The position numbers and the translations under genes are program-made. Of a DNA stretch of 64,000 nucleotides, positions 1 to 64,000 are shown one piece after another. The stretch spans positions 479,885-543,884 of the forward strand of contig CBDFJG010000001.1 in the NCBI GenBank assembly GCA_965248445.1. The letters run 5' to 3'. The notes beneath the pieces were generated by a model that was not told where the DNA came from, did no database searches, and saw nothing but the letters and a program-made list of their open reading frames with translations. Position 1 is the first letter of the stretch. Each line of letters opens with the position of its first letter. This stretch comes from Planctomycetota bacterium (GTDB lineage Bacteria; Planctomycetota; JAJSAM01; JAJVHW01).

Positions 1-88
1 TTCGAAGACGACGGGCGGGGACACGGGCTGCGAGACGGAGTCGTGAAACGGCACGGAGACCGCGAGCGTCCCTGCTCTGCGGCAGCGG

Positions 89-1012
89 TCACTCGTCTTC
101 GGGGGTCTCATCCTCGTAGCCGACGGGCGGAGGGGTCGTGAAACCGGCGGGGCCGGCGACGCTCGAGGTGACGGGGATGAGACCAGGTAGCGACGTCAGG
201 TCCGCGCCCGCGACCGTGATCTTCCGCGGGGATTGGTCTCCGAGTGTGGCCGTGTAGGCCACGAGCGACGCCGGTAACTCACCGGCAACGCCGGTGAACG
301 TCACGCCCATGCACTTCTGTTGCGCCGCCACGTCCACGATCGAGAGAACGAGTGCGAGTCGCGTCTCCGGTCGCGCATCGACCTGGACCACTCCGTCCGA
401 GGCCGCGTGCGTCGCGAACGGCGTGTGCAGCGCATTCGCATCGCTGGGCGGCCAACCATCCGACACCTTCACCGGCAGCAGGACGGGCGGGTACTCCGGC
501 GGCCCGATGGCGCCGTCGCCTGGAAGGAACACCGCGATCGCGCCTTCGGCGTCGTCGCGAGAGTGCTGCGCCGCGAACCAGATCCGGTAGACGCCCGTTT
601 GCGCGCAGGTCTGCAGCACATACTGGATCGCGCCCCACCGCACCCGACCGTCGGCGCTGATCACCAGATCGAGCTCGGAGAGCCGCTGGTCGCCGACGAG
701 CGAGACGAGCGTGCCGCGCAGCCCGGACAGGTCGCCGTCTGCGCCGTCGATCGTGAGCGCGCCGTTCGCGGCGATCCCGACGTCGAGGCGGTGGGCGGAC
801 GTCGGCGCATCCCCCACCGTGCCGATGCGCGGGAGCTTCACCCCTTTCGGCGGTGCGGGCTGTTCCGGCGGTGCGGGCTGACGAACCGGAGGCGGCTCGG
901 CCTGGGTCGTGCCGTCGGACTGCTCGGACCCGCACGCGGCGGCCAGCAGCAGAACAGCGACCGCTACCGCGCGAGGCCGTCGGCCAACCGCTTCTCGAAC
1001 GTGGTGATCCAC
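89..1012 (-). CDS. ExbD/TolR-like lipoprotein with two ExbD-type periplasmic domains
   Basis: Lipobox LLAAAC, Pro-rich linker, ExbD-like segments 'LVISADGRVRWGAIQYVLQTCAQTGVYRIWFA' and 'VQVDARPETRLALVLSIVDVAAQQKCMGVTF'; start codon uncertain. Confidence 0.6.
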   Translation of the reverse strand: MDHHVREAVGRRPRAVAVAVLLLAAACGSEQSDGTTQAEPPPVRQPAPPEQPAPPKGVKLPRIGTVGDAPTSAHRLDVGIAANGALTIDGADGDLSGLRGTLVSLVGDQRLSELDLVISADGRVRWGAIQYVLQTCAQTGVYRIWFAAQHSRDDAEGAIAVFLPGDGAIGPPEYPPVLLPVKVSDGWPPSDANALHTPFATHAASDGVVQVDARPETRLALVLSIVDVAAQQKCMGVTFTGVAGELPASLVAYTATLGDQSPRKITVAGADLTSLPGLIPVTSSVAGPAGFTTPPPVGYEDETPEDE

Positions 1013-1989
1013 TCTTGCGCCCTTTCCGCCGGTTTCGTGTTGCCGCGCGACTTGATCAGACTGCAAAGTTCGCGGATCGCGGCCTCGACGTCCTTCTTCT
1101 TGCGCGGGTTCGTCTTCTCGAGGATCGCGTCCAGCCGGTCTTCCGCCTCGCGCACCCAGCCGACGCGCGGATTGGCTTCGAGCTTCGCCCACTCGGCCTC
1201 GACGCTCTCCTCGAACTTCGTGCCCTTGTAGATCTCGCGCATGCGCTCCACGCGGCGGCTGACGATGCCCCAGTCGAGTTCCTTCGCGAGCGCCTTGATG
1301 ACCTTGGTCTGGAAGGCGTGGTAGCGGGCGATTTCGGCACGTACTGCGGCGGCTACGGCCTTGTCCGGCTCGCCTGCGTACTGGTCCTTCTCGATCTTCT
1401 CCGTCGCCGCCACGGCCGCTCCGAAGCGGAGTTCGCGCGCGGCCTTGGCAAGCGTCTTGGCTTTGCGCGGGAGCGCTTTCTCGTCGAACCATCCGGCGCG
1501 GGTGAACTGCGGTTCCAGGACGCTGTCCTTCAGTGCCTGCACGTGAGCGTTGAACACGACCGTTCCGCCCGGGCCGACCACGTACGTACGCGGAACCGAC
1601 GTGCCGGGATAAGCGAGCGAAGCGTCACCCTTCGCATCGTGGCCGACGTGCCACTTGGCTTCGCTGCGCGAGACGTACGCCGCCGCCTGGTCTGCGTCAC
1701 AGTCGATGAGCACTTCGATGAAGGTGTACGGCCGTTCAGAGTGCGCCTTTGCCAGGTCTGCGACCTTCGACTCGAACGCGCGGGACGTCAGCTTGGTCGG
1801 ATCGTGGAAGTGCAGGACCACGACGCGGCCGCGCAACTTCTTCATCCTCGGCGCCGCGCCGTTCCACCACTTCGCGCACGCGACGTCGGCCGCAGTCTGG
1901 TCCAGGCGGTCCACGATCGCGGCGTCGGCGGAGATCGCGGTCACAGCGAGGAGGGCCGCTGCCCATTTCACAGACACGGGGCGTCGCAT
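964..1989 (-). CDS. Secreted redoxin/TlpA-like thioredoxin-fold protein (no CxxC) with helical C-terminus
   Basis: Signal peptide; 'KKLRGRVVVLHF', 'SVPRTYVVGPGGTVVF' typical of TlpA/AhpC-TSA fold. Confidence 0.65.
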   Translation of the reverse strand: MRRPVSVKWAAALLAVTAISADAAIVDRLDQTAADVACAKWWNGAAPRMKKLRGRVVVLHFHDPTKLTSRAFESKVADLAKAHSERPYTFIEVLIDCDADQAAAYVSRSEAKWHVGHDAKGDASLAYPGTSVPRTYVVGPGGTVVFNAHVQALKDSVLEPQFTRAGWFDEKALPRKAKTLAKAARELRFGAAVAATEKIEKDQYAGEPDKAVAAAVRAEIARYHAFQTKVIKALAKELDWGIVSRRVERMREIYKGTKFEESVEAEWAKLEANPRVGWVREAEDRLDAILEKTNPRKKKDVEAAIRELCSLIKSRGNTKPAERAQEWITTFEKRLADGLAR

Positions 1990-2567
1990 CACGGCGAGTC
2001 TACGAGTCCCTCCGCACCGGCTCGCCCACGGATCTCGGCGAACGGCACCGGCTCGCGCGGCGGATCGGACGGCGCCTGCAAGGTGAGCGCCCACCACGAG
2101 ACGTCGTGCCAAGCGCCGAACTTGAACCCGAGCGAAGGGAAGACGCCCACGTGGCGGAATCCCACGCTCTCGTGCAGACGCTCGCTCGGCAGGTTGGGCG
2201 GCACGATCCCGGCGACCACGATGTGGAACCCCTGCCACCCGAGGATCGCGAGCAGCACGTCGTAGAGAGCGCGCCCGATGCCCCGGCTGTGTGCCTCCGA
2301 GTCCACGTAGGCCGAGACTTCGACCGTCCAGCGGTACGCGCTGCGCGCGCGGTGCGCCCCTGCGTAGGCGTAGCCCACCACCTCTTCGTCCAGAGTTGCG
2401 ACCAGGTAGGGGTGCACCGGCAGGCAGGCTGCGATGCGACGCGCCATCTCCGCATCGACCGGGGCGGACTCCTCGAACGTGGCCGGCGACGTGCGCACGG
2501 ATTGCGCGTAGACCGCCGCGACTGCCGGTGCATCGGCGATGGCGGCAACCCGGACCCGGATCGTCAC
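1989..2567 (-). CDS. Phosphinothricin N-acetyltransferase-like GNAT
   Basis: 'ATFEE', 'RSAYRWTVEVSAYV', 'RGIGRALY', 'GFKFGAWHDV' motifs of the PAT/YncA family. Confidence 0.85.
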   Translation of the reverse strand: MTIRVRVAAIADAPAVAAVYAQSVRTSPATFEESAPVDAEMARRIAACLPVHPYLVATLDEEVVGYAYAGAHRARSAYRWTVEVSAYVDSEAHSRGIGRALYDVLLAILGWQGFHIVVAGIVPPNLPSERLHESVGFRHVGVFPSLGFKFGAWHDVSWWALTLQAPSDPPREPVPFAEIRGRAGAEGLVDSP

Positions 2568-4609
2568 ACTCCCTCCGCAACGATCGGCTCGACCTCGATC
2601 CGGCCGCGCCACGGCCGCACGCGCGTGATCCGCCACTGACCTGCAGTGCCCTCCGACGGCGCCCGCCAAGAGCGTTCGCACTTGAGTGTCACCTCACGGT
2701 GCAGATCCGGAATCCAAACGGAGCCGGTGCCGCGCCGCGGCGTCCGCGAGAGCAGGCCCGGGAGCACTTCCCCCACGCGCGGCTCGAACACGCGTGCGAT
2801 CCAGTAGCGCAGGCGCGCGTCGGCGGCCTGCCGGACGCGGCGCACGCGTTGCGCCAGGTGCGTGGCGAGATCTTCCAACTCGGCGTGGTTGAGAGGCGGC
2901 TTCTCCCCGCGCAGGACCGCGCACAACTGGCCCTGGTTCGCCATGTCTCCGTAACGCCGGATCGGCGACGTGATCTGAACGTAGGCGTCGACGCCCAGCC
3001 CGTGGTGCGGTCCCGGCTCCGTGGCCACGACCGTGGGAGCGAACGACTTGCGGAGACGCAACTCGTACAACGGATCGCCCACCTCCGGGGGCTGACGGCG
3101 ACGATCCGTGTCTCCGCTCTGCGTTCGATAGAGCGCCGGCGCGCGGGCATCGGCCATGAGCGCGGCGGCGGCCGAGTTGTAGAGCACCATCGTCTCGCTC
3201 ACGAGCACGTCAGCTGGAGAGTCCTGCCGGCGGACGCGCACCTCGGGGACGCCATCGCGAAGGGCAACGTCGATGGACGGAATCTCAACGATTCGTGCGC
3301 CGCGCTCCCCGCGGGCGGCGCGCAGCGCGTCACCGATGCGCACCAGTAACGCGCCGTCCTCCGCGTTTTCGCCGAGTACGGAGGCATCGCGGCTCTCGGC
3401 ATACGTGACGTGGCGCGCCACACGGACCACGGTCCGCTCGAACCGCGTGTCGACCACGGAGAGGTCGTCGGAGAGCGCCGCTACGAGGGTCAACGCAGGC
3501 CGGGGGTCGGGACCGAGAGACAGCGCCTCTACCGCGTCGCGGAAGAGCATCGGTGTCGTGCCGTCCGGGATGTAGAGCGACGACGCATTCCAGTGCGCTC
3601 GGAGCGTGAGCGATTCGCACTTCGCGAGGCGTGTGCAATCGGCCACGTGGACGAGCAGTTCCAGGCGGCCGTCCACCCGTCGCAGCGACACGGCATCGTC
3701 GACCTCGAACGTGCCGGCGCTGTCGACGGCGACCGCGAGCAGGCCGGTCAGGTCAGTCCGTCCGGATGCGTCCACGGCGGAGTCAGAGAGGGACTTGATC
3801 TCGTGGCGATGGGACTCATCGCAGTGCGTGAACAGGCACGCGCGTTCCGCACTGGGATTCGTGTCCTTCGGCAGGGCTCCGCAGGCCACGAGTTCCTCTA
3901 GGAGGATGTCGGGTGTCTCGTGCAGTCCGAGCGACCGTACGAGCGCGAGTGCACGCGCGCCGTCGCTGCACTCCCCCCGCAGAGCGACGTGGATCACGGC
4001 ATCCAGGCTGTCGCGGCCCGCCGCCGCCTCGTCCGGCCGGTAGTCCGTGTCGGTCCAGCGAGCCGACTCCGCTTCGCGATCGGCTGCGGCCCGCCACGCC
4101 GCCGGGACGCCGCTGCTGCGCTCGGGCCACCACGCCGCGACCGCCCCATCCGCGGCGGCGACGAACCGCTCCTCGTTCAACACCCGCAGCGTTCGCCGCG
4201 CCTCGAGGGCCGGTACGGCGGTGAAGCGGCCGTCCTTGCGCCGGAACCACGGCGCCGCTCCCGTGCATCCCAGGGCGAGCGCCAGCGGATCGTCGACCCC
4301 GGCCTCCGCGATCAGGTCGTCGAGCGAGTACTCGCGGCCCTCCGGCAGACGGCGGTGCAACGACAGCCAGTCCGCGTAGGGAGTCACCGACGCCCGCACG
4401 CGCGCCAGGTACGCCGCCTCGTCCTCGTCCACACGACGAGCGAACGGCGCAACGACGCGCGCGATGACCCGCTCCGCGGGCAGCCGGAAGCGGGCGCGGT
4501 CCTCGGCGACGAGGGCCAGCATGGGACCCTTCCTGCCGTCCTCCTCACCCACCACGCACGCGAGGTGAACGCCCTGGCGACGCGGAAAGGCGACAACCTC
4601 TTGGCCCAT
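2564..4609 (-). CDS. RNB-domain exoribonuclease (RNase II/R family)
   Basis: 'AVDSAGTFEVDDAVS', 'HHGLGVDAYVQITSPIRRYGD' RNB signatures. Confidence 0.88.
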   Translation of the reverse strand: MGQEVVAFPRRQGVHLACVVGEEDGRKGPMLALVAEDRARFRLPAERVIARVVAPFARRVDEDEAAYLARVRASVTPYADWLSLHRRLPEGREYSLDDLIAEAGVDDPLALALGCTGAAPWFRRKDGRFTAVPALEARRTLRVLNEERFVAAADGAVAAWWPERSSGVPAAWRAAADREAESARWTDTDYRPDEAAAGRDSLDAVIHVALRGECSDGARALALVRSLGLHETPDILLEELVACGALPKDTNPSAERACLFTHCDESHRHEIKSLSDSAVDASGRTDLTGLLAVAVDSAGTFEVDDAVSLRRVDGRLELLVHVADCTRLAKCESLTLRAHWNASSLYIPDGTTPMLFRDAVEALSLGPDPRPALTLVAALSDDLSVVDTRFERTVVRVARHVTYAESRDASVLGENAEDGALLVRIGDALRAARGERGARIVEIPSIDVALRDGVPEVRVRRQDSPADVLVSETMVLYNSAAAALMADARAPALYRTQSGDTDRRRQPPEVGDPLYELRLRKSFAPTVVATEPGPHHGLGVDAYVQITSPIRRYGDMANQGQLCAVLRGEKPPLNHAELEDLATHLAQRVRRVRQAADARLRYWIARVFEPRVGEVLPGLLSRTPRRGTGSVWIPDLHREVTLKCERSWRAPSEGTAGQWRITRVRPWRGRIEVEPIVAEGV

Positions 4610-4689
4610 CGCGGCGAGGCTACTGAGCGCTGCCTGGCGAGGCGGGTTTCTTCGCACGAGCGGGCGGGCGCATCCCGCACCCTTCCGGC

Positions 4690-5265
4690 ATGTCAGACAC
4701 CGACGAACAGGCCCCGAAAGACCGCCTCGCGGCGATCGTGCGCGAGCAACTCGCGCTGATCGGCGAGGACCCCGACCGCGAGGGACTCCGCAGCACGCCG
4801 AAGCGGGTCGCCAAGGCGATGCGCTTCTTCACGCAGGGCTACTCCCAGGACCTGGACACGCTTCTGAACGCGGCAGTCTTCACCGAGCAGACCGACGAGA
4901 TGGTCGTCGTCCGCGACATCGAGGTCTACAGCCTCTGCGAGCACCACATGGTCCCGTTCTTCGGCAAGGCCCACGTCGGCTACCTGCCCCGGGGCAAGAT
5001 CATCGGCCTGTCCAAGGTCGCACGGCTGGTCGATATGTATGCCAGAAGGCTGCAGGTGCAGGAGCGCCTGACGACGCAGGTCGCGCAAGCTCTCATGACC
5101 CTGGTCCAGCCTCGGGGAGTTGGCGTGGTCATCGAGGCCAGCCACCTCTGCATGATGATGCGCGGTGTCGAGAAGCAGAACTCACGGGCGATCACGAGCT
5201 GCATGCTCGGGACGTTCCGGTCCGATCCACGGACCCGCTCGGAGTTCCTCGACTTCGTGAACTGA
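4690..5265 (+). CDS. folE: GTP cyclohydrolase I
   Basis: '[10 protein letters not shown]', 'GLSKVARLV', '[10 protein letters not shown]', 'HLCMMMRGV'. Confidence 0.97.
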
Positions 5266-5300
5266 CTGTCTCGTCGACCTGACATGAGACGCGCCGAGCC

Positions 5301-5804
5301 ATGAATCGCATCCTGGGCGGACTGTTCGAGACCGTGCACCTCGTGGGAATCGCGACGGTGTTCGGGGCTGCCATGCTCATCACGTGGCTGACGAGTCCGA
5401 GCCTCCTGCCCGAGTCGTTCGGTGTCGAGTCGGCGCTGCACACGGCGGGACGGATCGCGCCGCACTTCGTCTCTCCCGCGCGACTCATCGTCATCGCCGC
5501 GCTCGTGGCGGCCATCCTCGCCCCCTACTTGCGCGCGGACGGGCCGAAGACGGCTGCGTGGTTGCGCGTCGCCACCGTGGGGCTTGCACTGTTCCTGCTG
5601 TTCGTCGCCTGGAGCGACGGCAAGGAGTGGGCCGAGACCGCGTCGGCAGCGAGTCTGGCCGGCAGCGACGTGGAGGCGCAGGCATCCGCCGCCGACGCCC
5701 TCGCCAAGCGCTCGGACAAGCACGTCACGCCGTGGAACACTCTCGCCGCCGCGAGCGGGCTGAACCTCGTGATCTGCGCGTTCCAGATGTACCGCAAGAA
5801 GTAG
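5301..5804 (+). CDS. Four-helix membrane protein of unknown function
   Basis: ATG right after folE, about four hydrophobic segments, GC3-biased codons. Confidence 0.65.
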   Translation: MNRILGGLFETVHLVGIATVFGAAMLITWLTSPSLLPESFGVESALHTAGRIAPHFVSPARLIVIAALVAAILAPYLRADGPKTAAWLRVATVGLALFLLFVAWSDGKEWAETASAASLAGSDVEAQASAADALAKRSDKHVTPWNTLAAASGLNLVICAFQMYRKK

Positions 5805-5833
5805 CGGGCGTTCCGCCCGCTCGCGGGTCACTC

Positions 5834-6176
5834 GGATCGCGGAGCGATCCGCGCGCCACGCGGCGGTCGGATGTCTCCCTCCTACGCGGTCTCCGACCGC
5901 TACGGACGGCTGCGGTCACGGTGCTCGCTTCGCAAGCCCCGCGCCCTCGCGATTCGGACTCGCCGGTGCGGCTGTCAAGAAGTAGAAGGCGTTCCGGCCG
6001 CTACTCGCGCGCGAACCGCGCGCATCCAGTAGGGGCGGGGTTCGCCTCGTTGCGTGAATCGCGAGGGCGCGCTGGTTGCGGAGCAAGCGGCGTGACCGTA
6101 GCCCTCCGTAGCGTCCGGAGGACGCGTAGGAGGGAGACATGCGCCCGAAGCGTGGCCGAGGATCGCCACGCGATCC
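5834..6176. repeat. Inverted pair of ~122-bp REP/BIME-like repeat units
   Basis: 5834-5955 aligns to the reverse complement of 6056-6176 at 101/122 positions (hand alignment); lies between convergent genes. Confidence 0.85.
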
Positions 6177-6200
6177 GCAGGCGACGCGCACGGGCGTCAC

Positions 6201-7574
6201 TCACCGCTTCTTCGGCGTGCGCGTGCTCCCGGGCGACGTGTACCCGAGCCCCCGCAGAGCAGCGTCCACGTCGTCGTCGATCGCGCCCGGCGCGGCCTCC
6301 TCGCCCGGCACGGACAGCCATGCGCGCATGGTGTCCATCGCCGTGACGACGTCTTCCGGCGTTCCGGCTGCGACGTTGCGCTCGTCCGCGGCGGGCCACC
6401 ACGTGACGTCGATTGGGCCTGTGTAGTAACGCAGCTTCCAGCGCACGTCGATGCCGGTCTGGTCGCCGACGATCTCCCTGCGGCGGCCCTCGGCGACGAA
6501 CGGTAACGGAGCACGGCCCGGCGTGACGGACCGGCCCTGCAAGACCAACCGCATGTCCCCGCCCTCCGCGTCCGGGAGCGGCGGGAGGCCGGCAAGAGCG
6601 GCGACCGTCGGGGCCAGATCGAGATTGCGTATGCGGCGACGAGACCACCCGCGCGAGACACCCGGGCCAGCGAACACCATCGGAATCTGCAGCGCCGGGT
6701 CGTGCAGCAGGTTTCCGTGACGGAACCAGTAGCGGTCCTCGCCGTGCGCCTCGCCGTGATCCGCGTGCAGCGCGACGACCGTGTTCTCGAGGTCGAGGCG
6801 CGCGAATAGGCGCGCCAGTTGGTCGTCGGCGTATCGCAGCTCGCGGTCGTACGCGTCCGCGTACTCCTGCGGAGTCGTGAGTCCCGGCACGCGCAGGTAC
6901 TTCGGGATCTTGTCCGCGCCGGGCCACGTGGAGAGGTCCACCGATTCGGGCAGCACCGGGTTGCTCGCGTCGAGTTCCGGAGTCGGCTCCGGAGCGGAGT
7001 AGGGGCCGTGCGGGTCGTACAGATGCACCCAGAGCAGGAACGGGCGTCCATCGTCGTCGTCGAGCCAGGTGAGCGCGCGGTCGATCGTGTTGCGCGCCAC
7101 GCGCTGGGCGTTCGGGTGACCGAAGCAGGGGTCCGTCATCTCGTCGTCGTACGTCTCGAATCCGGGCGCGAGGCCCGAGACGTCGCGGCGCAAGAGCACC
7201 GTCGAGACGAATCCGCCGGTCCTGTAGCCGGCATCGCGCGCTACCTGCGCGATCGTCGGCACGCCCGCGGCCAGTGGTTCGGCGTTCCCGCGCACCGTCG
7301 TGATGGGGGCGCGGCGCGAGGTGAGCGAAGACGCGATCGACGGGCAGGTGTTCGGGGCCTGCGACCAGGCGTTTAGGCAGTAGAACCCCTGCGCCGCAAG
7401 CGCATCGATCGCCGGGGTCGTGGGACGCGAGTAGCCGTACAGCGACAGGCGGTCCCTGCGCGTCGTGTCGAGGGTCACGATCACGACGTTGCGCGGCGGC
7501 TCCGAACAGGCCGCGAGCCCAAGGCCCGCTGCGATCAAGACAGGGAGCAGGCTGATCAGGCTCGGTCGCCGCAC
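6201..7574 (-). CDS. Sulfatase-family lipoprotein
   Basis: Lipobox LAAC; 'NVVIVTLDTTRRD', 'FLLWVHLYDPHGPY', 'ADHGE', 'FRHG'. Confidence 0.85.
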   Translation of the reverse strand: MRRPSLISLLPVLIAAGLGLAACSEPPRNVVIVTLDTTRRDRLSLYGYSRPTTPAIDALAAQGFYCLNAWSQAPNTCPSIASSLTSRRAPITTVRGNAEPLAAGVPTIAQVARDAGYRTGGFVSTVLLRRDVSGLAPGFETYDDEMTDPCFGHPNAQRVARNTIDRALTWLDDDDGRPFLLWVHLYDPHGPYSAPEPTPELDASNPVLPESVDLSTWPGADKIPKYLRVPGLTTPQEYADAYDRELRYADDQLARLFARLDLENTVVALHADHGEAHGEDRYWFRHGNLLHDPALQIPMVFAGPGVSRGWSRRRIRNLDLAPTVAALAGLPPLPDAEGGDMRLVLQGRSVTPGRAPLPFVAEGRRREIVGDQTGIDVRWKLRYYTGPIDVTWWPAADERNVAAGTPEDVVTAMDTMRAWLSVPGEEAAPGAIDDDVDAALRGLGYTSPGSTRTPKKR

Positions 7575-7818
7575 GACCCGAGCCTACCGGGTCACCCGGG
7601 AATCAGTTGGGGCCCCCCGCGAGCGCTCCGGCCGGCGGCGCGCGAGTCCAGTTGCCGGTCCGGGGCTTCTACTCACGTTGGAGGGGGCCCGTGAACCACT
7701 TCGCAACGGGCGGGCCAGTCCCGGCGCGCTCAATTCGTGCCTGGCGGTGTGTCGAGGCGGGATCAGGGTGTTACGGCCGCGCCCCGCCCGTGTCACCGGC
7801 AGGGGTCACCGGCGGGAG

Positions 7819-8631
7819 TCACCGGAACGTGAGTCGATACCGCCCCGCCTCCGTCAGACCGGCCCGCACGTAGCAGCGGCGTGCCGGAGTATTGGTCTCG
7901 GCGACGTGCAGGGTGACGCGCGGTGATTCCTCGAGCGCGAGGTGGCAAAGGGCTGCGGTCGCAGCGGTCGAGATGCCGCAGCCACGGTGCGACGGCACGG
8001 TGAAGATCCCACCGAGCCCCGCGCCCGCTGAACCCAGGAAGTTGAACGCGCCGGTCCACACGATCTCGCCCTGGTCCTCGACCACGTAGAGCACGCCCTT
8101 CTCGATGCGGCGTCGCACGTAACCGTCCACCCAGCGCGCGTTCTCCTCCCCGGGGGTTGCGAGTCCGTCCTCGTAGCGGTACTGCGCCACGATCGGGCCG
8201 AGGGCCGGCCGATCCGCCATGGTCGCGGGGCGGATCGACGGGTGGGCGGGAGCCAGGTCGGCGGCGTCGTGCACCGCCATCAAGATCTGCGCGCGGTCCA
8301 CGCGCGGTTCGGTCGCGAGCGCCAACCACCTCACGATGCACGCGCACGGCTGCTGCGGTCCGATCACGCTGCGCCACTCGACGCGCGTGGCGATGGCGCG
8401 CCCGAGCGCGTTCGCGCTGCGGTCCGTCGTGCAAGCGGCAGCCGCGATCGCCCCCGCGCGGACAACCACCAGTCCGGTCAGCACCCCGTCCTCGAACGCA
8501 CCGAGGAAGTCGCGCACACCGCGATCGAGAAGGCAGTGCGCCATCCACGTGTCGGCCGCACCGCCGCGCTCGAGCAGCGCCTCGACGTCGGCCCGTTCGC
8601 CGCGGCGGATGTTGCGGATCCGCAGACTCAC
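7819..8631 (-). CDS. GNAT acetyltransferase (C-terminal FR47-like domain)
   Basis: 'GGIFTVPSHRGCGIS', 'LHVAETNTPARRCYVRAG'; GTG start overlaps the upstream stop. Confidence 0.8.
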   Translation of the reverse strand: MSLRIRNIRRGERADVEALLERGGAADTWMAHCLLDRGVRDFLGAFEDGVLTGLVVVRAGAIAAAACTTDRSANALGRAIATRVEWRSVIGPQQPCACIVRWLALATEPRVDRAQILMAVHDAADLAPAHPSIRPATMADRPALGPIVAQYRYEDGLATPGEENARWVDGYVRRRIEKGVLYVVEDQGEIVWTGAFNFLGSAGAGLGGIFTVPSHRGCGISTAATAALCHLALEESPRVTLHVAETNTPARRCYVRAGLTEAGRYRLTFR

Positions 8632-9638
8632 TGCAGGTCCTCTGGCAGCATCACCTCCGCCTCGGAGAGCGTGCGGAGGAGATCGGGCGGGAGCGGACTC
8701 GTCACGCGCAACTGCTCGCCGGACCGGGTCGGGTGATCGAGCTCGATGCGCCATGCGTGCAAGAACTGCCGCCACAGGCCGGCCCGGTCGCGGAAGCGCC
8801 CGTTCGTGCCACGATCGCCGTAGACGGGATCGCCCACGATCGGGAGCTTGGCGTGCCGAAGGTGCGCGCGAATCTGGTGCGTGCGGCCGGTGTGAGGTCG
8901 GGCCGCGACGAGGGAGAACGCGCCGTCCGCTGAACACGCGCGAACGCGGAACTCCGTCGTCGCCGACTTGGCGCCGCTTCCGCGCGACACGCGCACGTGG
9001 GCCCCTCGCCGTCCCGCCGCGGACTCGCGGAGCAGCGGCGCGTCGACGACGAACTCCTCGTGCTGGGGAGCCCCCACAACGAGTGCCAGGTAGTGCTTGG
9101 TGACGGTGCGCGCACGGAACGCCTCGGTGAGACCGCGCAACCCCGGAGCCGACCGGCCGGCGAGCACGAGACCGCTCGTGCCGCGGTCGAGGCGGTGCGC
9201 GATCGAGGCGCGGAAGGTGTGTGCGCCACCCGCGGGGGCGAGTTCGGCGACCAGTCGCTCGAGCGTCGGCTCGTCGGGGTTGTCACCCGACTGGGAGAGG
9301 AGCATCGGCGGCTTGTCGACCGCCAGGACGTCGTCGTCTCGATGCAGCACGACGAGTGCCTCGCGGCTCCGTGCCTCGGGGGCGGAGCGCGCCCCGGCTC
9401 GCCTCGCGCGCAGCGACTCGAGCTGTGGCCCCGAGAGGCGCAACTCGACGACGTCTCCGTCGGCCAATCGCTGGTCGGGTCCCGACTTCCGGCCGTTCAC
9501 CCGCGCCTTGCCTGTTCGGAGGAGCTTGAAGACGTGCCCGAGGGTGGCCGACGGCAGCAGTTTCCGGAGAAACCGATCCAGGCGCTGGCCGGCGTCGTCG
9601 CGGCCGATGGCGAACGTCGGGTGGGTCGAGTCATCCAT
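8628..9638 (-). CDS. RluA/RluC-family pseudouridine synthase with S4 domain
   Basis: 'GQRLDRFL', 'HRLDRGTSG', 'TGRTHQIRAH', 'PIVGDPVYG', 'QFLHA'. Confidence 0.93.
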   Translation of the reverse strand: MDDSTHPTFAIGRDDAGQRLDRFLRKLLPSATLGHVFKLLRTGKARVNGRKSGPDQRLADGDVVELRLSGPQLESLRARRAGARSAPEARSREALVVLHRDDDVLAVDKPPMLLSQSGDNPDEPTLERLVAELAPAGGAHTFRASIAHRLDRGTSGLVLAGRSAPGLRGLTEAFRARTVTKHYLALVVGAPQHEEFVVDAPLLRESAAGRRGAHVRVSRGSGAKSATTEFRVRACSADGAFSLVAARPHTGRTHQIRAHLRHAKLPIVGDPVYGDRGTNGRFRDRAGLWRQFLHAWRIELDHPTRSGEQLRVTSPLPPDLLRTLSEAEVMLPEDLQ

Positions 9639-9684
9639 GCGGGCTTTGCGCTATCCTCCCCGCGGACGTGCGGAGGGCAGAACG

Positions 9685-10377
9685 ATGCCGAAGCTAGTGA
9701 TCGAAACCGGCCGGAAGGCCGGGCGCGGCGTGCAGATCTCGAAGGCAGCGATCGTGGGCCGGGCCGAGTCCGCGGATCTGCGGATATCGGACGGCAAGGC
9801 GTCCCGAGAGCACTGCCGGGTCTTCCAGCAGGCGGGCGCATGGGTCGTGGTGGACCTGAACTCCCGCAACGGGATCCAGGTCAACGGCGTCAAGACCACA
9901 CGCAAGAACTTGAACGACGGCGACACGATCATGATCGGTGAGACCGTCATCGCGTTCCGCGGGGGCGGATCTCCGGCGGCAGCCACTCCGGACGTCGACG
10001 AGATCGACATCGGCGGAGGAGGAGGAGCCGCTGCGCCGGTCGTCAAGCCGACCCGTCCGGCGCAGCAGCCCTCCCGGCCCGCCGCGCGGAAGGGAGGCGG
10101 TGCAGCAGCAAAGGCGAAGGAAGCCGCCTTCGCTGCCGCGCGTGCGGACTCGCGGGCCGCCCGTCAGTCTGCGAGCGCCGCGCCGGCGAAGGGCATCGAG
10201 GTGCGCGACGACGTTCTGCAGTTCAGCAAGATCGACGCGAACAAGGCGTCGGTCTTCCAGACCGACCTGTCGCAGCACGGGGGGGCCGCGACGTGGATGA
10301 TCTGGGCCGGGGGCCTCGGATTCGTGGCGCTCTTGATGTTCCTGATCATCAAGCTGCTCGGCGTCACTGCCGGATAG
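9685..10377 (+). CDS. FHA-domain protein with C-terminal membrane anchor
   Basis: FHA motifs 'IVGR', 'ASREHC', 'DLNSRNG', 'LNDGDTIMIG'; single C-terminal TM helix. Confidence 0.88.
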   Translation: MPKLVIETGRKAGRGVQISKAAIVGRAESADLRISDGKASREHCRVFQQAGAWVVVDLNSRNGIQVNGVKTTRKNLNDGDTIMIGETVIAFRGGGSPAAATPDVDEIDIGGGGGAAAPVVKPTRPAQQPSRPAARKGGGAAAKAKEAAFAAARADSRAARQSASAAPAKGIEVRDDVLQFSKIDANKASVFQTDLSQHGGAATWMIWAGGLGFVALLMFLIIKLLGVTAG

Positions 10378-11413
10378 CGAGAGACCGTTCCGCCGCCGCA
10401 ACCAGAGCCTCGGCGGCCGCGTCCCATGTGAACGACCTGGCGCGGGCGACCGTCCGTCGATCCGGCGCAGGCGCGTCTCCAGACGACGCCGCCAGCAGTG
10501 CGGCGGTCCACGCGTCGCGGTCGTTGCAATCGAGCAGCGCGACCCCGGCCCCGGCCACCTCCCGCACGGCGGCGCAGTCACCGGCCAGCACGGGCGCCCC
10601 GAGCGAGAGCGCCTCGAGCACCGTCATCCCGAACCCCTCGTAGCGGCTCGGGTGCACGACCGCGGTCGCGCCCCGCACGAGCCCGACGATCTCCCCGTCG
10701 GTCAGCACGCCGCGGCAATCCACGAGCCCGCGTGCGACCAGCGGGGGGTGGGCGCGCACGATCGCCTCAAATCGCTCGCGCTCTCGGCCCACGACCACCA
10801 GCGGGCGGACAGGGCCGCTCTCGGCCGCCGCCGAGAGAGCCGCGCAGAGCATGTCGAAGCCCTTGCGGGGGTCCGGAGGCCCGATCCACACGAACGGTCC
10901 GCCACCCTCCCAATCGCCGCCCTCGCACCACGGCCGGGAGAGTCCGTTCGGCACGACGGCGATGCGAGCTGGGTCCACGTCCAAGCGCTGCGTGCACTCG
11001 TCACCGACCGCCCGCGTCGGCGTGACCACGAGCGCGGCGCGCCGGGCGATCGGTCCCAGCAGCGAGTGCCGCGCGAGGCCCCGCACCGTGCGTCGCTCCG
11101 AACGGAGAGCGTGCGTCCGAAGGTCGTGCACGGTAACCGCCGTCGGGATCTGCCGGTGCACGGGGTGGTAGTCGGTGACCAACAGGTCGGCGCCGTCGGC
11201 CTCGCGCACTCCGATGTCCAGGCGTCCCGCGGGATCGGCGCCGAGTTCCGTCTCGATCGCCGCGCGCAGCCCGCTCCCGGTCTGCGGTGTGGCCTGCACC
11301 GACACACGAACGTCTCGCCGCAGCAGCGTAGCCACGATTCCGACCGCCCGGTTCCGGGCGCCGCTCGGGAGCTTGTCGTAGCGCGTCGCGTTGACGGCGA
11401 CGTGCCGGATCAT
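10364..11413 (-). CDS. Glycosyltransferase family 4
   Basis: 'TVHDL', 'PRKG', 'PSRYEGFGMTVLEAL', 'FTWD'. Confidence 0.88.
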   Translation of the reverse strand: MIRHVAVNATRYDKLPSGARNRAVGIVATLLRRDVRVSVQATPQTGSGLRAAIETELGADPAGRLDIGVREADGADLLVTDYHPVHRQIPTAVTVHDLRTHALRSERRTVRGLARHSLLGPIARRAALVVTPTRAVGDECTQRLDVDPARIAVVPNGLSRPWCEGGDWEGGGPFVWIGPPDPRKGFDMLCAALSAAAESGPVRPLVVVGRERERFEAIVRAHPPLVARGLVDCRGVLTDGEIVGLVRGATAVVHPSRYEGFGMTVLEALSLGAPVLAGDCAAVREVAGAGVALLDCNDRDAWTAALLAASSGDAPAPDRRTVARARSFTWDAAAEALVAAAERSLAIRQ

Positions 11414-12516
11414 CGCGACTGCCAGGCCGATTGGGCCGCCTCGATCAGCACGCCGAGAAGCCGACCCGCGCTGCGCGTCCACGTGGCGGCCATCGCACGC
11501 TCGCGCCCCGCCGCGATCAGCCGCTCGCGAAGCCCCATGTCCGTGGTCGCGCGCAGCAGTGCCACCGCGAACTCATCATCGTCGTCCGGTCCGGTCACCA
11601 AAGCCGCATCGCCGACGACGTCGGGGAGGGCTCCCATTCCGCGCACGATGCTCGGGACCGCGCGGGCCATCGCCTCGAGGACCGGCAGCCCGAAGCCCTC
11701 GGCCACCGACGACACGGCGAGCGCCGCTGCGCCGTCGAACAGCGCCAAGAGCAACCCGTCGTTGACGTATCCGGCGTGATGCACACCCGGGGCCAGCCGA
11801 CGGGGCACCGGACCGGGCCCGGCCAGCACGAGCGGCAGATCGCCGCCGCGCAGCCGGTAGCGCGCGTACGCCCGCAGCAGGAAGGGCAGGTCCTTGCGCG
11901 GACGATCCCCCCCGACGTGCAGGAGATACGGCGCCGCGGGAACGTCGTGCAGGCGGCGCAGCCTCTCCGAGCCGGTCTCATCGCGCGGAAGCAGGAAGCA
12001 CGCCGCCACGCCGTGCGGCACCACGCGCACGCGGGCCACGGCGTCGGGGGCGGCGTCGGCGATCTGGGAGCGCGTGTACTCGCTCGGCACCACGATCCGC
12101 GACGCGTCACGCGCCGCCATGCGCAGGCGCACGCGCTGCACGCGTTCGCGGACGGCTCCTTCGATGGCCGGTTGCACGAGCCACGGGAGTTCGTGGATCG
12201 TCGAGACCCGGGGGACTCTCGTACGTACCGGGATCGCGCTGACGGGCGACCAGAGCACTTGCACACCATGGCTGCGCAGCGCGGGCGCCAGCCGGGTCTC
12301 GCGCCAGATCGCCAGCGGCTCGTGCCCGCCCAGCCCGACGCTCTGCACCGAGGGATGCGTGCCGCTCGGCGGCTCCAGCGCTTCCCGCGACAGCAGGACG
12401 ACCTCGTCGCCCGTCCGCAGCACGCCCGGCAGAGCGCGCAACGACTCCCGTGCCGCCCGCTCGACGCCGGTCGGGCGGGGCAGTTCGAGAACGCTGACGT
12501 CAACGGCGATGCGCAC
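11410..12516 (-). CDS. Glycosyltransferase family 4
   Basis: 'TGVER', 'TIHEL', 'PRKDL', 'EGFGLPVLEAMA'. Confidence 0.88.
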   Translation of the reverse strand: MRIAVDVSVLELPRPTGVERAARESLRALPGVLRTGDEVVLLSREALEPPSGTHPSVQSVGLGGHEPLAIWRETRLAPALRSHGVQVLWSPVSAIPVRTRVPRVSTIHELPWLVQPAIEGAVRERVQRVRLRMAARDASRIVVPSEYTRSQIADAAPDAVARVRVVPHGVAACFLLPRDETGSERLRRLHDVPAAPYLLHVGGDRPRKDLPFLLRAYARYRLRGGDLPLVLAGPGPVPRRLAPGVHHAGYVNDGLLLALFDGAAALAVSSVAEGFGLPVLEAMARAVPSIVRGMGALPDVVGDAALVTGPDDDDEFAVALLRATTDMGLRERLIAAGRERAMAATWTRSAGRLLGVLIEAAQSAWQSR

Positions 12517-12734
12517 AGTGGTCTGACGGTCCACGGTGGCGGGACCTACGTCAACTTCGGACCCCGGCCGCTCTGTCGTGTCGCCGGGCCTGGCGCCACG
12601 GCATCTGGCGAATGCCGCTACACTGCTGCGTCGGGAGACCGGGCTCGTCGGGGGCTCGCTGTGACTCCCTTGTTCGGCCACACTCCTCGGCCACACTCCC
12701 GCCTCAGGCCGTGCTCACGCCCCGCGAGAACGTC

Positions 12735-13961
12735 ATGACCCATAACACCGCCGCCAGCAAGCGCACGCGTCTGATTGTGATGGCCGTGGCCTTCGCGGCC
12801 GTCGCCGCCGGGGTCGTCTGGAGCCTGCAAGAAGACGACGGCAAGGGGGACGAGCCGCTTGCGCCGGACGCGGCAGGCGGCGGCGACGGTGCCTTCGATC
12901 CCCCGGACCGGGGCGGAAAGACGCCGGGCAGCGCGCTCCCGGTCGGCAACGGGGGCGCGTCCGCCCCGCTCGCCGAACCGCTCCGCCGCCAGGTCGGACC
13001 GCCGCTGCCCGAGGGCACCGAGGTGGACGTCACGGTCGAGTACAAGCAGGGCACGGAGACGCGCTACGAGATCACGCACACCATGCTGCAGGTCGAGCGC
13101 GAGTCGCAGCGCCAAATGGCGCGGCAGAACGTCTACGGCATCACGACGCGCGTAACGCAAGGCGCGAAGAAGGGCAGCGCGGCACGCGTACGGCTGACGA
13201 TCGACTGGATGGTGCGCAGGGCGATCCACCACGACGGCATGCAGTGGGAGTTCGACACGCGCCAACCGGATCAGCGTGTGCGCGACCATCCGAACTTCGC
13301 CCTCGAGATCGTACCGATCATCGCGGTGGTGGACGTGCCGGTGGAATTTGTGATCTCAGCGACGGGCGCGCCGACCGCGGTGGACGGAGCCGAACGCTGG
13401 CGCGAACTCTGGATCGACGCCGTCGAGTCACTCGATCCGGGGCTCTCGCGCAAGAGCGCAAACGAGTACGACGACGATCTCGTGCTTCTGCAGTGGAGCA
13501 CGTGGCTGTTCCCCCCGCTGGGCGGAGGGCCGATGAAGCGGGGCGAGCCGCGCCGGATCGAGTTGCTCGAGGACTACGTCAACGCGCACTACGTCTCGCA
13601 CCTCGGCCCCGCCGACGCCACCCACGACGACGGGACGATCTTCCGGGTGCGGCTCTTGACGAAGGCGGGCAAGCGCGCGCGCAAGGGCGCCTCGCGCTCG
13701 CCCGCGGAGTCTGCCGTGGCGAAGGTCCACGTCCAGGGCGACGCGGACTCGGTTCACGCGGCGTGGCGCTTCGATCGCGAGGCCGGCCGGCTGGCCGACG
13801 CGGAGATCGAGGCCAAGTTCATGATGGTGACGTCCTACCGGGTCGGCACCGGAGCGGGCCCCGGCGCGATCGGCCCCGGCGGGGTCGGAGCGAACTTTCA
13901 GCCGGTCTACCTCGACATCCACCACCACACGCGGGTGGAACGAGTGGCCGACCCCAAGTAG
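12735..13961 (+). CDS. Membrane-anchored hypothetical protein (possibly DUF6263-like beta-rich domain)
   Basis: N-terminal TM helix, Gly/Pro linker, beta-rich body; family call tentative. Confidence 0.6.
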   Translation: MTHNTAASKRTRLIVMAVAFAAVAAGVVWSLQEDDGKGDEPLAPDAAGGGDGAFDPPDRGGKTPGSALPVGNGGASAPLAEPLRRQVGPPLPEGTEVDVTVEYKQGTETRYEITHTMLQVERESQRQMARQNVYGITTRVTQGAKKGSAARVRLTIDWMVRRAIHHDGMQWEFDTRQPDQRVRDHPNFALEIVPIIAVVDVPVEFVISATGAPTAVDGAERWRELWIDAVESLDPGLSRKSANEYDDDLVLLQWSTWLFPPLGGGPMKRGEPRRIELLEDYVNAHYVSHLGPADATHDDGTIFRVRLLTKAGKRARKGASRSPAESAVAKVHVQGDADSVHAAWRFDREAGRLADAEIEAKFMMVTSYRVGTGAGPGAIGPGGVGANFQPVYLDIHHHTRVERVADPK

Positions 13962-14001
13962 CGTTCCCCCGCCGGGCTGCCGGCTCGAACGGAGGAACCC
14001 C

Positions 14002-15540
14002 TTGCTGCTGCTGGACGGAGAAACGCTCTCACTCGCGGATGCCGTGTGCGTCGCACGGGATCCGGATGCGCGCGTGGGCGTGCCCGACGGCGCCTGGGAG
14101 CGCGTCCGCGCCTCGCGCGCCGTGATCGACGCCGCGCTCCAGGGCGGCAAGCCGGTCTACGGCGTCAGCACCGGTTTCGGCAAGCTGCAGAGCGTCGCGA
14201 TCGCCGCGGGGGACCGCCTGCGGTTGCAGCTGAACCTCGTTCGTTCCCACGCATGCGGCGTCGGTCCGCTGCTCCCCCCGGACGGCGCGCGCCTGATGCT
14301 CCTCCTCCGCATCCAGTCGCTCCTGCGCGGCAACAGCGGAATCACTCCTGAACTCGTCACGCGGTTGGTGGACGTGTTCAACGCCGGCCTGGTCCCGGCG
14401 GTGCCGGAGCAGGGATCCGTAGGGGCGAGCGGCGATCTGGCTCCGCTCGCGCACATGTCGCTGGCCGTGATCGGCGAGGGCGAATTCCGCACGGAGCTCG
14501 GAACGCAGCCGGCGGCCGACGCGCTCGCCGCCGCCGGTCTCGACACGACGTACACGCTGCGCGAGAAAGAAGGGCTGGCGCTGCTCAACGGCACACAGCT
14601 CTCGACGGCCGTCGGGATCCTCGCGCTAGACCACGCCGTCAACAACGTGCGTCACGCCGACGTGGCGACGGCAATGACGATCGACGGACTGATGTACAGC
14701 GCGAAGCCGTTCCGCCCCGCCGTGCAGGCCGTGCGTCCGCATCCCGGACAGATGATGACCGGGAACAACGTGCAGATGCTCCTCGCCGGCAGTGAGATCC
14801 TGGAGAGCCACGCCGGCCCCCACAAGGTGCAGGACGCGTACAGCACGCGCTGTGCGCCGCAGGTGCACGGCGCGGTGCGCGACGCGCTCGCGCACGTGCG
14901 GGACGTGCTGGCGCGGGAGGCGAACAGCACGACGGACAACCCGCTCGTCTTCCCGGACACCGGCGACATCGTCTCGGGGGGCAACTTCCACGCGGAGCCC
15001 GTGGGGATGGCGTGCGACTACATGGCGATCGCCGCGGCCGAGATCGCGTCGATCTCGGAGCGCCGAATCGAGAGCCTCGTCAATCCGGATCTCTCGAACC
15101 TGCCGGCGTTCCTGGCGCCCGAGCCGGGTCTCTGCAGCGGCATGATGATGGCGCAGGTGACGGCAGCCGCGCTCGTGAGCGAGAACAAGATGCTTGCCCA
15201 CCCCGCCACGGTGGACAGCATCCCGACCTCCGCGAATCAGGAGGACCACGTGTCGATGGCCCCCATCGCCGCGCGCAAGGCGCGCCAGATCGCGCAGAAC
15301 GCGCAGACCGTGCTGGCGATCGAGTTCCTCTGCGCCGCGGAGGCGATCGAGCACCGCCGGCCACTGCGCTCGAGCGACGCGATCGAGGCCGTCCACGAAG
15401 CGATCCGCGAGGTCGTCCCCCCACTCACAGACGATCGCGTGTTGTCACCCGACATCCAGGCCGTCCGCGAGCTGATCCGGAACGGGACGCTGCTCGAAGC
15501 CGCGGAGTCCACCGCCGGCCGGCTAGCGGGCCTGCCCTAG
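14002..15540 (+). CDS. hutH: Histidine ammonia-lyase
   Basis: MIO motif 'GSVGASGDLAPL', 'VYGVSTGFG', 'VQDAYSTRC', 'QEDHVSM'. Confidence 0.96.
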   Translation: MLLLDGETLSLADAVCVARDPDARVGVPDGAWERVRASRAVIDAALQGGKPVYGVSTGFGKLQSVAIAAGDRLRLQLNLVRSHACGVGPLLPPDGARLMLLLRIQSLLRGNSGITPELVTRLVDVFNAGLVPAVPEQGSVGASGDLAPLAHMSLAVIGEGEFRTELGTQPAADALAAAGLDTTYTLREKEGLALLNGTQLSTAVGILALDHAVNNVRHADVATAMTIDGLMYSAKPFRPAVQAVRPHPGQMMTGNNVQMLLAGSEILESHAGPHKVQDAYSTRCAPQVHGAVRDALAHVRDVLAREANSTTDNPLVFPDTGDIVSGGNFHAEPVGMACDYMAIAAAEIASISERRIESLVNPDLSNLPAFLAPEPGLCSGMMMAQVTAAALVSENKMLAHPATVDSIPTSANQEDHVSMAPIAARKARQIAQNAQTVLAIEFLCAAEAIEHRRPLRSSDAIEAVHEAIREVVPPLTDDRVLSPDIQAVRELIRNGTLLEAAESTAGRLAGLP

Positions 15541-15555
15541 GAGGCTGTCCGGGTC

Positions 15556-16095
15556 ATGAGCGTGCCGCATCCGCCGATCCACACAGATCGGCTCGTGCTG
15601 CGCCCACTCACGTTCGACGACGTGGATGACGTCTACGCCTACGCGAACGACTCCGAGTGGGTGCGCTACACGCTTGCGGTTCCGTGGCCCTACGAGCGCG
15701 AAGACGCTGTGAAGTGGATCGCGTCACGCACCCTGGTGCCGTGCAAGGCAGGTCAGTGCATGCTCGCCACCGAGTACGAGGGGCACATCATCGGAGCGAC
15801 GGCCCTGCACGCGCGGAGCGAAGGCGTGGCGGAGATCGGCTACTCCGTCGGACGCGCTCACTGGGGCCGCGGCATCGCCGCCGAGGCGTGCCGTGCCCTG
15901 CTCGCCCATGGCTACGGCGATCTCGGTCTCGAGGTCGTGTACGCGCGGATCGACCCCGCGAACGCGGCATCGCAGAGCGTGGTTGGCAAGTTGGGGTTCA
16001 CGTACGAGGGCACGTTGCGAGGCCGTGACCTCCGCCGCGGTGAGCGCGTGGACCACCAGCATTGGAGCTTGCTCGCAACGGAGTGGAACGCGTGA
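15556..16095 (+). CDS. RimJ/RimL-type GNAT acetyltransferase
   Basis: 'TDRLVLRP', 'AEIGY', 'HWGRGIAAEA', 'NAASQSV', 'GFTYEG'. Confidence 0.88.
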   Translation: MSVPHPPIHTDRLVLRPLTFDDVDDVYAYANDSEWVRYTLAVPWPYEREDAVKWIASRTLVPCKAGQCMLATEYEGHIIGATALHARSEGVAEIGYSVGRAHWGRGIAAEACRALLAHGYGDLGLEVVYARIDPANAASQSVVGKLGFTYEGTLRGRDLRRGERVDHQHWSLLATEWNA

Positions 16096-16640
16096 GCGAC
16101 CCGCTGCCCGAGTTGCGAACCGAACGCCTCGTGCTGCGCTCTTTCACGGAGAGAGACGTGGACGCCGTGCTCGCCTACGCCGGCGATCCCGAGGTCTCCC
16201 GCTACATCGGCTTCCTACCGGTGCCGTACGCGCGCAGTGACGCGGAGAGGTTCCTCGCGCAGATCCTGCTCGAAGACACCGCGAAACACGCGCGGTACGC
16301 GATCGAACTGGACGGCGACGTCATCGGATGCTCGAACCTCGACATCGTCCCCGACCACGAGCGCGCGGAGCTGGGATACCTGCTCCGCCACGACGCATGG
16401 GGTCGCGGGTTCGCGACCGAGGCAGCGTCCGCCGTGCGCGACCACGGCTTCCGCCACTACGGCCTCTCACTGGTGCACGCGCACGCGGACCCGCGCAACC
16501 CGGCATCGCTGCGAGTCCTCGCGAAGCTCGGCTTCACGCACGAAGGCACGCTCCGCCGCCGCTGGCGACTGCGCGGCGAGTCGATCGACGTCGTCAGCTA
16601 CTCGCAGACGCGGGAGGAGTGGGACGCAGCAGGGACGTAG
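16092..16640 (+). CDS. RimJ/RimL-type GNAT acetyltransferase (tandem paralog)
   Basis: 'TERLVLRS', 'AELGY', 'WGRGFATEA', 'NPASLRVL', 'GFTHEG'. Confidence 0.88.
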   Translation: MSDPLPELRTERLVLRSFTERDVDAVLAYAGDPEVSRYIGFLPVPYARSDAERFLAQILLEDTAKHARYAIELDGDVIGCSNLDIVPDHERAELGYLLRHDAWGRGFATEAASAVRDHGFRHYGLSLVHAHADPRNPASLRVLAKLGFTHEGTLRRRWRLRGESIDVVSYSQTREEWDAAGT

Positions 16641-16671
16641 CCACGGCGCCGCAGTGGTCGGCGAGCCGGAG

Positions 16672-17577
16672 TCAGTCCTCGACGCGCTCCAGCTTCGACG
16701 AGAACACGTACGTGCCGTCGAGTTCGATATCGCGGGTTCCAGTGTTCAATTCCTGGTGCGTGGACAACGTTCCACTGCGCTCGCTCGTGATCGGCAGTCC
16801 CGTGGCGAGATCGAGGACGGCCGTGCCCTTGATGCCCCACTTCGTCGGGCCGTCGTCGCTGGGCTTCTTCTTCCCCTTGCACGTGGTCGTGATCTTCGTG
16901 GTGCCGTTGCGCGGCGTTCCGATCGCGTAGGTTGCTTCGAGCTCGGCGGGCACGTGAAGGCCGGTCAGCACCAGGTTGAGGTCGACGAAACGCTCGCGCT
17001 TGATCTTCGTGGAGCGCGTGATCGTCTTCTCCGGTACCGGCGCGATGAGCCACTGGAAGAGAGCGCGCGCCTTCGTGTCGTCGTCTTCGTCCTCGAAGTG
17101 GTCCGCCGCTCCGCCCTCCAGCGACTTGATGTCACCCTGCGGTGTGACGGTCAGCGTCGTCGGCTGCTCCACGACCTTGCGCATTCCGGGCAGCCCCTGG
17201 TCCGGCGACTCGCTCTCCCAGTCGTAGGATCTCTTTTCCATGCTGAGATTCGAGTACCAGCCCCTCAGCCGCGTGACGGTGACGACGATCTTCGACGATC
17301 CGTTGCCGAGCTTCTCCCTCAGCGTCACGTCCACGTCCCAGGTGCACTCCGCGTGTTGCGCGGTCCCCTTGCCGCCCATGCTCGGCGTCGAGATGTGACG
17401 GGTGTCCACCTTCTGGAAGTACCGGAACTTGTACGTCTCGCCCTCGACGAGGCGGAGCCCCGGTGCCAGCTCGTTGAGCGGCTCGACCCGGGGTTCGTCC
17501 TGCGCATGAACCGCGCTGCCGGTCACCGAAGCAGCCAGTACGGCGAGCATCGCAATCGAAGTCGTGCGTACGTTCAT
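16672..17577 (-). CDS. Secreted hypothetical protein (possibly DUF6263-like)
   Basis: Signal peptide ending VHA-Q; Lys/Thr-rich beta-strand pattern; strong coding bias. Confidence 0.65.
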   Translation of the reverse strand: MNVRTTSIAMLAVLAASVTGSAVHAQDEPRVEPLNELAPGLRLVEGETYKFRYFQKVDTRHISTPSMGGKGTAQHAECTWDVDVTLREKLGNGSSKIVVTVTRLRGWYSNLSMEKRSYDWESESPDQGLPGMRKVVEQPTTLTVTPQGDIKSLEGGAADHFEDEDDDTKARALFQWLIAPVPEKTITRSTKIKRERFVDLNLVLTGLHVPAELEATYAIGTPRNGTTKITTTCKGKKKPSDDGPTKWGIKGTAVLDLATGLPITSERSGTLSTHQELNTGTRDIELDGTYVFSSKLERVED

Positions 17578-17645
17578 CCGCACGATCCTACCCGTCCACC
17601 GCGGAGGTCTGCCCGCCCGGACTCCGCTAGCGCTACGATCCGCGG

Positions 17646-19310
17646 ATGAGCACCTCGGGACCGCGTCGAGTCACTCCCCCCACCGGCACGAAGCTGCACT
17701 GCGCCAACTGGCAGATCGAAGCGCCGTTCCGGATGATCCAGCACAACCTCGCGCCGGACAACGCGGAGGACCCCGATCATCTCATCGTGTACGGCGGCTC
17801 CGGCAAGGCCGCGCGCAACTGGGAGTGCTTCGACGCGATCCTCGAGTCGCTGCGGACGCTCGCGCCCGATGAGACGCTGCTGGTGCAGAGCGGCAAGCCC
17901 GTCGGCGTGTTCCGGACGCACGTCGGTGCGCCGCGCGTGCTCATCGCGAACTCGAATCTCGTCGGGCGCTGGGCGAACTGGGAGCACTTCCGCGAGCTCG
18001 AAAAGCAGGGCCTGATGATGTACGGGCAGATGACCGCTGGGTCATGGATCTACATCGGCACGCAGGGCATCCTCCAGGGCACCTACGAGACGTTCGCCGA
18101 GGCGGCGCGGCAGCACGCGGACCGAAGCCTCGCCGGGAAGCTCGTCGTCTCCGGCGGACTCGGCGGCATGGGCGGCGCCCAGCCGCTGGCGGCAACGATG
18201 AACGAGGCGACGTTCCTCGGCGCCGATGTCGACCCGGCGCGCATCGCGAAGCGCGTCGAGACGCGCTACCTGGACGAGGTCGCGGACAGCGTGGACGCGG
18301 CGATCGACCGGGCGCTCGCCGCGTGCGCCGCGAAGGAAGCCGTCTCGATCGGCGTGGCCGCGCCGCAAACCGATCTGCTGCGCCGCCTGATCGAGCGCGG
18401 GATCACGCCGTGCCTCCTGACCGACCAGACCAGCGCACACGACGAACTGATGGGATACGTCCCCGACGGTATCGCATTCGAGGCGGCGCTGGAACTGCGC
18501 GACAGCGATCCTGACCGGTACATCGCCGAGTCCCTGCGCACCATGGTCGATCACTGCAAGATGATGGTGACACTGCAGCAGCGCGGCGCGGCCACCTTCG
18601 ACTACGGCAACAACCTCCGCGGACAGGCGCTCGAGAACGGCTACGCGGACGCGTTCTCGTTCCCCGGCTTCGTGCCCGCGTACATCCGGCCGCTGTTCTG
18701 CGAGGGCAAGGGCCCGTTCCGCTGGGTGGCACTCTCCGGCGACCCCGAGGACATCCGCAAGACGGACGACGCGATCTTGCGGCTCTTCCCCGACGACAAG
18801 CCGTTGGCGCGGTGGATCCGGCTCGCACAGGAGCGGGTCGCGTTCCAGGGACTGCCGTCCCGCATCTGCTGGCTCGGCTACGGCGAGCGGGCGCGCGCCG
18901 GACTCGAGTTCAACCGGATGGTGCGCGACGCCGAACTCGCCGCGCCGGTCGTGATCGGCCGCGACCACCTGGACTGCGGCTCCGTCGCGTCACCCAATCG
19001 CGAGACCGAAGCGATGAAGGACGGCACCGACGCCGTCGCCGATTGGCCGATCCTGAACGCGCTGCTCAACACAGCGGCCGGCGCGACGTGGGTGTCGTTC
19101 CACCACGGTGGCGGCGTCGGCATGGGCTACTCGCTGCACGCGGGCATGGTCATCTGCTGCGACGGCACACCCGAGATGGACGAGCGCATCGAGCGCGTGC
19201 TGACCTGCGATCCGGGAACCGGTGTGATGCGGCACGCAGACGCGGGTTACGAACGCGCGATCGACGTCGCACGAGAACGCGGCGTGCAACTTCCGATGCT
19301 CGACGCGTGA
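17646..19310 (+). CDS. hutU: Urocanate hydratase
   Basis: 'VQSGKPVG', '[24 protein letters not shown]', 'GRDHLD', 'HHGGGVGMG'. Confidence 0.97.
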
Positions 19311-19356
19311 ACGCTTCGCCCCTTCGTGCGTCCAACGGCGCACAGGAGGTGAACGA

Positions 19357-19671
19357 ATGAACATTCCGAACAGAATCACGACCATGGCGCTTTGTGCGCT
19401 GCTCGCCGGTTGCGCCGGCTCCACGTCCGAGGACGGTGATGAGATCGCGCGCCTCTCGAACGACGGCAACGTGTTCGCGCCGGGCACGCCCGAATCCGAG
19501 GTCCGTGCCCGCATGGGTGAACCCCGGCGCGTCGTCTCGACGGCCGGCGGACAACGCTGGACGTACGCAGAGGGTGTCGCGTTCGAACGCCCGCAGCATG
19601 CGGTGGTGACGACACTGACGTTCGCCGGCGGACGCCTCACGGGCGTCGAGAGCTACAGCGCGGACGACTGA
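19357..19671 (+). CDS. Small lipoprotein (BamE/SmpA-like fold possible)
   Basis: SD CAGGAGG, lipobox LAGC, 'EVRARMGEP...WTY' pattern. Confidence 0.65.
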   Translation: MNIPNRITTMALCALLAGCAGSTSEDGDEIARLSNDGNVFAPGTPESEVRARMGEPRRVVSTAGGQRWTYAEGVAFERPQHAVVTTLTFAGGRLTGVESYSADD

Positions 19672-19714
19672 GGCCGCGGCAGCGGCGAATGCGGAAGGGC
19701 CGCGAACTGTTAGC

Positions 19715-22069
19715 GTGGGCGTCTCCATGCTCCGCGCGCTCGCCGCTCTCCAGCTGACAAGCGTCCTCCTCGGCTCCGCCGCGGCGGCTGACAGGGCTCC
19801 CATCACGGAGGCCGAGACACTGCTGGAGAGCAGCAAGGTGGAAGACCGTCTCCACGCGCTCGAGATCATGGAGGCGCTCGACCACTCGCCGCGCCTGATC
19901 AAGGCGCTCAAGAAGGCGATCGACGACGAGGACTGGGGAGTCCAGATCATCGCGGCCGAGCTGCTCGGCGAGAAGGGACAGAAGCAGGACGCATCGACGC
20001 TGGCCGCACTGGCCGTCAGCGGCGAGATCGAGTGGGTCCGCGATGCGGCCGCCAAAGCGCTCGGAGTGCTCGAGCCGAAGAAGGCCGCGGGCATGATCAT
20101 CGACCACAGCAAGAAGACGCGTGACGAGAAGCGGCGCGCGAACGCGCTGCGTGGCGCGGCTGCAGTCGCAACCGCCGATGACGACACCCGCATGGCGAAC
20201 TTCGCGAAGAACAAGGACATCTACATCGCTCGCGAGGCCGCTCGCGGGCTTGCGCTCGCTGCGCAGGATCCCGAGCGCCGCGAGAAGGTGATGAAGGCCC
20301 TCGCGGGCGTGCTCAAGTCCGGCAAGAAGAAGAAGCACTTCCTGGCGTACTCGACGGCCGTCGAGATCCTCGGCCGGGTCGACGACGCGGACGTGCGCGC
20401 GCGCCTCGTGCGCGAGGTCCTGCTGCCGGAGGACGACGACGGATACCTCCTCGAACGCGTGGGACGTGGGCTCTCGGCCGCCGGCGACGCCGCAGCGACC
20501 ACGGCGCTGCAGGCCGCGCGCCCAGCAGCCAAGAAACCACGGCAGCTGCGGCGGCTCATCCGGCTGGCTGCGCGCGCCCGCGCCGCCGGTATGGGCGCAG
20601 ACATCGAGAAGACACTCGGGCATGCCGACGAGCGCGTGCGGAGCGAGTCGACTCGTGCTCTCGGGATCTTCGAGGATCCCGCTTCGGAGAACGCACTGAT
20701 CGCGCGCCTCGACGACAGGAGTCGTTTCGTGCGCATCGAGGCCGTGACCGCATTGCGCCGTGTCATCCCGCGGGACAAGTTCTTCGCCCTCGGCGAGAAG
20801 ATCGCGAAGGACAAGGACGAGAAGGTCCGCGTCCAGTTCGTCGTCGAGTGCTACGACCTCATGAACCCGGCGGCCATCCCGGCACTCACGCCGTATCTCG
20901 AGGACAAGCACTGGCGCGTGGCGAGCGCCGCAGCCGCCGCCGTCGGGGCCATCGGCATCGAAGAGGAGATGCCGCTCCTCGTCCCGCTTCTGAAGCACAA
21001 GGACTGGCGCATTCGCGGTGCGGCCTACGAGGGTCTCGGGCGGCTGCGCACGGCACTGGCGCTGCCGAAGCTCATCGAAGGCCTGCGCGACCGCGATCCG
21101 ACCGTCAAGGGCGTCTGTCTCACCAACCTCCGCGTCCTGACGAGCTTGAAATGGGGCTACGACGCGGGCAAGTGGTCGGAGTGGGCCAAAGAGAACGCCG
21201 CAACGCTCGCAATCGAGAAGCGCAGCCGCAAAGCGAAGAAGGAGGAGAACGAGGACCGGTACGCGCGAAGAACACGCGACCAGGGCGTCGAGATCCTCCA
21301 GAAGGCCAGAATCCTCGTCGTGAAGGGCGCGTGGGACAAGGTCGAGGTCGTGCTCGAGCACCTCGACATCCCTCACACGCCGATGCGGGCGCAGGAACTG
21401 AAGACCGCGGGTCTCGGTCCGAACCAGATCCTGCTCGTGAACTGCGAGGGCAACGTCGACTCCGACACGTCCATGCGTATCGATTGGTACGTCAACGTCG
21501 GCGGCTACCTGATGACGACCGACTGGGCGCTGACCAAGACGGTCATGCCGATCTTCCCGGGCTACGTCACGCAATACGCGCGGTCATCCACAGGCAACGA
21601 CGTGGTCATCGTCGAGGAGGGCATCCCCGGCCACCCGTACACCGCGGGCATATTCGAAGGCGTGCCGGCGCTGCAGTGGTGGCTCGAGATCCAGGCCTTC
21701 CCCATCACGGTCGACTATCCCGAGCGGGTCGAGGTGCTCGTGGACAGCGCCGAGATGCGCCAGCGCTACGGGAGTTCCCCCATGGGCGTCGTGTTCCGCT
21801 CGGGGCTCGGCCGCGTGCAGCACTCGCTCAGCCACTTCGCGCTCCAGGAAGAGGGGATGCAGCACGCGAGCAAGTCCCGCGAGCGCATGATCTTCGCCGC
21901 CGACAATCTGGGCCTCTCGCTCGAGACGATCCGCAAGCTCTCCGAGGAGGGCGCATTCGACGGTCGATTGAGCGAGGAGACCATGAAGCAGATCGCGCCC
22001 GAGTACTCGATGTTCCGGATGATCGTCAACTACGTCGCCGAGAAGAGCCTCTGGGTCGAGGACCTCTGA
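19715..22069 (+). CDS. Secreted HEAT-repeat protein with C-terminal alpha/beta domain
   Basis: Repeated 'D..W.VR..AA.ALG' HEAT units; C-terminal 'ILVVKGAWD...LLVNC...GGYLMTTDWAL'. Confidence 0.8.
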   Translation: MGVSMLRALAALQLTSVLLGSAAAADRAPITEAETLLESSKVEDRLHALEIMEALDHSPRLIKALKKAIDDEDWGVQIIAAELLGEKGQKQDASTLAALAVSGEIEWVRDAAAKALGVLEPKKAAGMIIDHSKKTRDEKRRANALRGAAAVATADDDTRMANFAKNKDIYIAREAARGLALAAQDPERREKVMKALAGVLKSGKKKKHFLAYSTAVEILGRVDDADVRARLVREVLLPEDDDGYLLERVGRGLSAAGDAAATTALQAARPAAKKPRQLRRLIRLAARARAAGMGADIEKTLGHADERVRSESTRALGIFEDPASENALIARLDDRSRFVRIEAVTALRRVIPRDKFFALGEKIAKDKDEKVRVQFVVECYDLMNPAAIPALTPYLEDKHWRVASAAAAAVGAIGIEEEMPLLVPLLKHKDWRIRGAAYEGLGRLRTALALPKLIEGLRDRDPTVKGVCLTNLRVLTSLKWGYDAGKWSEWAKENAATLAIEKRSRKAKKEENEDRYARRTRDQGVEILQKARILVVKGAWDKVEVVLEHLDIPHTPMRAQELKTAGLGPNQILLVNCEGNVDSDTSMRIDWYVNVGGYLMTTDWALTKTVMPIFPGYVTQYARSSTGNDVVIVEEGIPGHPYTAGIFEGVPALQWWLEIQAFPITVDYPERVEVLVDSAEMRQRYGSSPMGVVFRSGLGRVQHSLSHFALQEEGMQHASKSRERMIFAADNLGLSLETIRKLSEEGAFDGRLSEETMKQIAPEYSMFRMIVNYVAEKSLWVEDL

Positions 22070-22135
22070 GGCCGGTCGGGCAGGACGCCCCCCGGTCGCC
22101 TGCGACCGGACCATCGGTGCGCCGCCGTCTCAGTG

Positions 22136-22573
22136 CTACTGCTTCTTCTTCTTCTTCAAGTACCCGCCGATGAACCAGCTGTGACCGGCGACCCCGTCCA
22201 CGCTCCCGAAGGCGAGCCTCTGGCCCTCGTCGAAGACGACCCCCGATGCGAGCGGGACGAAGAGTGTGTGGCCCGCAGGGACGGCGAGCGTCGTGATCGC
22301 ATGAGCGTCGTCGCGGAGCAGTGCCGCGTACGCCGCCTCGGTGGCGACGAAGTTCGTGATCAGCACGTCGGTCACGACCAGCTGCTGCCCCGGCGGGACC
22401 GTGTACCGGGTCTCGGTCGTGGTCCCGGCTTGCAAGAAGCCCGACTGGAGTTCGAACGTGTCGAGCACCTTACCTCTCTCCTTGATCACCGGCGTCCCCG
22501 CCAGGACCCCCGATGTGCTCAGCCAGGCCGCCACCACGATGGCCAGCCCGATCCAGACCGCATCTCGTCTCAT
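22136..22573 (-). CDS. Secreted hypothetical protein (paralog A)
   Basis: Signal peptide; shares 'AGTP.IKE.GKVL', 'TVP.GQQLVVTD.LI.N', 'WF.GGYLKK' with the neighbouring gene. Confidence 0.75.
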   Translation of the reverse strand: MRRDAVWIGLAIVVAAWLSTSGVLAGTPVIKERGKVLDTFELQSGFLQAGTTTETRYTVPPGQQLVVTDVLITNFVATEAAYAALLRDDAHAITTLAVPAGHTLFVPLASGVVFDEGQRLAFGSVDGVAGHSWFIGGYLKKKKKQ

Positions 22574-22771
22574 CCCCGTCTCCTCCTCCCGCCAACCCCA
22601 CGCCGACGATGCGACGGAGAGTAGACGACGGGCTCTGCGGGATGGGATTCGCAGTTCTCCGCTGAGCACTCCCCCGCGACGCAAGCGTCCGTTGCGCTCT
22701 GAACGCACGCGCGGCGGCGGGAGACTGCTCCCCCACCGCCGCTCCGGTTCTCTGCTTACTGTGGGTCTTGC

Positions 22772-23203
22772 CTACTTGGGCATCTTCTTCAGGTAGCCGC
22801 CAACGAACCAGCGCGTGGTGCCGCCGCTCTGTCCGTTGCGGATCTGCAGGGTGTCCCCCTCGTCGAACGCCAGCCCGGTGTTGAGATTGACCACCGCCGT
22901 GTCGCCGACCTGCACGGCAACGAGCGGGATCGCGTCCGTACCACTACGGAAGATCCTCTGACAGCAGACGTCTCCCGCGTTGCTGTTCGAGATCAAGATG
23001 TCGGTGACGACCAGCTGCTGGCCGGCCGGGACAGTGAACAGCGTGGCGCTCGTCGTCAGGTTGCCGACGTCCTGCAGCAGTTCCACGGTGCCGAGCACCT
23101 TGCCCTTCTCCTTGATCGCGGGTGTCCCGGCGTTCACCGCGGTCGTGACGAGCAGGCCGGCCGCGAGCACGGCTACGGCGATCCAACTGATGTTCTTCGA
23201 CAT
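22772..23203 (-). CDS. Secreted hypothetical protein (paralog B)
   Basis: Signal peptide; clear similarity to 22136-22573; SD GAGGAG. Confidence 0.75.
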   Translation of the reverse strand: MSKNISWIAVAVLAAGLLVTTAVNAGTPAIKEKGKVLGTVELLQDVGNLTTSATLFTVPAGQQLVVTDILISNSNAGDVCCQRIFRSGTDAIPLVAVQVGDTAVVNLNTGLAFDEGDTLQIRNGQSGGTTRWFVGGYLKKMPK

Positions 23204-23315
23204 CTTGCACTCCTCTCCCCGCCGGCCCCACGCCGACGCTTTGGGGCGAGAGTAAACCACCGGGGCGCTGGATGGGGATTCGAGTTGCGTCGGTCACTCC
23301 GGTTAGACATCGCAC

Positions 23316-24566
23316 ATGCGAGTCGATCTGCTGATCACGAACGCATCGGAACTGCTGACCATGGCGGACGGTCCGGACGGACCGCTGCGCGGTGCTGATC
23401 TGGCAGCGCCGGGGATCGTCGAGGACGGCGCCGTGGCGATTCGTGCGGGCACGATCGAAGCAGTCGGCACGACCGCGGAGCTGACCGCACGGTGTGAGCC
23501 GGATCACACGATCGACGCCGGGGGATGCGTCGTGTTACCGGGCTTCGTGGACCCGCACACACACTTGGTGTTCGGCCGCACGCGTGAGTACGAGTTCGAG
23601 AGGCGCTGCCTCGGACAGTCGTACGAGGAGATCGCCGCCGCCGGCGGCGGCATCCAGGCGTCCGCGCGGCGCTTCCGTGTCACGCCCCGAGAGGAGATCG
23701 TCGCCCAGGCCCGCGTGACGCGGCGGCGGGCGCTGCTGCACGGCACCACGACCATCGAGATCAAGTCCGGCTACGGCCTCTCGACAGAGACCGAGCTGCT
23801 CGCCCTCGAGATCGCCGGCGAGATCGACGACCGCGGCGACGTCGTGCGCACGTTCCTCGGCGCGCACGAAGTACCCGGCGAGTGGCGTCAGGACCGCGCG
23901 GGTTACGTCAAGCTCGTCGTCGAGGAGATGCTCCCCGCCGTCGCAGAGGGCGACCTCGCGCAATTCTGCGACGTGTTCTGCGAGGAGCACGTGTTCACGT
24001 GCGACGAGACACGCACCATCTCCGAGGCGGCCAAGGCGCTCGGACTGGGCATCAAACTGCACGCCGACGAACTCGCCGGAACCGGCGGCGCCGAACTCGC
24101 CGTGGAACTCGGAGCGACGTCCGCCGATCACCTGATGCGCGTGAGCGACGAGGGCATCGCGGCGCTCGCCGGAAGCGACACCGTCGCCGTGCTGCTGCCT
24201 GCGACGTCCTATTTCCTCGGCATGAAGCACTTCGCGCCGGCGCGCAAGATGATCGACGCCGGCTGCGCGGTCGCACTCGCCACGGACTGCAACCCCGGCT
24301 CGTCGATGACGGAGAACCCGCAGACCACGCTCACGACCGCGTGCATCGGGCTCTGCCTCCGCCCCATCGAGGCGCTGGCGATGATGACCCGCAACGCTGC
24401 CTACGCCCTGTCACTCGGGCATCGCGTCGGAAGGCTGGCTCCGGGTTATCGCGCTGACGTGCTGATCACCGACGCCGCGAACCACCGGCTGATCCCGTAT
24501 CACCACGGCGTGAACCACGTGAATACCGTGGTGCATCATGGTGAGGTCGTTGGCGAGGCCGGTTAG
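23316..24566 (+). CDS. hutI: Imidazolonepropionase
   Basis: 'PGFVDPHTHL', 'EIKSGYGL', 'DVFCE', 'HADEL', 'SADHL', 'ATDCNPGS'. Confidence 0.96.
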   Translation: MRVDLLITNASELLTMADGPDGPLRGADLAAPGIVEDGAVAIRAGTIEAVGTTAELTARCEPDHTIDAGGCVVLPGFVDPHTHLVFGRTREYEFERRCLGQSYEEIAAAGGGIQASARRFRVTPREEIVAQARVTRRRALLHGTTTIEIKSGYGLSTETELLALEIAGEIDDRGDVVRTFLGAHEVPGEWRQDRAGYVKLVVEEMLPAVAEGDLAQFCDVFCEEHVFTCDETRTISEAAKALGLGIKLHADELAGTGGAELAVELGATSADHLMRVSDEGIAALAGSDTVAVLLPATSYFLGMKHFAPARKMIDAGCAVALATDCNPGSSMTENPQTTLTTACIGLCLRPIEALAMMTRNAAYALSLGHRVGRLAPGYRADVLITDAANHRLIPYHHGVNHVNTVVHHGEVVGEAG

Positions 24567-25894
24567 TCGCGCAGTTCCGTCTGCAGCCAGTGCAGCGCCT
24601 TGCGCGCCTTGTCGACCGACATACCCGCCCAGCCGTGTCCGCCCGCGTACGTGTCGGTGGCGATGTTGGTCGACTTCTTGCCGAACCACTTCCGCGCCCG
24701 CTCCACGAAGATGTAGTTGCAGGTCTTGTCTTCGGGCGAATGCAAGATGAACCGCGGCCGCTTCTTGCCGATGCGTTTGCTGTCCATCTGGTCTTGCTTG
24801 AACACGGACATCACGACCAGCGACGCCGTCACGGGGGTTCTCCTCAAGGTGTGGATGCGATAGCACGCGGGGCCGCTCGACGACCACGACACCGTGATGA
24901 CACGCCGTGGGTCGATCTTCACGCGTGAGGAGAGGTCCTCGACGACAGAAGCGACGAACTCCTCTGTCGTGAACTTCATCTTGTCGACCTTCGACTTTTC
25001 GGTCGGCCAGATGATCTGCTGCTCCGGCGTCCACTTCTTCGCGACGAGTTCGGCCATGACCACGCCGGCACCGACCCAGTCCTGGTAGCGCTCCTCGCAC
25101 CACGCGCGGAACTCGGCGTTCCCCGACCCGCCCGGCAGAACAAGCACGAGCGCATACCCTGCGTCGGGTGCCGGATCGCGGTGCTTCGGGCCGAACTGGA
25201 AGTACTCCATGCCTTCCTTGTCCGGGACCACGTGCTCGGCGGATGCCTTCGGCAACGGCGTCTTCTCGAACGTGAACGTCTCGTGCTCGTCGCCGACGAC
25301 GGTGAATCCGCGAGCGGTCCACCCCGGTCCCGGATAGCGCACGCGCACGGTTGCCCGGTCCCCCGCCTCGAACCACGTCACCGCGAGTTCGCCCTTCGCG
25401 TCCGTACGCTGTGTGAACGGGTAGGCGGCATTCCCGTGTACCGAATGCAGCGCAGCGTCTTTCGTGAAACGCGCGGCGGGATAGACCTCGACGTTCGCGG
25501 CGGGCTTGCCGTCGTCGAGGAAGCGCAGCGTCACCGGGTGCCCCGGCGTCAGGTCGAGCGTGAAGTCGTCGGCGAAAACGCCGGTGTCCGACTCCAGGTA
25601 CGGCGCCTGCAGCGCCCCACCGGGCGCGACGGTTGCGATCCACGCGCCGAACCACCCGCCGACGGCGGGAAGCGCGTTCGGCATCACGAACTTGCCGTCG
25701 GCGCCGGTCTTCCCCTCGTGAGTCAGCATCGTGAACTTACCGTCCGGGCGAGACTTGACGACGGCGGTGACGACCGCGCCCTCTGCGGGCTTGCCATCGA
25801 CGGTCACCGATCCATCGAGCTCTCTCTCTCCGGCGGCCAGCGCGAGCGCCGCGAGTGATACAGCGGCGAACGCGGCGAACACGATGCGACTCAT
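24563..25894 (-). CDS. Secreted protein: N-terminal Ig/carboxypeptidase-regulatory-like domains plus alpha/beta-hydrolase (esterase-like)
   Basis: Signal peptide; nucleophile elbow variant 'VSWSSSG', 'HSPEDKT' Asp, 'YAGGHGW' His. Confidence 0.7.
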   Translation of the reverse strand: MSRIVFAAFAAVSLAALALAAGERELDGSVTVDGKPAEGAVVTAVVKSRPDGKFTMLTHEGKTGADGKFVMPNALPAVGGWFGAWIATVAPGGALQAPYLESDTGVFADDFTLDLTPGHPVTLRFLDDGKPAANVEVYPAARFTKDAALHSVHGNAAYPFTQRTDAKGELAVTWFEAGDRATVRVRYPGPGWTARGFTVVGDEHETFTFEKTPLPKASAEHVVPDKEGMEYFQFGPKHRDPAPDAGYALVLVLPGGSGNAEFRAWCEERYQDWVGAGVVMAELVAKKWTPEQQIIWPTEKSKVDKMKFTTEEFVASVVEDLSSRVKIDPRRVITVSWSSSGPACYRIHTLRRTPVTASLVVMSVFKQDQMDSKRIGKKRPRFILHSPEDKTCNYIFVERARKWFGKKSTNIATDTYAGGHGWAGMSVDKARKALHWLQTELRD

Positions 25895-26397
25895 GCGAGA
25901 CCCTCCGATGGCGAGGCGTCATCGCCTCCGGGCCGGCGCGCAATCCGGCGGAGCGCTGCACGGACCACCGCGCTGACCAAGTACATGATGAGCGCCGCGC
26001 TGACGAATGTGCCCACCGCGTGTGCGGGTTCAGGCCACCATCGGACCACGAGAACGAGCGCGCCCGCCCAGCCGGCCACTACGGCCAGGTAGGCCGTTGC
26101 CAACAACGTCAAATGGACGCGTGATCGCTGGCTCTCCATCCACGCCTCATGCCGCGCGGAGGTCTCTTGCAGCACGACGCCGCGCAGACACCCGATCACG
26201 AGCACGGCGGGCCACGCGAGCAGGAACGCCACGCCGTAGCGCGAGAAGAGATCGCGTGGATCCGACAGCTCGGCGCCGGATCGGCGCCCGCCCCAGTCGA
26301 GAACCTCGATTCCCTCGGACGGCAGGACCGTGCCGAGACCGACGACCGTCACCAGGCCGACCGCTCCGATCACGAACCAGCCGCGCGAGAACAGCAT
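25891..26397 (-). CDS. Membrane protein of unknown function
   Basis: Four hydrophobic segments; stop overlaps the next ATG. Confidence 0.55.
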   Translation of the reverse strand: MLFSRGWFVIGAVGLVTVVGLGTVLPSEGIEVLDWGGRRSGAELSDPRDLFSRYGVAFLLAWPAVLVIGCLRGVVLQETSARHEAWMESQRSRVHLTLLATAYLAVVAGWAGALVLVVRWWPEPAHAVGTFVSAALIMYLVSAVVRAALRRIARRPGGDDASPSEGLA

Positions 26398-26564
26398 CGC
26401 CTGGAGACCGGAAGACGACTCCAGCACCCGGGCAGGGCGTCTTGGTCCGGCGACCGGGCGTTCCATGCGCCACAGCTTAGCCCATCGGCAACCGCGCGAC
26501 GCTCCGCCACGACTGCGCCCTCGGCCGCAGGCGGCGTACCCTGCCGCGTTCCGGAGGAGATGAC

Positions 26565-28079
26565 ATGCCGCTCGTCGAGTGCGTACCCAACTTCAGTGAA
26601 GGCCGCCGGCCCGATGTCGTGCAGGCGATCCAGGCCGCGATCGCGTCCGCGGAGGGCGTCACGGTCGTCGGCTGCGAGATGGACGCGGACCACAACCGCG
26701 CCGTCGTCACGCTGCTCGGCGAGGTCGAGGCCGTCAAGGAGGGCGCGTTCCGCGGCATCGCCAAGGCCACCGAGCTGATCGACCTGCGGGAACATGAGGG
26801 CGCGCACCCGCGCATGGGCGCGACCGATGTCGTGCCGTTCGTACCGCTCGGCGACACACCGATGCAGGTCTGCGTCGATGCCGCGCAGGACCTCGCACGA
26901 CGTGTGGGCGACGAGCTTTCGATCCCCGTGTACCTGTACGAGAATGCGGCTGTACGCGAGGGACGCCGCGGGCTCGCGAAGATCCGGAAGGGCCAGTTCG
27001 AGAAGCTCAGCGAGTTGATCGGGACGGACCCCGACCGCGAACCGGACCACGGTCCGCACGCGATTCACGAGAGCGCGGGCGCGACGGCGATCGGCGCCCG
27101 GTTCTTCCTGGTCGCCTACAACGTGAACCTCGCGTCGAACGACGTCGCGCTCGCCAAGGAGATCGGCAAGACGATCCGCGAGAAGAACGGCGGTCTGCCG
27201 GGTGTGAAGTCGATGGGCTTCCACCTCGAGGAGCGTGACCTTGCACAGGTCTCGATGAACCTCGTGGATTACCGCAAGACCTCACCGGGCGCCGCGTTCG
27301 AGGAGATCCGGCGGCTGGCCGGGGCGAAGGGTGTCGAGATCCTCGAGAGCGAGGTGATCGGTCTGATCCCGCAGGCGGCGATCACGCAGTCGTTCGTCGA
27401 CATGACGAAGCCCGCAGGCTGGACCGGTGAGGAGGTCATCGAGAGCCGGTTGCCGAAGCCGGACGCTCTGTCCTCGGCCGGTCCGTTCCTCGACGCGCTC
27501 TCGTCGGCCGCACCGACGCCCGGCGGTGGATCCGCAGCCGCGCTGGTCGGCGCCGCGGGCGCGGCGCTCGTCGCGATGGTCACGAACCTGACGATCGGCA
27601 GGAAGAAGTACGCCGAGGTCGAGGACGAGATGCGCGCGTTGCGCACGCAGTCGCTCGCGTTGCAGCGGTCGATGGACGCGCTTGTCCGGCGGGACGCCGA
27701 GGCCTACGCCGGCTTCATGGTCGCGATGAAGCTCCCCAAGGAGACCGGCGCCGACAAGGCCGCGCGCAAGGACGCGATGGCGGCAGCGGCGGTCGTCGCA
27801 GCCGAGGTGCCGCTCGAGACGATGCGCCAGGCCGTCGCGGTGATGGAACTCGCGGTCACCGCCGCTGCCAAGGGCAACCGCAACGCCGCGTCGGACGGCG
27901 GCGTGGGCGCACTGCTCGCCCGCGCAGCGCTCCGCGCCGCGGATCTGAACGTCCGCATCAACCTGCCGTCGGTCAAGGATGAGGAACTGCGGGTTCGGCT
28001 CGCAGACGAAGCCGCGGCGCTGTCCGCGCGCGCCGAGACGCTCGAGAACGACGCGCTCGCCGCAACCGGCCTCCTCTGA
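26565..28079 (+). CDS. ftcd: Glutamate formimidoyltransferase / formiminotetrahydrofolate cyclodeaminase fusion
   Basis: 'LVECVPNFSEGR', 'HPRMGATDVVPF', C-terminal 'APTPGGGSAAA', 'GNRNAASD', 'NVRINL'. Confidence 0.94.
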   Translation: MPLVECVPNFSEGRRPDVVQAIQAAIASAEGVTVVGCEMDADHNRAVVTLLGEVEAVKEGAFRGIAKATELIDLREHEGAHPRMGATDVVPFVPLGDTPMQVCVDAAQDLARRVGDELSIPVYLYENAAVREGRRGLAKIRKGQFEKLSELIGTDPDREPDHGPHAIHESAGATAIGARFFLVAYNVNLASNDVALAKEIGKTIREKNGGLPGVKSMGFHLEERDLAQVSMNLVDYRKTSPGAAFEEIRRLAGAKGVEILESEVIGLIPQAAITQSFVDMTKPAGWTGEEVIESRLPKPDALSSAGPFLDALSSAAPTPGGGSAAALVGAAGAALVAMVTNLTIGRKKYAEVEDEMRALRTQSLALQRSMDALVRRDAEAYAGFMVAMKLPKETGADKAARKDAMAAAAVVAAEVPLETMRQAVAVMELAVTAAAKGNRNAASDGGVGALLARAALRAADLNVRINLPSVKDEELRVRLADEAAALSARAETLENDALAATGLL

Positions 28080-28175
28080 GATCGCGCTCGTCTGTTGAGA
28101 CTGACGCTTCGTGCGTGGGCAAGCGCCGCGCCCTGTCGCGATACGCGGCACCCCCTTTTCGTGCCCGCGCGTCGT

Positions 28176-28184
28176 TGGTATCTT
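28176..28184 (+). promoter_or_regulatory. Putative extended -10 promoter element
   Basis: TGgTATCTT matches TGnTAnnnT in an intergenic region, upstream of hairpins and a terminator. Confidence 0.45.
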
Positions 28185-28332
28185 GCTGCCCAGAAGTGTC
28201 GGACAGCCGTGTCCGGCACGGGCGAGAGTCCTGAACGGCGGCCTGCCACGGCTACCCGGAGGGAGTGGCCCGAGGCCTCCTAACAGCGGAAATCGGTACC
28301 GCAGCGAGAGGCCTCACTGAGAGGAGGTGATC

Positions 28333-28371
28333 ATGTCAAGTGGCTGTAATCGGAGGCTGTCCGCCGGGTAG
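28333..28371 (+). CDS. Putative 12-aa peptide MSSGCNRRLSAG
   Basis: ATG directly after GAGGAGGTGATC; TAG at 28369-28371. Confidence 0.35.
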   Translation: MSSGCNRRLSAG

Positions 28372-28410
28372 GCTGACGTGCCAGCCCGGCAGGGCAGCAG
28401 ACTAGACATG

Positions 28411-28451
28411 CAGGGGCGGCGTTCCTTCCGGGGCGTCGCCCCTGTTCCTTT
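28411..28451 (+). terminator. Rho-independent terminator-like hairpin
   Basis: CAGGGGCGGCGTTCC-TTCC-GGGGCGTCGCCCCTG (15-bp stem including G-U pairs) followed by TTCCTTT. Confidence 0.7.
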
Positions 28452-28553
28452 GGTTCAACGGCTTGCGCCTGCGCCGCACCCCGCTCACGGGCGGGAGAGT
28501 GGGCACAGTCCGCCCGGCGACGCGCGGGTGCTGAGCAGAGTCCTGACCCCGGC

Positions 28554-29120
28554 TCAGCGATCGAGCTTCGACAGCACGGCGCGGTTGCCGAGGACGTAGT
28601 CGAACAGCGACAGCAGCGTGACGCCCGCGACCACCCACATCAGTGGGTTCGCGAGGCTCAGGCGCACCCACTCGTCGTCCTTGTCGATCACCTCGGGGAA
28701 CGCGCGCGCGGCGACGATCACGATGATCGCCGTCGCCTGCACGATCGCCTTCAGCTTGCCGCTCCAGCGGGCCGATACGATCACGCCCTGGCTCGCGGCG
28801 AAGATGCGCACCGTCGAGACGATCGCGTCGCGATAGAAGATCAGCGCGATCGCCCAGACCGACGCGTAGCCCAGCACCAGGAACGCCAGGAACACGGTGA
28901 ACCGGCTCACCGAGTCGGCGAGCGGGTCCAGGATCTTGCCGAGCTGACTCACCTGTTCCAGGCGCCGCGCCAGGAACCCGTCCGCCAGATCCGTGAACTC
29001 GAACGTCAGTACGAGCACGAGGGCGATCCACTTCCCGGACGGCGCTTCAGTCAAGAACGCCCACAGGAAGAACGGCGCACCGAGCAGCCGGCAGAGCGAC
29101 AGGATGTTCGGGATCTTCAT
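28554..29120 (-). CDS. pgsA: CDP-diacylglycerol--glycerol-3-phosphate 3-phosphatidyltransferase
   Basis: 'IPNILSLCR', 'TDLADGFLARR...GKILDPLAD', 'GKLKA'. Confidence 0.88.
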   Translation of the reverse strand: MKIPNILSLCRLLGAPFFLWAFLTEAPSGKWIALVLVLTFEFTDLADGFLARRLEQVSQLGKILDPLADSVSRFTVFLAFLVLGYASVWAIALIFYRDAIVSTVRIFAASQGVIVSARWSGKLKAIVQATAIIVIVAARAFPEVIDKDDEWVRLSLANPLMWVVAGVTLLSLFDYVLGNRAVLSKLDR

Positions 29121-30106
29121 GCGTCGCGTGTGGCCGCGGCGGCGCGCGGATCGAACTCCTCGCCGGTTCCGAGCAGGTCGTAGTGACCGGGCGTCGCACC
29201 GACGACCGTCGCGATCGACAGCCTCTTCGGGGTCCCGAACTTCTCGGAGATCGCGTCGCACTTCGTCGTCAGGAGACACGCAACGGCCGGGCCGAGCTGC
29301 GGACGGTGCCCGTACACGAGATAGAAGTTCGCCTGCCCCTTCGTGATGATCAGGTCCGCACGGGCGATCTCCTCGCGCAGACGCGGGGTCGCTTCTTCGA
29401 GCGAGATACCGAGCGTGTCCGGGCCGGCTTCGAAGATCTCGTCGGCTGCGTCGTCGAGACCGACCTGGACGAAATCGTCGAGGGTCGCGTCCGACGTGAT
29501 CGGCCCGCCGCGGTACGGCACGGTCACGTGCGCGCCGTACGAACGGATCTCGCGCACGAGGAGTGCGTCGAACGCGATCTCCCCCACGTTGTCCGGCACG
29601 AACAACACTCGCTTCGCGCCGCGGGCAAGTTGTTCGATCTCGGCCGTGCGATTCACGTCGAACCCGCGCTCGACCACCTCGCGCAACATGCCCTCGACCT
29701 GCTCCACGCCGAACCCGTAGCCGATCCCCGCGGTGCGGAAGTCCAGGTGGTTACCGGCCACGGCCCAGCGGCAGAGCATCGCGAAGCGCTCCTCCGGCGG
29801 GAGCGCGGCGACGTCCACGGCCACGCGCTCGGCAAGCTCGCTGCCGATCCGGTTGCAGCCCTCCCGCAGCTCGCGGAACGGGAGCGGGTCCCCCGCCTCC
29901 TCCTTGAGGATGCGATGGACGCCGGTGATGTAGGCCGACGGCAGCCGCCCGGCCGGGAGGTCGCCGTCGAGCCACTCCGTCGACCGCTCCATGACCCGGC
30001 CGACCACGCCCTCGTCGTAGCCGAGCAAGACCATGGCGCCACGCAGGTCATGGAGGATGCACGGGCGGCAACGGGCGTCGAGCACGGGAACGAGAGGGCG
30101 GGACAT
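29117..30106 (-). CDS. DUF89/ARMT1-like damage-control metal-dependent phosphatase
   Basis: N-terminal CxxC, 'AGNHLDF', 'DNVGEIAFD', 'KGQAN', 'TKC'. Confidence 0.85.
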   Translation of the reverse strand: MSRPLVPVLDARCRPCILHDLRGAMVLLGYDEGVVGRVMERSTEWLDGDLPAGRLPSAYITGVHRILKEEAGDPLPFRELREGCNRIGSELAERVAVDVAALPPEERFAMLCRWAVAGNHLDFRTAGIGYGFGVEQVEGMLREVVERGFDVNRTAEIEQLARGAKRVLFVPDNVGEIAFDALLVREIRSYGAHVTVPYRGGPITSDATLDDFVQVGLDDAADEIFEAGPDTLGISLEEATPRLREEIARADLIITKGQANFYLVYGHRPQLGPAVACLLTTKCDAISEKFGTPKRLSIATVVGATPGHYDLLGTGEEFDPRAAAATRDA

Positions 30107-30208
30107 GGGGCAGGATCGTAATTCGGCAGCCCCGACGGCGGCGAATTGGCCCCAGGCGAGCCGGAGATTCCGCAAGGATCGAGGCCCCGGAGCGTCGAAT
30201 CAGGGGAA

Positions 30209-31549
30209 ATGACTCCGCAGGCCACCCGAACGCCCGCCCCGCGCCCAATCTCGGCGCTGCGCTGCTTCCGCTCCGTGCGGGCTGGTCGGCGTGACGAGAG
30301 CGGCATCGCCCTTCTCCTCGTGCTGATCGCACTCCTGCTGATCGCCGTGCTCTCGCTCGAGGTCGCACAGACGTCAGCAACGCAGGCGAAGGTCGGCAGG
30401 AACACGATGAACGAGTTCCTGATGCGGACCGCCGTGGACGGACGCACACATATCCTCCGCGGCGCGCTGCGCTACGACCGCTCCCGGGGCGCGGAGTCGG
30501 ACACGGAGGACGAGGACTGGGCCTGGTTCAACAACGAGACGCTCTCGTCGTGGGGTGTGCGTTCGTCGTCGTTCGAGAAGCAGGAGGGCGAGGAGTCGAT
30601 CACGTTCGAGAACACCGAGGTCCCGATCGTCGCGTACTGCGTGGACGAGCGCTCGAAGCTCAACCTCATGGGACTCGCCCGTCCGGCGGACACGCCGGAG
30701 CGACGCTTCACGCGCCGCACTCTCGTTCGCCTGATCGACATCTACCGTGAGGAGTGGAGCGAGGTCGACCTCAACGAATCCGACGGCGAGGAGATGGTCG
30801 ACGAGCTGATGGACTGGCTCGGCGAGCAGGCCGAGGAAGAGGAGAACCCGACTCCCGACGTCCCGACGGGACGCGGCAAGCTCCTGTCGGTGGACGACCT
30901 GCTACGCGTGCCGGGCGGCAAGTGGACGCAGCAGGTCCTCTACGACGTGCGCGACCCGAACCTCGACCCCGACGAAGAGGCGGAAGTCAGCGACGAAGCC
31001 GGGGACGACGCGCAGTTCACACGGCCAAACGGCGTGCCGGGGCTCATCAACTACCTGTCCGTGCATGCGGAACCCGGCGCCAACCCGGCTCTGCGCATCA
31101 ACGTGAACACATGCTCCCGCGTCCTTCTGCAGGCTTTGTTCGACGACGCGAACGACGACCTCGCGGAGGCCATCGTCGAGCACCGCCGCGAGGGTGCGGG
31201 CAGCGAGGACGAAGACGCGACACCGGGCGCGGGCGGTGGCTCGGAGGACGAAGTCGGCTTCTTCACGAACAAGGGTCAGATGACCCGTGTGGACGGGATG
31301 GCCGAGTCGCTGGACGTCTACCCGCGGCTCAACTTCTTCGCCGATGTCTCGAGCAACGTCTTCTCGCTGCACGTCATCTGCAAGGTGGTCACGGGCACAA
31401 TCGACCCGGACGGCTTCGAGGACGAGGACGAGGGCCCCCGGGACCTCGTTGCCTCGTATCAGTACCGCGAGGTCGTGCAGCGGACCGAGCAGGGCTTCGT
31501 GACCCTGTTCACCGAGCGCCGCCACGACCCGATCTTGACCGATCAGTAG
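30209..31549 (+). CDS. gspK: Type II secretion protein K-like minor pseudopilin
   Basis: Prepilin site 'ESG|IALLLVL', 'DERSKLNL', 'LMDW', 'RINVNTCS..LL.AL'. Confidence 0.8.
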   Translation: MTPQATRTPAPRPISALRCFRSVRAGRRDESGIALLLVLIALLLIAVLSLEVAQTSATQAKVGRNTMNEFLMRTAVDGRTHILRGALRYDRSRGAESDTEDEDWAWFNNETLSSWGVRSSSFEKQEGEESITFENTEVPIVAYCVDERSKLNLMGLARPADTPERRFTRRTLVRLIDIYREEWSEVDLNESDGEEMVDELMDWLGEQAEEEENPTPDVPTGRGKLLSVDDLLRVPGGKWTQQVLYDVRDPNLDPDEEAEVSDEAGDDAQFTRPNGVPGLINYLSVHAEPGANPALRINVNTCSRVLLQALFDDANDDLAEAIVEHRREGAGSEDEDATPGAGGGSEDEVGFFTNKGQMTRVDGMAESLDVYPRLNFFADVSSNVFSLHVICKVVTGTIDPDGFEDEDEGPRDLVASYQYREVVQRTEQGFVTLFTERRHDPILTDQ

Positions 31550-31783
31550 CGGCCTCTCGGATCCGTAGTGGTTCTGCCGGATCAGCCGGGCCAGCGAGAC
31601 CAGCCGGATCAGGCGGGGCTCGATCAGGGCCCGCAGCGCGACCCGGAAGGCGGAAGCCCGGCCCTCCCCTGCGGGTTCCCATGGTGCGGGTTTCGCCTCC
31701 GCGCGTTGCACCTGTGGCGGGCGAAGCTCCGCCGGGTATCTTGACCGCCCCGCCTCGGCGGGCATACCGTCCCGCCTCGAACC

Positions 31784-32842
31784 ATGATCGTCCTGTGCAC
31801 CAGTGACCTGACCCCCGCGGCGCGGGAGCGGATCCTGGCCGCCGTCGAGCGGCTGGGCTTCGGGTGCGCCGTGCGCACCGTCGGCCGGCGCACGGTCATC
31901 GAGGCACCCCCCGCCGCCGACGCCCTCCGCTGCGAGGTCGAGCAGCTCCCGGGCGTCGAGCGGGTCTTCGTGGGCGAGCCGCCGGTACACCTGGCCACGA
32001 GGAAGCACCACACCGAGCCGACCCGTGTGCGCGTCGGAGACGCCATCTTCGGAGGTGCAGACACCGTGGTCATCGCCGGGCCGTGCGCCGTCGAGGGGCG
32101 GGAGGTCGTCCTGACGATCGCCCAGGCGGTAGCGGATGCGGGCGCGCAGGTCTTGCGCGGCGGCGCGTTCAAGCCGCGCACCTCGCCCTACGACTTCCGG
32201 GGCCTCGGCCCCGAGGGTCTCGAGATCCTCGCCGAAGCGCGCGAGCGCACGGGACTGCCGGTCGTCACCGAGGTCCTCGACCCGCGTGACGTCCCACTCG
32301 TCGCGGACATGGCCGACATGCTGCAGATCGGCTCGCGCAACATGCACAACTTCGCGCTGCTCGACGAGGTCGGCAAGACCGACAAGCCGGTGCTGCTCAA
32401 GCGCGGTATGAGCGCCACGGTCGACGAACTGTTGACCTCCGCCGAGTACCTCATGGCCGGCGGCAACGAGCAGATCGTGCTCTGCGAACGCGGCATCCGC
32501 ACGTTCGAGCGCGGCTCGCGCAACACCCTCGACCTGACGGCCGTCCCGCTCCTCGCAGAGAAGACGCACCTGCCCGTGGCGGTCGACCCCTCGCACGCGT
32601 GCGGTCGCCGCACGCTGGTGCCGTCGCTTGCGCGCGCCGCCGCGGCCGCGGGCGCCGCGGGCATCATGATCGAGGTGCACGTCACGCCGGAACTCGCGCG
32701 CTGCGACTCCAAGCAGGCCGTGCTGCCCGAGGAACTGGCGGCGATCGTGCGGGACGTCCGCAAGATCGACGCGGCTCTGCGCCCTGCGCCGCTCGCAACG
32801 CCGGCGCCGGATCCCGAGCCGGAGGGAGAGCCTGTCACGTGA
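31784..32842 (+). CDS. aroF: DAHP synthase, class I-beta
   Basis: 'IAGPCAVE', 'RGGAFKPRTSPY', 'QIGSRNM', 'LCERGIRTFE', 'DPSHA'. Confidence 0.95.
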   Translation: MIVLCTSDLTPAARERILAAVERLGFGCAVRTVGRRTVIEAPPAADALRCEVEQLPGVERVFVGEPPVHLATRKHHTEPTRVRVGDAIFGGADTVVIAGPCAVEGREVVLTIAQAVADAGAQVLRGGAFKPRTSPYDFRGLGPEGLEILAEARERTGLPVVTEVLDPRDVPLVADMADMLQIGSRNMHNFALLDEVGKTDKPVLLKRGMSATVDELLTSAEYLMAGGNEQIVLCERGIRTFERGSRNTLDLTAVPLLAEKTHLPVAVDPSHACGRRTLVPSLARAAAAAGAAGIMIEVHVTPELARCDSKQAVLPEELAAIVRDVRKIDAALRPAPLATPAPDPEPEGEPVT

Positions 32843-33591
32843 GCCGGCCACCCCTCATCGCCGGGAACTGGAAGATGAACCTCCTCGCGGCCGAGGCGCG
32901 CTCGCTGGCGAAGGCCGTGGCACTGGCCGCCAACGACATCGAGGGGCCGGACGTCGCAGTGTTCCCGTCGTACACGCTGCTCGGCTCCGCGCACACGGCG
33001 TTGGCCAGGTCGCGGGTCTGGCTCGGCGGACAGGCGTGTCACGAGTCTTCGAGCGGCGCGCACACCGGCGAGGTGTCGGCGGCGATGCTCGTCGACGCGG
33101 GATGCACGGCGGTGCTCTGCGGGCACAGCGAGCGCCGCGCGGCCGGAGCGAGCGACCAGCAGGTCGGCGCGCGGGCGCGCACGGCGCTCGACCACCGACT
33201 GCGCGTGATCTGCTGCGTCGGAGAGACGCTCGACGAGCGCGACGCCGGCACGACCGATGACGTGCTCGCGCGGCAACTCGCCGCCATCACCGCAGCAGTC
33301 GGCGCCGCGGATCTCGCGAGCTTCGACGTCGCGTACGAACCCGTCTGGGCGATCGGAACGGGCAAGACCGCGACGCCCGAGATCGCTGCGACAGCGCACC
33401 GCTTCCTGCGCGGCCGCCTCGTGGAGGCCTTCGGAGACAAGGGTCGCGACCCGCGCATCCTGTACGGCGGCAGCGTCAAGCCGGGCAACGTCTCGGAATT
33501 GCTGGCGGCCGACGAGGTCGGCGGCGCCCTCGTCGGCGGCGCCTCGCTCGCCGCGGACTCGTTCCGCGCTCTGGTCGCCGCCGGCGCATAG
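32839..33591 (+). CDS. tpiA: Triosephosphate isomerase
   Basis: 'AGNWKMN', 'GHSERR', 'AYEPVWAIGTG', 'LYGGSV', 'LVGGASL'. Confidence 0.97.
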   Translation: MSRPPLIAGNWKMNLLAAEARSLAKAVALAANDIEGPDVAVFPSYTLLGSAHTALARSRVWLGGQACHESSSGAHTGEVSAAMLVDAGCTAVLCGHSERRAAGASDQQVGARARTALDHRLRVICCVGETLDERDAGTTDDVLARQLAAITAAVGAADLASFDVAYEPVWAIGTGKTATPEIAATAHRFLRGRLVEAFGDKGRDPRILYGGSVKPGNVSELLAADEVGGALVGGASLAADSFRALVAAGA

Positions 33592-33629
33592 CCCTTCGCC
33601 ATCCCGCCCGGCCGCCCGTCCAAGGGGTC

Positions 33630-33857
33630 ATGACGGCTCTGCTCCCTCCCCTCCTGGCGGTCATCGCGATCCTGGCCGCCCTCGCCCTCACGCTGGTGAT
33701 CCTGCTCCAGGAACCGAAGGGAGGCGGGCTCGCCACAGCCTTCGGGGGCGCCGGAGAGGCCGTGCTGGGCACCGCCGAGGCGCCCGTGAGGCGGCTGACG
33801 GCCGGGTTGGCCGCGACCTGGATCTGCGCGACGCTCGCGCACGCACTGCTCATCTGA
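33630..33857 (+). CDS. secG: SecG paralog 1 (short)
   Basis: 'VILLQEPKGGGLATAFGG' followed by a second TM helix; canonical position after tpiA. Confidence 0.8.
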   Translation: MTALLPPLLAVIAILAALALTLVILLQEPKGGGLATAFGGAGEAVLGTAEAPVRRLTAGLAATWICATLAHALLI

Positions 33858-33963
33858 GTGGAGGGCCGCGCTCGCTCATGACTGGACCCCGCGGTGGTCC
33901 TCGCCATGATGTGGGGTTCGCACCGCGGCGCACCGTCACGTCCGCCGCGGCAGGAGGCGCAGG

Positions 33964-34278
33964 ATGGAATTCATACTCGGAGTCTTGGCCGTCTCGGCCG
34001 TCGTCCTCTCACTGGTGCTCACCGTGGTCATCCTGCTTCAGGAGCCGAAGGGCGGCGGACTGGCCGCAGCGCTCGGCGGCAGCGGCATGGAGGCCATCGG
34101 CGTCAACACCGGAAGCGTCAACCGCTTCACGATGACAGTCGCCGGCATCTGGATCGTCATCTGCCTCTTCCACGCGATGCTCATGTCTCCGCCCGTCGCG
34201 GTCGACGGAGGCGACGGGGACACGCCGGCCGACACGGGCGGAGACGGCACGCCGCCCGGCGGCGACGAGAACGAGTAG
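33964..34278 (+). CDS. secG: SecG paralog 2 (with acidic tail)
   Basis: 'VILLQEPKGGGLAAALGG', 'VNRFT' before TM2; SD AGGAGG. Confidence 0.85.
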   Translation: MEFILGVLAVSAVVLSLVLTVVILLQEPKGGGLAAALGGSGMEAIGVNTGSVNRFTMTVAGIWIVICLFHAMLMSPPVAVDGGDGDTPADTGGDGTPPGGDENE

Positions 34279-35174
34279 TGCCCGCCGCGCGAGGCCTCCG
34301 CTCGATGACGGGCTTCGGCCGCGCGGAACGCACGGGATCGGCCGTCGAGGCTCATGTCGAAGTGCGTTCGGTGAACGCGCGGCACCTCAAGGTGTCGTGC
34401 CGCGTACCCACCGCGCTCGAGTCGAGCCAGCAGGCGCTCGAGGCACGGGTCAAGGAACGTTGCGAACGCGGCACCGTCACGCTCTCCGTGCGGATCGAAC
34501 GCACGACGGGGCGCGCGCCTGCCCGCATCGATCCCACCGTGCTCGCGGACTACGTCGAACAGTTGCGCGGTGCCGCGCGCATCGCGGGGCTGTCGACCGA
34601 CGTCGATCCCGCTGCACTCGTGCGCTTGCCGGGTGCACTCGTCGACGTCGCGCCCGAGGAGGACACGGGCGAGGGAGACCTCGCACTCGCGGTGCTGGCG
34701 CTCGACGCGGCGTTGGACGAGCTGGTCGAGATGCGTGAGCGAGAGGGAGCCTCTCTCGCAGTGACGCTGAGCGGAATCCTCGACACGATCGACACGCACG
34801 CGGTCACGGTGGCCGGGCGTGCGCCCGCCGCGATCCTGGAACACCGCGACCGCATGCGTGAGCGCCTAGCCGCGCTGCTCGACGGATCGACGCCCGTGCC
34901 CGAAGAGATGCTCGCGCGCGAGATCGCCGTCCTCGTCGAGAAGACCGACATCGCCGAGGAGCTCCAGCGCCTCGAGAGCCACGTCGCGCAGACCCGTGCG
35001 GCGATAACCGCCGGCGAGTCCTGCGGACGCCGTCTCGAGTTCCTCGCGCAGGAGATGGGCCGGGAGGCCAACACGATCGGCGCCAAGGCGACCGATCAGG
35101 TGATCCGCGACGCAGGGGTCGAGATGCGGCTCCTCGTGGACCGCCTGAAAGAGCAGGCGGCGAACATCGAGTGA
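34278..35174 (+). CDS. yicC: YicC/YloC family endoribonuclease
   Basis: 'SMTGFG', 'RSVNAR', 'DIAEELQRL', 'GRRLEFLAQEMGREANTIGAK', 'EQAANIE'. Confidence 0.93.
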   Translation: MPAARGLRSMTGFGRAERTGSAVEAHVEVRSVNARHLKVSCRVPTALESSQQALEARVKERCERGTVTLSVRIERTTGRAPARIDPTVLADYVEQLRGAARIAGLSTDVDPAALVRLPGALVDVAPEEDTGEGDLALAVLALDAALDELVEMREREGASLAVTLSGILDTIDTHAVTVAGRAPAAILEHRDRMRERLAALLDGSTPVPEEMLAREIAVLVEKTDIAEELQRLESHVAQTRAAITAGESCGRRLEFLAQEMGREANTIGAKATDQVIRDAGVEMRLLVDRLKEQAANIE

Positions 35175-35740
35175 GCGACGCCGGCCGGCTGCTGGTCCTG
35201 TCGGGCCCGTCGGGTGTGGGCAAAACGACGATCGCGCAGGGGCTCCTCGAGCACGGCCGCATCGACCGCGCGATCACGGCCACCACGCGCGCCCCGCGCC
35301 CGGGCGAGCGGCACGGCCGGGACTATCTGTTCCTCTCCCGGGAGCAGTTCATCGAGGGCGTCACCGCCGGCCGGTTCCTGGAGCACGCCGAGGTCCACGG
35401 GAACCTCTACGGCACGCCGCGGGAGTCCGTCGAGCGGGTCCTCGCCGAGGGCAACGTCTGTCTCCTCGTGATCGACGTCCAGGGCGCTGCGATCCTCCGC
35501 GATCGGGGCACCGCCGCGACGTTCGTGTTCCTCGCGCCCCCCTCCTGGGAGGAACTGGAGCGCCGCCTCCGGGACCGCGGCTCCGAGGACGATGAGGCCG
35601 TCGAGCAGCGCCTCGCCCAGGCTCGCGTCGAGCTCGATCGGCAGGATGAGTACGACACCGTCGTTTTGAACGATGACGTCGAGGGGGCGATCGGCGAGAT
35701 TGCCGGGCTCGCGCTCGGGACGGACGAGACGTCCCGATAG
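35171..35740 (+). CDS. gmk: Guanylate kinase
   Basis: 'SGPSGVGKTT', 'TTRAPRPGE', 'FLEHAEVHGNLYGT', 'IDVQGA'. Confidence 0.96.
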   Translation: MSDAGRLLVLSGPSGVGKTTIAQGLLEHGRIDRAITATTRAPRPGERHGRDYLFLSREQFIEGVTAGRFLEHAEVHGNLYGTPRESVERVLAEGNVCLLVIDVQGAAILRDRGTAATFVFLAPPSWEELERRLRDRGSEDDEAVEQRLAQARVELDRQDEYDTVVLNDDVEGAIGEIAGLALGTDETSR

Positions 35741-35798
35741 CAGGCGCCAGTCACCCCCGCTCACGAGCGCCGAGCCGCCTTCGGAGGAGTAAGCCCCC

Positions 35799-36008
35799 AT
35801 GGGTATCGACACCATCCGGCAGATCGACCGTCTGGACTCGAAGGTGGGCAGCCGCTTCATGCTGACCGCCCTGATCCAGCGGCGCATCCAGGAGCTGATC
35901 CGAGGCTCGCCGCGCTTCGCCGACGGTTCCACGCCTCTGCGCATCGCGTTGGCCGAGATCGAGCAGGGCAAGATCGAGTGGGCCGAGAACGAGGAGTCGG
36001 TTCTCTGA
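35799..36008 (+). CDS. rpoZ: RNA polymerase omega subunit
   Basis: 'VGSRFMLTALIQRR', 'IALAEIEQGKI'; located between gmk and coaC. Confidence 0.88.
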   Translation: MGIDTIRQIDRLDSKVGSRFMLTALIQRRIQELIRGSPRFADGSTPLRIALAEIEQGKIEWAENEESVL

Positions 36009-36034
36009 GTCGTCTCTCTGGGGACCGTCCCGAC

Positions 36035-36583
36035 GTGTCCGCGCGCGGCCGCCGCATCATCCTCGGAGTAACCGGCAGCATCGCCGCGTACAAGGGCGCC
36101 GACCTCTGCTCGAAGCTCGTGCAGGCTGGCCACGACGTCACCGTCGTGATGACCGACTCAGCCACCAAGCTCGTGGGCCCGTTGACGTTCGCGGCGCTCA
36201 GCGGCCGCCCCCCCGCCACGAACCCGTTCAAGCAGACCGAAGGACTGAACGTCGAGCACATTCAGCTTGCCGATGACGCCGAGGTGTTCGTCGTCGCGCC
36301 TGCGACGGCCAACTTCATCGCGAAAGCCGCGGTGGGAATTGCCGACGACCTGCTCACGTCGACACTTCTCGCTGTCACGTGCCCCGTGCTGATCGCTCCG
36401 GCCATGAACGTGCGCATGTGGAACCACAAGACGGTCACGCGCAACGTGGAGACGTGCCTCGAACTCGGCTACGGGTTCATCGAGCCCGGCGAGGGCTTCC
36501 AGGCCTGCGGCGACGTCGGTGCCGGGCGTCTCGCGGAACCCGACGCGATCCTCGAGCGCGTCGAGGCGTTGCTGCAGTCGTGA
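36035..36583 (+). CDS. coaC: Phosphopantothenoylcysteine decarboxylase (stand-alone flavoprotein)
   Basis: 'GVTGSIAAYK', 'EHIQLA', 'APATAN', 'APAMN', 'ACGDVGAGRL'. Confidence 0.92.
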   Translation: MSARGRRIILGVTGSIAAYKGADLCSKLVQAGHDVTVVMTDSATKLVGPLTFAALSGRPPATNPFKQTEGLNVEHIQLADDAEVFVVAPATANFIAKAAVGIADDLLTSTLLAVTCPVLIAPAMNVRMWNHKTVTRNVETCLELGYGFIEPGEGFQACGDVGAGRLAEPDAILERVEALLQS

Positions 36584-37435
36584 ACGGTCGCGGGGTGATC
36601 GTTGCGGCGATGCTGTTCCTGACGGCGTGCGCGCAGACCGCCCCGCCCGCCCCGCGTCGCCAAGCCCCGCCCGCTCCGCGTCCGCAGCCGCGCGTCGAAC
36701 GCCCGCCGGATCCCGCGCCCGCGGTTGCACCCGCGCGTCCCACAGTGGCGCCCGTGATCGCCGACGACGCGACACTGCAAGCAGTGGCCAGAGCGGTGCC
36801 CAAGCTGGACTACGTCGGCACAGTCCCCGCGCGCTGCGCGCTGCGCCGGGGCGTCACGCGACGTCTCCACCTGGCTCGATACGCGCAACGGCCTCGCCTT
36901 CGTGCTGGTCCCGGCCGGCACCTACACGGCGGGTGCGCCGGACGACGGGAAGGGCACGTTCCTCGACGCGGGCGTGCGTCGCGCATCGGTCTCTGGCCCA
37001 TTCCTGATCTGCACCACCGAGCTGAACGTCAAAGCCGCCCGCGACGTGGGCATGCAGCGGTACCGCGCGCTCCCCCCTGCCCAGCCAGCCGGGCTGATCC
37101 GCCATCACGAGGCGATGACGGTCTGCGGCCTCCTCGGGTACGACCTTCCCACCGAGGACGAGTGGGAGTGGGCCGCCCGCGGGGCGGTGCCCGACGGCAC
37201 GAGCTGCGCGCCGGCCGCGAACGCCCTGAGCCTCGAACAGGTGGCGGGCGGCCTGTGGGAGTGGTGCAAGGACCGCACGACCGTCGGCGGCGTGACGGGC
37301 TTCCCGATCCGCGGCGGCGCGGACGACTCGCACGGCTGGCAGCGCCACGTCGCCCGCCGCGAGGTGCTGCACGACAGCACCGAGACCGCCGAGAACATCG
37401 GCTTCCGCCCGGTCATCCGGTTCAGCGCGCGCTGA
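36580..37435 (+). pseudogene. FGE/SUMF1-domain lipoprotein interrupted by a 7-bp duplication
   Basis: Lipoprotein N-terminus (LTAC) in one frame, 'FVLVPAG...LPTEDEWEWAARG...GLWEWC...IRGG...IGFR' in another; GCGCTGC duplicated at 36831-36844. Confidence 0.75.
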
Positions 37436-38045
37436 GACCCTCGATCAGCGTCATCAGCCGGTCAGCCAATGCGTCCTTCGAACCTGACGCGTCGGTCAGT
37501 TCGTCGTCGGCACCGAGTATCCGGAACGCGCCGTCCACGCTGCCGATCTCGTCCGGGCCGTCGATCACGATCACGTCGAGGTGCTTCTCCCGCAGCTTGC
37601 GACGGGCGTGCTCGAGGGCGTCGTCGACCTGCAGCGCGAACCCGATGCAGACGCGGTCGCCCTTGGTCGAGGCGAGCGACGCGAGGATGTCAGGATTGCG
37701 TGTCAGTTCGAGCGTGACGGCACGCTCACCCTTCGTGCGTTTGCCGTCGATGCGCTCCGCCGGCCGGTAGTCGCACACGGCCGCCGTCGCCACGAGCGCG
37801 TGGCAGTCGTCCCACATCGCGCGGGCCGCGGCGTGCATCTCGCGGGCCGACGTCACGTTGACGACCGCGAAGATCCCCGCGGGCGGTGTGAGGAGCGTCG
37901 GGCCGAGAACGAGCACAGCCTCGTGCCCGCGGCTTTGCGCGGCGAGCGCCATCGAGAACCCCATGCGGCCGGATGCGGCGTTGCCGAGAAAGCGCACGTC
38001 GTCCCAATGCTCGTGGGTCGGGCCGCCGGTGATCAGGACGCGCAT
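37422..38045 (-). CDS. coaB: Phosphopantothenate--cysteine ligase (stand-alone)
   Basis: 'ITGGPTHEHWDDVRFLGNAASGRMG', 'AAVCDYRP', 'NPDIL', 'IGFAL'. Confidence 0.92.
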   Translation of the reverse strand: MRVLITGGPTHEHWDDVRFLGNAASGRMGFSMALAAQSRGHEAVLVLGPTLLTPPAGIFAVVNVTSAREMHAAARAMWDDCHALVATAAVCDYRPAERIDGKRTKGERAVTLELTRNPDILASLASTKGDRVCIGFALQVDDALEHARRKLREKHLDVIVIDGPDEIGSVDGAFRILGADDELTDASGSKDALADRLMTLIEGLSAR

Positions 38046-38255
38046 GGCTGAAGGCTAGCGGAGGGCCGACTGCCCGCGCAGCGTCGCCCTCCGTTCGCCC
38101 ACTCCGCTGCGGCCAGAGGCCTCCGCTGCGCGTTCGTGCCTTCCCGAGCGTCCGCAGGACGCTCGGGATCCGCCTGCGGCGGACCGGCTCTCACCCACGA
38201 CATGTTGCGCTCTAAAGTCCGTGGACTACAATCCCTGGCGAAAGGTCGCAATCCA

Positions 38256-40733
38256 TTGGCCCGTAAGAAGAAGAAGCCGCGCCGGGTTCCGGAGCGGGGC
38301 AGGGATCTCGTCGCCGAGGCGCTCGTCGTGGGCGCGCTCGCTCTCCTGACCTTGGTCCTCGTCGCACTGGTCACGTACTCGCCGGAGCCCGCGGGGCCGT
38401 CGGGTCAGCGCGCGTTCGTCGGCGTCGTCGGTCACGGTCTAGCCCACGCCCTCTGGCACACGTTCGGCGTCGTGTCGTTCGCGCTGGTCGGCTTCGGCCT
38501 CTTCACTGCCGTGGTGCGCCTCGTCACGCACAGGGTCTCGACGCCCATCCTGCGCGTCGTCGGCGCGGTCCTGCTGACCCTCGGCCTCTGCGGTCTCGTG
38601 CACCAGTCACTGCGACCGCGTGGCGTCATCCTCGGGGGCGAGCACCCGATCGACGTGACCCCGGGAGGTGCGCTGGGCGAGGGCGTGTTCGATCTGATGG
38701 TCGTGCCGTTCGGAGCATTCGGTTCGTTCCTGTTCGCCGTCGTGCTCACGTGCACCGGATTCGCGCTCGCCACCGACTGGCTACTCTACGAGATGCTCTA
38801 CGACGGCATCCGGAAGGTGCTCTCGTTCGGCAGCCACGCGCGCAAGTTCTGGCCGCAGCCGGCGATTGCCGCGGTGGGAGCGATGGGTTCCAAGGCGCGG
38901 GACATGCTGCGCCGCGATCCCGATGCCGCGGCCGCGCAGCAGGTGCGCGACATGACGAAGGCCGCATCCGTTGCTCAGTCGGCCGCTACCGCGGTCGCGC
39001 CGCCCCCTGAGGACGCAGTCAAGTCCACGAGCCTCCACGATCCGGTCGTGGTCGTTGCTCCCGACTTGCTGCCTGGCGGTGCGGCCTCGGGTGCGGCGGG
39101 CGGGCCGTCCGCGTCCATGCAGTTCGATTCGCACGCGGCGCCGACGCCGTCTGCGCCCATCGAACAGGAGCCCGTGCTCGAGGTGAAGCTCGCACCCGCT
39201 CCCGACCCGCAACCCGCCAAAGTCGCCAAGCCGCGGCGCAAGGGTAAGTACGAGTTGCCGGGCCTCGATCTGCTCGACCGCCCGCGTCCGCGAGACCTGC
39301 GGTCGCTCGAACGGGCGATCCAGGCGAACGCCGACATCCTGCAGCGCACGTTGCAGGAATTCCGCATCGACGGCCGCGTGGTCGCGTTCCAGCAGGGACC
39401 CGTCGTCACGATGCTCGAGGTCGCGCTCTCACCGGGCACGAAGGTCACGAAGATCCACTCCCTCGCGGACGACCTGGCGATGGCGCTCAAGGTGCAGTCC
39501 GTGCGGATCGTGGCCCCGATCCCGGGCAAGAGCACGGTGGGCGTCGAGATCCCGAACCCGGTGCGCGAGGACGTGCGGCTCATCTCGCTGCTGGAAAGCG
39601 AGGCGTTCAGGAGCGGAGAGCAGGCCCTTCCGCTCCTGCTCGGCATGCGGGGCGACGGCAGCGCGATGGTCGACGACCTGGCCGGGATGCCGCACCTGCT
39701 GCTCGCAGGCGCGACGGGGTCGGGCAAGTCGGTGTGCGTGAACACCGTGCTCTGTTCCATGCTGATGACGCGGTCGCCCGACGATGTGCGCTTGATCCTG
39801 ATCGACCCCAAGCAGGTCGAGCTCGCGTTCTTCGCGAACGTGCCCCACCTGTTGTCGCCGGTCGTCACCGACATGAAGCGCGCGTCGTCGGTGCTCGAGT
39901 GGGCCGTGCAGAACATGGAAGAGCGCTACGACCTGCTGCGCCGTTTCGAGGTCCGCAGCATCGCGTCGTACAACCAACTCGGCGAGCAGGCGATCAAGGC
40001 TCGCATCGAGGAGCTGGGGCTCTCCGACGAGATCATCCCGGTGCGGTTGCCGTACATCGTCATCATCGTGGACGAGCTGGCGGACCTCCTTCTCTCCGCC
40101 GGCAGGGACGTGGAGAAGCTGATCCAGCGGCTGGCGCAGAAGAGCCGCGCCGTCGGCATCCACATCATCCTCGCGACGCAGCGGCCGTCGACCGACGTCA
40201 TCACGGGTCTCATCAAGGCGAACATGCCGACGCGCATCGCGTTCCAGGTGGCGAGCAAGGTCGACTCGCGCGTGATCCTCGATCAGAACGGCGCCGAGAA
40301 GCTGCTCGGCATGGGCGACATGCTGTATCTGCCGCCCCGCAGTTCGTCGATCCTGCGCGCGCAGGGGACATTCGTCAGCGACAAGGAAGTCAAACGGATC
40401 GTGAAGTTCCTGAAGGAACGCTACAGCCAGGAATTCGACGACGAGCTGACAACGCTCGGAACAACAGACCTCCTCGACGAAGCCGACAAGGACGTCCTGT
40501 ACGACGAGGCCGTGCAGGTTGTCCTCGGTGAACGACGCGGCAGCGCGTCGCTCCTGCAGCGCGCGCTCGCCATCGGCTACACGCGCGCCAGCCGCCTGCT
40601 CGACCTCATGCGCAAGGAAGGCGTCGTCGGTGCCTACAAGGGCAGCAAGGCGAGCGACGTCCTGATGACCCTCGAGCAGTACCAGCAACGCGTCGCGGAG
40701 GCGCAGGCCGCGAAGAAGAAGGGCGGGGGCTGA
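38256..40733 (+). CDS. ftsK: DNA translocase FtsK/SpoIIIE
   Basis: 4TM N-terminus; 'MPHLLLAGATGSGKS', 'IIVDELADL', 'ATQRPS', gamma domain 'LLQRALAIGYTRASRL'. Confidence 0.96.
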   Translation: MARKKKKPRRVPERGRDLVAEALVVGALALLTLVLVALVTYSPEPAGPSGQRAFVGVVGHGLAHALWHTFGVVSFALVGFGLFTAVVRLVTHRVSTPILRVVGAVLLTLGLCGLVHQSLRPRGVILGGEHPIDVTPGGALGEGVFDLMVVPFGAFGSFLFAVVLTCTGFALATDWLLYEMLYDGIRKVLSFGSHARKFWPQPAIAAVGAMGSKARDMLRRDPDAAAAQQVRDMTKAASVAQSAATAVAPPPEDAVKSTSLHDPVVVVAPDLLPGGAASGAAGGPSASMQFDSHAAPTPSAPIEQEPVLEVKLAPAPDPQPAKVAKPRRKGKYELPGLDLLDRPRPRDLRSLERAIQANADILQRTLQEFRIDGRVVAFQQGPVVTMLEVALSPGTKVTKIHSLADDLAMALKVQSVRIVAPIPGKSTVGVEIPNPVREDVRLISLLESEAFRSGEQALPLLLGMRGDGSAMVDDLAGMPHLLLAGATGSGKSVCVNTVLCSMLMTRSPDDVRLILIDPKQVELAFFANVPHLLSPVVTDMKRASSVLEWAVQNMEERYDLLRRFEVRSIASYNQLGEQAIKARIEELGLSDEIIPVRLPYIVIIVDELADLLLSAGRDVEKLIQRLAQKSRAVGIHIILATQRPSTDVITGLIKANMPTRIAFQVASKVDSRVILDQNGAEKLLGMGDMLYLPPRSSSILRAQGTFVSDKEVKRIVKFLKERYSQEFDDELTTLGTTDLLDEADKDVLYDEAVQVVLGERRGSASLLQRALAIGYTRASRLLDLMRKEGVVGAYKGSKASDVLMTLEQYQQRVAEAQAAKKKGGG

Positions 40734-40820
40734 CATTCGTCACCCCCCTGCTTCGACCACCACCGCTGACCCGCCACGAGGCGGACAACCGGCCGACGCC
40801 GACCGGGACGGGAGGTTCGC

Positions 40821-42767
40821 ATGCGATTCAAGCGACTGACGGGCAGCAGCGGGTATCTCAAGCAACTCGGACTCGAACCACGCGCAGCGCTGGCACTCGC
40901 CGTCGTGGCGATTGGGCTCTTCCTCACCATCAGCCTCGCGAAGTACGGCGGGGCGGCCGAAGCGGGCAGTGTCTCGTGGCACGTCGGGCTCGCCGGCTGG
41001 TTCGTGGACGTGTTCGGCGCGGGCGCATGGCTGTTCGTCCTGCTCCCGACCGTCTGGGGCGTGATCGTCTACTTCCGGGAGAGCACGCCCAACCTGGCGA
41101 TCCGCGCCGGCGGTGTGCTCGTGCTCGCCTGTGCGACCGCAATGATCACGGGCCTCCTGCAGGGCGCGGAACCAGGGCCGTGGGCCGGTTCGGTCGGTGC
41201 GTTCGCCGTCTGGCTGACGGAGGCGTTGAGCGTCGCGGTCGGCAGTGCCATCGCAGCCGCGCTCGTGTGGACCGGGACGATCGTGCTGTTCGTCACGTCG
41301 CTGATCTGGGCGACCGACTGGATGTTCTACTCCGTGCGACGCGGCGCGGACATGCCGCTGACGCTCGGCGTGCGTCACGTTGCCCTCGAACCGAGTCAAG
41401 TCGAACTCCGCGAGCCGGGTGAGTACGCCGCCGAGCGCGAGCTGATCCGCGCGGCTGCACCCCCGGCTGAGGTCGCCGATGCCGTGCGCGCAACGGGCAC
41501 AGTGCTCGACGAACGCACCGACGACGAGACCGGGCTGCCGCATGCACTCGGCGCGGACGCGTCCGTGCCGGACGTCACGGACTTCGTGCAGATCGACATG
41601 GGCCAGGAGATCGAGTTGAGTCACGACTCCGTGCTGCCGACCGGGTTCACTGCCCGCGAGGACGATGGCCGCACGGTCGTGAAGGGGCCATCGGGGTATC
41701 GAGGAGTGGAGTTCCTGCCTCAGAGCGACGAGTTGCTGGAGCCGGAGGCTCCCGAGGTGCGCGCCTACGACATCGGATCGCTCTTCACACCGCCGGCGGT
41801 CGAGTACGCGGAGACTCCCGTGCTGGCCGAGCACGTGCCGGAGGAGCCCGTGCAGGCCGAGCCCGTGCAGGCCGAGCACCAAGAGTTCGCTCCGGATCCG
41901 ACCCCAGAACCGGTTTCGAACATGCGGCCGGCGTCGATCGTGGGGCCGTTGTCGAACGTGGCGCCGGGGATGGACGCGGAGATCCACGCGGAGTTCGACG
42001 CGGTGGAACCGGATCCGGAACCCGAGCCCGCGTTCACTCCCCCCGCCGTCGAGCTCATCGACGAGGATCTCGTGCCGCTGGTCGAACCGCCGGTGGCCAT
42101 TGCCCCGCCGCTTCCGCCGATCTTCGCCGAACCGCTCTCCGAGGCGAGTCCCGAGACACTGCCCGCCGAGATACTGGCCGCCGAGACCGCGGAGCCGGGC
42201 GCGCGCAAGAGCGGCATCGGTCTGCCGGGCGACAGCCCGTTCATCGACGAGTTCTTCCCCGCCGCAACGTCCACGGACCTGCCGGCCGCGCACGAGACGG
42301 TCAGCGCGTACTCACCCGGCGATGGCGCTGCGTCCCACGAAGAAGTCGCGGCCACGTACGGAAGCACACCACCGGTGTCGTCGTCCATGCCGGAGACGGT
42401 CACGTCGGCGGAGATGCTGCCGCCCGCGGAGACGGCCGTGACGCCCGGGCTGCCCGAGCCCGCCCCTGTTGCGCGACAGTTCGCCGAAGGCGGGACCAGC
42501 ACGCCGCCGGTCTCGCGACTCGACCGGCTGCACAGCATGCAGCTCGACCCGCTCTTCGGGGCCGCGGTGAGCGCAGTGTTCGACGGAGGACGCGGATCGC
42601 CAATGGTGCTGCAGCGACGGCTCGGTATCGGCCACGGCCGCGGCCTGCGCATCCTCGCGCAGATGGCGGAGGCCGGCCTCGTGGGCCCCGAAGATCCGAC
42701 GGGGTCGCGTTCGCTGCAGCTCTCGCGGTCGGCCTGGGAGGCGTTCGTCGGCGGTCACCAGCTGTGA
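40821..42767 (+). CDS. FtsK-like protein: 4TM domain, acidic Pro-rich linker and gamma domain, no ATPase
   Basis: TM region ending 'ATDW' as in the upstream ftsK; C-terminal 'DPLF..AV..V...RGS...LQRRLGIG..R..RIL..M...GLVGP'; no Walker A/B. Confidence 0.8.
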   Translation: MRFKRLTGSSGYLKQLGLEPRAALALAVVAIGLFLTISLAKYGGAAEAGSVSWHVGLAGWFVDVFGAGAWLFVLLPTVWGVIVYFRESTPNLAIRAGGVLVLACATAMITGLLQGAEPGPWAGSVGAFAVWLTEALSVAVGSAIAAALVWTGTIVLFVTSLIWATDWMFYSVRRGADMPLTLGVRHVALEPSQVELREPGEYAAERELIRAAAPPAEVADAVRATGTVLDERTDDETGLPHALGADASVPDVTDFVQIDMGQEIELSHDSVLPTGFTAREDDGRTVVKGPSGYRGVEFLPQSDELLEPEAPEVRAYDIGSLFTPPAVEYAETPVLAEHVPEEPVQAEPVQAEHQEFAPDPTPEPVSNMRPASIVGPLSNVAPGMDAEIHAEFDAVEPDPEPEPAFTPPAVELIDEDLVPLVEPPVAIAPPLPPIFAEPLSEASPETLPAEILAAETAEPGARKSGIGLPGDSPFIDEFFPAATSTDLPAAHETVSAYSPGDGAASHEEVAATYGSTPPVSSSMPETVTSAEMLPPAETAVTPGLPEPAPVARQFAEGGTSTPPVSRLDRLHSMQLDPLFGAAVSAVFDGGRGSPMVLQRRLGIGHGRGLRILAQMAEAGLVGPEDPTGSRSLQLSRSAWEAFVGGHQL

Positions 42768-42820
42768 ACTCCGCCTCGTCGTGATCTCACGGCGGCGACA
42801 ATGAGACGCAGGCAGGTCTC

Positions 42821-43303
42821 ATGAGACGGCAACGCCCCCGCCACATCTTCAGCACGCTCGCGGTTTCGTACTGCGGTTGCGGGCTGTTCCCCATCGCTCC
42901 CGGCACCGTCGGAACTGCGGGCGCGGCGGTCACGGCCTGGGCGCTCCTCGAGTACCTGCCGGCGGCGACCACGCATTGGTGGGCCGTGGCGCTGGCCGTG
43001 GCGGTGGCGGCCTCGATCGTGACCGTTCTCCTGACCCCCGATCTGGAGCGCCGGACCGGCAAGGACCCGGGGGTCGTGGTCACCGACGAGGTCGCCGGGT
43101 ACTTCGTCACGCTCGTGGCCGTCCCCGCACCGGGCCTGGCGCACCTGGCCGCCGCCTTCTTCGTCTTCCGGCTCTTCGACGTGGTCAAGCCCTGGCCCGC
43201 CAACCGCCTCGAGAAGCTCCCCGAGGGCTGGGGGGTTCTCCTGGACGACGTCATGGCCGGTGCCTACGGCGCCGCGGTCCTCGCCCTGGTCGCACGCCTC
43301 TGA
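42821..43303 (+). CDS. pgpA: Phosphatidylglycerophosphatase A
   Basis: 'APGTVGT', 'DPGVVVTDEVAG', 'FRLFDVVKPWP', 'GVLLDDVMAG'. Confidence 0.93.
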   Translation: MRRQRPRHIFSTLAVSYCGCGLFPIAPGTVGTAGAAVTAWALLEYLPAATTHWWAVALAVAVAASIVTVLLTPDLERRTGKDPGVVVTDEVAGYFVTLVAVPAPGLAHLAAAFFVFRLFDVVKPWPANRLEKLPEGWGVLLDDVMAGAYGAAVLALVARL

Positions 43304-43423
43304 GCCCGTCGTCGGCGTAGTCGTTGACCCTCCTCGGGGGCGTCCCGACAATGCGCGGCTCGCTTCGGGACCAATGAGCGCACGGGCAGCGCTCCCCGCG
43401 GCAGTGGGAAGGGAGCAACTGGG

Positions 43424-45193
43424 ATGGCACGACGCAGGAGCCGAGGTCGCGATAGCGACGAGCCCGAGGCAGCTCCGATCGGACGGCGTGAAGAGGTGCG
43501 CGCAGCCCCCGCCCGCGCTCCGAAGGGACTGTCGTTCGCGCTGCCGGTGGCGGCCGCCGCCGGGATGGGCGCCGCGCTGCTGTCCTTCGTCGGCGTTCTC
43601 GGCATGGCGCGGGGCGCAGGCGGCGACTCTCTGGCCGTCCTCGACGAGGGCGGGGTCGCAGCGGTCCGTCTGATCGCCAGCCTCGACACCGGGCGCTGGG
43701 CCGCATCGTTCGGAATGAAGAAGGCGGTGCGCAGCGACATCGAGCGCGCCTTGAGGGAGCGGATCGACGCGATCGTCAAGGAGACCGACGACGACCGCGA
43801 TCGCCAGGCCCTCGACGCGAAGAAGGCCGCGTGGCTAACGGGCGTCCCGGCAAAGACCCCAGACTGGGAACCCGGCCTCGACCAGTTCCTGCCGGAGACC
43901 GACGCTGCCGATGACCTCATTCCCGTCGCGTTGCTCAGGGGATGGGATCGCGTCCAGTCCGGCGAGCGCGGCTCGCTGGTGGGCGCCGTCGTGCAGAACG
44001 CGTCCGGCACCCAGATCTTCTCGCGCGGTGAGCTCGTCCGCGGAAACCAGATCGGAACGATCGGTGCCACGACCATCGAGGCGGCGAAGGGCTACCGCGT
44101 CTACATCCACCCCGCGGCGAACCGGGCGGGCAACCCCGACGGGGTCGCGATCGTCGTGCTGACGACCACGCGCTCAAAGTCGGCCAGCGTTCTGGACCTC
44201 GCGATGGCCGCGGGCGCCGGCGGGTTCCTGGGCGCATTCCTCCTCGCGCTGTTGCTGACGCTCGGACCGGTGCGTGCCATGCAGAAGTTCGCCGGCGAGG
44301 TCGAGGTGATCGCGCGCGGCAACTACGAGAAGCACGTGATCGGCCGCGGCCCCAAGGAACTCAAGATCGCGGCCAAGAACGTGTCGCGCATCGCTGCGGC
44401 AGCGCTCGAAGGCGGAGACGGCGGCGGCGGAGAACCGCAGATCATCCACCAGCCGGTGCCGATCGTGCCCATCGAGGAGATCACACAGGCGCTGGCGCCG
44501 TCGCCGTCGTTCCAGACGCCCGCGAGCCTCGAGATCGAGGCGACGCACAAGCCGTGTCCGGACGCAGGCAATGACTACTTCGACGTCGTCAACCTGCCGA
44601 GCGGGAACGTGGGCCTGTTCGTGGCCGACATCCCCACGCGTGGCACGACCGGCGCACTCCGGATGGCGCAGATCAAGGCGCTGTTCCGCTCCGAGTCACA
44701 GCGCACCGACTCGCCGGCGGATGTCCTGCGCGCCGTCAATCGCGAGTTTGCGCGCGACCTTCCGCGCGGCACATACGCAACCGCCATGTACGCCGTGCTC
44801 GATCCGGAAACCGGCATCTGCAGAGTCGCGGCGGCGCAGCATCTTCCGCTCGTGTTCTGGAAGCTCGACAAGAAGTCGTCCGCCCGTCTCACGACGCAGG
44901 GCATCGCCCTCGGTCACGACACCGGACCCGTGTTCGACAAGACGATCGAGGAGAAGGCCATCCAGCTCGAGCGCGGCGACCGCGTCGTGCTCTTCACGGA
45001 CGGGGCGATCACGGCACGCAACGCGGCGGGCGCGGTCTACGGAGAGCAGCGGTTCTATTACGTCGTGAATCGCGAAGCGCCCAAGAACAGCGCCGCATTC
45101 GTGAACTTCGTCGCGAACGACGTGGACCTGTTCCACGAGGGCTCAGAACAACTCGACGACTTCACGATCGTCACGGTGCGCAAGATCGCGTGA
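43424..45193 (+). CDS. Membrane-bound SpoIIE/PP2C-family phosphatase with HAMP-like linker
   Basis: Two TM helices; 'GNDYFD', 'FVADI', 'LFTDG', 'DDFT'. Confidence 0.85.
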   Translation: MARRRSRGRDSDEPEAAPIGRREEVRAAPARAPKGLSFALPVAAAAGMGAALLSFVGVLGMARGAGGDSLAVLDEGGVAAVRLIASLDTGRWAASFGMKKAVRSDIERALRERIDAIVKETDDDRDRQALDAKKAAWLTGVPAKTPDWEPGLDQFLPETDAADDLIPVALLRGWDRVQSGERGSLVGAVVQNASGTQIFSRGELVRGNQIGTIGATTIEAAKGYRVYIHPAANRAGNPDGVAIVVLTTTRSKSASVLDLAMAAGAGGFLGAFLLALLLTLGPVRAMQKFAGEVEVIARGNYEKHVIGRGPKELKIAAKNVSRIAAAALEGGDGGGGEPQIIHQPVPIVPIEEITQALAPSPSFQTPASLEIEATHKPCPDAGNDYFDVVNLPSGNVGLFVADIPTRGTTGALRMAQIKALFRSESQRTDSPADVLRAVNREFARDLPRGTYATAMYAVLDPETGICRVAAAQHLPLVFWKLDKKSSARLTTQGIALGHDTGPVFDKTIEEKAIQLERGDRVVLFTDGAITARNAAGAVYGEQRFYYVVNREAPKNSAAFVNFVANDVDLFHEGSEQLDDFTIVTVRKIA

Positions 45194-45234
45194 CGCCCCC
45201 CGCCTCATGACCCCTACCTCATGACCTCCGCCCC

Positions 45235-45525
45235 GTGACAGTCGAGGAGTTCCAGCGCTGGATGGAAGAGCGCTACGGCGAGCGCGACCGCCGCCGCGGC
45301 GTCGACCGGACGTTCGGCTGGTTCGTCGAGGAGGTCGGGGAGCTGTCCCGGGCTCTACGGCGGGGCGACCGCTCGAACCTGGAGCACGAGTTCAGTGATG
45401 CGTTCGCGTGGCTGGTTTCGCTGGCCAACCAGGCCGGCGTCGATCTGACCGACGTCCTGGAGCGATACCGCGACGGCTGTCCGCGCTGCAGCCAGCTCCC
45501 GTGCGATTGCCCATTCGTCGGATGA
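45235..45525 (+). CDS. MazG-family nucleotide pyrophosphohydrolase
   Basis: 'EEVGEL', 'EHEFSD', C-terminal CPRC...PCDC. Confidence 0.88.
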   Translation: MTVEEFQRWMEERYGERDRRRGVDRTFGWFVEEVGELSRALRRGDRSNLEHEFSDAFAWLVSLANQAGVDLTDVLERYRDGCPRCSQLPCDCPFVG

Positions 45526-45554
45526 ACGCGGGGAGCGCTACGATCTCCGTCCCC

Positions 45555-46598
45555 ATGCGATGGACGGCCGCCACGCTGACTCTCGGACTGCTCTGCTCTC
45601 TTGCGTCCGCGCAGGACGCGGAGACGGCGACTCCGCCCGTACCGGCCGTGACGTCCGCCCCTGCGAGCGAGAAGCCGGCCGAAGCGGCGCCCGAGATCGT
45701 GTTCGGGAACGACTACGAGGCGGCGCTGAAGACGGCTCGTGCTGAGCAGCGGCCGGTGCTCGTGGTCGCCGTGCCCGACTGGTACGAGAGTCCGGTCTGG
45801 GCGTCCGTCGAAGAGCAGTCCGTCGGTACACCCGCCGGTCGGGCCGCGCTCGAGCGCTTCGTCCCAGTGCTGCTGCGCGAGTCGAACGACCGTGAAGTGC
45901 ACGCGCGCCACCGTGTCCCCTACCGGACGCATCCGCTCGCGGTCGTGCTCGACGCGGACGGCTCCTATCTCGGCTTCCTGTCCGGCCTGCCGACGGAAGG
46001 CGGAGCGGCTGCCTGGTCCGCGGCCGTCGCCGGTATCGTGCCTCGTGCGAAGCGCACGAGGGAAGTGCGCGACGCACTGGCCGAGTCACCGGACGATCCG
46101 GCACTTCTGCTCGAACTCGCAACGCTGCTCTTGGCCGCCGGCGAGCACGCGCGTGCCGACGACGTGTTCGCGAGAGTGGAGCGGGTCGAGCCGATCGGCA
46201 ACGAAGAGCGTCTTGGGGAAGCGCGGTACCAGCGCCTACGCATGCGCGTCGTCGATCTCCTCGAACAGAAGAAGTGGGGCGACGTGGAGCCGCTCTGCCT
46301 CAAGTGGCGGAGGCGCTTCTCGGAGCATACGCGGATGCCCGCGTTGCTGCTGCTCCAGGCGAACGCCCGCTTCCTGTCCGGACAGGGCGACCGCGCGCGA
46401 GAATTGTGGACGCGCATCACGTCGGAGCACGGCGGCAGCGACGCAGCGAAGCGCGCGAAGGAGTGCCTCGACGAGTATCCGGAGAAGCCTGAGAAACCCG
46501 ACAAGCCTGAGAAACCCGGTAAGCCTGAGAAAGACGACGAGCCCGAGCCGCCGAAGAAGCCCGACCCCCCGAAGAAGACGCCGCCAGCCGAGAAGTGA
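45555..46598 (+). CDS. Secreted thioredoxin-fold plus TPR-like protein with P-E/D-K repeat tail
   Basis: Signal peptide; 'YEAALKTARAEQRPVLV', 'HPLAVVLDADG'; helical repeats; tail 'PEKPEKPDKPEKPGKPEK'. Confidence 0.7.
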   Translation: MRWTAATLTLGLLCSLASAQDAETATPPVPAVTSAPASEKPAEAAPEIVFGNDYEAALKTARAEQRPVLVVAVPDWYESPVWASVEEQSVGTPAGRAALERFVPVLLRESNDREVHARHRVPYRTHPLAVVLDADGSYLGFLSGLPTEGGAAAWSAAVAGIVPRAKRTREVRDALAESPDDPALLLELATLLLAAGEHARADDVFARVERVEPIGNEERLGEARYQRLRMRVVDLLEQKKWGDVEPLCLKWRRRFSEHTRMPALLLLQANARFLSGQGDRARELWTRITSEHGGSDAAKRAKECLDEYPEKPEKPDKPEKPGKPEKDDEPEPPKKPDPPKKTPPAEK

Positions 46599-46611
46599 GA
46601 GCCGTGCCGGC

Positions 46612-48000
46612 TCAGCCGGCGTACACGACAGCGAGGGCGGCCAGGATCATCTCGTTCTCGCCGTCCTGGATGGTCCGCGGATCGAGCAGCAGCCGATCTT
46701 CCTTCACGCGCACGAAGACGGACGGGTCTCCAACGCGCAGGCGCCGCGTGGCCTCCGTCGCGCCGATCCCGGCCGGCGGGGCGAGTGAGACGACGCGCGT
46801 GGGGATGGCCCGCGCCGGGAGCGCGCCGCTCCCCGCGTAGCTCTCGCCGTCCTCGTGTCGCGCGTCTGCAGAGGGGATCACCGCCCCGATGGCCGACGAG
46901 AGCGCCTCGGCGCGTACGCCAACCGTGGCGGCGTCTTCGGTCAGCATGCGCGACGTCGGGTGGTCGCGCAACAGCGCGTCCCGGTCGCGGAACATCCGGA
47001 GCGTCGCCTCGAGCGCGATCAGATCGAGCTTCCCGACGCGCAGCGCACGCGAGAGCTGATTGCGTTCGACGCGGTGGACGAGTTCGTGATCGCCGACCAC
47101 GATTCCACCCTGCGGTCCGCCGATCAGCTTGTCTGCAGAACACGTCACCAGAGATGCTCCGACGCGCAGCGACTCGGACACGAGCGGTTCGTCGAGCGGC
47201 CCGCCGATGTCGATCAGCGCGCCGGCACCTAGGTCGTCGACGACGGGCAGATCGTGTTCCCGGCCCAGCGCAACGAGTTCGGCGAGCGGCACTTCCTTCG
47301 TGAACCCCTCGATGCGGTAGTTGCTGGTGTGCACGCGGATGATCGCGGCCGTGTTGGAGTTGATCGCCTCCGCGTAGTCGCGCAGGTGCGTGCGGTTGGT
47401 GCACCCCACCTCGACCATGCGGCACCCGGCGCGGTACATCACGTCCGGCATGCGAAACGAACCGCCGATCTCGACGAGCTGGCCGCGCGAGACGATGACC
47501 TCCTTGCCCTGCGCCAGTGTGTTGAGAACGAGCAGCACGGCAGCGGCGTTGTTGTTCACGACGGTCGCCGCTGCGCAGCCCGTGATCTCCTTGAGGAGGT
47601 CCTCGCAGAAGCGCTCTCGCCGTCCGCGCTGATTGGAGTCGTCGTCCAGGGCGAGCAGGCAATAGCCGGACGCTTCGGCCGCGATCGCTTCCATCGCCTG
47701 GCGCGGCAATGCCGCACGGCCGAGGCCGGTGTGGAGCACGATGCCCGTCGCGTTCACGACGCGGCGCATGCCCGGTCGGGACAGACCGGCGAGCTCCGCC
47801 CGCGCGACGGTCACGACCTCTTCCTCGGCGGGCGGCTCTCCGCCGCTCTGAACGGCGGCTCGCGCCGAGTCCACGGCGACCCGCAACGCGGTCACCACTT
47901 CGGCCCGGGGTCGCTCGCCGAGCAGTTCGGCCACGTCCGTTCGCTCGAGGAGACCGGCCACCGAGGGGAGGCGCCGCAGTCGGTCGTTCAGGTCACTCAT
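46612..48000 (-). CDS. selA: L-seryl-tRNA(Sec) selenium transferase
   Basis: 'VVNATGIVLHTGLGRA', 'VNNNAAAV', 'SRGQLVEIGGSFRMPD', 'SADKLIGGPQGG'. Confidence 0.96.
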   Translation of the reverse strand: MSDLNDRLRRLPSVAGLLERTDVAELLGERPRAEVVTALRVAVDSARAAVQSGGEPPAEEEVVTVARAELAGLSRPGMRRVVNATGIVLHTGLGRAALPRQAMEAIAAEASGYCLLALDDDSNQRGRRERFCEDLLKEITGCAAATVVNNNAAAVLLVLNTLAQGKEVIVSRGQLVEIGGSFRMPDVMYRAGCRMVEVGCTNRTHLRDYAEAINSNTAAIIRVHTSNYRIEGFTKEVPLAELVALGREHDLPVVDDLGAGALIDIGGPLDEPLVSESLRVGASLVTCSADKLIGGPQGGIVVGDHELVHRVERNQLSRALRVGKLDLIALEATLRMFRDRDALLRDHPTSRMLTEDAATVGVRAEALSSAIGAVIPSADARHEDGESYAGSGALPARAIPTRVVSLAPPAGIGATEATRRLRVGDPSVFVRVKEDRLLLDPRTIQDGENEMILAALAVVYAG

Positions 48001-48108
48001 GGCCCGAGATGCTATCCGCCCCGCCGCGCGACGCTGCACGCGCCCCCAGACCCCCTCCGGCGAGGGACCCTGCAGTCGCGAGCCCCTGCCGAAGAAGCGG
48101 CCGGGAGG

Positions 48109-48975
48109 CTACTCGTGGATCAGCCAGCTGCGGACGTCGTCGCCGAGTCCGCCGTCGTTCAGACCGTCGGGTCCCAGACTCCACATCTGGAAGCGGGCGG
48201 CAGCGTGGAAGGTGCCGGTCATCGCGCTGCGCGGTGTCGAAGCTGTGAGCTCCGCCTTGCCGGTCTCACTGCGGCCCGAGGACTGCCCCAAGGACTGAGA
48301 CGAGCCGTAGTCGTCGGCGCTGAAGTAGACGAGTGCGCGTCCCCAGGCATCCACGATCTCCGCACGCCCGTCTCCGTCGGAGTCGACGGTGTCGAGACCC
48401 TTCGGGAAACGGCCCGCGGCGCGCAGTGCGGAGACGACGGCCTCGTTCCCGCGGTGCGCTCCGCCCTGTAGTTCCCGCGCCTTGGCGACCGAAGACGGAT
48501 AGCTGCCCTTGATCGCCCGTAGGACCTCGAGCTGCACACCCACTGCGTCGATGGTCCGCTCGGTGCTCGCGACGTGCTCAACCGTCCCGGCGCCGTAGCC
48601 GGCCACCCGAACGTGATCGAACCCGGTGTCGGCCGCCCCGATCCCACGCAGTTGCACGTCTGCGCGGGTGCGGCTCTCGCGGCGATGGCGCGGGCTCGCA
48701 ACGCGGCCGCTCGGCGTGCCGGCGCCGTCACCGACCGGGCCGTCCCGTCCGATCCGCGGTGTGTCCTCGGTCCTTACGGCGTCCGGCGTGTCTTCGTCCC
48801 AGGTCGGAACAGCGCCCTCCAGATCGGCCGCCTGGACGGTCGTGGGCGCGCCCTTCGTGTAGACGTGCCAGACCCAGTAGCACGCCCCGACGAGGAGGGA
48901 GAGGTTGATGAGCAGGACGAGGAATCCCGCGGCCCGGTGACCGGGCGGCGGCGGCGGGGTAGAGGTCGGAGCCAT
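48109..48975 (-). CDS. Membrane-anchored protein with GspG/pilin-like C-terminal domain
   Basis: Single TM helix; 'DAWGRALVY', 'FQMWSLGPDG...GDDVRSW' resembles the GspG C-terminus. Confidence 0.6.
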   Translation of the reverse strand: MAPTSTPPPPPGHRAAGFLVLLINLSLLVGACYWVWHVYTKGAPTTVQAADLEGAVPTWDEDTPDAVRTEDTPRIGRDGPVGDGAGTPSGRVASPRHRRESRTRADVQLRGIGAADTGFDHVRVAGYGAGTVEHVASTERTIDAVGVQLEVLRAIKGSYPSSVAKARELQGGAHRGNEAVVSALRAAGRFPKGLDTVDSDGDGRAEIVDAWGRALVYFSADDYGSSQSLGQSSGRSETGKAELTASTPRSAMTGTFHAAARFQMWSLGPDGLNDGGLGDDVRSWLIHE

Positions 48976-49278
48976 GGTGACGGCGCTCCAAGGATAGAGG
49001 GACGCCCGACGTGGGCCTCCCGTGCTCCGTGTGCGCGCATGGAGCGTGCCGCAGCCTCCAGGGGGGCCGGCGGAGGCTCGGGCAGCGGCGAATCGCCCTT
49101 GGACGTTCACCGAAATCGACACCTGGCGCGGTGTGGCCGGGACAGGCCGGCCGGGGGCGGGGGAAGCTGAGCGGCGCGGCAAGCGGAGTCTCCGGTGGAG
49201 AGTCCGAAGCGAACGCGAGCGCATGCCTCGGGGCAGCGCGGAGGTGTCAGTGCCACTTGGCCTGCGCAACGTGCCGCT

Positions 49279-49301
49279 AAAAACGCCATTGCTTATGGCG
49301 T
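49279..49301 (-). terminator. Putative terminator downstream of glutamine synthetase
   Basis: Minus strand reads ACGCCAT-AAGCA-ATGGCGT followed by a T-run. Confidence 0.45.
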
Positions 49302-49443
49302 CTTCCCCCTCGTCCGCTGGCGCGCGGACTCGGGTCGCGGCCGTTCAGGGACGCTCGCCGGCGGTACCTGCACGCCGCCCTCGTGGCAACTCTCTACGCG
49401 AACGACTCTCGTGACGACGGTCGCACTCGCGGCGAGCGCCCCT

Positions 49444-51672
49444 TCACCTAACGAACAGCATCTCGCTGTACCTCGGGAACGGCCAGTGGTGGTCGCTGCA
49501 GATGTTCTCGAGGCCGTCGGCCGACTCGCGGACTCGCTCGAGTGCCGGGGCGACCTCGTACGCGTAGCGCCGCGCCACTTCGGTCTCGTCGGTGCTGTCG
49601 ATGGCTCCGGCGGTGCTCTCCAGCTCATCCCGCCGCGAGAGCAGATCGCCCAGCAGCTTCTGGACCTCGTTCGCGCGCGACTTGTGCGGCGCGTCGTAGC
49701 CGCACTCACGGGCGGCATGCACCGACTGACAGAGTTCACCGAGGTAGCTCGACGCGGCGGGAATGACCCCCGTGTCCACCATGCGAAGGAGCGTCTGGAC
49801 CTCGATGTCGACATCCATGATGTAGCGCTCGAGCCGGATGTGCACGCGCGCCTTCACCTCGTCGGCCGAGCAGACCCTCTGCTCGATGAGGAACGCGTGG
49901 TTCTCGGGGTCCGCCAGATGCGCCAGCGCGTCCGGAGTCTTGCGGAGGTTCGGGAGGCCGCGGGCCTCCGCCTCGGTCACCCACTCATCCGAGTAGTTGT
50001 TTCCCTCGAAGCGCACCGGCTCCGTCTCGCGCGCGATCTTGGCCAGAACGGCCAGCACCGCGACGTCGCGAGCGGCACCGCCGCGCATCCCCTCCTTGAT
50101 CGCTGCATCCATCTCGAGGATCGAGTCGGCGGCCGCGGCGTTCAGCACCGCGATCGGGAACGAGACGGTCTGGGAGGAACCACATGCGCGGAACTCCCAC
50201 TTGTTGCCCGTGAATGCGAAAGGCGAGGTGCGGTTGCGGTCGGTGTTGTCCTTCTTCACGTCGGGTAGGTGGCTTACTCCGAGACTGATCGACGCGGCGT
50301 CCGCGTCGCCCTCGCCGAACACGCCCTCGGACAGGCGCTCGAAGATGCCGGTCAGCGTCTCGCCGAGGAACATGGAGACGATCGCCGGCGGCGCCTCGTT
50401 CGCGCCGAGCCGGTGGTCGTTGCCCGAGCCCGAGATCGCCGCGCGAAGGCAGCCCGCGCGGCGATGCACGGCGCGCAAGACGCACGCCGTCATGACCAGG
50501 AAGCGCAGGTTCTTGGACGGGGTGTCGCCCGGTTCGAAGAGGTTGCTCCACTTGTCGTCACCGGTGCGGATCGCGAGAGACCAGTTCAGGTGCTTGCCGC
50601 TGCCGTTGATGCCGGCGAACGGCTTCTCGTGGAAGAACACGCTGAAGTCGTGGCGACGGGCCACGCGGCGCATCACCTCCATCGCGAGCTGGTTGTGATC
50701 GGCTGCGATCTGCGACTCCTCGAAGATCGGTGCCATCTCGTACTGGGCCGGCGCGACCTCGTTGTGCCGTGTCTTGACGGGCACGCCGAGCTCATACAGC
50801 TCGTTCTCGAAGTCGTTCATGAACGCGGCCGCGCGCGGGTTGATCGCCCCGAAGTAGTGATCGTCGAGCTGCTGGCCCTTCGGCGAGCTGGCCCCGAGGA
50901 GCGTGCGCCCGGTCATGAGCAGATCGGGACGCAGCGGAGTGAATGCGCGATCCACGAGGAAGTACTCTTGCTCGGCACCGACGGTGCTCGTGACGCGCGT
51001 CACCGTCTCCTCGCCAAGCGTCGCGAGGAGCTGCTTCACCGCGCCGTCGAGCGCCTGGATGCTGCGCAGAAGCGGCGTCTTCTCGTCGAGCGCGTAGCCG
51101 TTGTACGACATGAAAGCCGACGGAATGCACAGCGTGGTTCCCGTGGTCGTCACCATCAGGAACATCGGGCTCGACGGGTCCCAAGCGGTATATCCACGCG
51201 CCTCGAACGTCGTTCGCGTGCCGCCGCTCGGGAACGACGACGCATCCGGTTCGCTCTGCACCAACTGATCAGGGGAGAAGCGCTCGATCGGCTTGCCGGC
51301 GTTGTCGAACGACAGGAAGGCGTCGTGCTTCTCCGCGGTCGAGCCGGTCAGGGGCTGGAACCAGTGACAGAAGTGCGTCGCGCCGTTCTCGAGCGCCCAC
51401 TCCTTCGCCGCGTGTGCGACGGCCGCCGCGAGTTCGGAGTCCAGTCCGGCTCCCGACTCGAGACACTGCAGGAGGCGCTCGAAGTCCTGCGCCGGGAGTC
51501 GGTCGCGCATGCGATGCAGGTCAAACGTGCGACGACCGAAGCGCTCGCTGACCTTGCGGCGCGCCTCGGCTCCGCGGACGGCATCGAAACCGCGCGGATT
51601 GCGGGCAGCCGCCGTCCGTACGGCGCCCATGCGACCGATCGACCTCGCCCCACTCATGTGCGTGCCGGACAT
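49444..51672 (-). CDS. glnN: Glutamine synthetase type III
   Basis: 'HWFQPLTGSTAEKHD', 'EPDASSFPSGG', 'HEKPFAGINGSGKH', 'RLGANEAPP', 'DRNRTSPFAFTGNKWEFR'. Confidence 0.95.
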   Translation of the reverse strand: MSGTHMSGARSIGRMGAVRTAAARNPRGFDAVRGAEARRKVSERFGRRTFDLHRMRDRLPAQDFERLLQCLESGAGLDSELAAAVAHAAKEWALENGATHFCHWFQPLTGSTAEKHDAFLSFDNAGKPIERFSPDQLVQSEPDASSFPSGGTRTTFEARGYTAWDPSSPMFLMVTTTGTTLCIPSAFMSYNGYALDEKTPLLRSIQALDGAVKQLLATLGEETVTRVTSTVGAEQEYFLVDRAFTPLRPDLLMTGRTLLGASSPKGQQLDDHYFGAINPRAAAFMNDFENELYELGVPVKTRHNEVAPAQYEMAPIFEESQIAADHNQLAMEVMRRVARRHDFSVFFHEKPFAGINGSGKHLNWSLAIRTGDDKWSNLFEPGDTPSKNLRFLVMTACVLRAVHRRAGCLRAAISGSGNDHRLGANEAPPAIVSMFLGETLTGIFERLSEGVFGEGDADAASISLGVSHLPDVKKDNTDRNRTSPFAFTGNKWEFRACGSSQTVSFPIAVLNAAAADSILEMDAAIKEGMRGGAARDVAVLAVLAKIARETEPVRFEGNNYSDEWVTEAEARGLPNLRKTPDALAHLADPENHAFLIEQRVCSADEVKARVHIRLERYIMDVDIEVQTLLRMVDTGVIPAASSYLGELCQSVHAARECGYDAPHKSRANEVQKLLGDLLSRRDELESTAGAIDSTDETEVARRYAYEVAPALERVRESADGLENICSDHHWPFPRYSEMLFVR

Positions 51673-51880
51673 CGAATCCTCCTCTGACTCACGGCTTCCA
51701 CGATTCACGTCGACCGCGACCGGGCCGTTGCCCTGCGATCCGTCGGTTCTGAGCACCACGCCTGAGCACTCTCTTTCATGCCCGAACCGCTCAGTGGCTT
51801 TGCTGCCACGATCGGCCCGCTGACCAACGACCGGTGTCGGCGCTCCCGCTCGCGCGAGCGCCGACACCGCCTGTGCGCCA

Positions 51881-51937
51881 CTGTGCTGATTCCAACTGGC
51901 TGATTCCAACTGGCTGAATCCAACTGTGCTGAATCCA
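51881..51937. repeat. Short tandem repeat, ~14-15-bp unit GCTGA(T/A)TCCAACTG, about 3.7 copies
   Basis: ctgt-gctgattccaactg-gctgattccaactg-gctgaatccaactg-t-gctgaatcca in the glnN/mutS divergent region. Confidence 0.9.
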
Positions 51938-52055
51938 GTCGCGCCGCCCGCCAAGAACGGCGCGGAGTCTCGCACGGCACGGGGACGGGGTGTTCGCGAT
52001 TCAGGACGGATCGGGGGCCTCTTCGGGGGTCGGGCGTCGCGGATATCCTCCTACG

Positions 52056-54785
52056 ATGGTCCGTGCCAAGACGCCGGTGATGCGCCAGTTCGAGAGTGCA
52101 AAGAGCGAGCACCCCGACGCGCTGCTGTTCTTCCGCATGGGCGACTTCTACGAACTCTTCCACGAGGACGCGAAGGAGGCGGCGCGGCTCCTGGACATCA
52201 CGCTGACCGCGCGGAACGACGGCATCCCGATGGCCGGCGTTCCTGTCCGCAGTCTGGACAGTTACTTACGTCGACTCGTCAACATCGGACGCCGGGTCGC
52301 GATCTGCGAACAGATCGAAGACGCCAAGAAGGCAAAGGGCATCGTCAAGCGCGCCGTCGTGCGGGTCGTGACCCCCGGCACCCTCACCGAGGACGGCAAC
52401 CTCGATGTCGGTCGCAACAACTACTTGGTGGCGGTTGCGGCGCCGAAGCGGGCCGGCGGAGCCGCCGGGCTGGCGTGGGTCGACCTCTCGACCGGCGCGT
52501 TCGAGCTGGCCGAACTGCCGGCGAGCGCCCTCTCTGACGAGCTCGCGCGACTCGAGCCGGCGGAGATCCTGGTCTCGCGGTCCGCCCTCGCCTCCCGGCC
52601 GGACGTGCTGGCCGCCCTCGACGCCGCGGGAACCGCTGCCGCCGAGCGGGAGGTCGAGCCCTGGCGGCTCGATCCGCAGGACGGACGGCGGGCGCTCTGC
52701 ACGAGGCACGGCGTCGCAGATCTCTCCGGGTTCGGTCTGGACGGCCTCGCTGCTGCTGTCGGCTGCGCCGGCGCCCTCCTCTCCTACCTCGAGGAGACGC
52801 AGAAGACCGCGCTCCCCCACCTTCGGCGGCCGCGGCTGCACACGCCGGCGGACAGCCTGGTCGTCGATCGGGTCACGCTGCGATGCCTCGAGGTGGTCGC
52901 CAACCAGCGTGACGCCGGGCGGAGCGACACGCTGCTCGAGGTCGTGGATCGCACACGGACGGCCATGGGCGCACGGCTCCTCCGCGGGTGGTTGACGGCG
53001 CCGCTCGCGCGACTCGACCCGATCGCCATGAGGCACGATGCCGTCGCTTCGCTCGACGATGCGCCGGTCGGACGCGCCGATCTGCGCGACGCGCTGCGCA
53101 ACGTGCACGACCTCGAGCGATTGACCGCGCGCGTCTCCACGGGCCGCGCCACGCCCCGCGACGTCCTCGCGCTCGGGCGCTCTCTCGCGCAGGTGCCGCA
53201 GATTCGCACGCTCCTCGAGCGGCACGAGGCTGGGCTGCTCTGCGCGCTCGGCAACGCCGCAGATCCGCTCACCGATCTGACGGCTGAGATCGAGCGGACG
53301 ATCAGCAATCCGGCGCCGCTCACGATTCGCGAGGGCGGCATCATCCGCGAGGGGATCTCCGAGGACCTGGACCGCGCTCGGACGCTCGCGCGCGGCGCGA
53401 AGGAAGTGCTCGCGGAGATGCAGCGTCGCGAGTCCGAGCGGACCGGGATCCAGAACCTGCGCGTCGGATACACGTCGGTGTTCGGGTACTTCCTCGAGGT
53501 GTCGCGAGGTCAGGTCGGACGCGTGCCGGAGGAGTGGACCCGGCGTCAAACGCTCAAGAACGTGGAGCGGTACATCACTCCGGAGCTCAAGGAGCTCGAG
53601 GAGCAGATTCTCGGTGCGGACGACCGCGCGCGCACGCTCGAGGAAGAGCTGTTCCTCGGCCTTCGCAGCCGGATAGCAGAGGACGTGTCCACGCTGCTCG
53701 ACACCGCGGGGGCCGTCGCCGAGATCGACGTGCTCGCATGTCTTGCGGAGGTCGCGTCGGAGAAGGGCTGGACACGGCCGACCCTCGACGAAACTGGGAG
53801 TCTGCGCGTGCGCAACGGTCGGCATCCCGTCCTCGACGGGCGGACCGAGGAGCCGTTCGTCCCGAACGACGCGGAGCTCGACACGGCGTCGCAACACGTC
53901 GTCCTCATCACCGGCCCCAACATGGCGGGCAAGTCGACGTACATCCGGCAGGTCGCGTTGATTGCTCTGTTGGCCCACGTCGGCTCCTTCGTCCCTGCGG
54001 ACGAAGCACGCATCGGCCGGGTGGACAGGATCATGGCGCGCGTCGGCGCCAGCGACGACATCGCCGGCGGCCGCTCGACATTCATGGTCGAGATGACCGA
54101 GACCGCGAACATCCTGCACAACGCGACCAAGCGCTCGCTCGTCATCCTCGACGAGGTCGGGCGCGGCACGAGCACGTACGACGGTGTCGCGCTCGCATGG
54201 GCGATCACCGAGCACCTGGCTACGGTCACCGGCTGCCGCACGCTGTTCGCGACCCACTATCACGAGCTGACGACGATGCCGTCGACGATCGAGCAGTTGG
54301 GGCGTTCGGTGCGGAACGCGCGCGTCGCGGTTCGCGAATGGGGAGATCGCGTGGTGTTCCTCCGCCGGATCGAAGAAGGCGGAACCGACCGGTCGTACGG
54401 AATTCACGTGGCGCGCCTCGCGGGTCTTCCCGACGAGGTCGTCGAGCGCGCACGGTCCGTGCTCTCCGGCCTCGAGACGCGGCGCCACGCGCTCCTCGGC
54501 GACACGCAGGGCACCGGTGAGCAGCTACCTCTGTTTCGACCGCCGCCGGACGAGGGACGCGCGCCGGAACACCCGGTTCTCGGAGAGGTCCGGGACGTAG
54601 ACGTGGCGCGCACGACCCCGCTCGACGCGCTGGCGCTCCTCGACGCGTGGCAGCGCAGGCTGTCCCCTTATCCACACCAGAAGGCTGCTCCGCCCCAGAA
54701 GGCTGCTCCATCCGAGCAGGCTGATCCACCCGAGTCGTCGCGCGGATCCTCCGACAGCGGTCACGGCCCCGCCGTCCGTGAGTAG
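52056..54785 (+). CDS. mutS: DNA mismatch repair protein MutS
   Basis: 'FFRMGDFYELF', 'ITGPNMAGKSTY', 'STFMVEM', 'DEVGRGTST', 'ATHYHEL', 'SYGIHVA'. Confidence 0.97.
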   Translation: MVRAKTPVMRQFESAKSEHPDALLFFRMGDFYELFHEDAKEAARLLDITLTARNDGIPMAGVPVRSLDSYLRRLVNIGRRVAICEQIEDAKKAKGIVKRAVVRVVTPGTLTEDGNLDVGRNNYLVAVAAPKRAGGAAGLAWVDLSTGAFELAELPASALSDELARLEPAEILVSRSALASRPDVLAALDAAGTAAAEREVEPWRLDPQDGRRALCTRHGVADLSGFGLDGLAAAVGCAGALLSYLEETQKTALPHLRRPRLHTPADSLVVDRVTLRCLEVVANQRDAGRSDTLLEVVDRTRTAMGARLLRGWLTAPLARLDPIAMRHDAVASLDDAPVGRADLRDALRNVHDLERLTARVSTGRATPRDVLALGRSLAQVPQIRTLLERHEAGLLCALGNAADPLTDLTAEIERTISNPAPLTIREGGIIREGISEDLDRARTLARGAKEVLAEMQRRESERTGIQNLRVGYTSVFGYFLEVSRGQVGRVPEEWTRRQTLKNVERYITPELKELEEQILGADDRARTLEEELFLGLRSRIAEDVSTLLDTAGAVAEIDVLACLAEVASEKGWTRPTLDETGSLRVRNGRHPVLDGRTEEPFVPNDAELDTASQHVVLITGPNMAGKSTYIRQVALIALLAHVGSFVPADEARIGRVDRIMARVGASDDIAGGRSTFMVEMTETANILHNATKRSLVILDEVGRGTSTYDGVALAWAITEHLATVTGCRTLFATHYHELTTMPSTIEQLGRSVRNARVAVREWGDRVVFLRRIEEGGTDRSYGIHVARLAGLPDEVVERARSVLSGLETRRHALLGDTQGTGEQLPLFRPPPDEGRAPEHPVLGEVRDVDVARTTPLDALALLDAWQRRLSPYPHQKAAPPQKAAPSEQADPPESSRGSSDSGHGPAVRE

Positions 54786-55390
54786 GTCAGATTCCGGATC
54801 GTGCGCCCTCGCTCCCGCCAGAGCGTCTCGAAGCGTGTGGCGTGTCCCCCGGGCGGCTCGCGATCCACGAGGGTGAGCCCGTCACCTTCGAGCACCTCCT
54901 CCATCTGCTCATGGTAGGCCGCCTCATCGGTCGCGAGGTGCAGGCGTCCGCCGCTGACGAGCACGCGGGTAGCCTCGCGCGCGAACCACGGACGGACGAG
55001 CCGATTCAGCTCATGCCGCTCCTTCGGCCACGGGTCCGGGAAGTACACGTGCAGAGCGGTCACGCTCGCGTCCTCCAAGCAGACGCCGAGGGCCAGTTCG
55101 CCCGCGACGGGCAGCGCGCGTACGTTCGTCAGGCCACGGTCGTCCGCGCGCTGCAGGAACAGCTGCACTCGGTGAGGGTCGCGCTCGACACCGATGTGGT
55201 CACGCTCGGGATGGGCCTGCGCCTCCTCCAGGAGGAAGGTGTCCTTGCCGAAGCCGATCTCGACGACGAGCGGCGCGTCGCGGCCGAAGATCTCCCTCCA
55301 GTCGCCGGGCGCGCGCAGTCCGTCCCCCGGCACGACAAGGAAGGGCGCGGGCGGCGGCAGCCAGCCGCCGCGGTTGGAGCGGTGGCGCAT
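54761..55390 (-). CDS. trmB: tRNA (guanine-N7)-methyltransferase
   Basis: 'VEIGFGK', 'YFPDPWPKERH', 'LATD', 'TRFE'. Confidence 0.9.
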   Translation of the reverse strand: MRHRSNRGGWLPPPAPFLVVPGDGLRAPGDWREIFGRDAPLVVEIGFGKDTFLLEEAQAHPERDHIGVERDPHRVQLFLQRADDRGLTNVRALPVAGELALGVCLEDASVTALHVYFPDPWPKERHELNRLVRPWFAREATRVLVSGGRLHLATDEAAYHEQMEEVLEGDGLTLVDREPPGGHATRFETLWRERGRTIRNLTYSRTAGP

Positions 55391-55524
55391 GACTCCGGTC
55401 TACGCCGTGTCCCGCCTCGCTCCATACCTTTCGTGGGCTTCTTCCCTGAGCTTCCTTGACCGGCCCTTCACGCGGAGTACGCTCGCCCCTCCCCAGCCCC
55501 CGAGGGCCGCGGGAGCTTTCCGAT

Positions 55525-55599
55525 CGCGGGGTGGAGAAGTGGTATCTCGTCAGGCTCATAACCTGAAGATCGCAGGTTCGAATCCTGTCCCCGCTACCA
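55525..55599 (+). tRNA. tRNA-Met(CAT), initiator type
   Basis: Cloverleaf with anticodon arm TCAGG-CTCATAA-CCTGA, T-arm GGTTCGAATCC, encoded CCA, unpaired C1:U72. Confidence 0.95.
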
Positions 55600-55600
55600 T

Positions 55601-55631
55601 CAGGGTCGCCGGCTGACTGCCGGCGGCCCTG
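55601..55631 (+). terminator. Hairpin immediately after tRNA-Met
   Basis: CAGGGTCGCCGGC-TGACT-GCCGGCGGCCCTG 13-bp stem; weak U-tract. Confidence 0.55.
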
Positions 55632-55664
55632 TCCATTTCACGAGTCGGAATCCACGCACGGCAC

Positions 55665-55934
55665 ATGGTGAGAGTCGTCTTCACCGAGAACATGCAGCGC
55701 CACGTGGCGTGCCCTCCGGCCGACGCGCCGGGGGACACTGTGCGGGCCGTGCTCGACCGGGTGTTCGATGACAATCCGCGGGCCCGCGGCTACGTGCTCG
55801 ACGACCACGGACACCTGCGCAAGCACATGGTGATCTTCGTGGACGGGCGCCAGATTCGCGACCGAGAGGAACTGTCGGACCCGGTGTCCGTGGACGGCGA
55901 GATCTACGTGATGCAGGCGCTCTCCGGCGGCTGA
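55665..55934 (+). CDS. MoaD/ThiS-family ubiquitin-like protein
   Basis: Beta-grasp pattern 'TVRAVLD...LRKHMVIFVDG', C-terminal 'ALSGG'. Confidence 0.88.
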   Translation: MVRVVFTENMQRHVACPPADAPGDTVRAVLDRVFDDNPRARGYVLDDHGHLRKHMVIFVDGRQIRDREELSDPVSVDGEIYVMQALSGG

Positions 55935-55968
55935 CATAGAGCGACCGAACCGCCGAAGGAGCTACGAG

Positions 55969-57069
55969 ATGAGTGACCGCATTCTGGTGTCCACACGCAA
56001 GGGCCTGTTCATCGTCGCCCGGGGTGCCTCCGGCTGGACCATCGACCGCACTGCGTTCCTCGGCGACAACGTGTCGCTCGCGATCGAGGACCCTCGCGAC
56101 GGTGCGATCCACGCAGCTCTCGACCACGGACACTTCGGGTGCAAGATGCACCGCTCCCGCGACGGCGGCACCACGTGGGAGGAGTGCGCGACACCGGTGT
56201 TCCCGGACAAGCCGGAGGATCCGGAGGATCCCGAGGACAAGAACCCTTGGAAGCTCATGTCCGTCTGGGCGATGTCCGCCGGTGGCGCCGACGAACCGGG
56301 GGTGATGTGGCTCGGCACGATCCCCGGCGGTCTCTTCCGATCCAACGACTCGGGCGACTCGTGGATGCTCGTGCGCCCGCTTTGGGACCACCCCGACCGC
56401 AAGAAGTGGTTCGGCGGCGGCTCCGAGCAGCCCGGTCTCCACTCGATCCTGGTGCATCCGGAGAACTCGCGCCATGTGATGGTCGGCGTGTCCTGCGGCG
56501 GCACGTGGGTCACGGAGAACGGCGGCGAGACGTGGGACTGCCGGGCGGACGGCATGTGGGCCGCCTACATGCCGCCGGAGCAGAAGAACAACCCTGTCAT
56601 CCAGGATCCGCACCTCATCGTCCAGTGCCCGTCGGCGCCGGAGGTCTACTGGACGCAGCACCACAACGGCATCTTCCGCACGCGGGACGGCGGTCGGAAC
56701 TGGGACGACATTACGGCCGCGGAGCCGTCGGTCTTCGGGTTCGCCGTCGCCGTGCACCCCAACGACCCGGAGACCGCCTGGTTCGTGCCGGCGATCAAGG
56801 ACGAGAAGCGCATCCCCGTCGACGGCAACGTCGTCGTGAGCCGCACGCGGGACGGAGGCAAGACGTTCGAGGTGCTGCGCGAGGGTCTGCCGCAGGGCCA
56901 CTCCTACGACCTGACGTTCCGTCACGGCCTCGACATCGACGCGTCCGGTGAACGGCTGGCATTCGGCAGCACGACCGGAGCGCTCTGGGTGACGGAGAAC
57001 GGCGGCGACTCGTGGCAGACGGTGTCCCGGCACCTCCCGCAGGTCTACTCCGTCCGCTTCATGGCTTGA
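55969..57069 (+). CDS. BNR/Asp-box beta-propeller protein (sialidase/GH74-like fold)
   Basis: Repeated Asp-boxes S/TxDGGxxW: 'SRDGGTTW', 'SNDSGDSW', 'TENGGETW', 'TRDGGRNW'. Confidence 0.88.
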   Translation: MSDRILVSTRKGLFIVARGASGWTIDRTAFLGDNVSLAIEDPRDGAIHAALDHGHFGCKMHRSRDGGTTWEECATPVFPDKPEDPEDPEDKNPWKLMSVWAMSAGGADEPGVMWLGTIPGGLFRSNDSGDSWMLVRPLWDHPDRKKWFGGGSEQPGLHSILVHPENSRHVMVGVSCGGTWVTENGGETWDCRADGMWAAYMPPEQKNNPVIQDPHLIVQCPSAPEVYWTQHHNGIFRTRDGGRNWDDITAAEPSVFGFAVAVHPNDPETAWFVPAIKDEKRIPVDGNVVVSRTRDGGKTFEVLREGLPQGHSYDLTFRHGLDIDASGERLAFGSTTGALWVTENGGDSWQTVSRHLPQVYSVRFMA

Positions 57070-58106
57070 GCGACTCGCAGAGAGACCGCATCCGTCAGCG
57101 AGCGCAGGATCTCGGATTCGACCGCGTCGGATTCGCCGCCGCGGGAGAGAGCCGCGACGCCGCGCGATACCGCGAGTGGCTCGCCGCCGGTCGCGAGGCA
57201 GACCTCGAGTACATGCGCAAGGCTCCCGAGCGCCGCACCGATCCACGGAACGTCCTGCCCGGATGCAACACCGTCATCGTCGGCACCGTCGGTCATTGGT
57301 TCCCGGATGACGACGGGAGCGCCGCCCTACCGGCGCGCGTTGCGCGATACGCCCGCGGCCGCGACTACCACAAGATTCTGCAAGGCATGCTCAAGCGGCT
57401 CTGTCGCGTGCTGGACGAGGAGGCGGAGGGCGACGAGCGTCACCGCTGGTACGTAGATCACGGTCCGGTCCTCGAACGCGCGTGGGCGGCGGAGGCGGGC
57501 ATCGGCTTCGTCGGCAAGAACGCGATGCTGATCGACCCGCGGCGGGGTTCGTGGACCACCCTCGGGGTCGTGTTGACAACGCTCGAGATCGCACCGGACA
57601 CGCCGGTGACGGATTCCTGCGGCACCTGCACTGCCTGCATCCCCGCCTGCCCCACCGGGGCCATCGTCGGACCCGGCCAGGTCGACTCGCGGCTGTGCAT
57701 CAGCTACTGGACGATCGAGCACCGCGGTGCGATCCCCGATGCCATGCGGAGCGCACTCGGCACGCGCGTCTTCGGTTGCGACGACTGCCAGGACGCCTGC
57801 CCGTGGAACCGCTTCGCGCAGCCCGCCACGGTGGAGGATCACCGGCCGCGAGAGCTGTTCGCGGATCCGGACCTCACCCGCCTGGCGACCCTCACCCACG
57901 AAGAGTGGGACGACGCGACCCGCGGCACCGCCGTGCGCCGCGCCGGCTACGAGGGCCTCCTCCGCAACGTGGCCTGCGCCCTCGGCAACACCGGCGACGC
58001 CCGTGCGCGCACGCCGCTCGAACACCTGGCCGAGCACGAGAGTGAACTGGTTCGGGAGCATGCCACCTGGGGTCTCGACCAGCTCGACGCCGCCACAACC
58101 GCGTAG
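57066..58106 (+). CDS. queG: Epoxyqueuosine reductase
   Basis: 'ARYARGRDYH', 'PVLERAWA', 'CGTCTACIPACPTGA', 'CISYWTIE', 'FGCDDCQDACPWN'. Confidence 0.95.
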   Translation: MSDSQRDRIRQRAQDLGFDRVGFAAAGESRDAARYREWLAAGREADLEYMRKAPERRTDPRNVLPGCNTVIVGTVGHWFPDDDGSAALPARVARYARGRDYHKILQGMLKRLCRVLDEEAEGDERHRWYVDHGPVLERAWAAEAGIGFVGKNAMLIDPRRGSWTTLGVVLTTLEIAPDTPVTDSCGTCTACIPACPTGAIVGPGQVDSRLCISYWTIEHRGAIPDAMRSALGTRVFGCDDCQDACPWNRFAQPATVEDHRPRELFADPDLTRLATLTHEEWDDATRGTAVRRAGYEGLLRNVACALGNTGDARARTPLEHLAEHESELVREHATWGLDQLDAATTA

Positions 58107-58133
58107 GGGACCGCAAGCGGCAGACTGCGTGCG

Positions 58134-61100
58134 CTAGCCGAGGGCCTCCCACGCCGCGATGATCTCGCGGTTCACGAAGATGTTCTCGAGGATCGGTGCG
58201 CGCCTCTCGTCAGAGAGTCCCGCAACCGACTCGTCCACGCTCTGCTTGGCGGCCTCGAGGTGGGCACGGTCACCGGTCGCGCGGTAGAGCCACAGCAGAC
58301 ACTCGCGCCGGGACAACGGATCGAGCGCGTTGCCGTGCTCAGCGACGGCGGCCAGCGCAGCTCCGACGTGCTCGGGTGAGTGAGTCGCAAGACACGCCAT
58401 CGCCTGAGCGGCGCACCCCGATTCGCCGTGCTCTTCCGCGAGCGCGTGTAGCGAGAGGAGTGCCTGCGTCGCCTCGTCCGTGCGGCCGAGCCGCAGCAGT
58501 CGATCGCCGATGAGCAGTCGGCTGCAAGTATCGAGCTGCATGTTCCGGATGTCGGCCGCGATCGACTGCGCGTCGCGGGCGAGTTCGAGTGCCTCGGCGT
58601 CGTTGTCGACGAATCGTGCCAGGTTGTAGTTGGCAATCGCCTCGCCCCAGCGGCGATCGATCTCGCGACTGAGCTCGAGGTGGCGCGCGAACAGCTTGCG
58701 ACCCTCCTCGACCCGGCCCTGCATCACGCAGATGATGCCCAGGTTCCCGGTAGCGCGGACCTCGCCCTCGCGGTTGCCGATCTCGCGGCTGATCGCGCGA
58801 TCCCGTTCGACCAGCTCGCGTGCCTCGTCGTGGCGGCCCTGCGACCAGAGCAGTCCGCCCAGGTTTCCGGCAGCCGACGCCTCGCCGTAACGCTCTCCAT
58901 GCCGGCGCGACGCTTCCATGCCCTCGCGCATCTTCCGTCGCGCCTCATCGATGCGTCCGAGCTTCTGCAGCGCGTTGCCGATGTTGCCCGTGATGACCGC
59001 GACGCCCGCGGCATCGCCCGTTCGCTCGCGCGCCGCGAGGGCGCGTTCATAGAGCTCCAGCACCTCCTCGTACTGCCCCACCAGGTAGAGCAGGTTTCCC
59101 AGGGAGCCGAGAGCTGCGGAACGCTGGAGGTCGTCATCGAGTCGTTCGGCGGCGTCGGCAGCAGCGCGAAGCCGTGCCTCGCTCTCCGGGTACTTCGCAA
59201 CCGTCATCAACGCGCGGCCGAGAGATACCGAGGCCGTCGTCACGCGCTTCTCGTCGTCGCACTCCTCGGCGACCCTCAGCGCCTCACGCGCAGCCGCGAT
59301 CTGCTCCTCGCGGTGACCCAGCCGGTCCAGGAAGTCCACGTACTTCACCAGCAGATCCACTCGGAGTGATCCGCTCACCAGCCCCGGCGCGTCCAACGCA
59401 CGCCGCGCCAGGTCCGCCGCGGCCGCGCCCTCGTAGGCAGCCTTCAGGTGGGACAGGGCGGCATCGAGGTGCTCGAGCGCGTCGGGGCCGCGCGCGGCCG
59501 CGAGGTAGTGACGGCAGATCTCCACGGCAGTGACACCGTCCACGTCGCTCGACCCGGCCTCTGCTGCGAGGGCATCGGCCAGCGCGCCGTGGTACTCCTG
59601 ACGGATCGCCTCTGGTAGGCGGTCGTAGATCAGCTCCTGTAACGCGTGGTGGTCGAACACGAACCTCGGGCCGGACGCCCGGACGACGCTCTGCTCGCGC
59701 TCCATTCGTCCCAGTGCGCGCAGCGTCGCGAGCCGTGGCGCGCCGAGTGCTGCCGCCAGCAGCCGCCCGTCGAACTCGAAGCCTCGGCACGCGGCCAGTT
59801 CCAGCAGCTCCCGGTCCTCCGGAGACAAGGCCTCGAGGCGCAACTCGATGAGACTCTCGATCGTGCTGGGCGGCTTGATCTCGCGCACGATCGAGCGCGT
59901 GGCCCAGCCGCCGTCGTCGTCGCGGACGAGGACCTCCACGTCACGCAGGGACCGCACGATCTCGAGGAGGAAGAACGGGTTGCCGTCTGCCTTCGAGGCG
60001 ATGCTCTCGGAGAGTCGCTCCGCACGCGCCGAGATCCCCAGAACGGGAGCGAGCAGCCCCGCGACGTCGTCGGGTCCCAACCGGTGCAGGGGCATGCGCG
60101 TGACGTGGTCCAGCCGCGCCACATTCGCGTACCACTCCTTGGACACGCCGGGACGCGCCGTCCCGACGAGGAGCAAACGATGTCCGGTCACCGCCATGGC
60201 GAGGCTCGCGAAGACCGACCGGCCCTCCGCGGGCGCGAAGTGCAGGTCGTCGATGAAGACGATCGTGGGCCGCTCAGCGGCCAGCGAGCGCGTAGCGTGC
60301 ACGAACACGGTCTGCAGCGCCTGCTGCGACAGTCGCTCGGCGCCGTCCGGAGCGATCTCGCCTCGCAGCAACGCATCGAACGCGGGTGCCAGCGCAGGCA
60401 CGTCGCGCAGATAACCCCGCGAACCGCGGTCGCCGAACTGTTGGCCGTAGGCATCGGAGAACGCGCCGAGAACCGTCGCGGCGCCGCCGGGCGGGAATGA
60501 ACCGAACAGGAAGTTCACGTCCTGCCCCGCGGCACCGAGCCGCCGCACGAATTCGTCCACGAGGCGCGACTTGCCGATCCCGGCCTCGCCTTCGATCAGG
60601 AGGACCCGCCCGTCTCCCGCGGCCGCCGGCTCGTACAGCGAGTTCAGCAATGTCAGCTCGTCCTCGCGCCCCACGCAGTCGGTCTCGCGCGGAATGCGAA
60701 TGCGACGCAGCGGTCGGCGGGTCGACTCGGCGATTCGTGTGGCCTGATGCGACCACCACTGCGCCGCCTCGCCGTGTTCGAGGACGTCGGCGACGAGTGC
60801 TGCGCTCTCCGGGCGCTGCTCGGGCTGCTTCGCCAGCAGCATCAGCACGAGCTCCTCGAACAGCGGACTCAGTTGCGGATTGAGCTTGCCGGGCCGCCGC
60901 GGTCGCTCGTCCAGCACGGCGCGCATGAGCCCCTCGAACGTCGGCGCACTGAACGGCGGCTCACCGGTCGCGAGGTCGTAGAGCATCGCTCCGAGCGCAT
61001 AGAGGTCGGCCCGCTCGTCGAGATCTGCGGCGCCGCGAAACTGCTCGGGTGGCGAGAACGCAGCGGTGCCGATGAACATCCCGGTCATGGACAACCGGTC

Positions 61101-61598
61101 TTCGCCCGTCGCGTGCCGCGCCAGGCCCAGATCCATGACCTTCACCGACTGGTCCGACGTGATCAGGACGTTCGCGGGCTTGAGGTCACGGTGCACGATG
61201 CCTGCATCGTGGATGGCGCCGAGACCCTTCGCCACTTCGCACCCGATGTGGCGGCAGAGGTCTTCAGGAACGCGGCCGAGTTCCTTGCACAGATCCTCGA
61301 CAGTCTGCCCCTCCACGAACTCGAGCGCGACGAACGGCTGGCCGTCGATCTCGCCACCGTCGAGGGTGCGCACGACATTCGGGTGCATGATGCGCTTGCC
61401 GACGTCCACCTCGCGCAGGAAGCGGTCGCGGTACCCCTCCTTGGTCAGGAGATGTGCGTGCACGAGCTTGAGCGCCACCGTCGTGCCGGCAGCGACGCCG
61501 GCGACCGGCTCCTCGACGGTCGCTGCGAACACACGGCCCATGCCGCCGGATCCGAGCTCCGACTGCACGCGATACGGGCCAATGCGAACGTCCTCCAC
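58134..61598 (-). CDS. Ser/Thr protein kinase plus AAA (STAND-like) ATPase plus TPR protein
   Basis: 'LGSGGMG', 'HRDLKPAN', 'DLG'; Walker A 'GEAGIGKS', Walker B 'VFIDDLH'; C-terminal 'GNLG' TPR repeats. Confidence 0.9.
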   Translation of the reverse strand: MEDVRIGPYRVQSELGSGGMGRVFAATVEEPVAGVAAGTTVALKLVHAHLLTKEGYRDRFLREVDVGKRIMHPNVVRTLDGGEIDGQPFVALEFVEGQTVEDLCKELGRVPEDLCRHIGCEVAKGLGAIHDAGIVHRDLKPANVLITSDQSVKVMDLGLARHATGEDRLSMTGMFIGTAAFSPPEQFRGAADLDERADLYALGAMLYDLATGEPPFSAPTFEGLMRAVLDERPRRPGKLNPQLSPLFEELVLMLLAKQPEQRPESAALVADVLEHGEAAQWWSHQATRIAESTRRPLRRIRIPRETDCVGREDELTLLNSLYEPAAAGDGRVLLIEGEAGIGKSRLVDEFVRRLGAAGQDVNFLFGSFPPGGAATVLGAFSDAYGQQFGDRGSRGYLRDVPALAPAFDALLRGEIAPDGAERLSQQALQTVFVHATRSLAAERPTIVFIDDLHFAPAEGRSVFASLAMAVTGHRLLLVGTARPGVSKEWYANVARLDHVTRMPLHRLGPDDVAGLLAPVLGISARAERLSESIASKADGNPFFLLEIVRSLRDVEVLVRDDDGGWATRSIVREIKPPSTIESLIELRLEALSPEDRELLELAACRGFEFDGRLLAAALGAPRLATLRALGRMEREQSVVRASGPRFVFDHHALQELIYDRLPEAIRQEYHGALADALAAEAGSSDVDGVTAVEICRHYLAAARGPDALEHLDAALSHLKAAYEGAAAADLARRALDAPGLVSGSLRVDLLVKYVDFLDRLGHREEQIAAAREALRVAEECDDEKRVTTASVSLGRALMTVAKYPESEARLRAAADAAERLDDDLQRSAALGSLGNLLYLVGQYEEVLELYERALAARERTGDAAGVAVITGNIGNALQKLGRIDEARRKMREGMEASRRHGERYGEASAAGNLGGLLWSQGRHDEARELVERDRAISREIGNREGEVRATGNLGIICVMQGRVEEGRKLFARHLELSREIDRRWGEAIANYNLARFVDNDAEALELARDAQSIAADIRNMQLDTCSRLLIGDRLLRLGRTDEATQALLSLHALAEEHGESGCAAQAMACLATHSPEHVGAALAAVAEHGNALDPLSRRECLLWLYRATGDRAHLEAAKQSVDESVAGLSDERRAPILENIFVNREIIAAWEALG

Positions 61599-61725
61599 CT
61601 CTGAAAGGTAGCACCCGCAGGGTTGGCGGGCGATGGCCCGCCGCGACGACCGACGCATCCACAGTCTGAGCAGCGCCATGTCCCCCGCCTCGCGTCGGGG
61701 CAACCAGATCGAACCGGTTGCGTGG

Positions 61726-61757
61726 GGGCGCCCCGCTCCTCTCGGAACGGGACGCCC
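61726..61757 (-). terminator. Hairpin directly after the slipin stop codon
   Basis: GGGCGTCCCGTTCC-GAGA-GGAGCGGGGCGCCC, GNRA loop with G-U pairs on the minus strand; no U-tract. Confidence 0.45.
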
Positions 61758-61762
61758 TGTCG

Positions 61763-62892
61763 TCAAGTGCCGCGTCCACGCGCGCCGATCAGACTCGTGA
61801 CCTGATCGGTGAGGTCGCCCTGACCCAGAACGAACGTCGCGTTCGTACCGGCCAGGATCTCACCCATCAGTTCGAGCTCACGGATACGCGCGAGCACGGG
61901 ATTCTGTGCGAGCAGACGTGCGGTGTTGGCCTGTGAACGGGCCGCCGCCGTCTCCTCACGACGTGTGATGACGTTGGCCTCTGCCTCCTTCTGCGCCGTG
62001 ATCACACGGTTCAGAATGGTCTTCATGTCACCCGGGAGCACGATGTCGCGCAGACCGACCGCACGCACCGTGACGCCGAAACCGGCACCACGGGCGGCGA
62101 GGGTCTTCGCCACCTCCGCACCCACGGACTCCTTGTCCGCGAGCAGCGCGTCGATGTCCCGCGTGCCCACCGCTGCGCGCAGCACGAGCTGCGCTTCGCG
62201 GTAGAGCGTCTGCGAGGCATCGGCCACCTTCGTGACCGCGGCGACCGGATCGGTCACGCGGTAGGTCACGACGAGGTTCACGCGCAGGGTCACCTTGTCC
62301 CGGGTCATGATCTCCTGACCCGCGACGTCGAGGACCTGCTCACGTCGATCCACGGTGCAAACCGAGACGCGGCCCACGCCCGTCCAGCGCACGTAGCGTC
62401 CGGACTTCACGTGGTCCACGAGCTCACCGTCCCGGAACACGAGCAATTCGTGGCTCGGTTCGGTGGGGATCTCCTTCACGAGGCCTGCTGCCCCCCGCAC
62501 TGCGAGGATTGCGTCGATCTGATCGTGCACGAGGCGCAGCCCCGTGGCATCGATGCGCTCGACGCGCACTTCCGCAGGCGCCTTCCAGAACGCGTGGCGT
62601 CCCGGACCGAGCACCCACGTCACACGACCGTCCTTCCAGACGATCGCGCGCTCGTAGTCGGCGAGGTCCACGACCTCGATGAGCTGGCGCACTGACGCGT
62701 ACTGCACGAGCAGTTCGAGTCGCGGGTGCTCGAAGCGCGTCGCGGTGACGTCGTAGGTCTCTAGGCATCGCGCTCCGCACCCCAGAGCGCGCTGCGCACC
62801 CAGTGCTTGCCCGGCAGGAGCACGTCGATCAGATCGGCGCCGCGGAAGCGGAGACCGATCTGGTGCTGTGCGATTCGGACACGCTGATACAT
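61763..62892 (-). pseudogene. Slipin-family SPFH/band-7 protein with a 1-nt frameshift
   Basis: SD AGGAGG and ATG at 62892 give MYQRVRIAQHQIGLRFRG...ERDA-stop; continues in another frame as 'ETYDV...GQEIMTRDKVTLRVN...RDIVLPGDMK...RREETAAARSQANTA'. Confidence 0.82.
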
Positions 62893-63303
62893 GGTTCTGT
62901 CCTCCTGTCCGGCCTCTGTGAGGCGGGTCATCGGTGCGGTGTCCGGACCGTCCGGACAGCCGTGTCATTCGGTTGGGCGCCTCATTCGTTGGGGGCGTCA
63001 GTCTTCGTTGGCTTTCCGGGGCGGGCTCCGCCCGTCTCACCCCGCGCACCGCGGCGGATTCCGGGGGACACGCAGGCGGACGTGCTTCGCCCGGCGGGCG
63101 GGAGCCGCCTGTGTGGCGTACTCCGAACCCGCCGGGGTCCGCGATCCGGGTCTGCATGGCACCCTGGAGCACTGGCCGTGTGCACGGTGCGCTGCCACGC
63201 GACCCGTCCGGCGCGAACGCCTTCTGAGACCTCGTGACCGCGCTGGAGAGACGTCTTCGCCTCGCCCCGGTCCGCCGGAATAGAGAGGGGTTTTGAAGCC
63301 CTC

Positions 63304-63376
63304 GTGTGGCAGCGGGAGTCGAACCCGCGACGTCCAAGGTGTCAGCCTGGTGCTCTAACCGTCTGAGCTATGCCGT
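63304..63376 (-). tRNA. tRNA-Val(GAC)-like RNA with degenerate acceptor stem
   Basis: D-arm TAGCTCAG..GGTTAGAGC, anticodon arm CCAGG-CTGACAC-CTTGG, T-arm GCGGGTTCGACTCCCGC; only 4 acceptor pairs and no CCA. Confidence 0.75.
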
Positions 63377-63452
63377 TGGTCGCGACGGTGGGAATCGAAC
63401 CCACGACCTCCAGCTTGTGAGGCCGGCGCTCTTCCAGCTGAGCTACGTCGCA
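63377..63452 (-). tRNA. tRNA-Val(CAC)
   Basis: 76 nt; acceptor TGCGACG/CGTCGCG, anticodon arm CCGGC-CTCACAA-GCTGG, T-arm GTGGGTTCGATTCCCAC, A73, encoded CCA. Confidence 0.9.
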
Positions 63453-63464
63453 ACGGTACGTCCG

Positions 63465-63775
63465 CCGGGCGGTTTCGATGCCGTGCACGGAACGCGCGTC
63501 GAGGAGTCCCCCACCGCGCCGCTGGCCCGGAACCGACAGCCGTTTCCTAGATGTGTTAGTGCCCGCGGCCTTGTGGCCGTTGCTGCGTCGCCGTCCTTCG
63601 TTCGCGGACTCGCTCACCGCGCTACTCGGCCTAGGCCGCGGGCTGTTTCGTGCTTCTCGACTGCATCTGTCTCCCTTCGCGAATCGAGCGAGCCCCGGAG
63701 ATCCTTGGACCTCCGGGGCTCGCGGCTCCCCGTGCCGTTTGGGCGTTGGGGGAGTCACTCCGCTCGCAAGGGAGG
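63465..63775 (-). ncRNA. Putative large multi-helix structured RNA upstream of the tRNAs
   Basis: Nested helices 63764-63774/63671-63682, 63688-63723, 63726-63754, 63633-63643/63561-63571, 63525-63530/63465-63470; no credible ORF. Confidence 0.6.
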
Positions 63776-64000
63776 GCCTTCCGTCGCGTACGACAAGCGC
63801 ATAAAGCGCGCGCCGCACCGTGGGACGATCAGTCGGTGTTCGTTGCTCATGAGCAGGCTGGAACGCGAGGCACGCGCGAGAGGTTCGGTGGAAACTTGAG
63901 AATCTCTGATCTACGCAACGCCGTGCTCCGTGCACGCAGCCGCGATGTCGCGATGCAGACGGTTGCGTTCGACCATCGTGTCGCGGACACACTCCGCCGG

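Follow-up and report, generated by a model that had tools for sequence, protein, structure and literature searches.

A module consisting of a Band-7 protein and a 'b7a-tRNA', adjoining RtcB, was predicted by Burroughs & Aravind in 2016, as summarised in bioRxiv 10.1101/312249. According to the same summary, b7a-tRNA strongly resembles tRNA and had not been validated, and YrlA and b7a-tRNA were proposed to be functionally redundant (bioRxiv 10.1101/312249). P. aeruginosa PaFlo8 is described as lying inside the rtc locus. For Anabaena, the slipin alr0740, rtcB and a long tRNA array are assigned in the accounts consulted to one translational-stress-induced regulon (PMC8421152, PMC10272220).

Here we analyse ~320 nt of planctomycete DNA upstream of two tRNA-like genes and a slipin (Band-7) gene. 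An earlier note had presented this stretch as a large ornate RNA heading an undescribed system. Since Band-7 with b7a-tRNA beside RtcB had been put forward as a prediction in 2016 (summary in bioRxiv 10.1101/312249), 'undescribed' does not apply, and the unit is a planctomycete copy of this predicted Band-7/b7a-tRNA module. We propose, with a probability of roughly 0.6, that the 320 nt, composed of an attenuator remnant, an insert and a conserved motif, are the 5' control and leader region of a slipin (Band-7)/tRNA-mimic module belonging to RNA-repair systems of the RtcB type.

Layout of the locus and sampling of related loci

The window (the whole stretch of 64,000 nt that was analysed) comprises positions 479885-543884 of contig C1 of G000, a 5.4-Mb, 4-contig, 92%-complete genome. 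The features of the unit are listed in Table 1. A 674-nt gap lies between the divergent SBP_bac_5 gene and the first tRNA-like, and a spacer of 411 nt (~412) separates the second tRNA-like from slipin, which is followed on the minus strand by a 1210-aa Pkinase-AAA_16-TPR gene. All helices named in the earlier note were found in place on the minus strand, including the inner stems GGCCG/CGGCC and CGCGG/CCGCG of domain ii. The CCGGGC/GCCCGG stem of domain iii ends at 63465, 12 nt ahead of the tRNA start at 63452.

Table 1. Features of the unit, in 5' to 3' order on the minus strand
Feature	Position	Strand	Basis or remark
Divergent SBP_bac_5 gene	start ~64127, beyond window end	divergent from minus-strand unit	Pfam match
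Candidate leader ORF MSNEHRLIVPRCGARFMRLSYATEGPPLRAE	63755..63850	minus	31 codons, ATG; stop inside domain i 5' arm
Domain i	63671..63774	minus	outer helix around CTCCCC/GGGGAG and 13-bp hairpin; z -6.7
Domain i outer helix	CTCCCTTGCGA 63774-63764 / TCGCGAAGGGAG 63682-63671	minus	direct reading
13-bp hairpin GCGAGCCCCGGAG/CTCCGGGGCTCGC	63688-63723, arms 63723-63711 and 63700-63688	minus	in domain i
Domain ii	63545..63668	minus	AGATG/CATCT around 11-bp helix and inner stems; z -4.3
Domain ii 11-bp helix	GCCCGCGGCCT 63643-63633 / AGGCCGCGGGC 63571-63561	minus	
Leader motif (domain iii)	63448..63550	minus	covariance model R1, 51.3 bits
tRNA-like 1, called tRNA-Val(CAC)	63377..63452	minus	65.3 bits; U1-G72 pair, encoded CCA
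tRNA-like 2, called tRNA-Val(GAC)	63304..63377	minus	51.5 bits, model positions 4-67 only
T-arm-like hairpin GAGGGCTTCAAAACCCCTC	63285..63303	minus	directly after tRNA-like 2
Downstream RNA core GGCAGCGC ... GCCATGCAG-ACCC-GGAT-CG-CG	63139..63198	minus	regex; diverged in G000
Slipin (Band_7) gene	61763..62892, ATG 62892-62890	minus	Pfam Band_7 99.3 bits

The 12 kb past the window edge encode SBP_bac_5, a hydrolase, a PD40 protein, GMP synthase, IMPDH, BatA/VWA and DUF58; the WYL, RtcR, RtcB or TROVE gene that had been envisaged there is absent from these 12 kb. A sigma-70 promoter scan of 62700-64000 found none. A sigma-54 reading of a conserved GGCAT..CGC, made by eye, was dropped because spacing and letters were not kept across loci.

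A BLAST search for synteny with the tRNA pair was swamped by ordinary tRNAs, and we therefore used the slipin protein as the anchor, which yielded 66 metagenome loci and the best 80 of 278 genome loci. The slipin relatives were almost all from Planctomycetota MAGs, mainly Phycisphaerae. Same-strand tRNA or tRNA-like genes precede slipin in most loci with enough upstream sequence, while the flanking protein genes vary from locus to locus. In many loci of the Pirellulales type, an array of 10-23 tRNAs closes with leader, mimic and slipin. The sole orthologous locus in 16 genomes of the order was that of the nearest relative, G002, with a slipin 62% identical to that of the window. RtcB directly follows slipin in G002, an arrangement not found in 18 other loci scanned. 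The proposed unit of RNA, tRNA, tRNA mimic, RNA and slipin with a link to RNA repair is supported by this RtcB gene and by an order that is kept in 100 loci.

A conserved structured RNA directly precedes the tRNA mimic

Pairwise and profile searches limited conservation to the 45-100 nt directly before the first tRNA-like and to the tRNA-likes themselves. Domain iii is a conserved structured RNA of ~100 nt with covarying helices and invariant bulges. A closing stem, P1, surrounds a long irregular hairpin, in which GCCR-GCGG-CGCGC... pairs with ...GYGUG-(UU)-CCGY-(GNA)-YGGC, and is followed by the conserved single strand AUCGRAAC. The covariance model R1 matched 31 of 68 sources and 69 of 80 sources, the latter being the best 80 of the 278 genome loci. 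In every case the match had the orientation of slipin, and the 829 kb searched gave no further one at E<0.01. The motif always came first, with 324-1494 nt (median 615) between its end and the beginning of the slipin match.

The order leader motif, tRNA mimic, spacer and slipin was thus recorded for 100 loci, mostly of Planctomycetota, with some Acidobacteriota and one Lindowbacteria MAG. Note that these 100 rows include L042 and L109, which are the same contig. R1 occurs once in G000. In a set of 150 other genomes drawn evenly from the phylum it was detected in at least 11, a lower bound owing to the stricter filters of that search. Cultured strains with a model match include Rohdeia mirabilis Pla163, Adhaeretor mobilis HG15A2, Lacipirellula limnantheis I41, Bythopirellula polymerisocia Pla144 and Sulfidibacter corallicola M133.

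To assess covariation, we used two alignments. In a 66-sequence model alignment, 88.7% of cells were paired, compared to 71.7% after shuffling, and 19 of 21 pairs changed on both sides. The covariation score was 0.51 versus 0.205 for shuffled alignments (0/500 reached 0.51) and 0.06-0.14 for slid partners. This alignment was fitted to R1 and favours its structure; a MAFFT alignment of 36 copies analysed with RNAalifold, serving as the independent check, gave the same helices, with 17 of 21 pairs kept through changes on both sides. Compensated single changes were present even in near-invariant pairs (GCAG with CUGU in L136, GUGG with CCAC in L050). Homologues and covariation, on which the earlier note had made its case depend, were found for domain iii only (100 loci; 0.51 vs 0.205). 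The window's own copy is weak, scoring 51 bits versus up to 89 in other loci, with a P1 that aligns poorly and an A-C mismatch in P2. A conserved 'P0' hairpin just before the leader was considered and dropped, because its frequency (~21 of ~90 loci) was no more than the background hairpin density.

The leader motif region of the five best loci matched no Rfam family, and the motif is absent from Rfam 15. We found no description of it in the literature on slipin, RtcB, SPFH, Band-7 or b7a-tRNA, where the original 2016 prediction is represented by its summary. The leader motif is the new item; the module around it had already been predicted in print.

tRNA mimics and a downstream RNA domain

Both tRNA-likes of the window exceed the gathering score of RF00005. 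tRNA-like 1 has 7 acceptor pairs including U-G, plus CCA, and a T arm that differs from those of the housekeeping Val tRNAs. The latter (GAC, CAC and TAC) are encoded elsewhere in G000, all with GGGCG-type acceptor stems. tRNA-like 2 is read as a mimic because its acceptor stem has 4 pairs and CCA is missing. The G002 locus carries two tRNA-likes with 'anticodon' loops of 4 and 6 nt, as well as a hairpin (GAGGGTTCAAATCCCTC) similar to the T-arm-like hairpin of the window.

A T-loop motif was present within 160 nt after the leader in 98 of the 100 leader-bearing loci, and ARAGORN called a tRNA starting within 80 nt after the leader in 55. These 55 calls carried 32 different anticodon labels. 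The loop was not 7 nt long in 13 of them, 9 had an A34 other than ACG, and 13 of the 14 Leu/Ser calls were only 72-76 nt long, without the long variable arm. The number of labels, the odd loops, the A34 cases and the short Leu/Ser calls together indicate that the leader-linked tRNA-likes are, as predicted from sequence, non-decoding mimics across loci.

After the mimic, a domain of ~250-280 nt was detected in 34 of the 100 loci with a Pirellulales-type seed and in 30 with a Phycisphaerae-type seed. A short core, GGCAGCGC...GCCATGCAG-N4-GGAT-N2-CG (regex TGYAG..GGAT..CG), occurs in 29 of the 100, i.e. in G000 and 28 others. With the downstream-domain profiles, G000, G002 and L113 scored below significance; in G000 only the short regex core matches.

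The slipin had been assumed to be a membrane SPFH scaffold. No membrane helix was predicted in it, with no 19-residue window exceeding 1.12 on the Kyte-Doolittle scale, leaving that part of the assumption without support. By analogy to the Y RNA bound to Ro/Rsr, domain iii together with the downstream domain would most likely be the RNA partner of a soluble slipin, aiding RtcB-type repair of damaged tRNA or rRNA. It is unlikely, in our estimate, that domain iii is instead a cis-acting sensor (either riboswitch-like or recognising the end of a damaged or uncharged tRNA) or an element controlling 5' processing of the mimic by RNase P. No expression platform (terminator or Shine-Dalgarno mask) comes after the motif, since the tRNA mimic follows directly, and Rfam offers no ligand or family clue. 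Such a role would nevertheless fit the invariant unpaired or bulged nucleotides and the fixed position 5-15 nt before the mimic, and in tRNA-array loci the motif sits between the last true tRNA and the mimic, where it would be cut out or govern the cutting.

A candidate attenuator upstream of the leader motif

We classified the sequence upstream of the leader in the 95 loci with at least 160 nt. A tRNA was present within 160 nt in 29 loci, often within 25 nt and often as the last gene of a 10-23-tRNA array. An intrinsic terminator, called by a strict rule, was located 8-116 nt before the leader in 14 loci, and by this rule the remaining 52 had neither. Common to the terminators is a single stem, (G/A)GCCCCGGAGG...CCUCCGGGGCUU, with a T-run after it; the 13-bp hairpin in the window has this stem. 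With looser rules, the CCCCGGAG/CTCCGGGG stem plus T-run precedes the leader motif in about 20 related loci.

In 13 other loci a short ORF terminates in PPR, PPG, SPG or similar; where the distance was measured, this end is 23-37 nt upstream of the homologous hairpin. The 5' arm of the hairpin is complementary to CCU CCG, the Pro-Pro codons. In seven loci the exact complement is 6 nt or longer, and there the complementary segment lies 25-31 nt before the hairpin. In L088 and L125, the hairpin arm CCCUGAAGG is matched by the upstream segment CCUUCAGGG, i.e. the segment co-varies with the arm. Of 24 hairpin loci, 18 have an ORF that begins with ATG, has 15 or more codons and stops at the pairing segment, and 14 of the 24 have PP, SP or TP near the stop (by-eye reading). 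These 14 frames are all short, spanning 50-133 codons between stops (one extends beyond its locus), and share only their C-terminal codons, with no other sequence in common; RNA pairing alone could explain these shared codons. Note that GC-rich DNA often contains open frames of 30-60 codons, and that just 5 of the 24 loci have a pairing better than that of mononucleotide shuffles (p<0.05). The Pro-Pro ORF combined with the terminator looks like a candidate translation-sensing attenuator in the related loci.

The earlier note had seen no credible ORF in the 320 nt. This holds within 63465-63754, but the 5' arm of domain i contains the stop of an ATG ORF of 31 codons (63850-63755). Its frame, bounded stop to stop at 51 codons, ends in ...EGPPLRAE-stop, so that G-P-P is followed by the stop five codons on. 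No intrinsic terminator was called at the hairpin in G000, whose tail TCGATTCGC has 3 T in 9 bases and no T-run. The complementary segment is mutated to CCUCCC, and the best pairing of the upstream segment with the hairpin was no better than in shuffles (p 0.76). Thus, the switch looks degenerate in G000, and the domain i hairpin looks like a degenerate copy of the terminator of the related loci. Domain ii is a putative genome-specific hairpin insert between this hairpin and the leader motif. As a repeated element domain ii was rejected, its helix pair occurring once in the genome.

Domains i and ii might also have nothing to do with the module, being neutral GC-rich inverted repeats, a relic of a palindromic element, or an insulator between the unit and SBP_bac_5 (674-nt gap), with a hairpin likeness that arose by convergence. 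Both domains are unique to this genome, G002 has a different 100-nt palindrome at the position of domains i and ii, and G000 lacks both the T-run and significant alternative pairing, all of which would suit such an origin. We rate it distinctly unlikely, since CCCGGAG-N3-16-CTCCGGG occurs only 4 times in 5.4 Mb of G000, yet one copy is here, and 8 of its 11 occurrences in the other loci (765 kb) lie 13-107 nt before the leader. Moreover, the G-P-P ORF of the window stands at a distance from the hairpin comparable to that in 13 other loci.

Stability and conservation of the 320-nt fold

The MFE fold of 63453-63800 contains the named helices and has a free energy of -173.5 kcal/mol, compared to -154.2 +/- 5.3 for 100 dinucleotide shuffles (z -3.6). 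When the domains were analysed separately (100 shuffles each), the excess stability resided in domains i and ii (z -7.4 for the two combined), with domain iii not above shuffles (z +1.0). When compared by GC regression with 1500 native windows of 234 nt drawn at random from this genome, domains i and ii were at about -3 sd. The fold is unusual but not unique in the genome, since 5 of the 1500 reach the same stability; on the order of 100 comparably stable windows are to be expected at this genome size.

No Rfam 15 family matched within 58000-64000 beyond the two tRNAs and a sub-threshold YrlA, an outcome that the earlier note had counted in favour of novelty. No similarity was found to GOLLD and ROOL, which the note had cited as large ornate RNAs often adjacent to tRNAs: the large ornate RNAs of Rfam (GOLLD, ROOL, OLE, raiA and others) gave 0 matches at E<=1 in 58000-64000, at E<=10 in L001 and at E<=0.1 in the five best loci. 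By BLAST, the 458-nt upstream region is single-copy in G000, and in 40 relatives it had 2 short weak matches (55 and 38 nt), which were judged noise. Searches with nhmmer using domains i and ii, the 412-nt spacer and what remains of the gap against 147 slipin loci (765 kb) and the own genome returned 0 matches.

That the whole ~320 nt (domains i-iii) are one large ornate non-coding RNA of a new class heading the unit, as originally proposed, is highly improbable: the three domains are contiguous, fold strongly and lack an Rfam match, and some loci (e.g. L088) have several hairpins between terminator and leader, but domains i and ii are without homologues in the loci and genome searched, leaving domain iii, the last third, as the only conserved part, the tRNA (29/95) or terminator 8-116 nt (14/95) before the leader leaves no room for such domains, domain i matches the terminator element, and native windows can be as stable.

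State of the module in G000

The slipin gene of G000 is frameshifted, with an in-frame TAG at 62763-62761 and the frame resuming at ~62755. Over 62000-64000, the window shows no difference from Logan contigs of runs X1 and X3; this agreement is possibly not independent, because the runs are from one sample that may be the source. The only RtcB of G000 is on another contig, not adjacent to slipin, and no TROVE (PF05731) match was obtained in this 92%-complete genome. Contigs of the RNA run X6 cover only 62303-62341, 62502-62652 and 63384-63417 at 90-99% likeness, corresponding to conserved parts of a relative; having no cover of 63453-63850, they are uninformative either way on the 320-nt region. 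The frameshifted slipin, the RtcB located elsewhere, the weak leader copy and the crippled second mimic raise the suspicion that the module may be decaying in G000. The window copy is a poor model for the module because it looks partly decayed.

Proposed function

We propose that the 5' region follows the logic of a trp-type attenuator. The short ORF runs into domain i, whose CCCCGGAG/CTCCGGGG hairpin would be the counterpart of the Phycisphaerae-type terminator. A ribosome reaching the stop codon would mask the antiterminator segment (CCU CCG), and transcription would stop. When translation falters, the segment would be free, the terminator could not form and the module would be read.

We also consider a more far-reaching model, which we regard as doubtful at present. 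Leader hairpin, mimic or mimics and downstream domain could form one RNA of 0.5-0.7 kb in a soluble SPFH-ring particle, Y-RNA/Ro-like or vault-like. This particle would be made only when the Pro-Pro/stop attenuator senses failing translation and would guard or repair the tRNA pool, representing a widespread, never-observed bacterial ribonucleoprotein.

Comparison with known systems

The rsr-yrlBA-rtcBA (YrlA/Rsr) system resembles the unit in that a tRNA-like module is joined to a protein-binding stem, beside RNA-repair genes. In contrast to genuine YrlA (RF02553), the scores are 31.6 bits in the window, 44.1 in G002 and 27.7 in L045 versus a gathering score of 69, and the sub-threshold match spans the junction of the two tandem tRNA-likes. 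G000 also differs in having no TROVE gene. The topology is different as well, with a hairpin before the tRNA-like here and a tRNA-like inserted in the stem in YrlA.

A trait in common with trp-type attenuators would be that, in the related loci, the short ORF ends over a segment that could pair with the 5' arm of a terminator 25-31 nt further on. However, there are no regulatory codon runs here; instead, Pro-Pro(-Arg/Gly) is conserved just before the stop, and the window's copy is without a T-run.

The L-arrays and TrcR regulon of Anabaena, as described, share with the array loci the linkage of a tRNA array to slipin, which in Anabaena is co-induced with rtcB. In contrast, G000 has no array, only two tRNA-likes, and regulation in Anabaena is reported to be by a repressor, not an attenuator.

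The closest counterpart is the Band-7/b7a-tRNA module. Common to both are a Band_7 gene (99.3 bits here, frameshifted in G000) preceded by a tRNA-resembling RNA and, in the orthologous locus of G002, an adjacent RtcB. In G000 itself, RtcB is not adjacent. Compared with the prediction as its summary gives it, the present loci have in addition a conserved leader of ~100 nt before the mimic and a further RNA domain after it. The Band-7/b7a-tRNA module is a comparative-genomics prediction and, as far as the available texts say, was never bench-tested. Our analysis adds a covarying RNA motif, absent from Rfam 15, that marks such modules in Planctomycetota and other phyla, a candidate translation-sensing switch before the module and a physical link to long tRNA arrays. 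The role of tRNA mimics and soluble SPFH proteins in RNA repair thereby becomes a directly testable question, best addressed in the cultured carriers.

Genes flanking the leader and tRNA mimics

The slipin reading frame is interrupted by an in-frame TAG 43 codons into the gene, past which the Band_7 frame resumes with a phase shift of one base. Logan contigs from two runs of one sample carry identical letters at the break. On its 3' side, slipin adjoins a gene for a Ser/Thr kinase of 1210 amino acids with AAA_16 and TPR domains, which overlaps the slipin stop by 4 nt. No link between such a kinase and the module was seen in the other slipin loci.

Positions of the features in the window and in L042, the nearest orthologous locus (genome G002)
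Feature	Sequence	Positions	Strand
Slipin frame break	window	62756-62769	minus
In-frame slipin TAG	window	62763-62761	minus
Ser/Thr kinase gene	window	58134-61766	minus
Palindrome	L042	6965-7065
Partial third tRNA-like element	L042	7300-7400
Counterpart of the third element	window	63285-63303

RNA elements around the module

In G002, the place corresponding to domains i and ii, the folded stretch 5' of the leader motif in the source genome, is occupied by a palindrome of ~100 nt. Its stem was estimated by eye at ~29 bp without interruption, and it gave rise to spurious Rfam matches to microRNA families. A partial third tRNA-like element lies 3' of the two mimics. In G002 it comprises an acceptor-like GCGUGU/ACACGC pairing and the T arm GAGGGUUCAAAUCCCUC; in the source genome it is reduced to a T-arm-like hairpin only.

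In related loci, the 5' arm of the terminator hairpin preceding the leader contains GGAGG, resembling a Shine-Dalgarno sequence, and the upstream pairing segment of this hairpin is the anti-Shine-Dalgarno-like CCUCC. Free 30S subunits, or 16S rRNA, could therefore also influence the proposed attenuator switch by binding there.

Association with tRNA arrays

Leader, mimic and slipin stand last in an array of 10-23 tRNA genes, all on one strand, in many genomes of Pirellulales type and also in one Lindowbacteria MAG. Loci noted for tRNA arrays include L126, L127, L149, L150, L158, L168 and L187, among others. Two Ignavibacteriaceae loci (L149 and L150) have an array of ~20 tRNA genes downstream of slipin, not upstream, and neither yielded a leader-motif match. 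The usual final gene ahead of the leader in array loci is tRNA-Cys. Between it and the leader motif, 10-25 nt upstream of the leader core, Pirellulales-type loci share a conserved TCAAGCAAGGT box, which may serve as a processing site or promoter, or may belong to the RNA.
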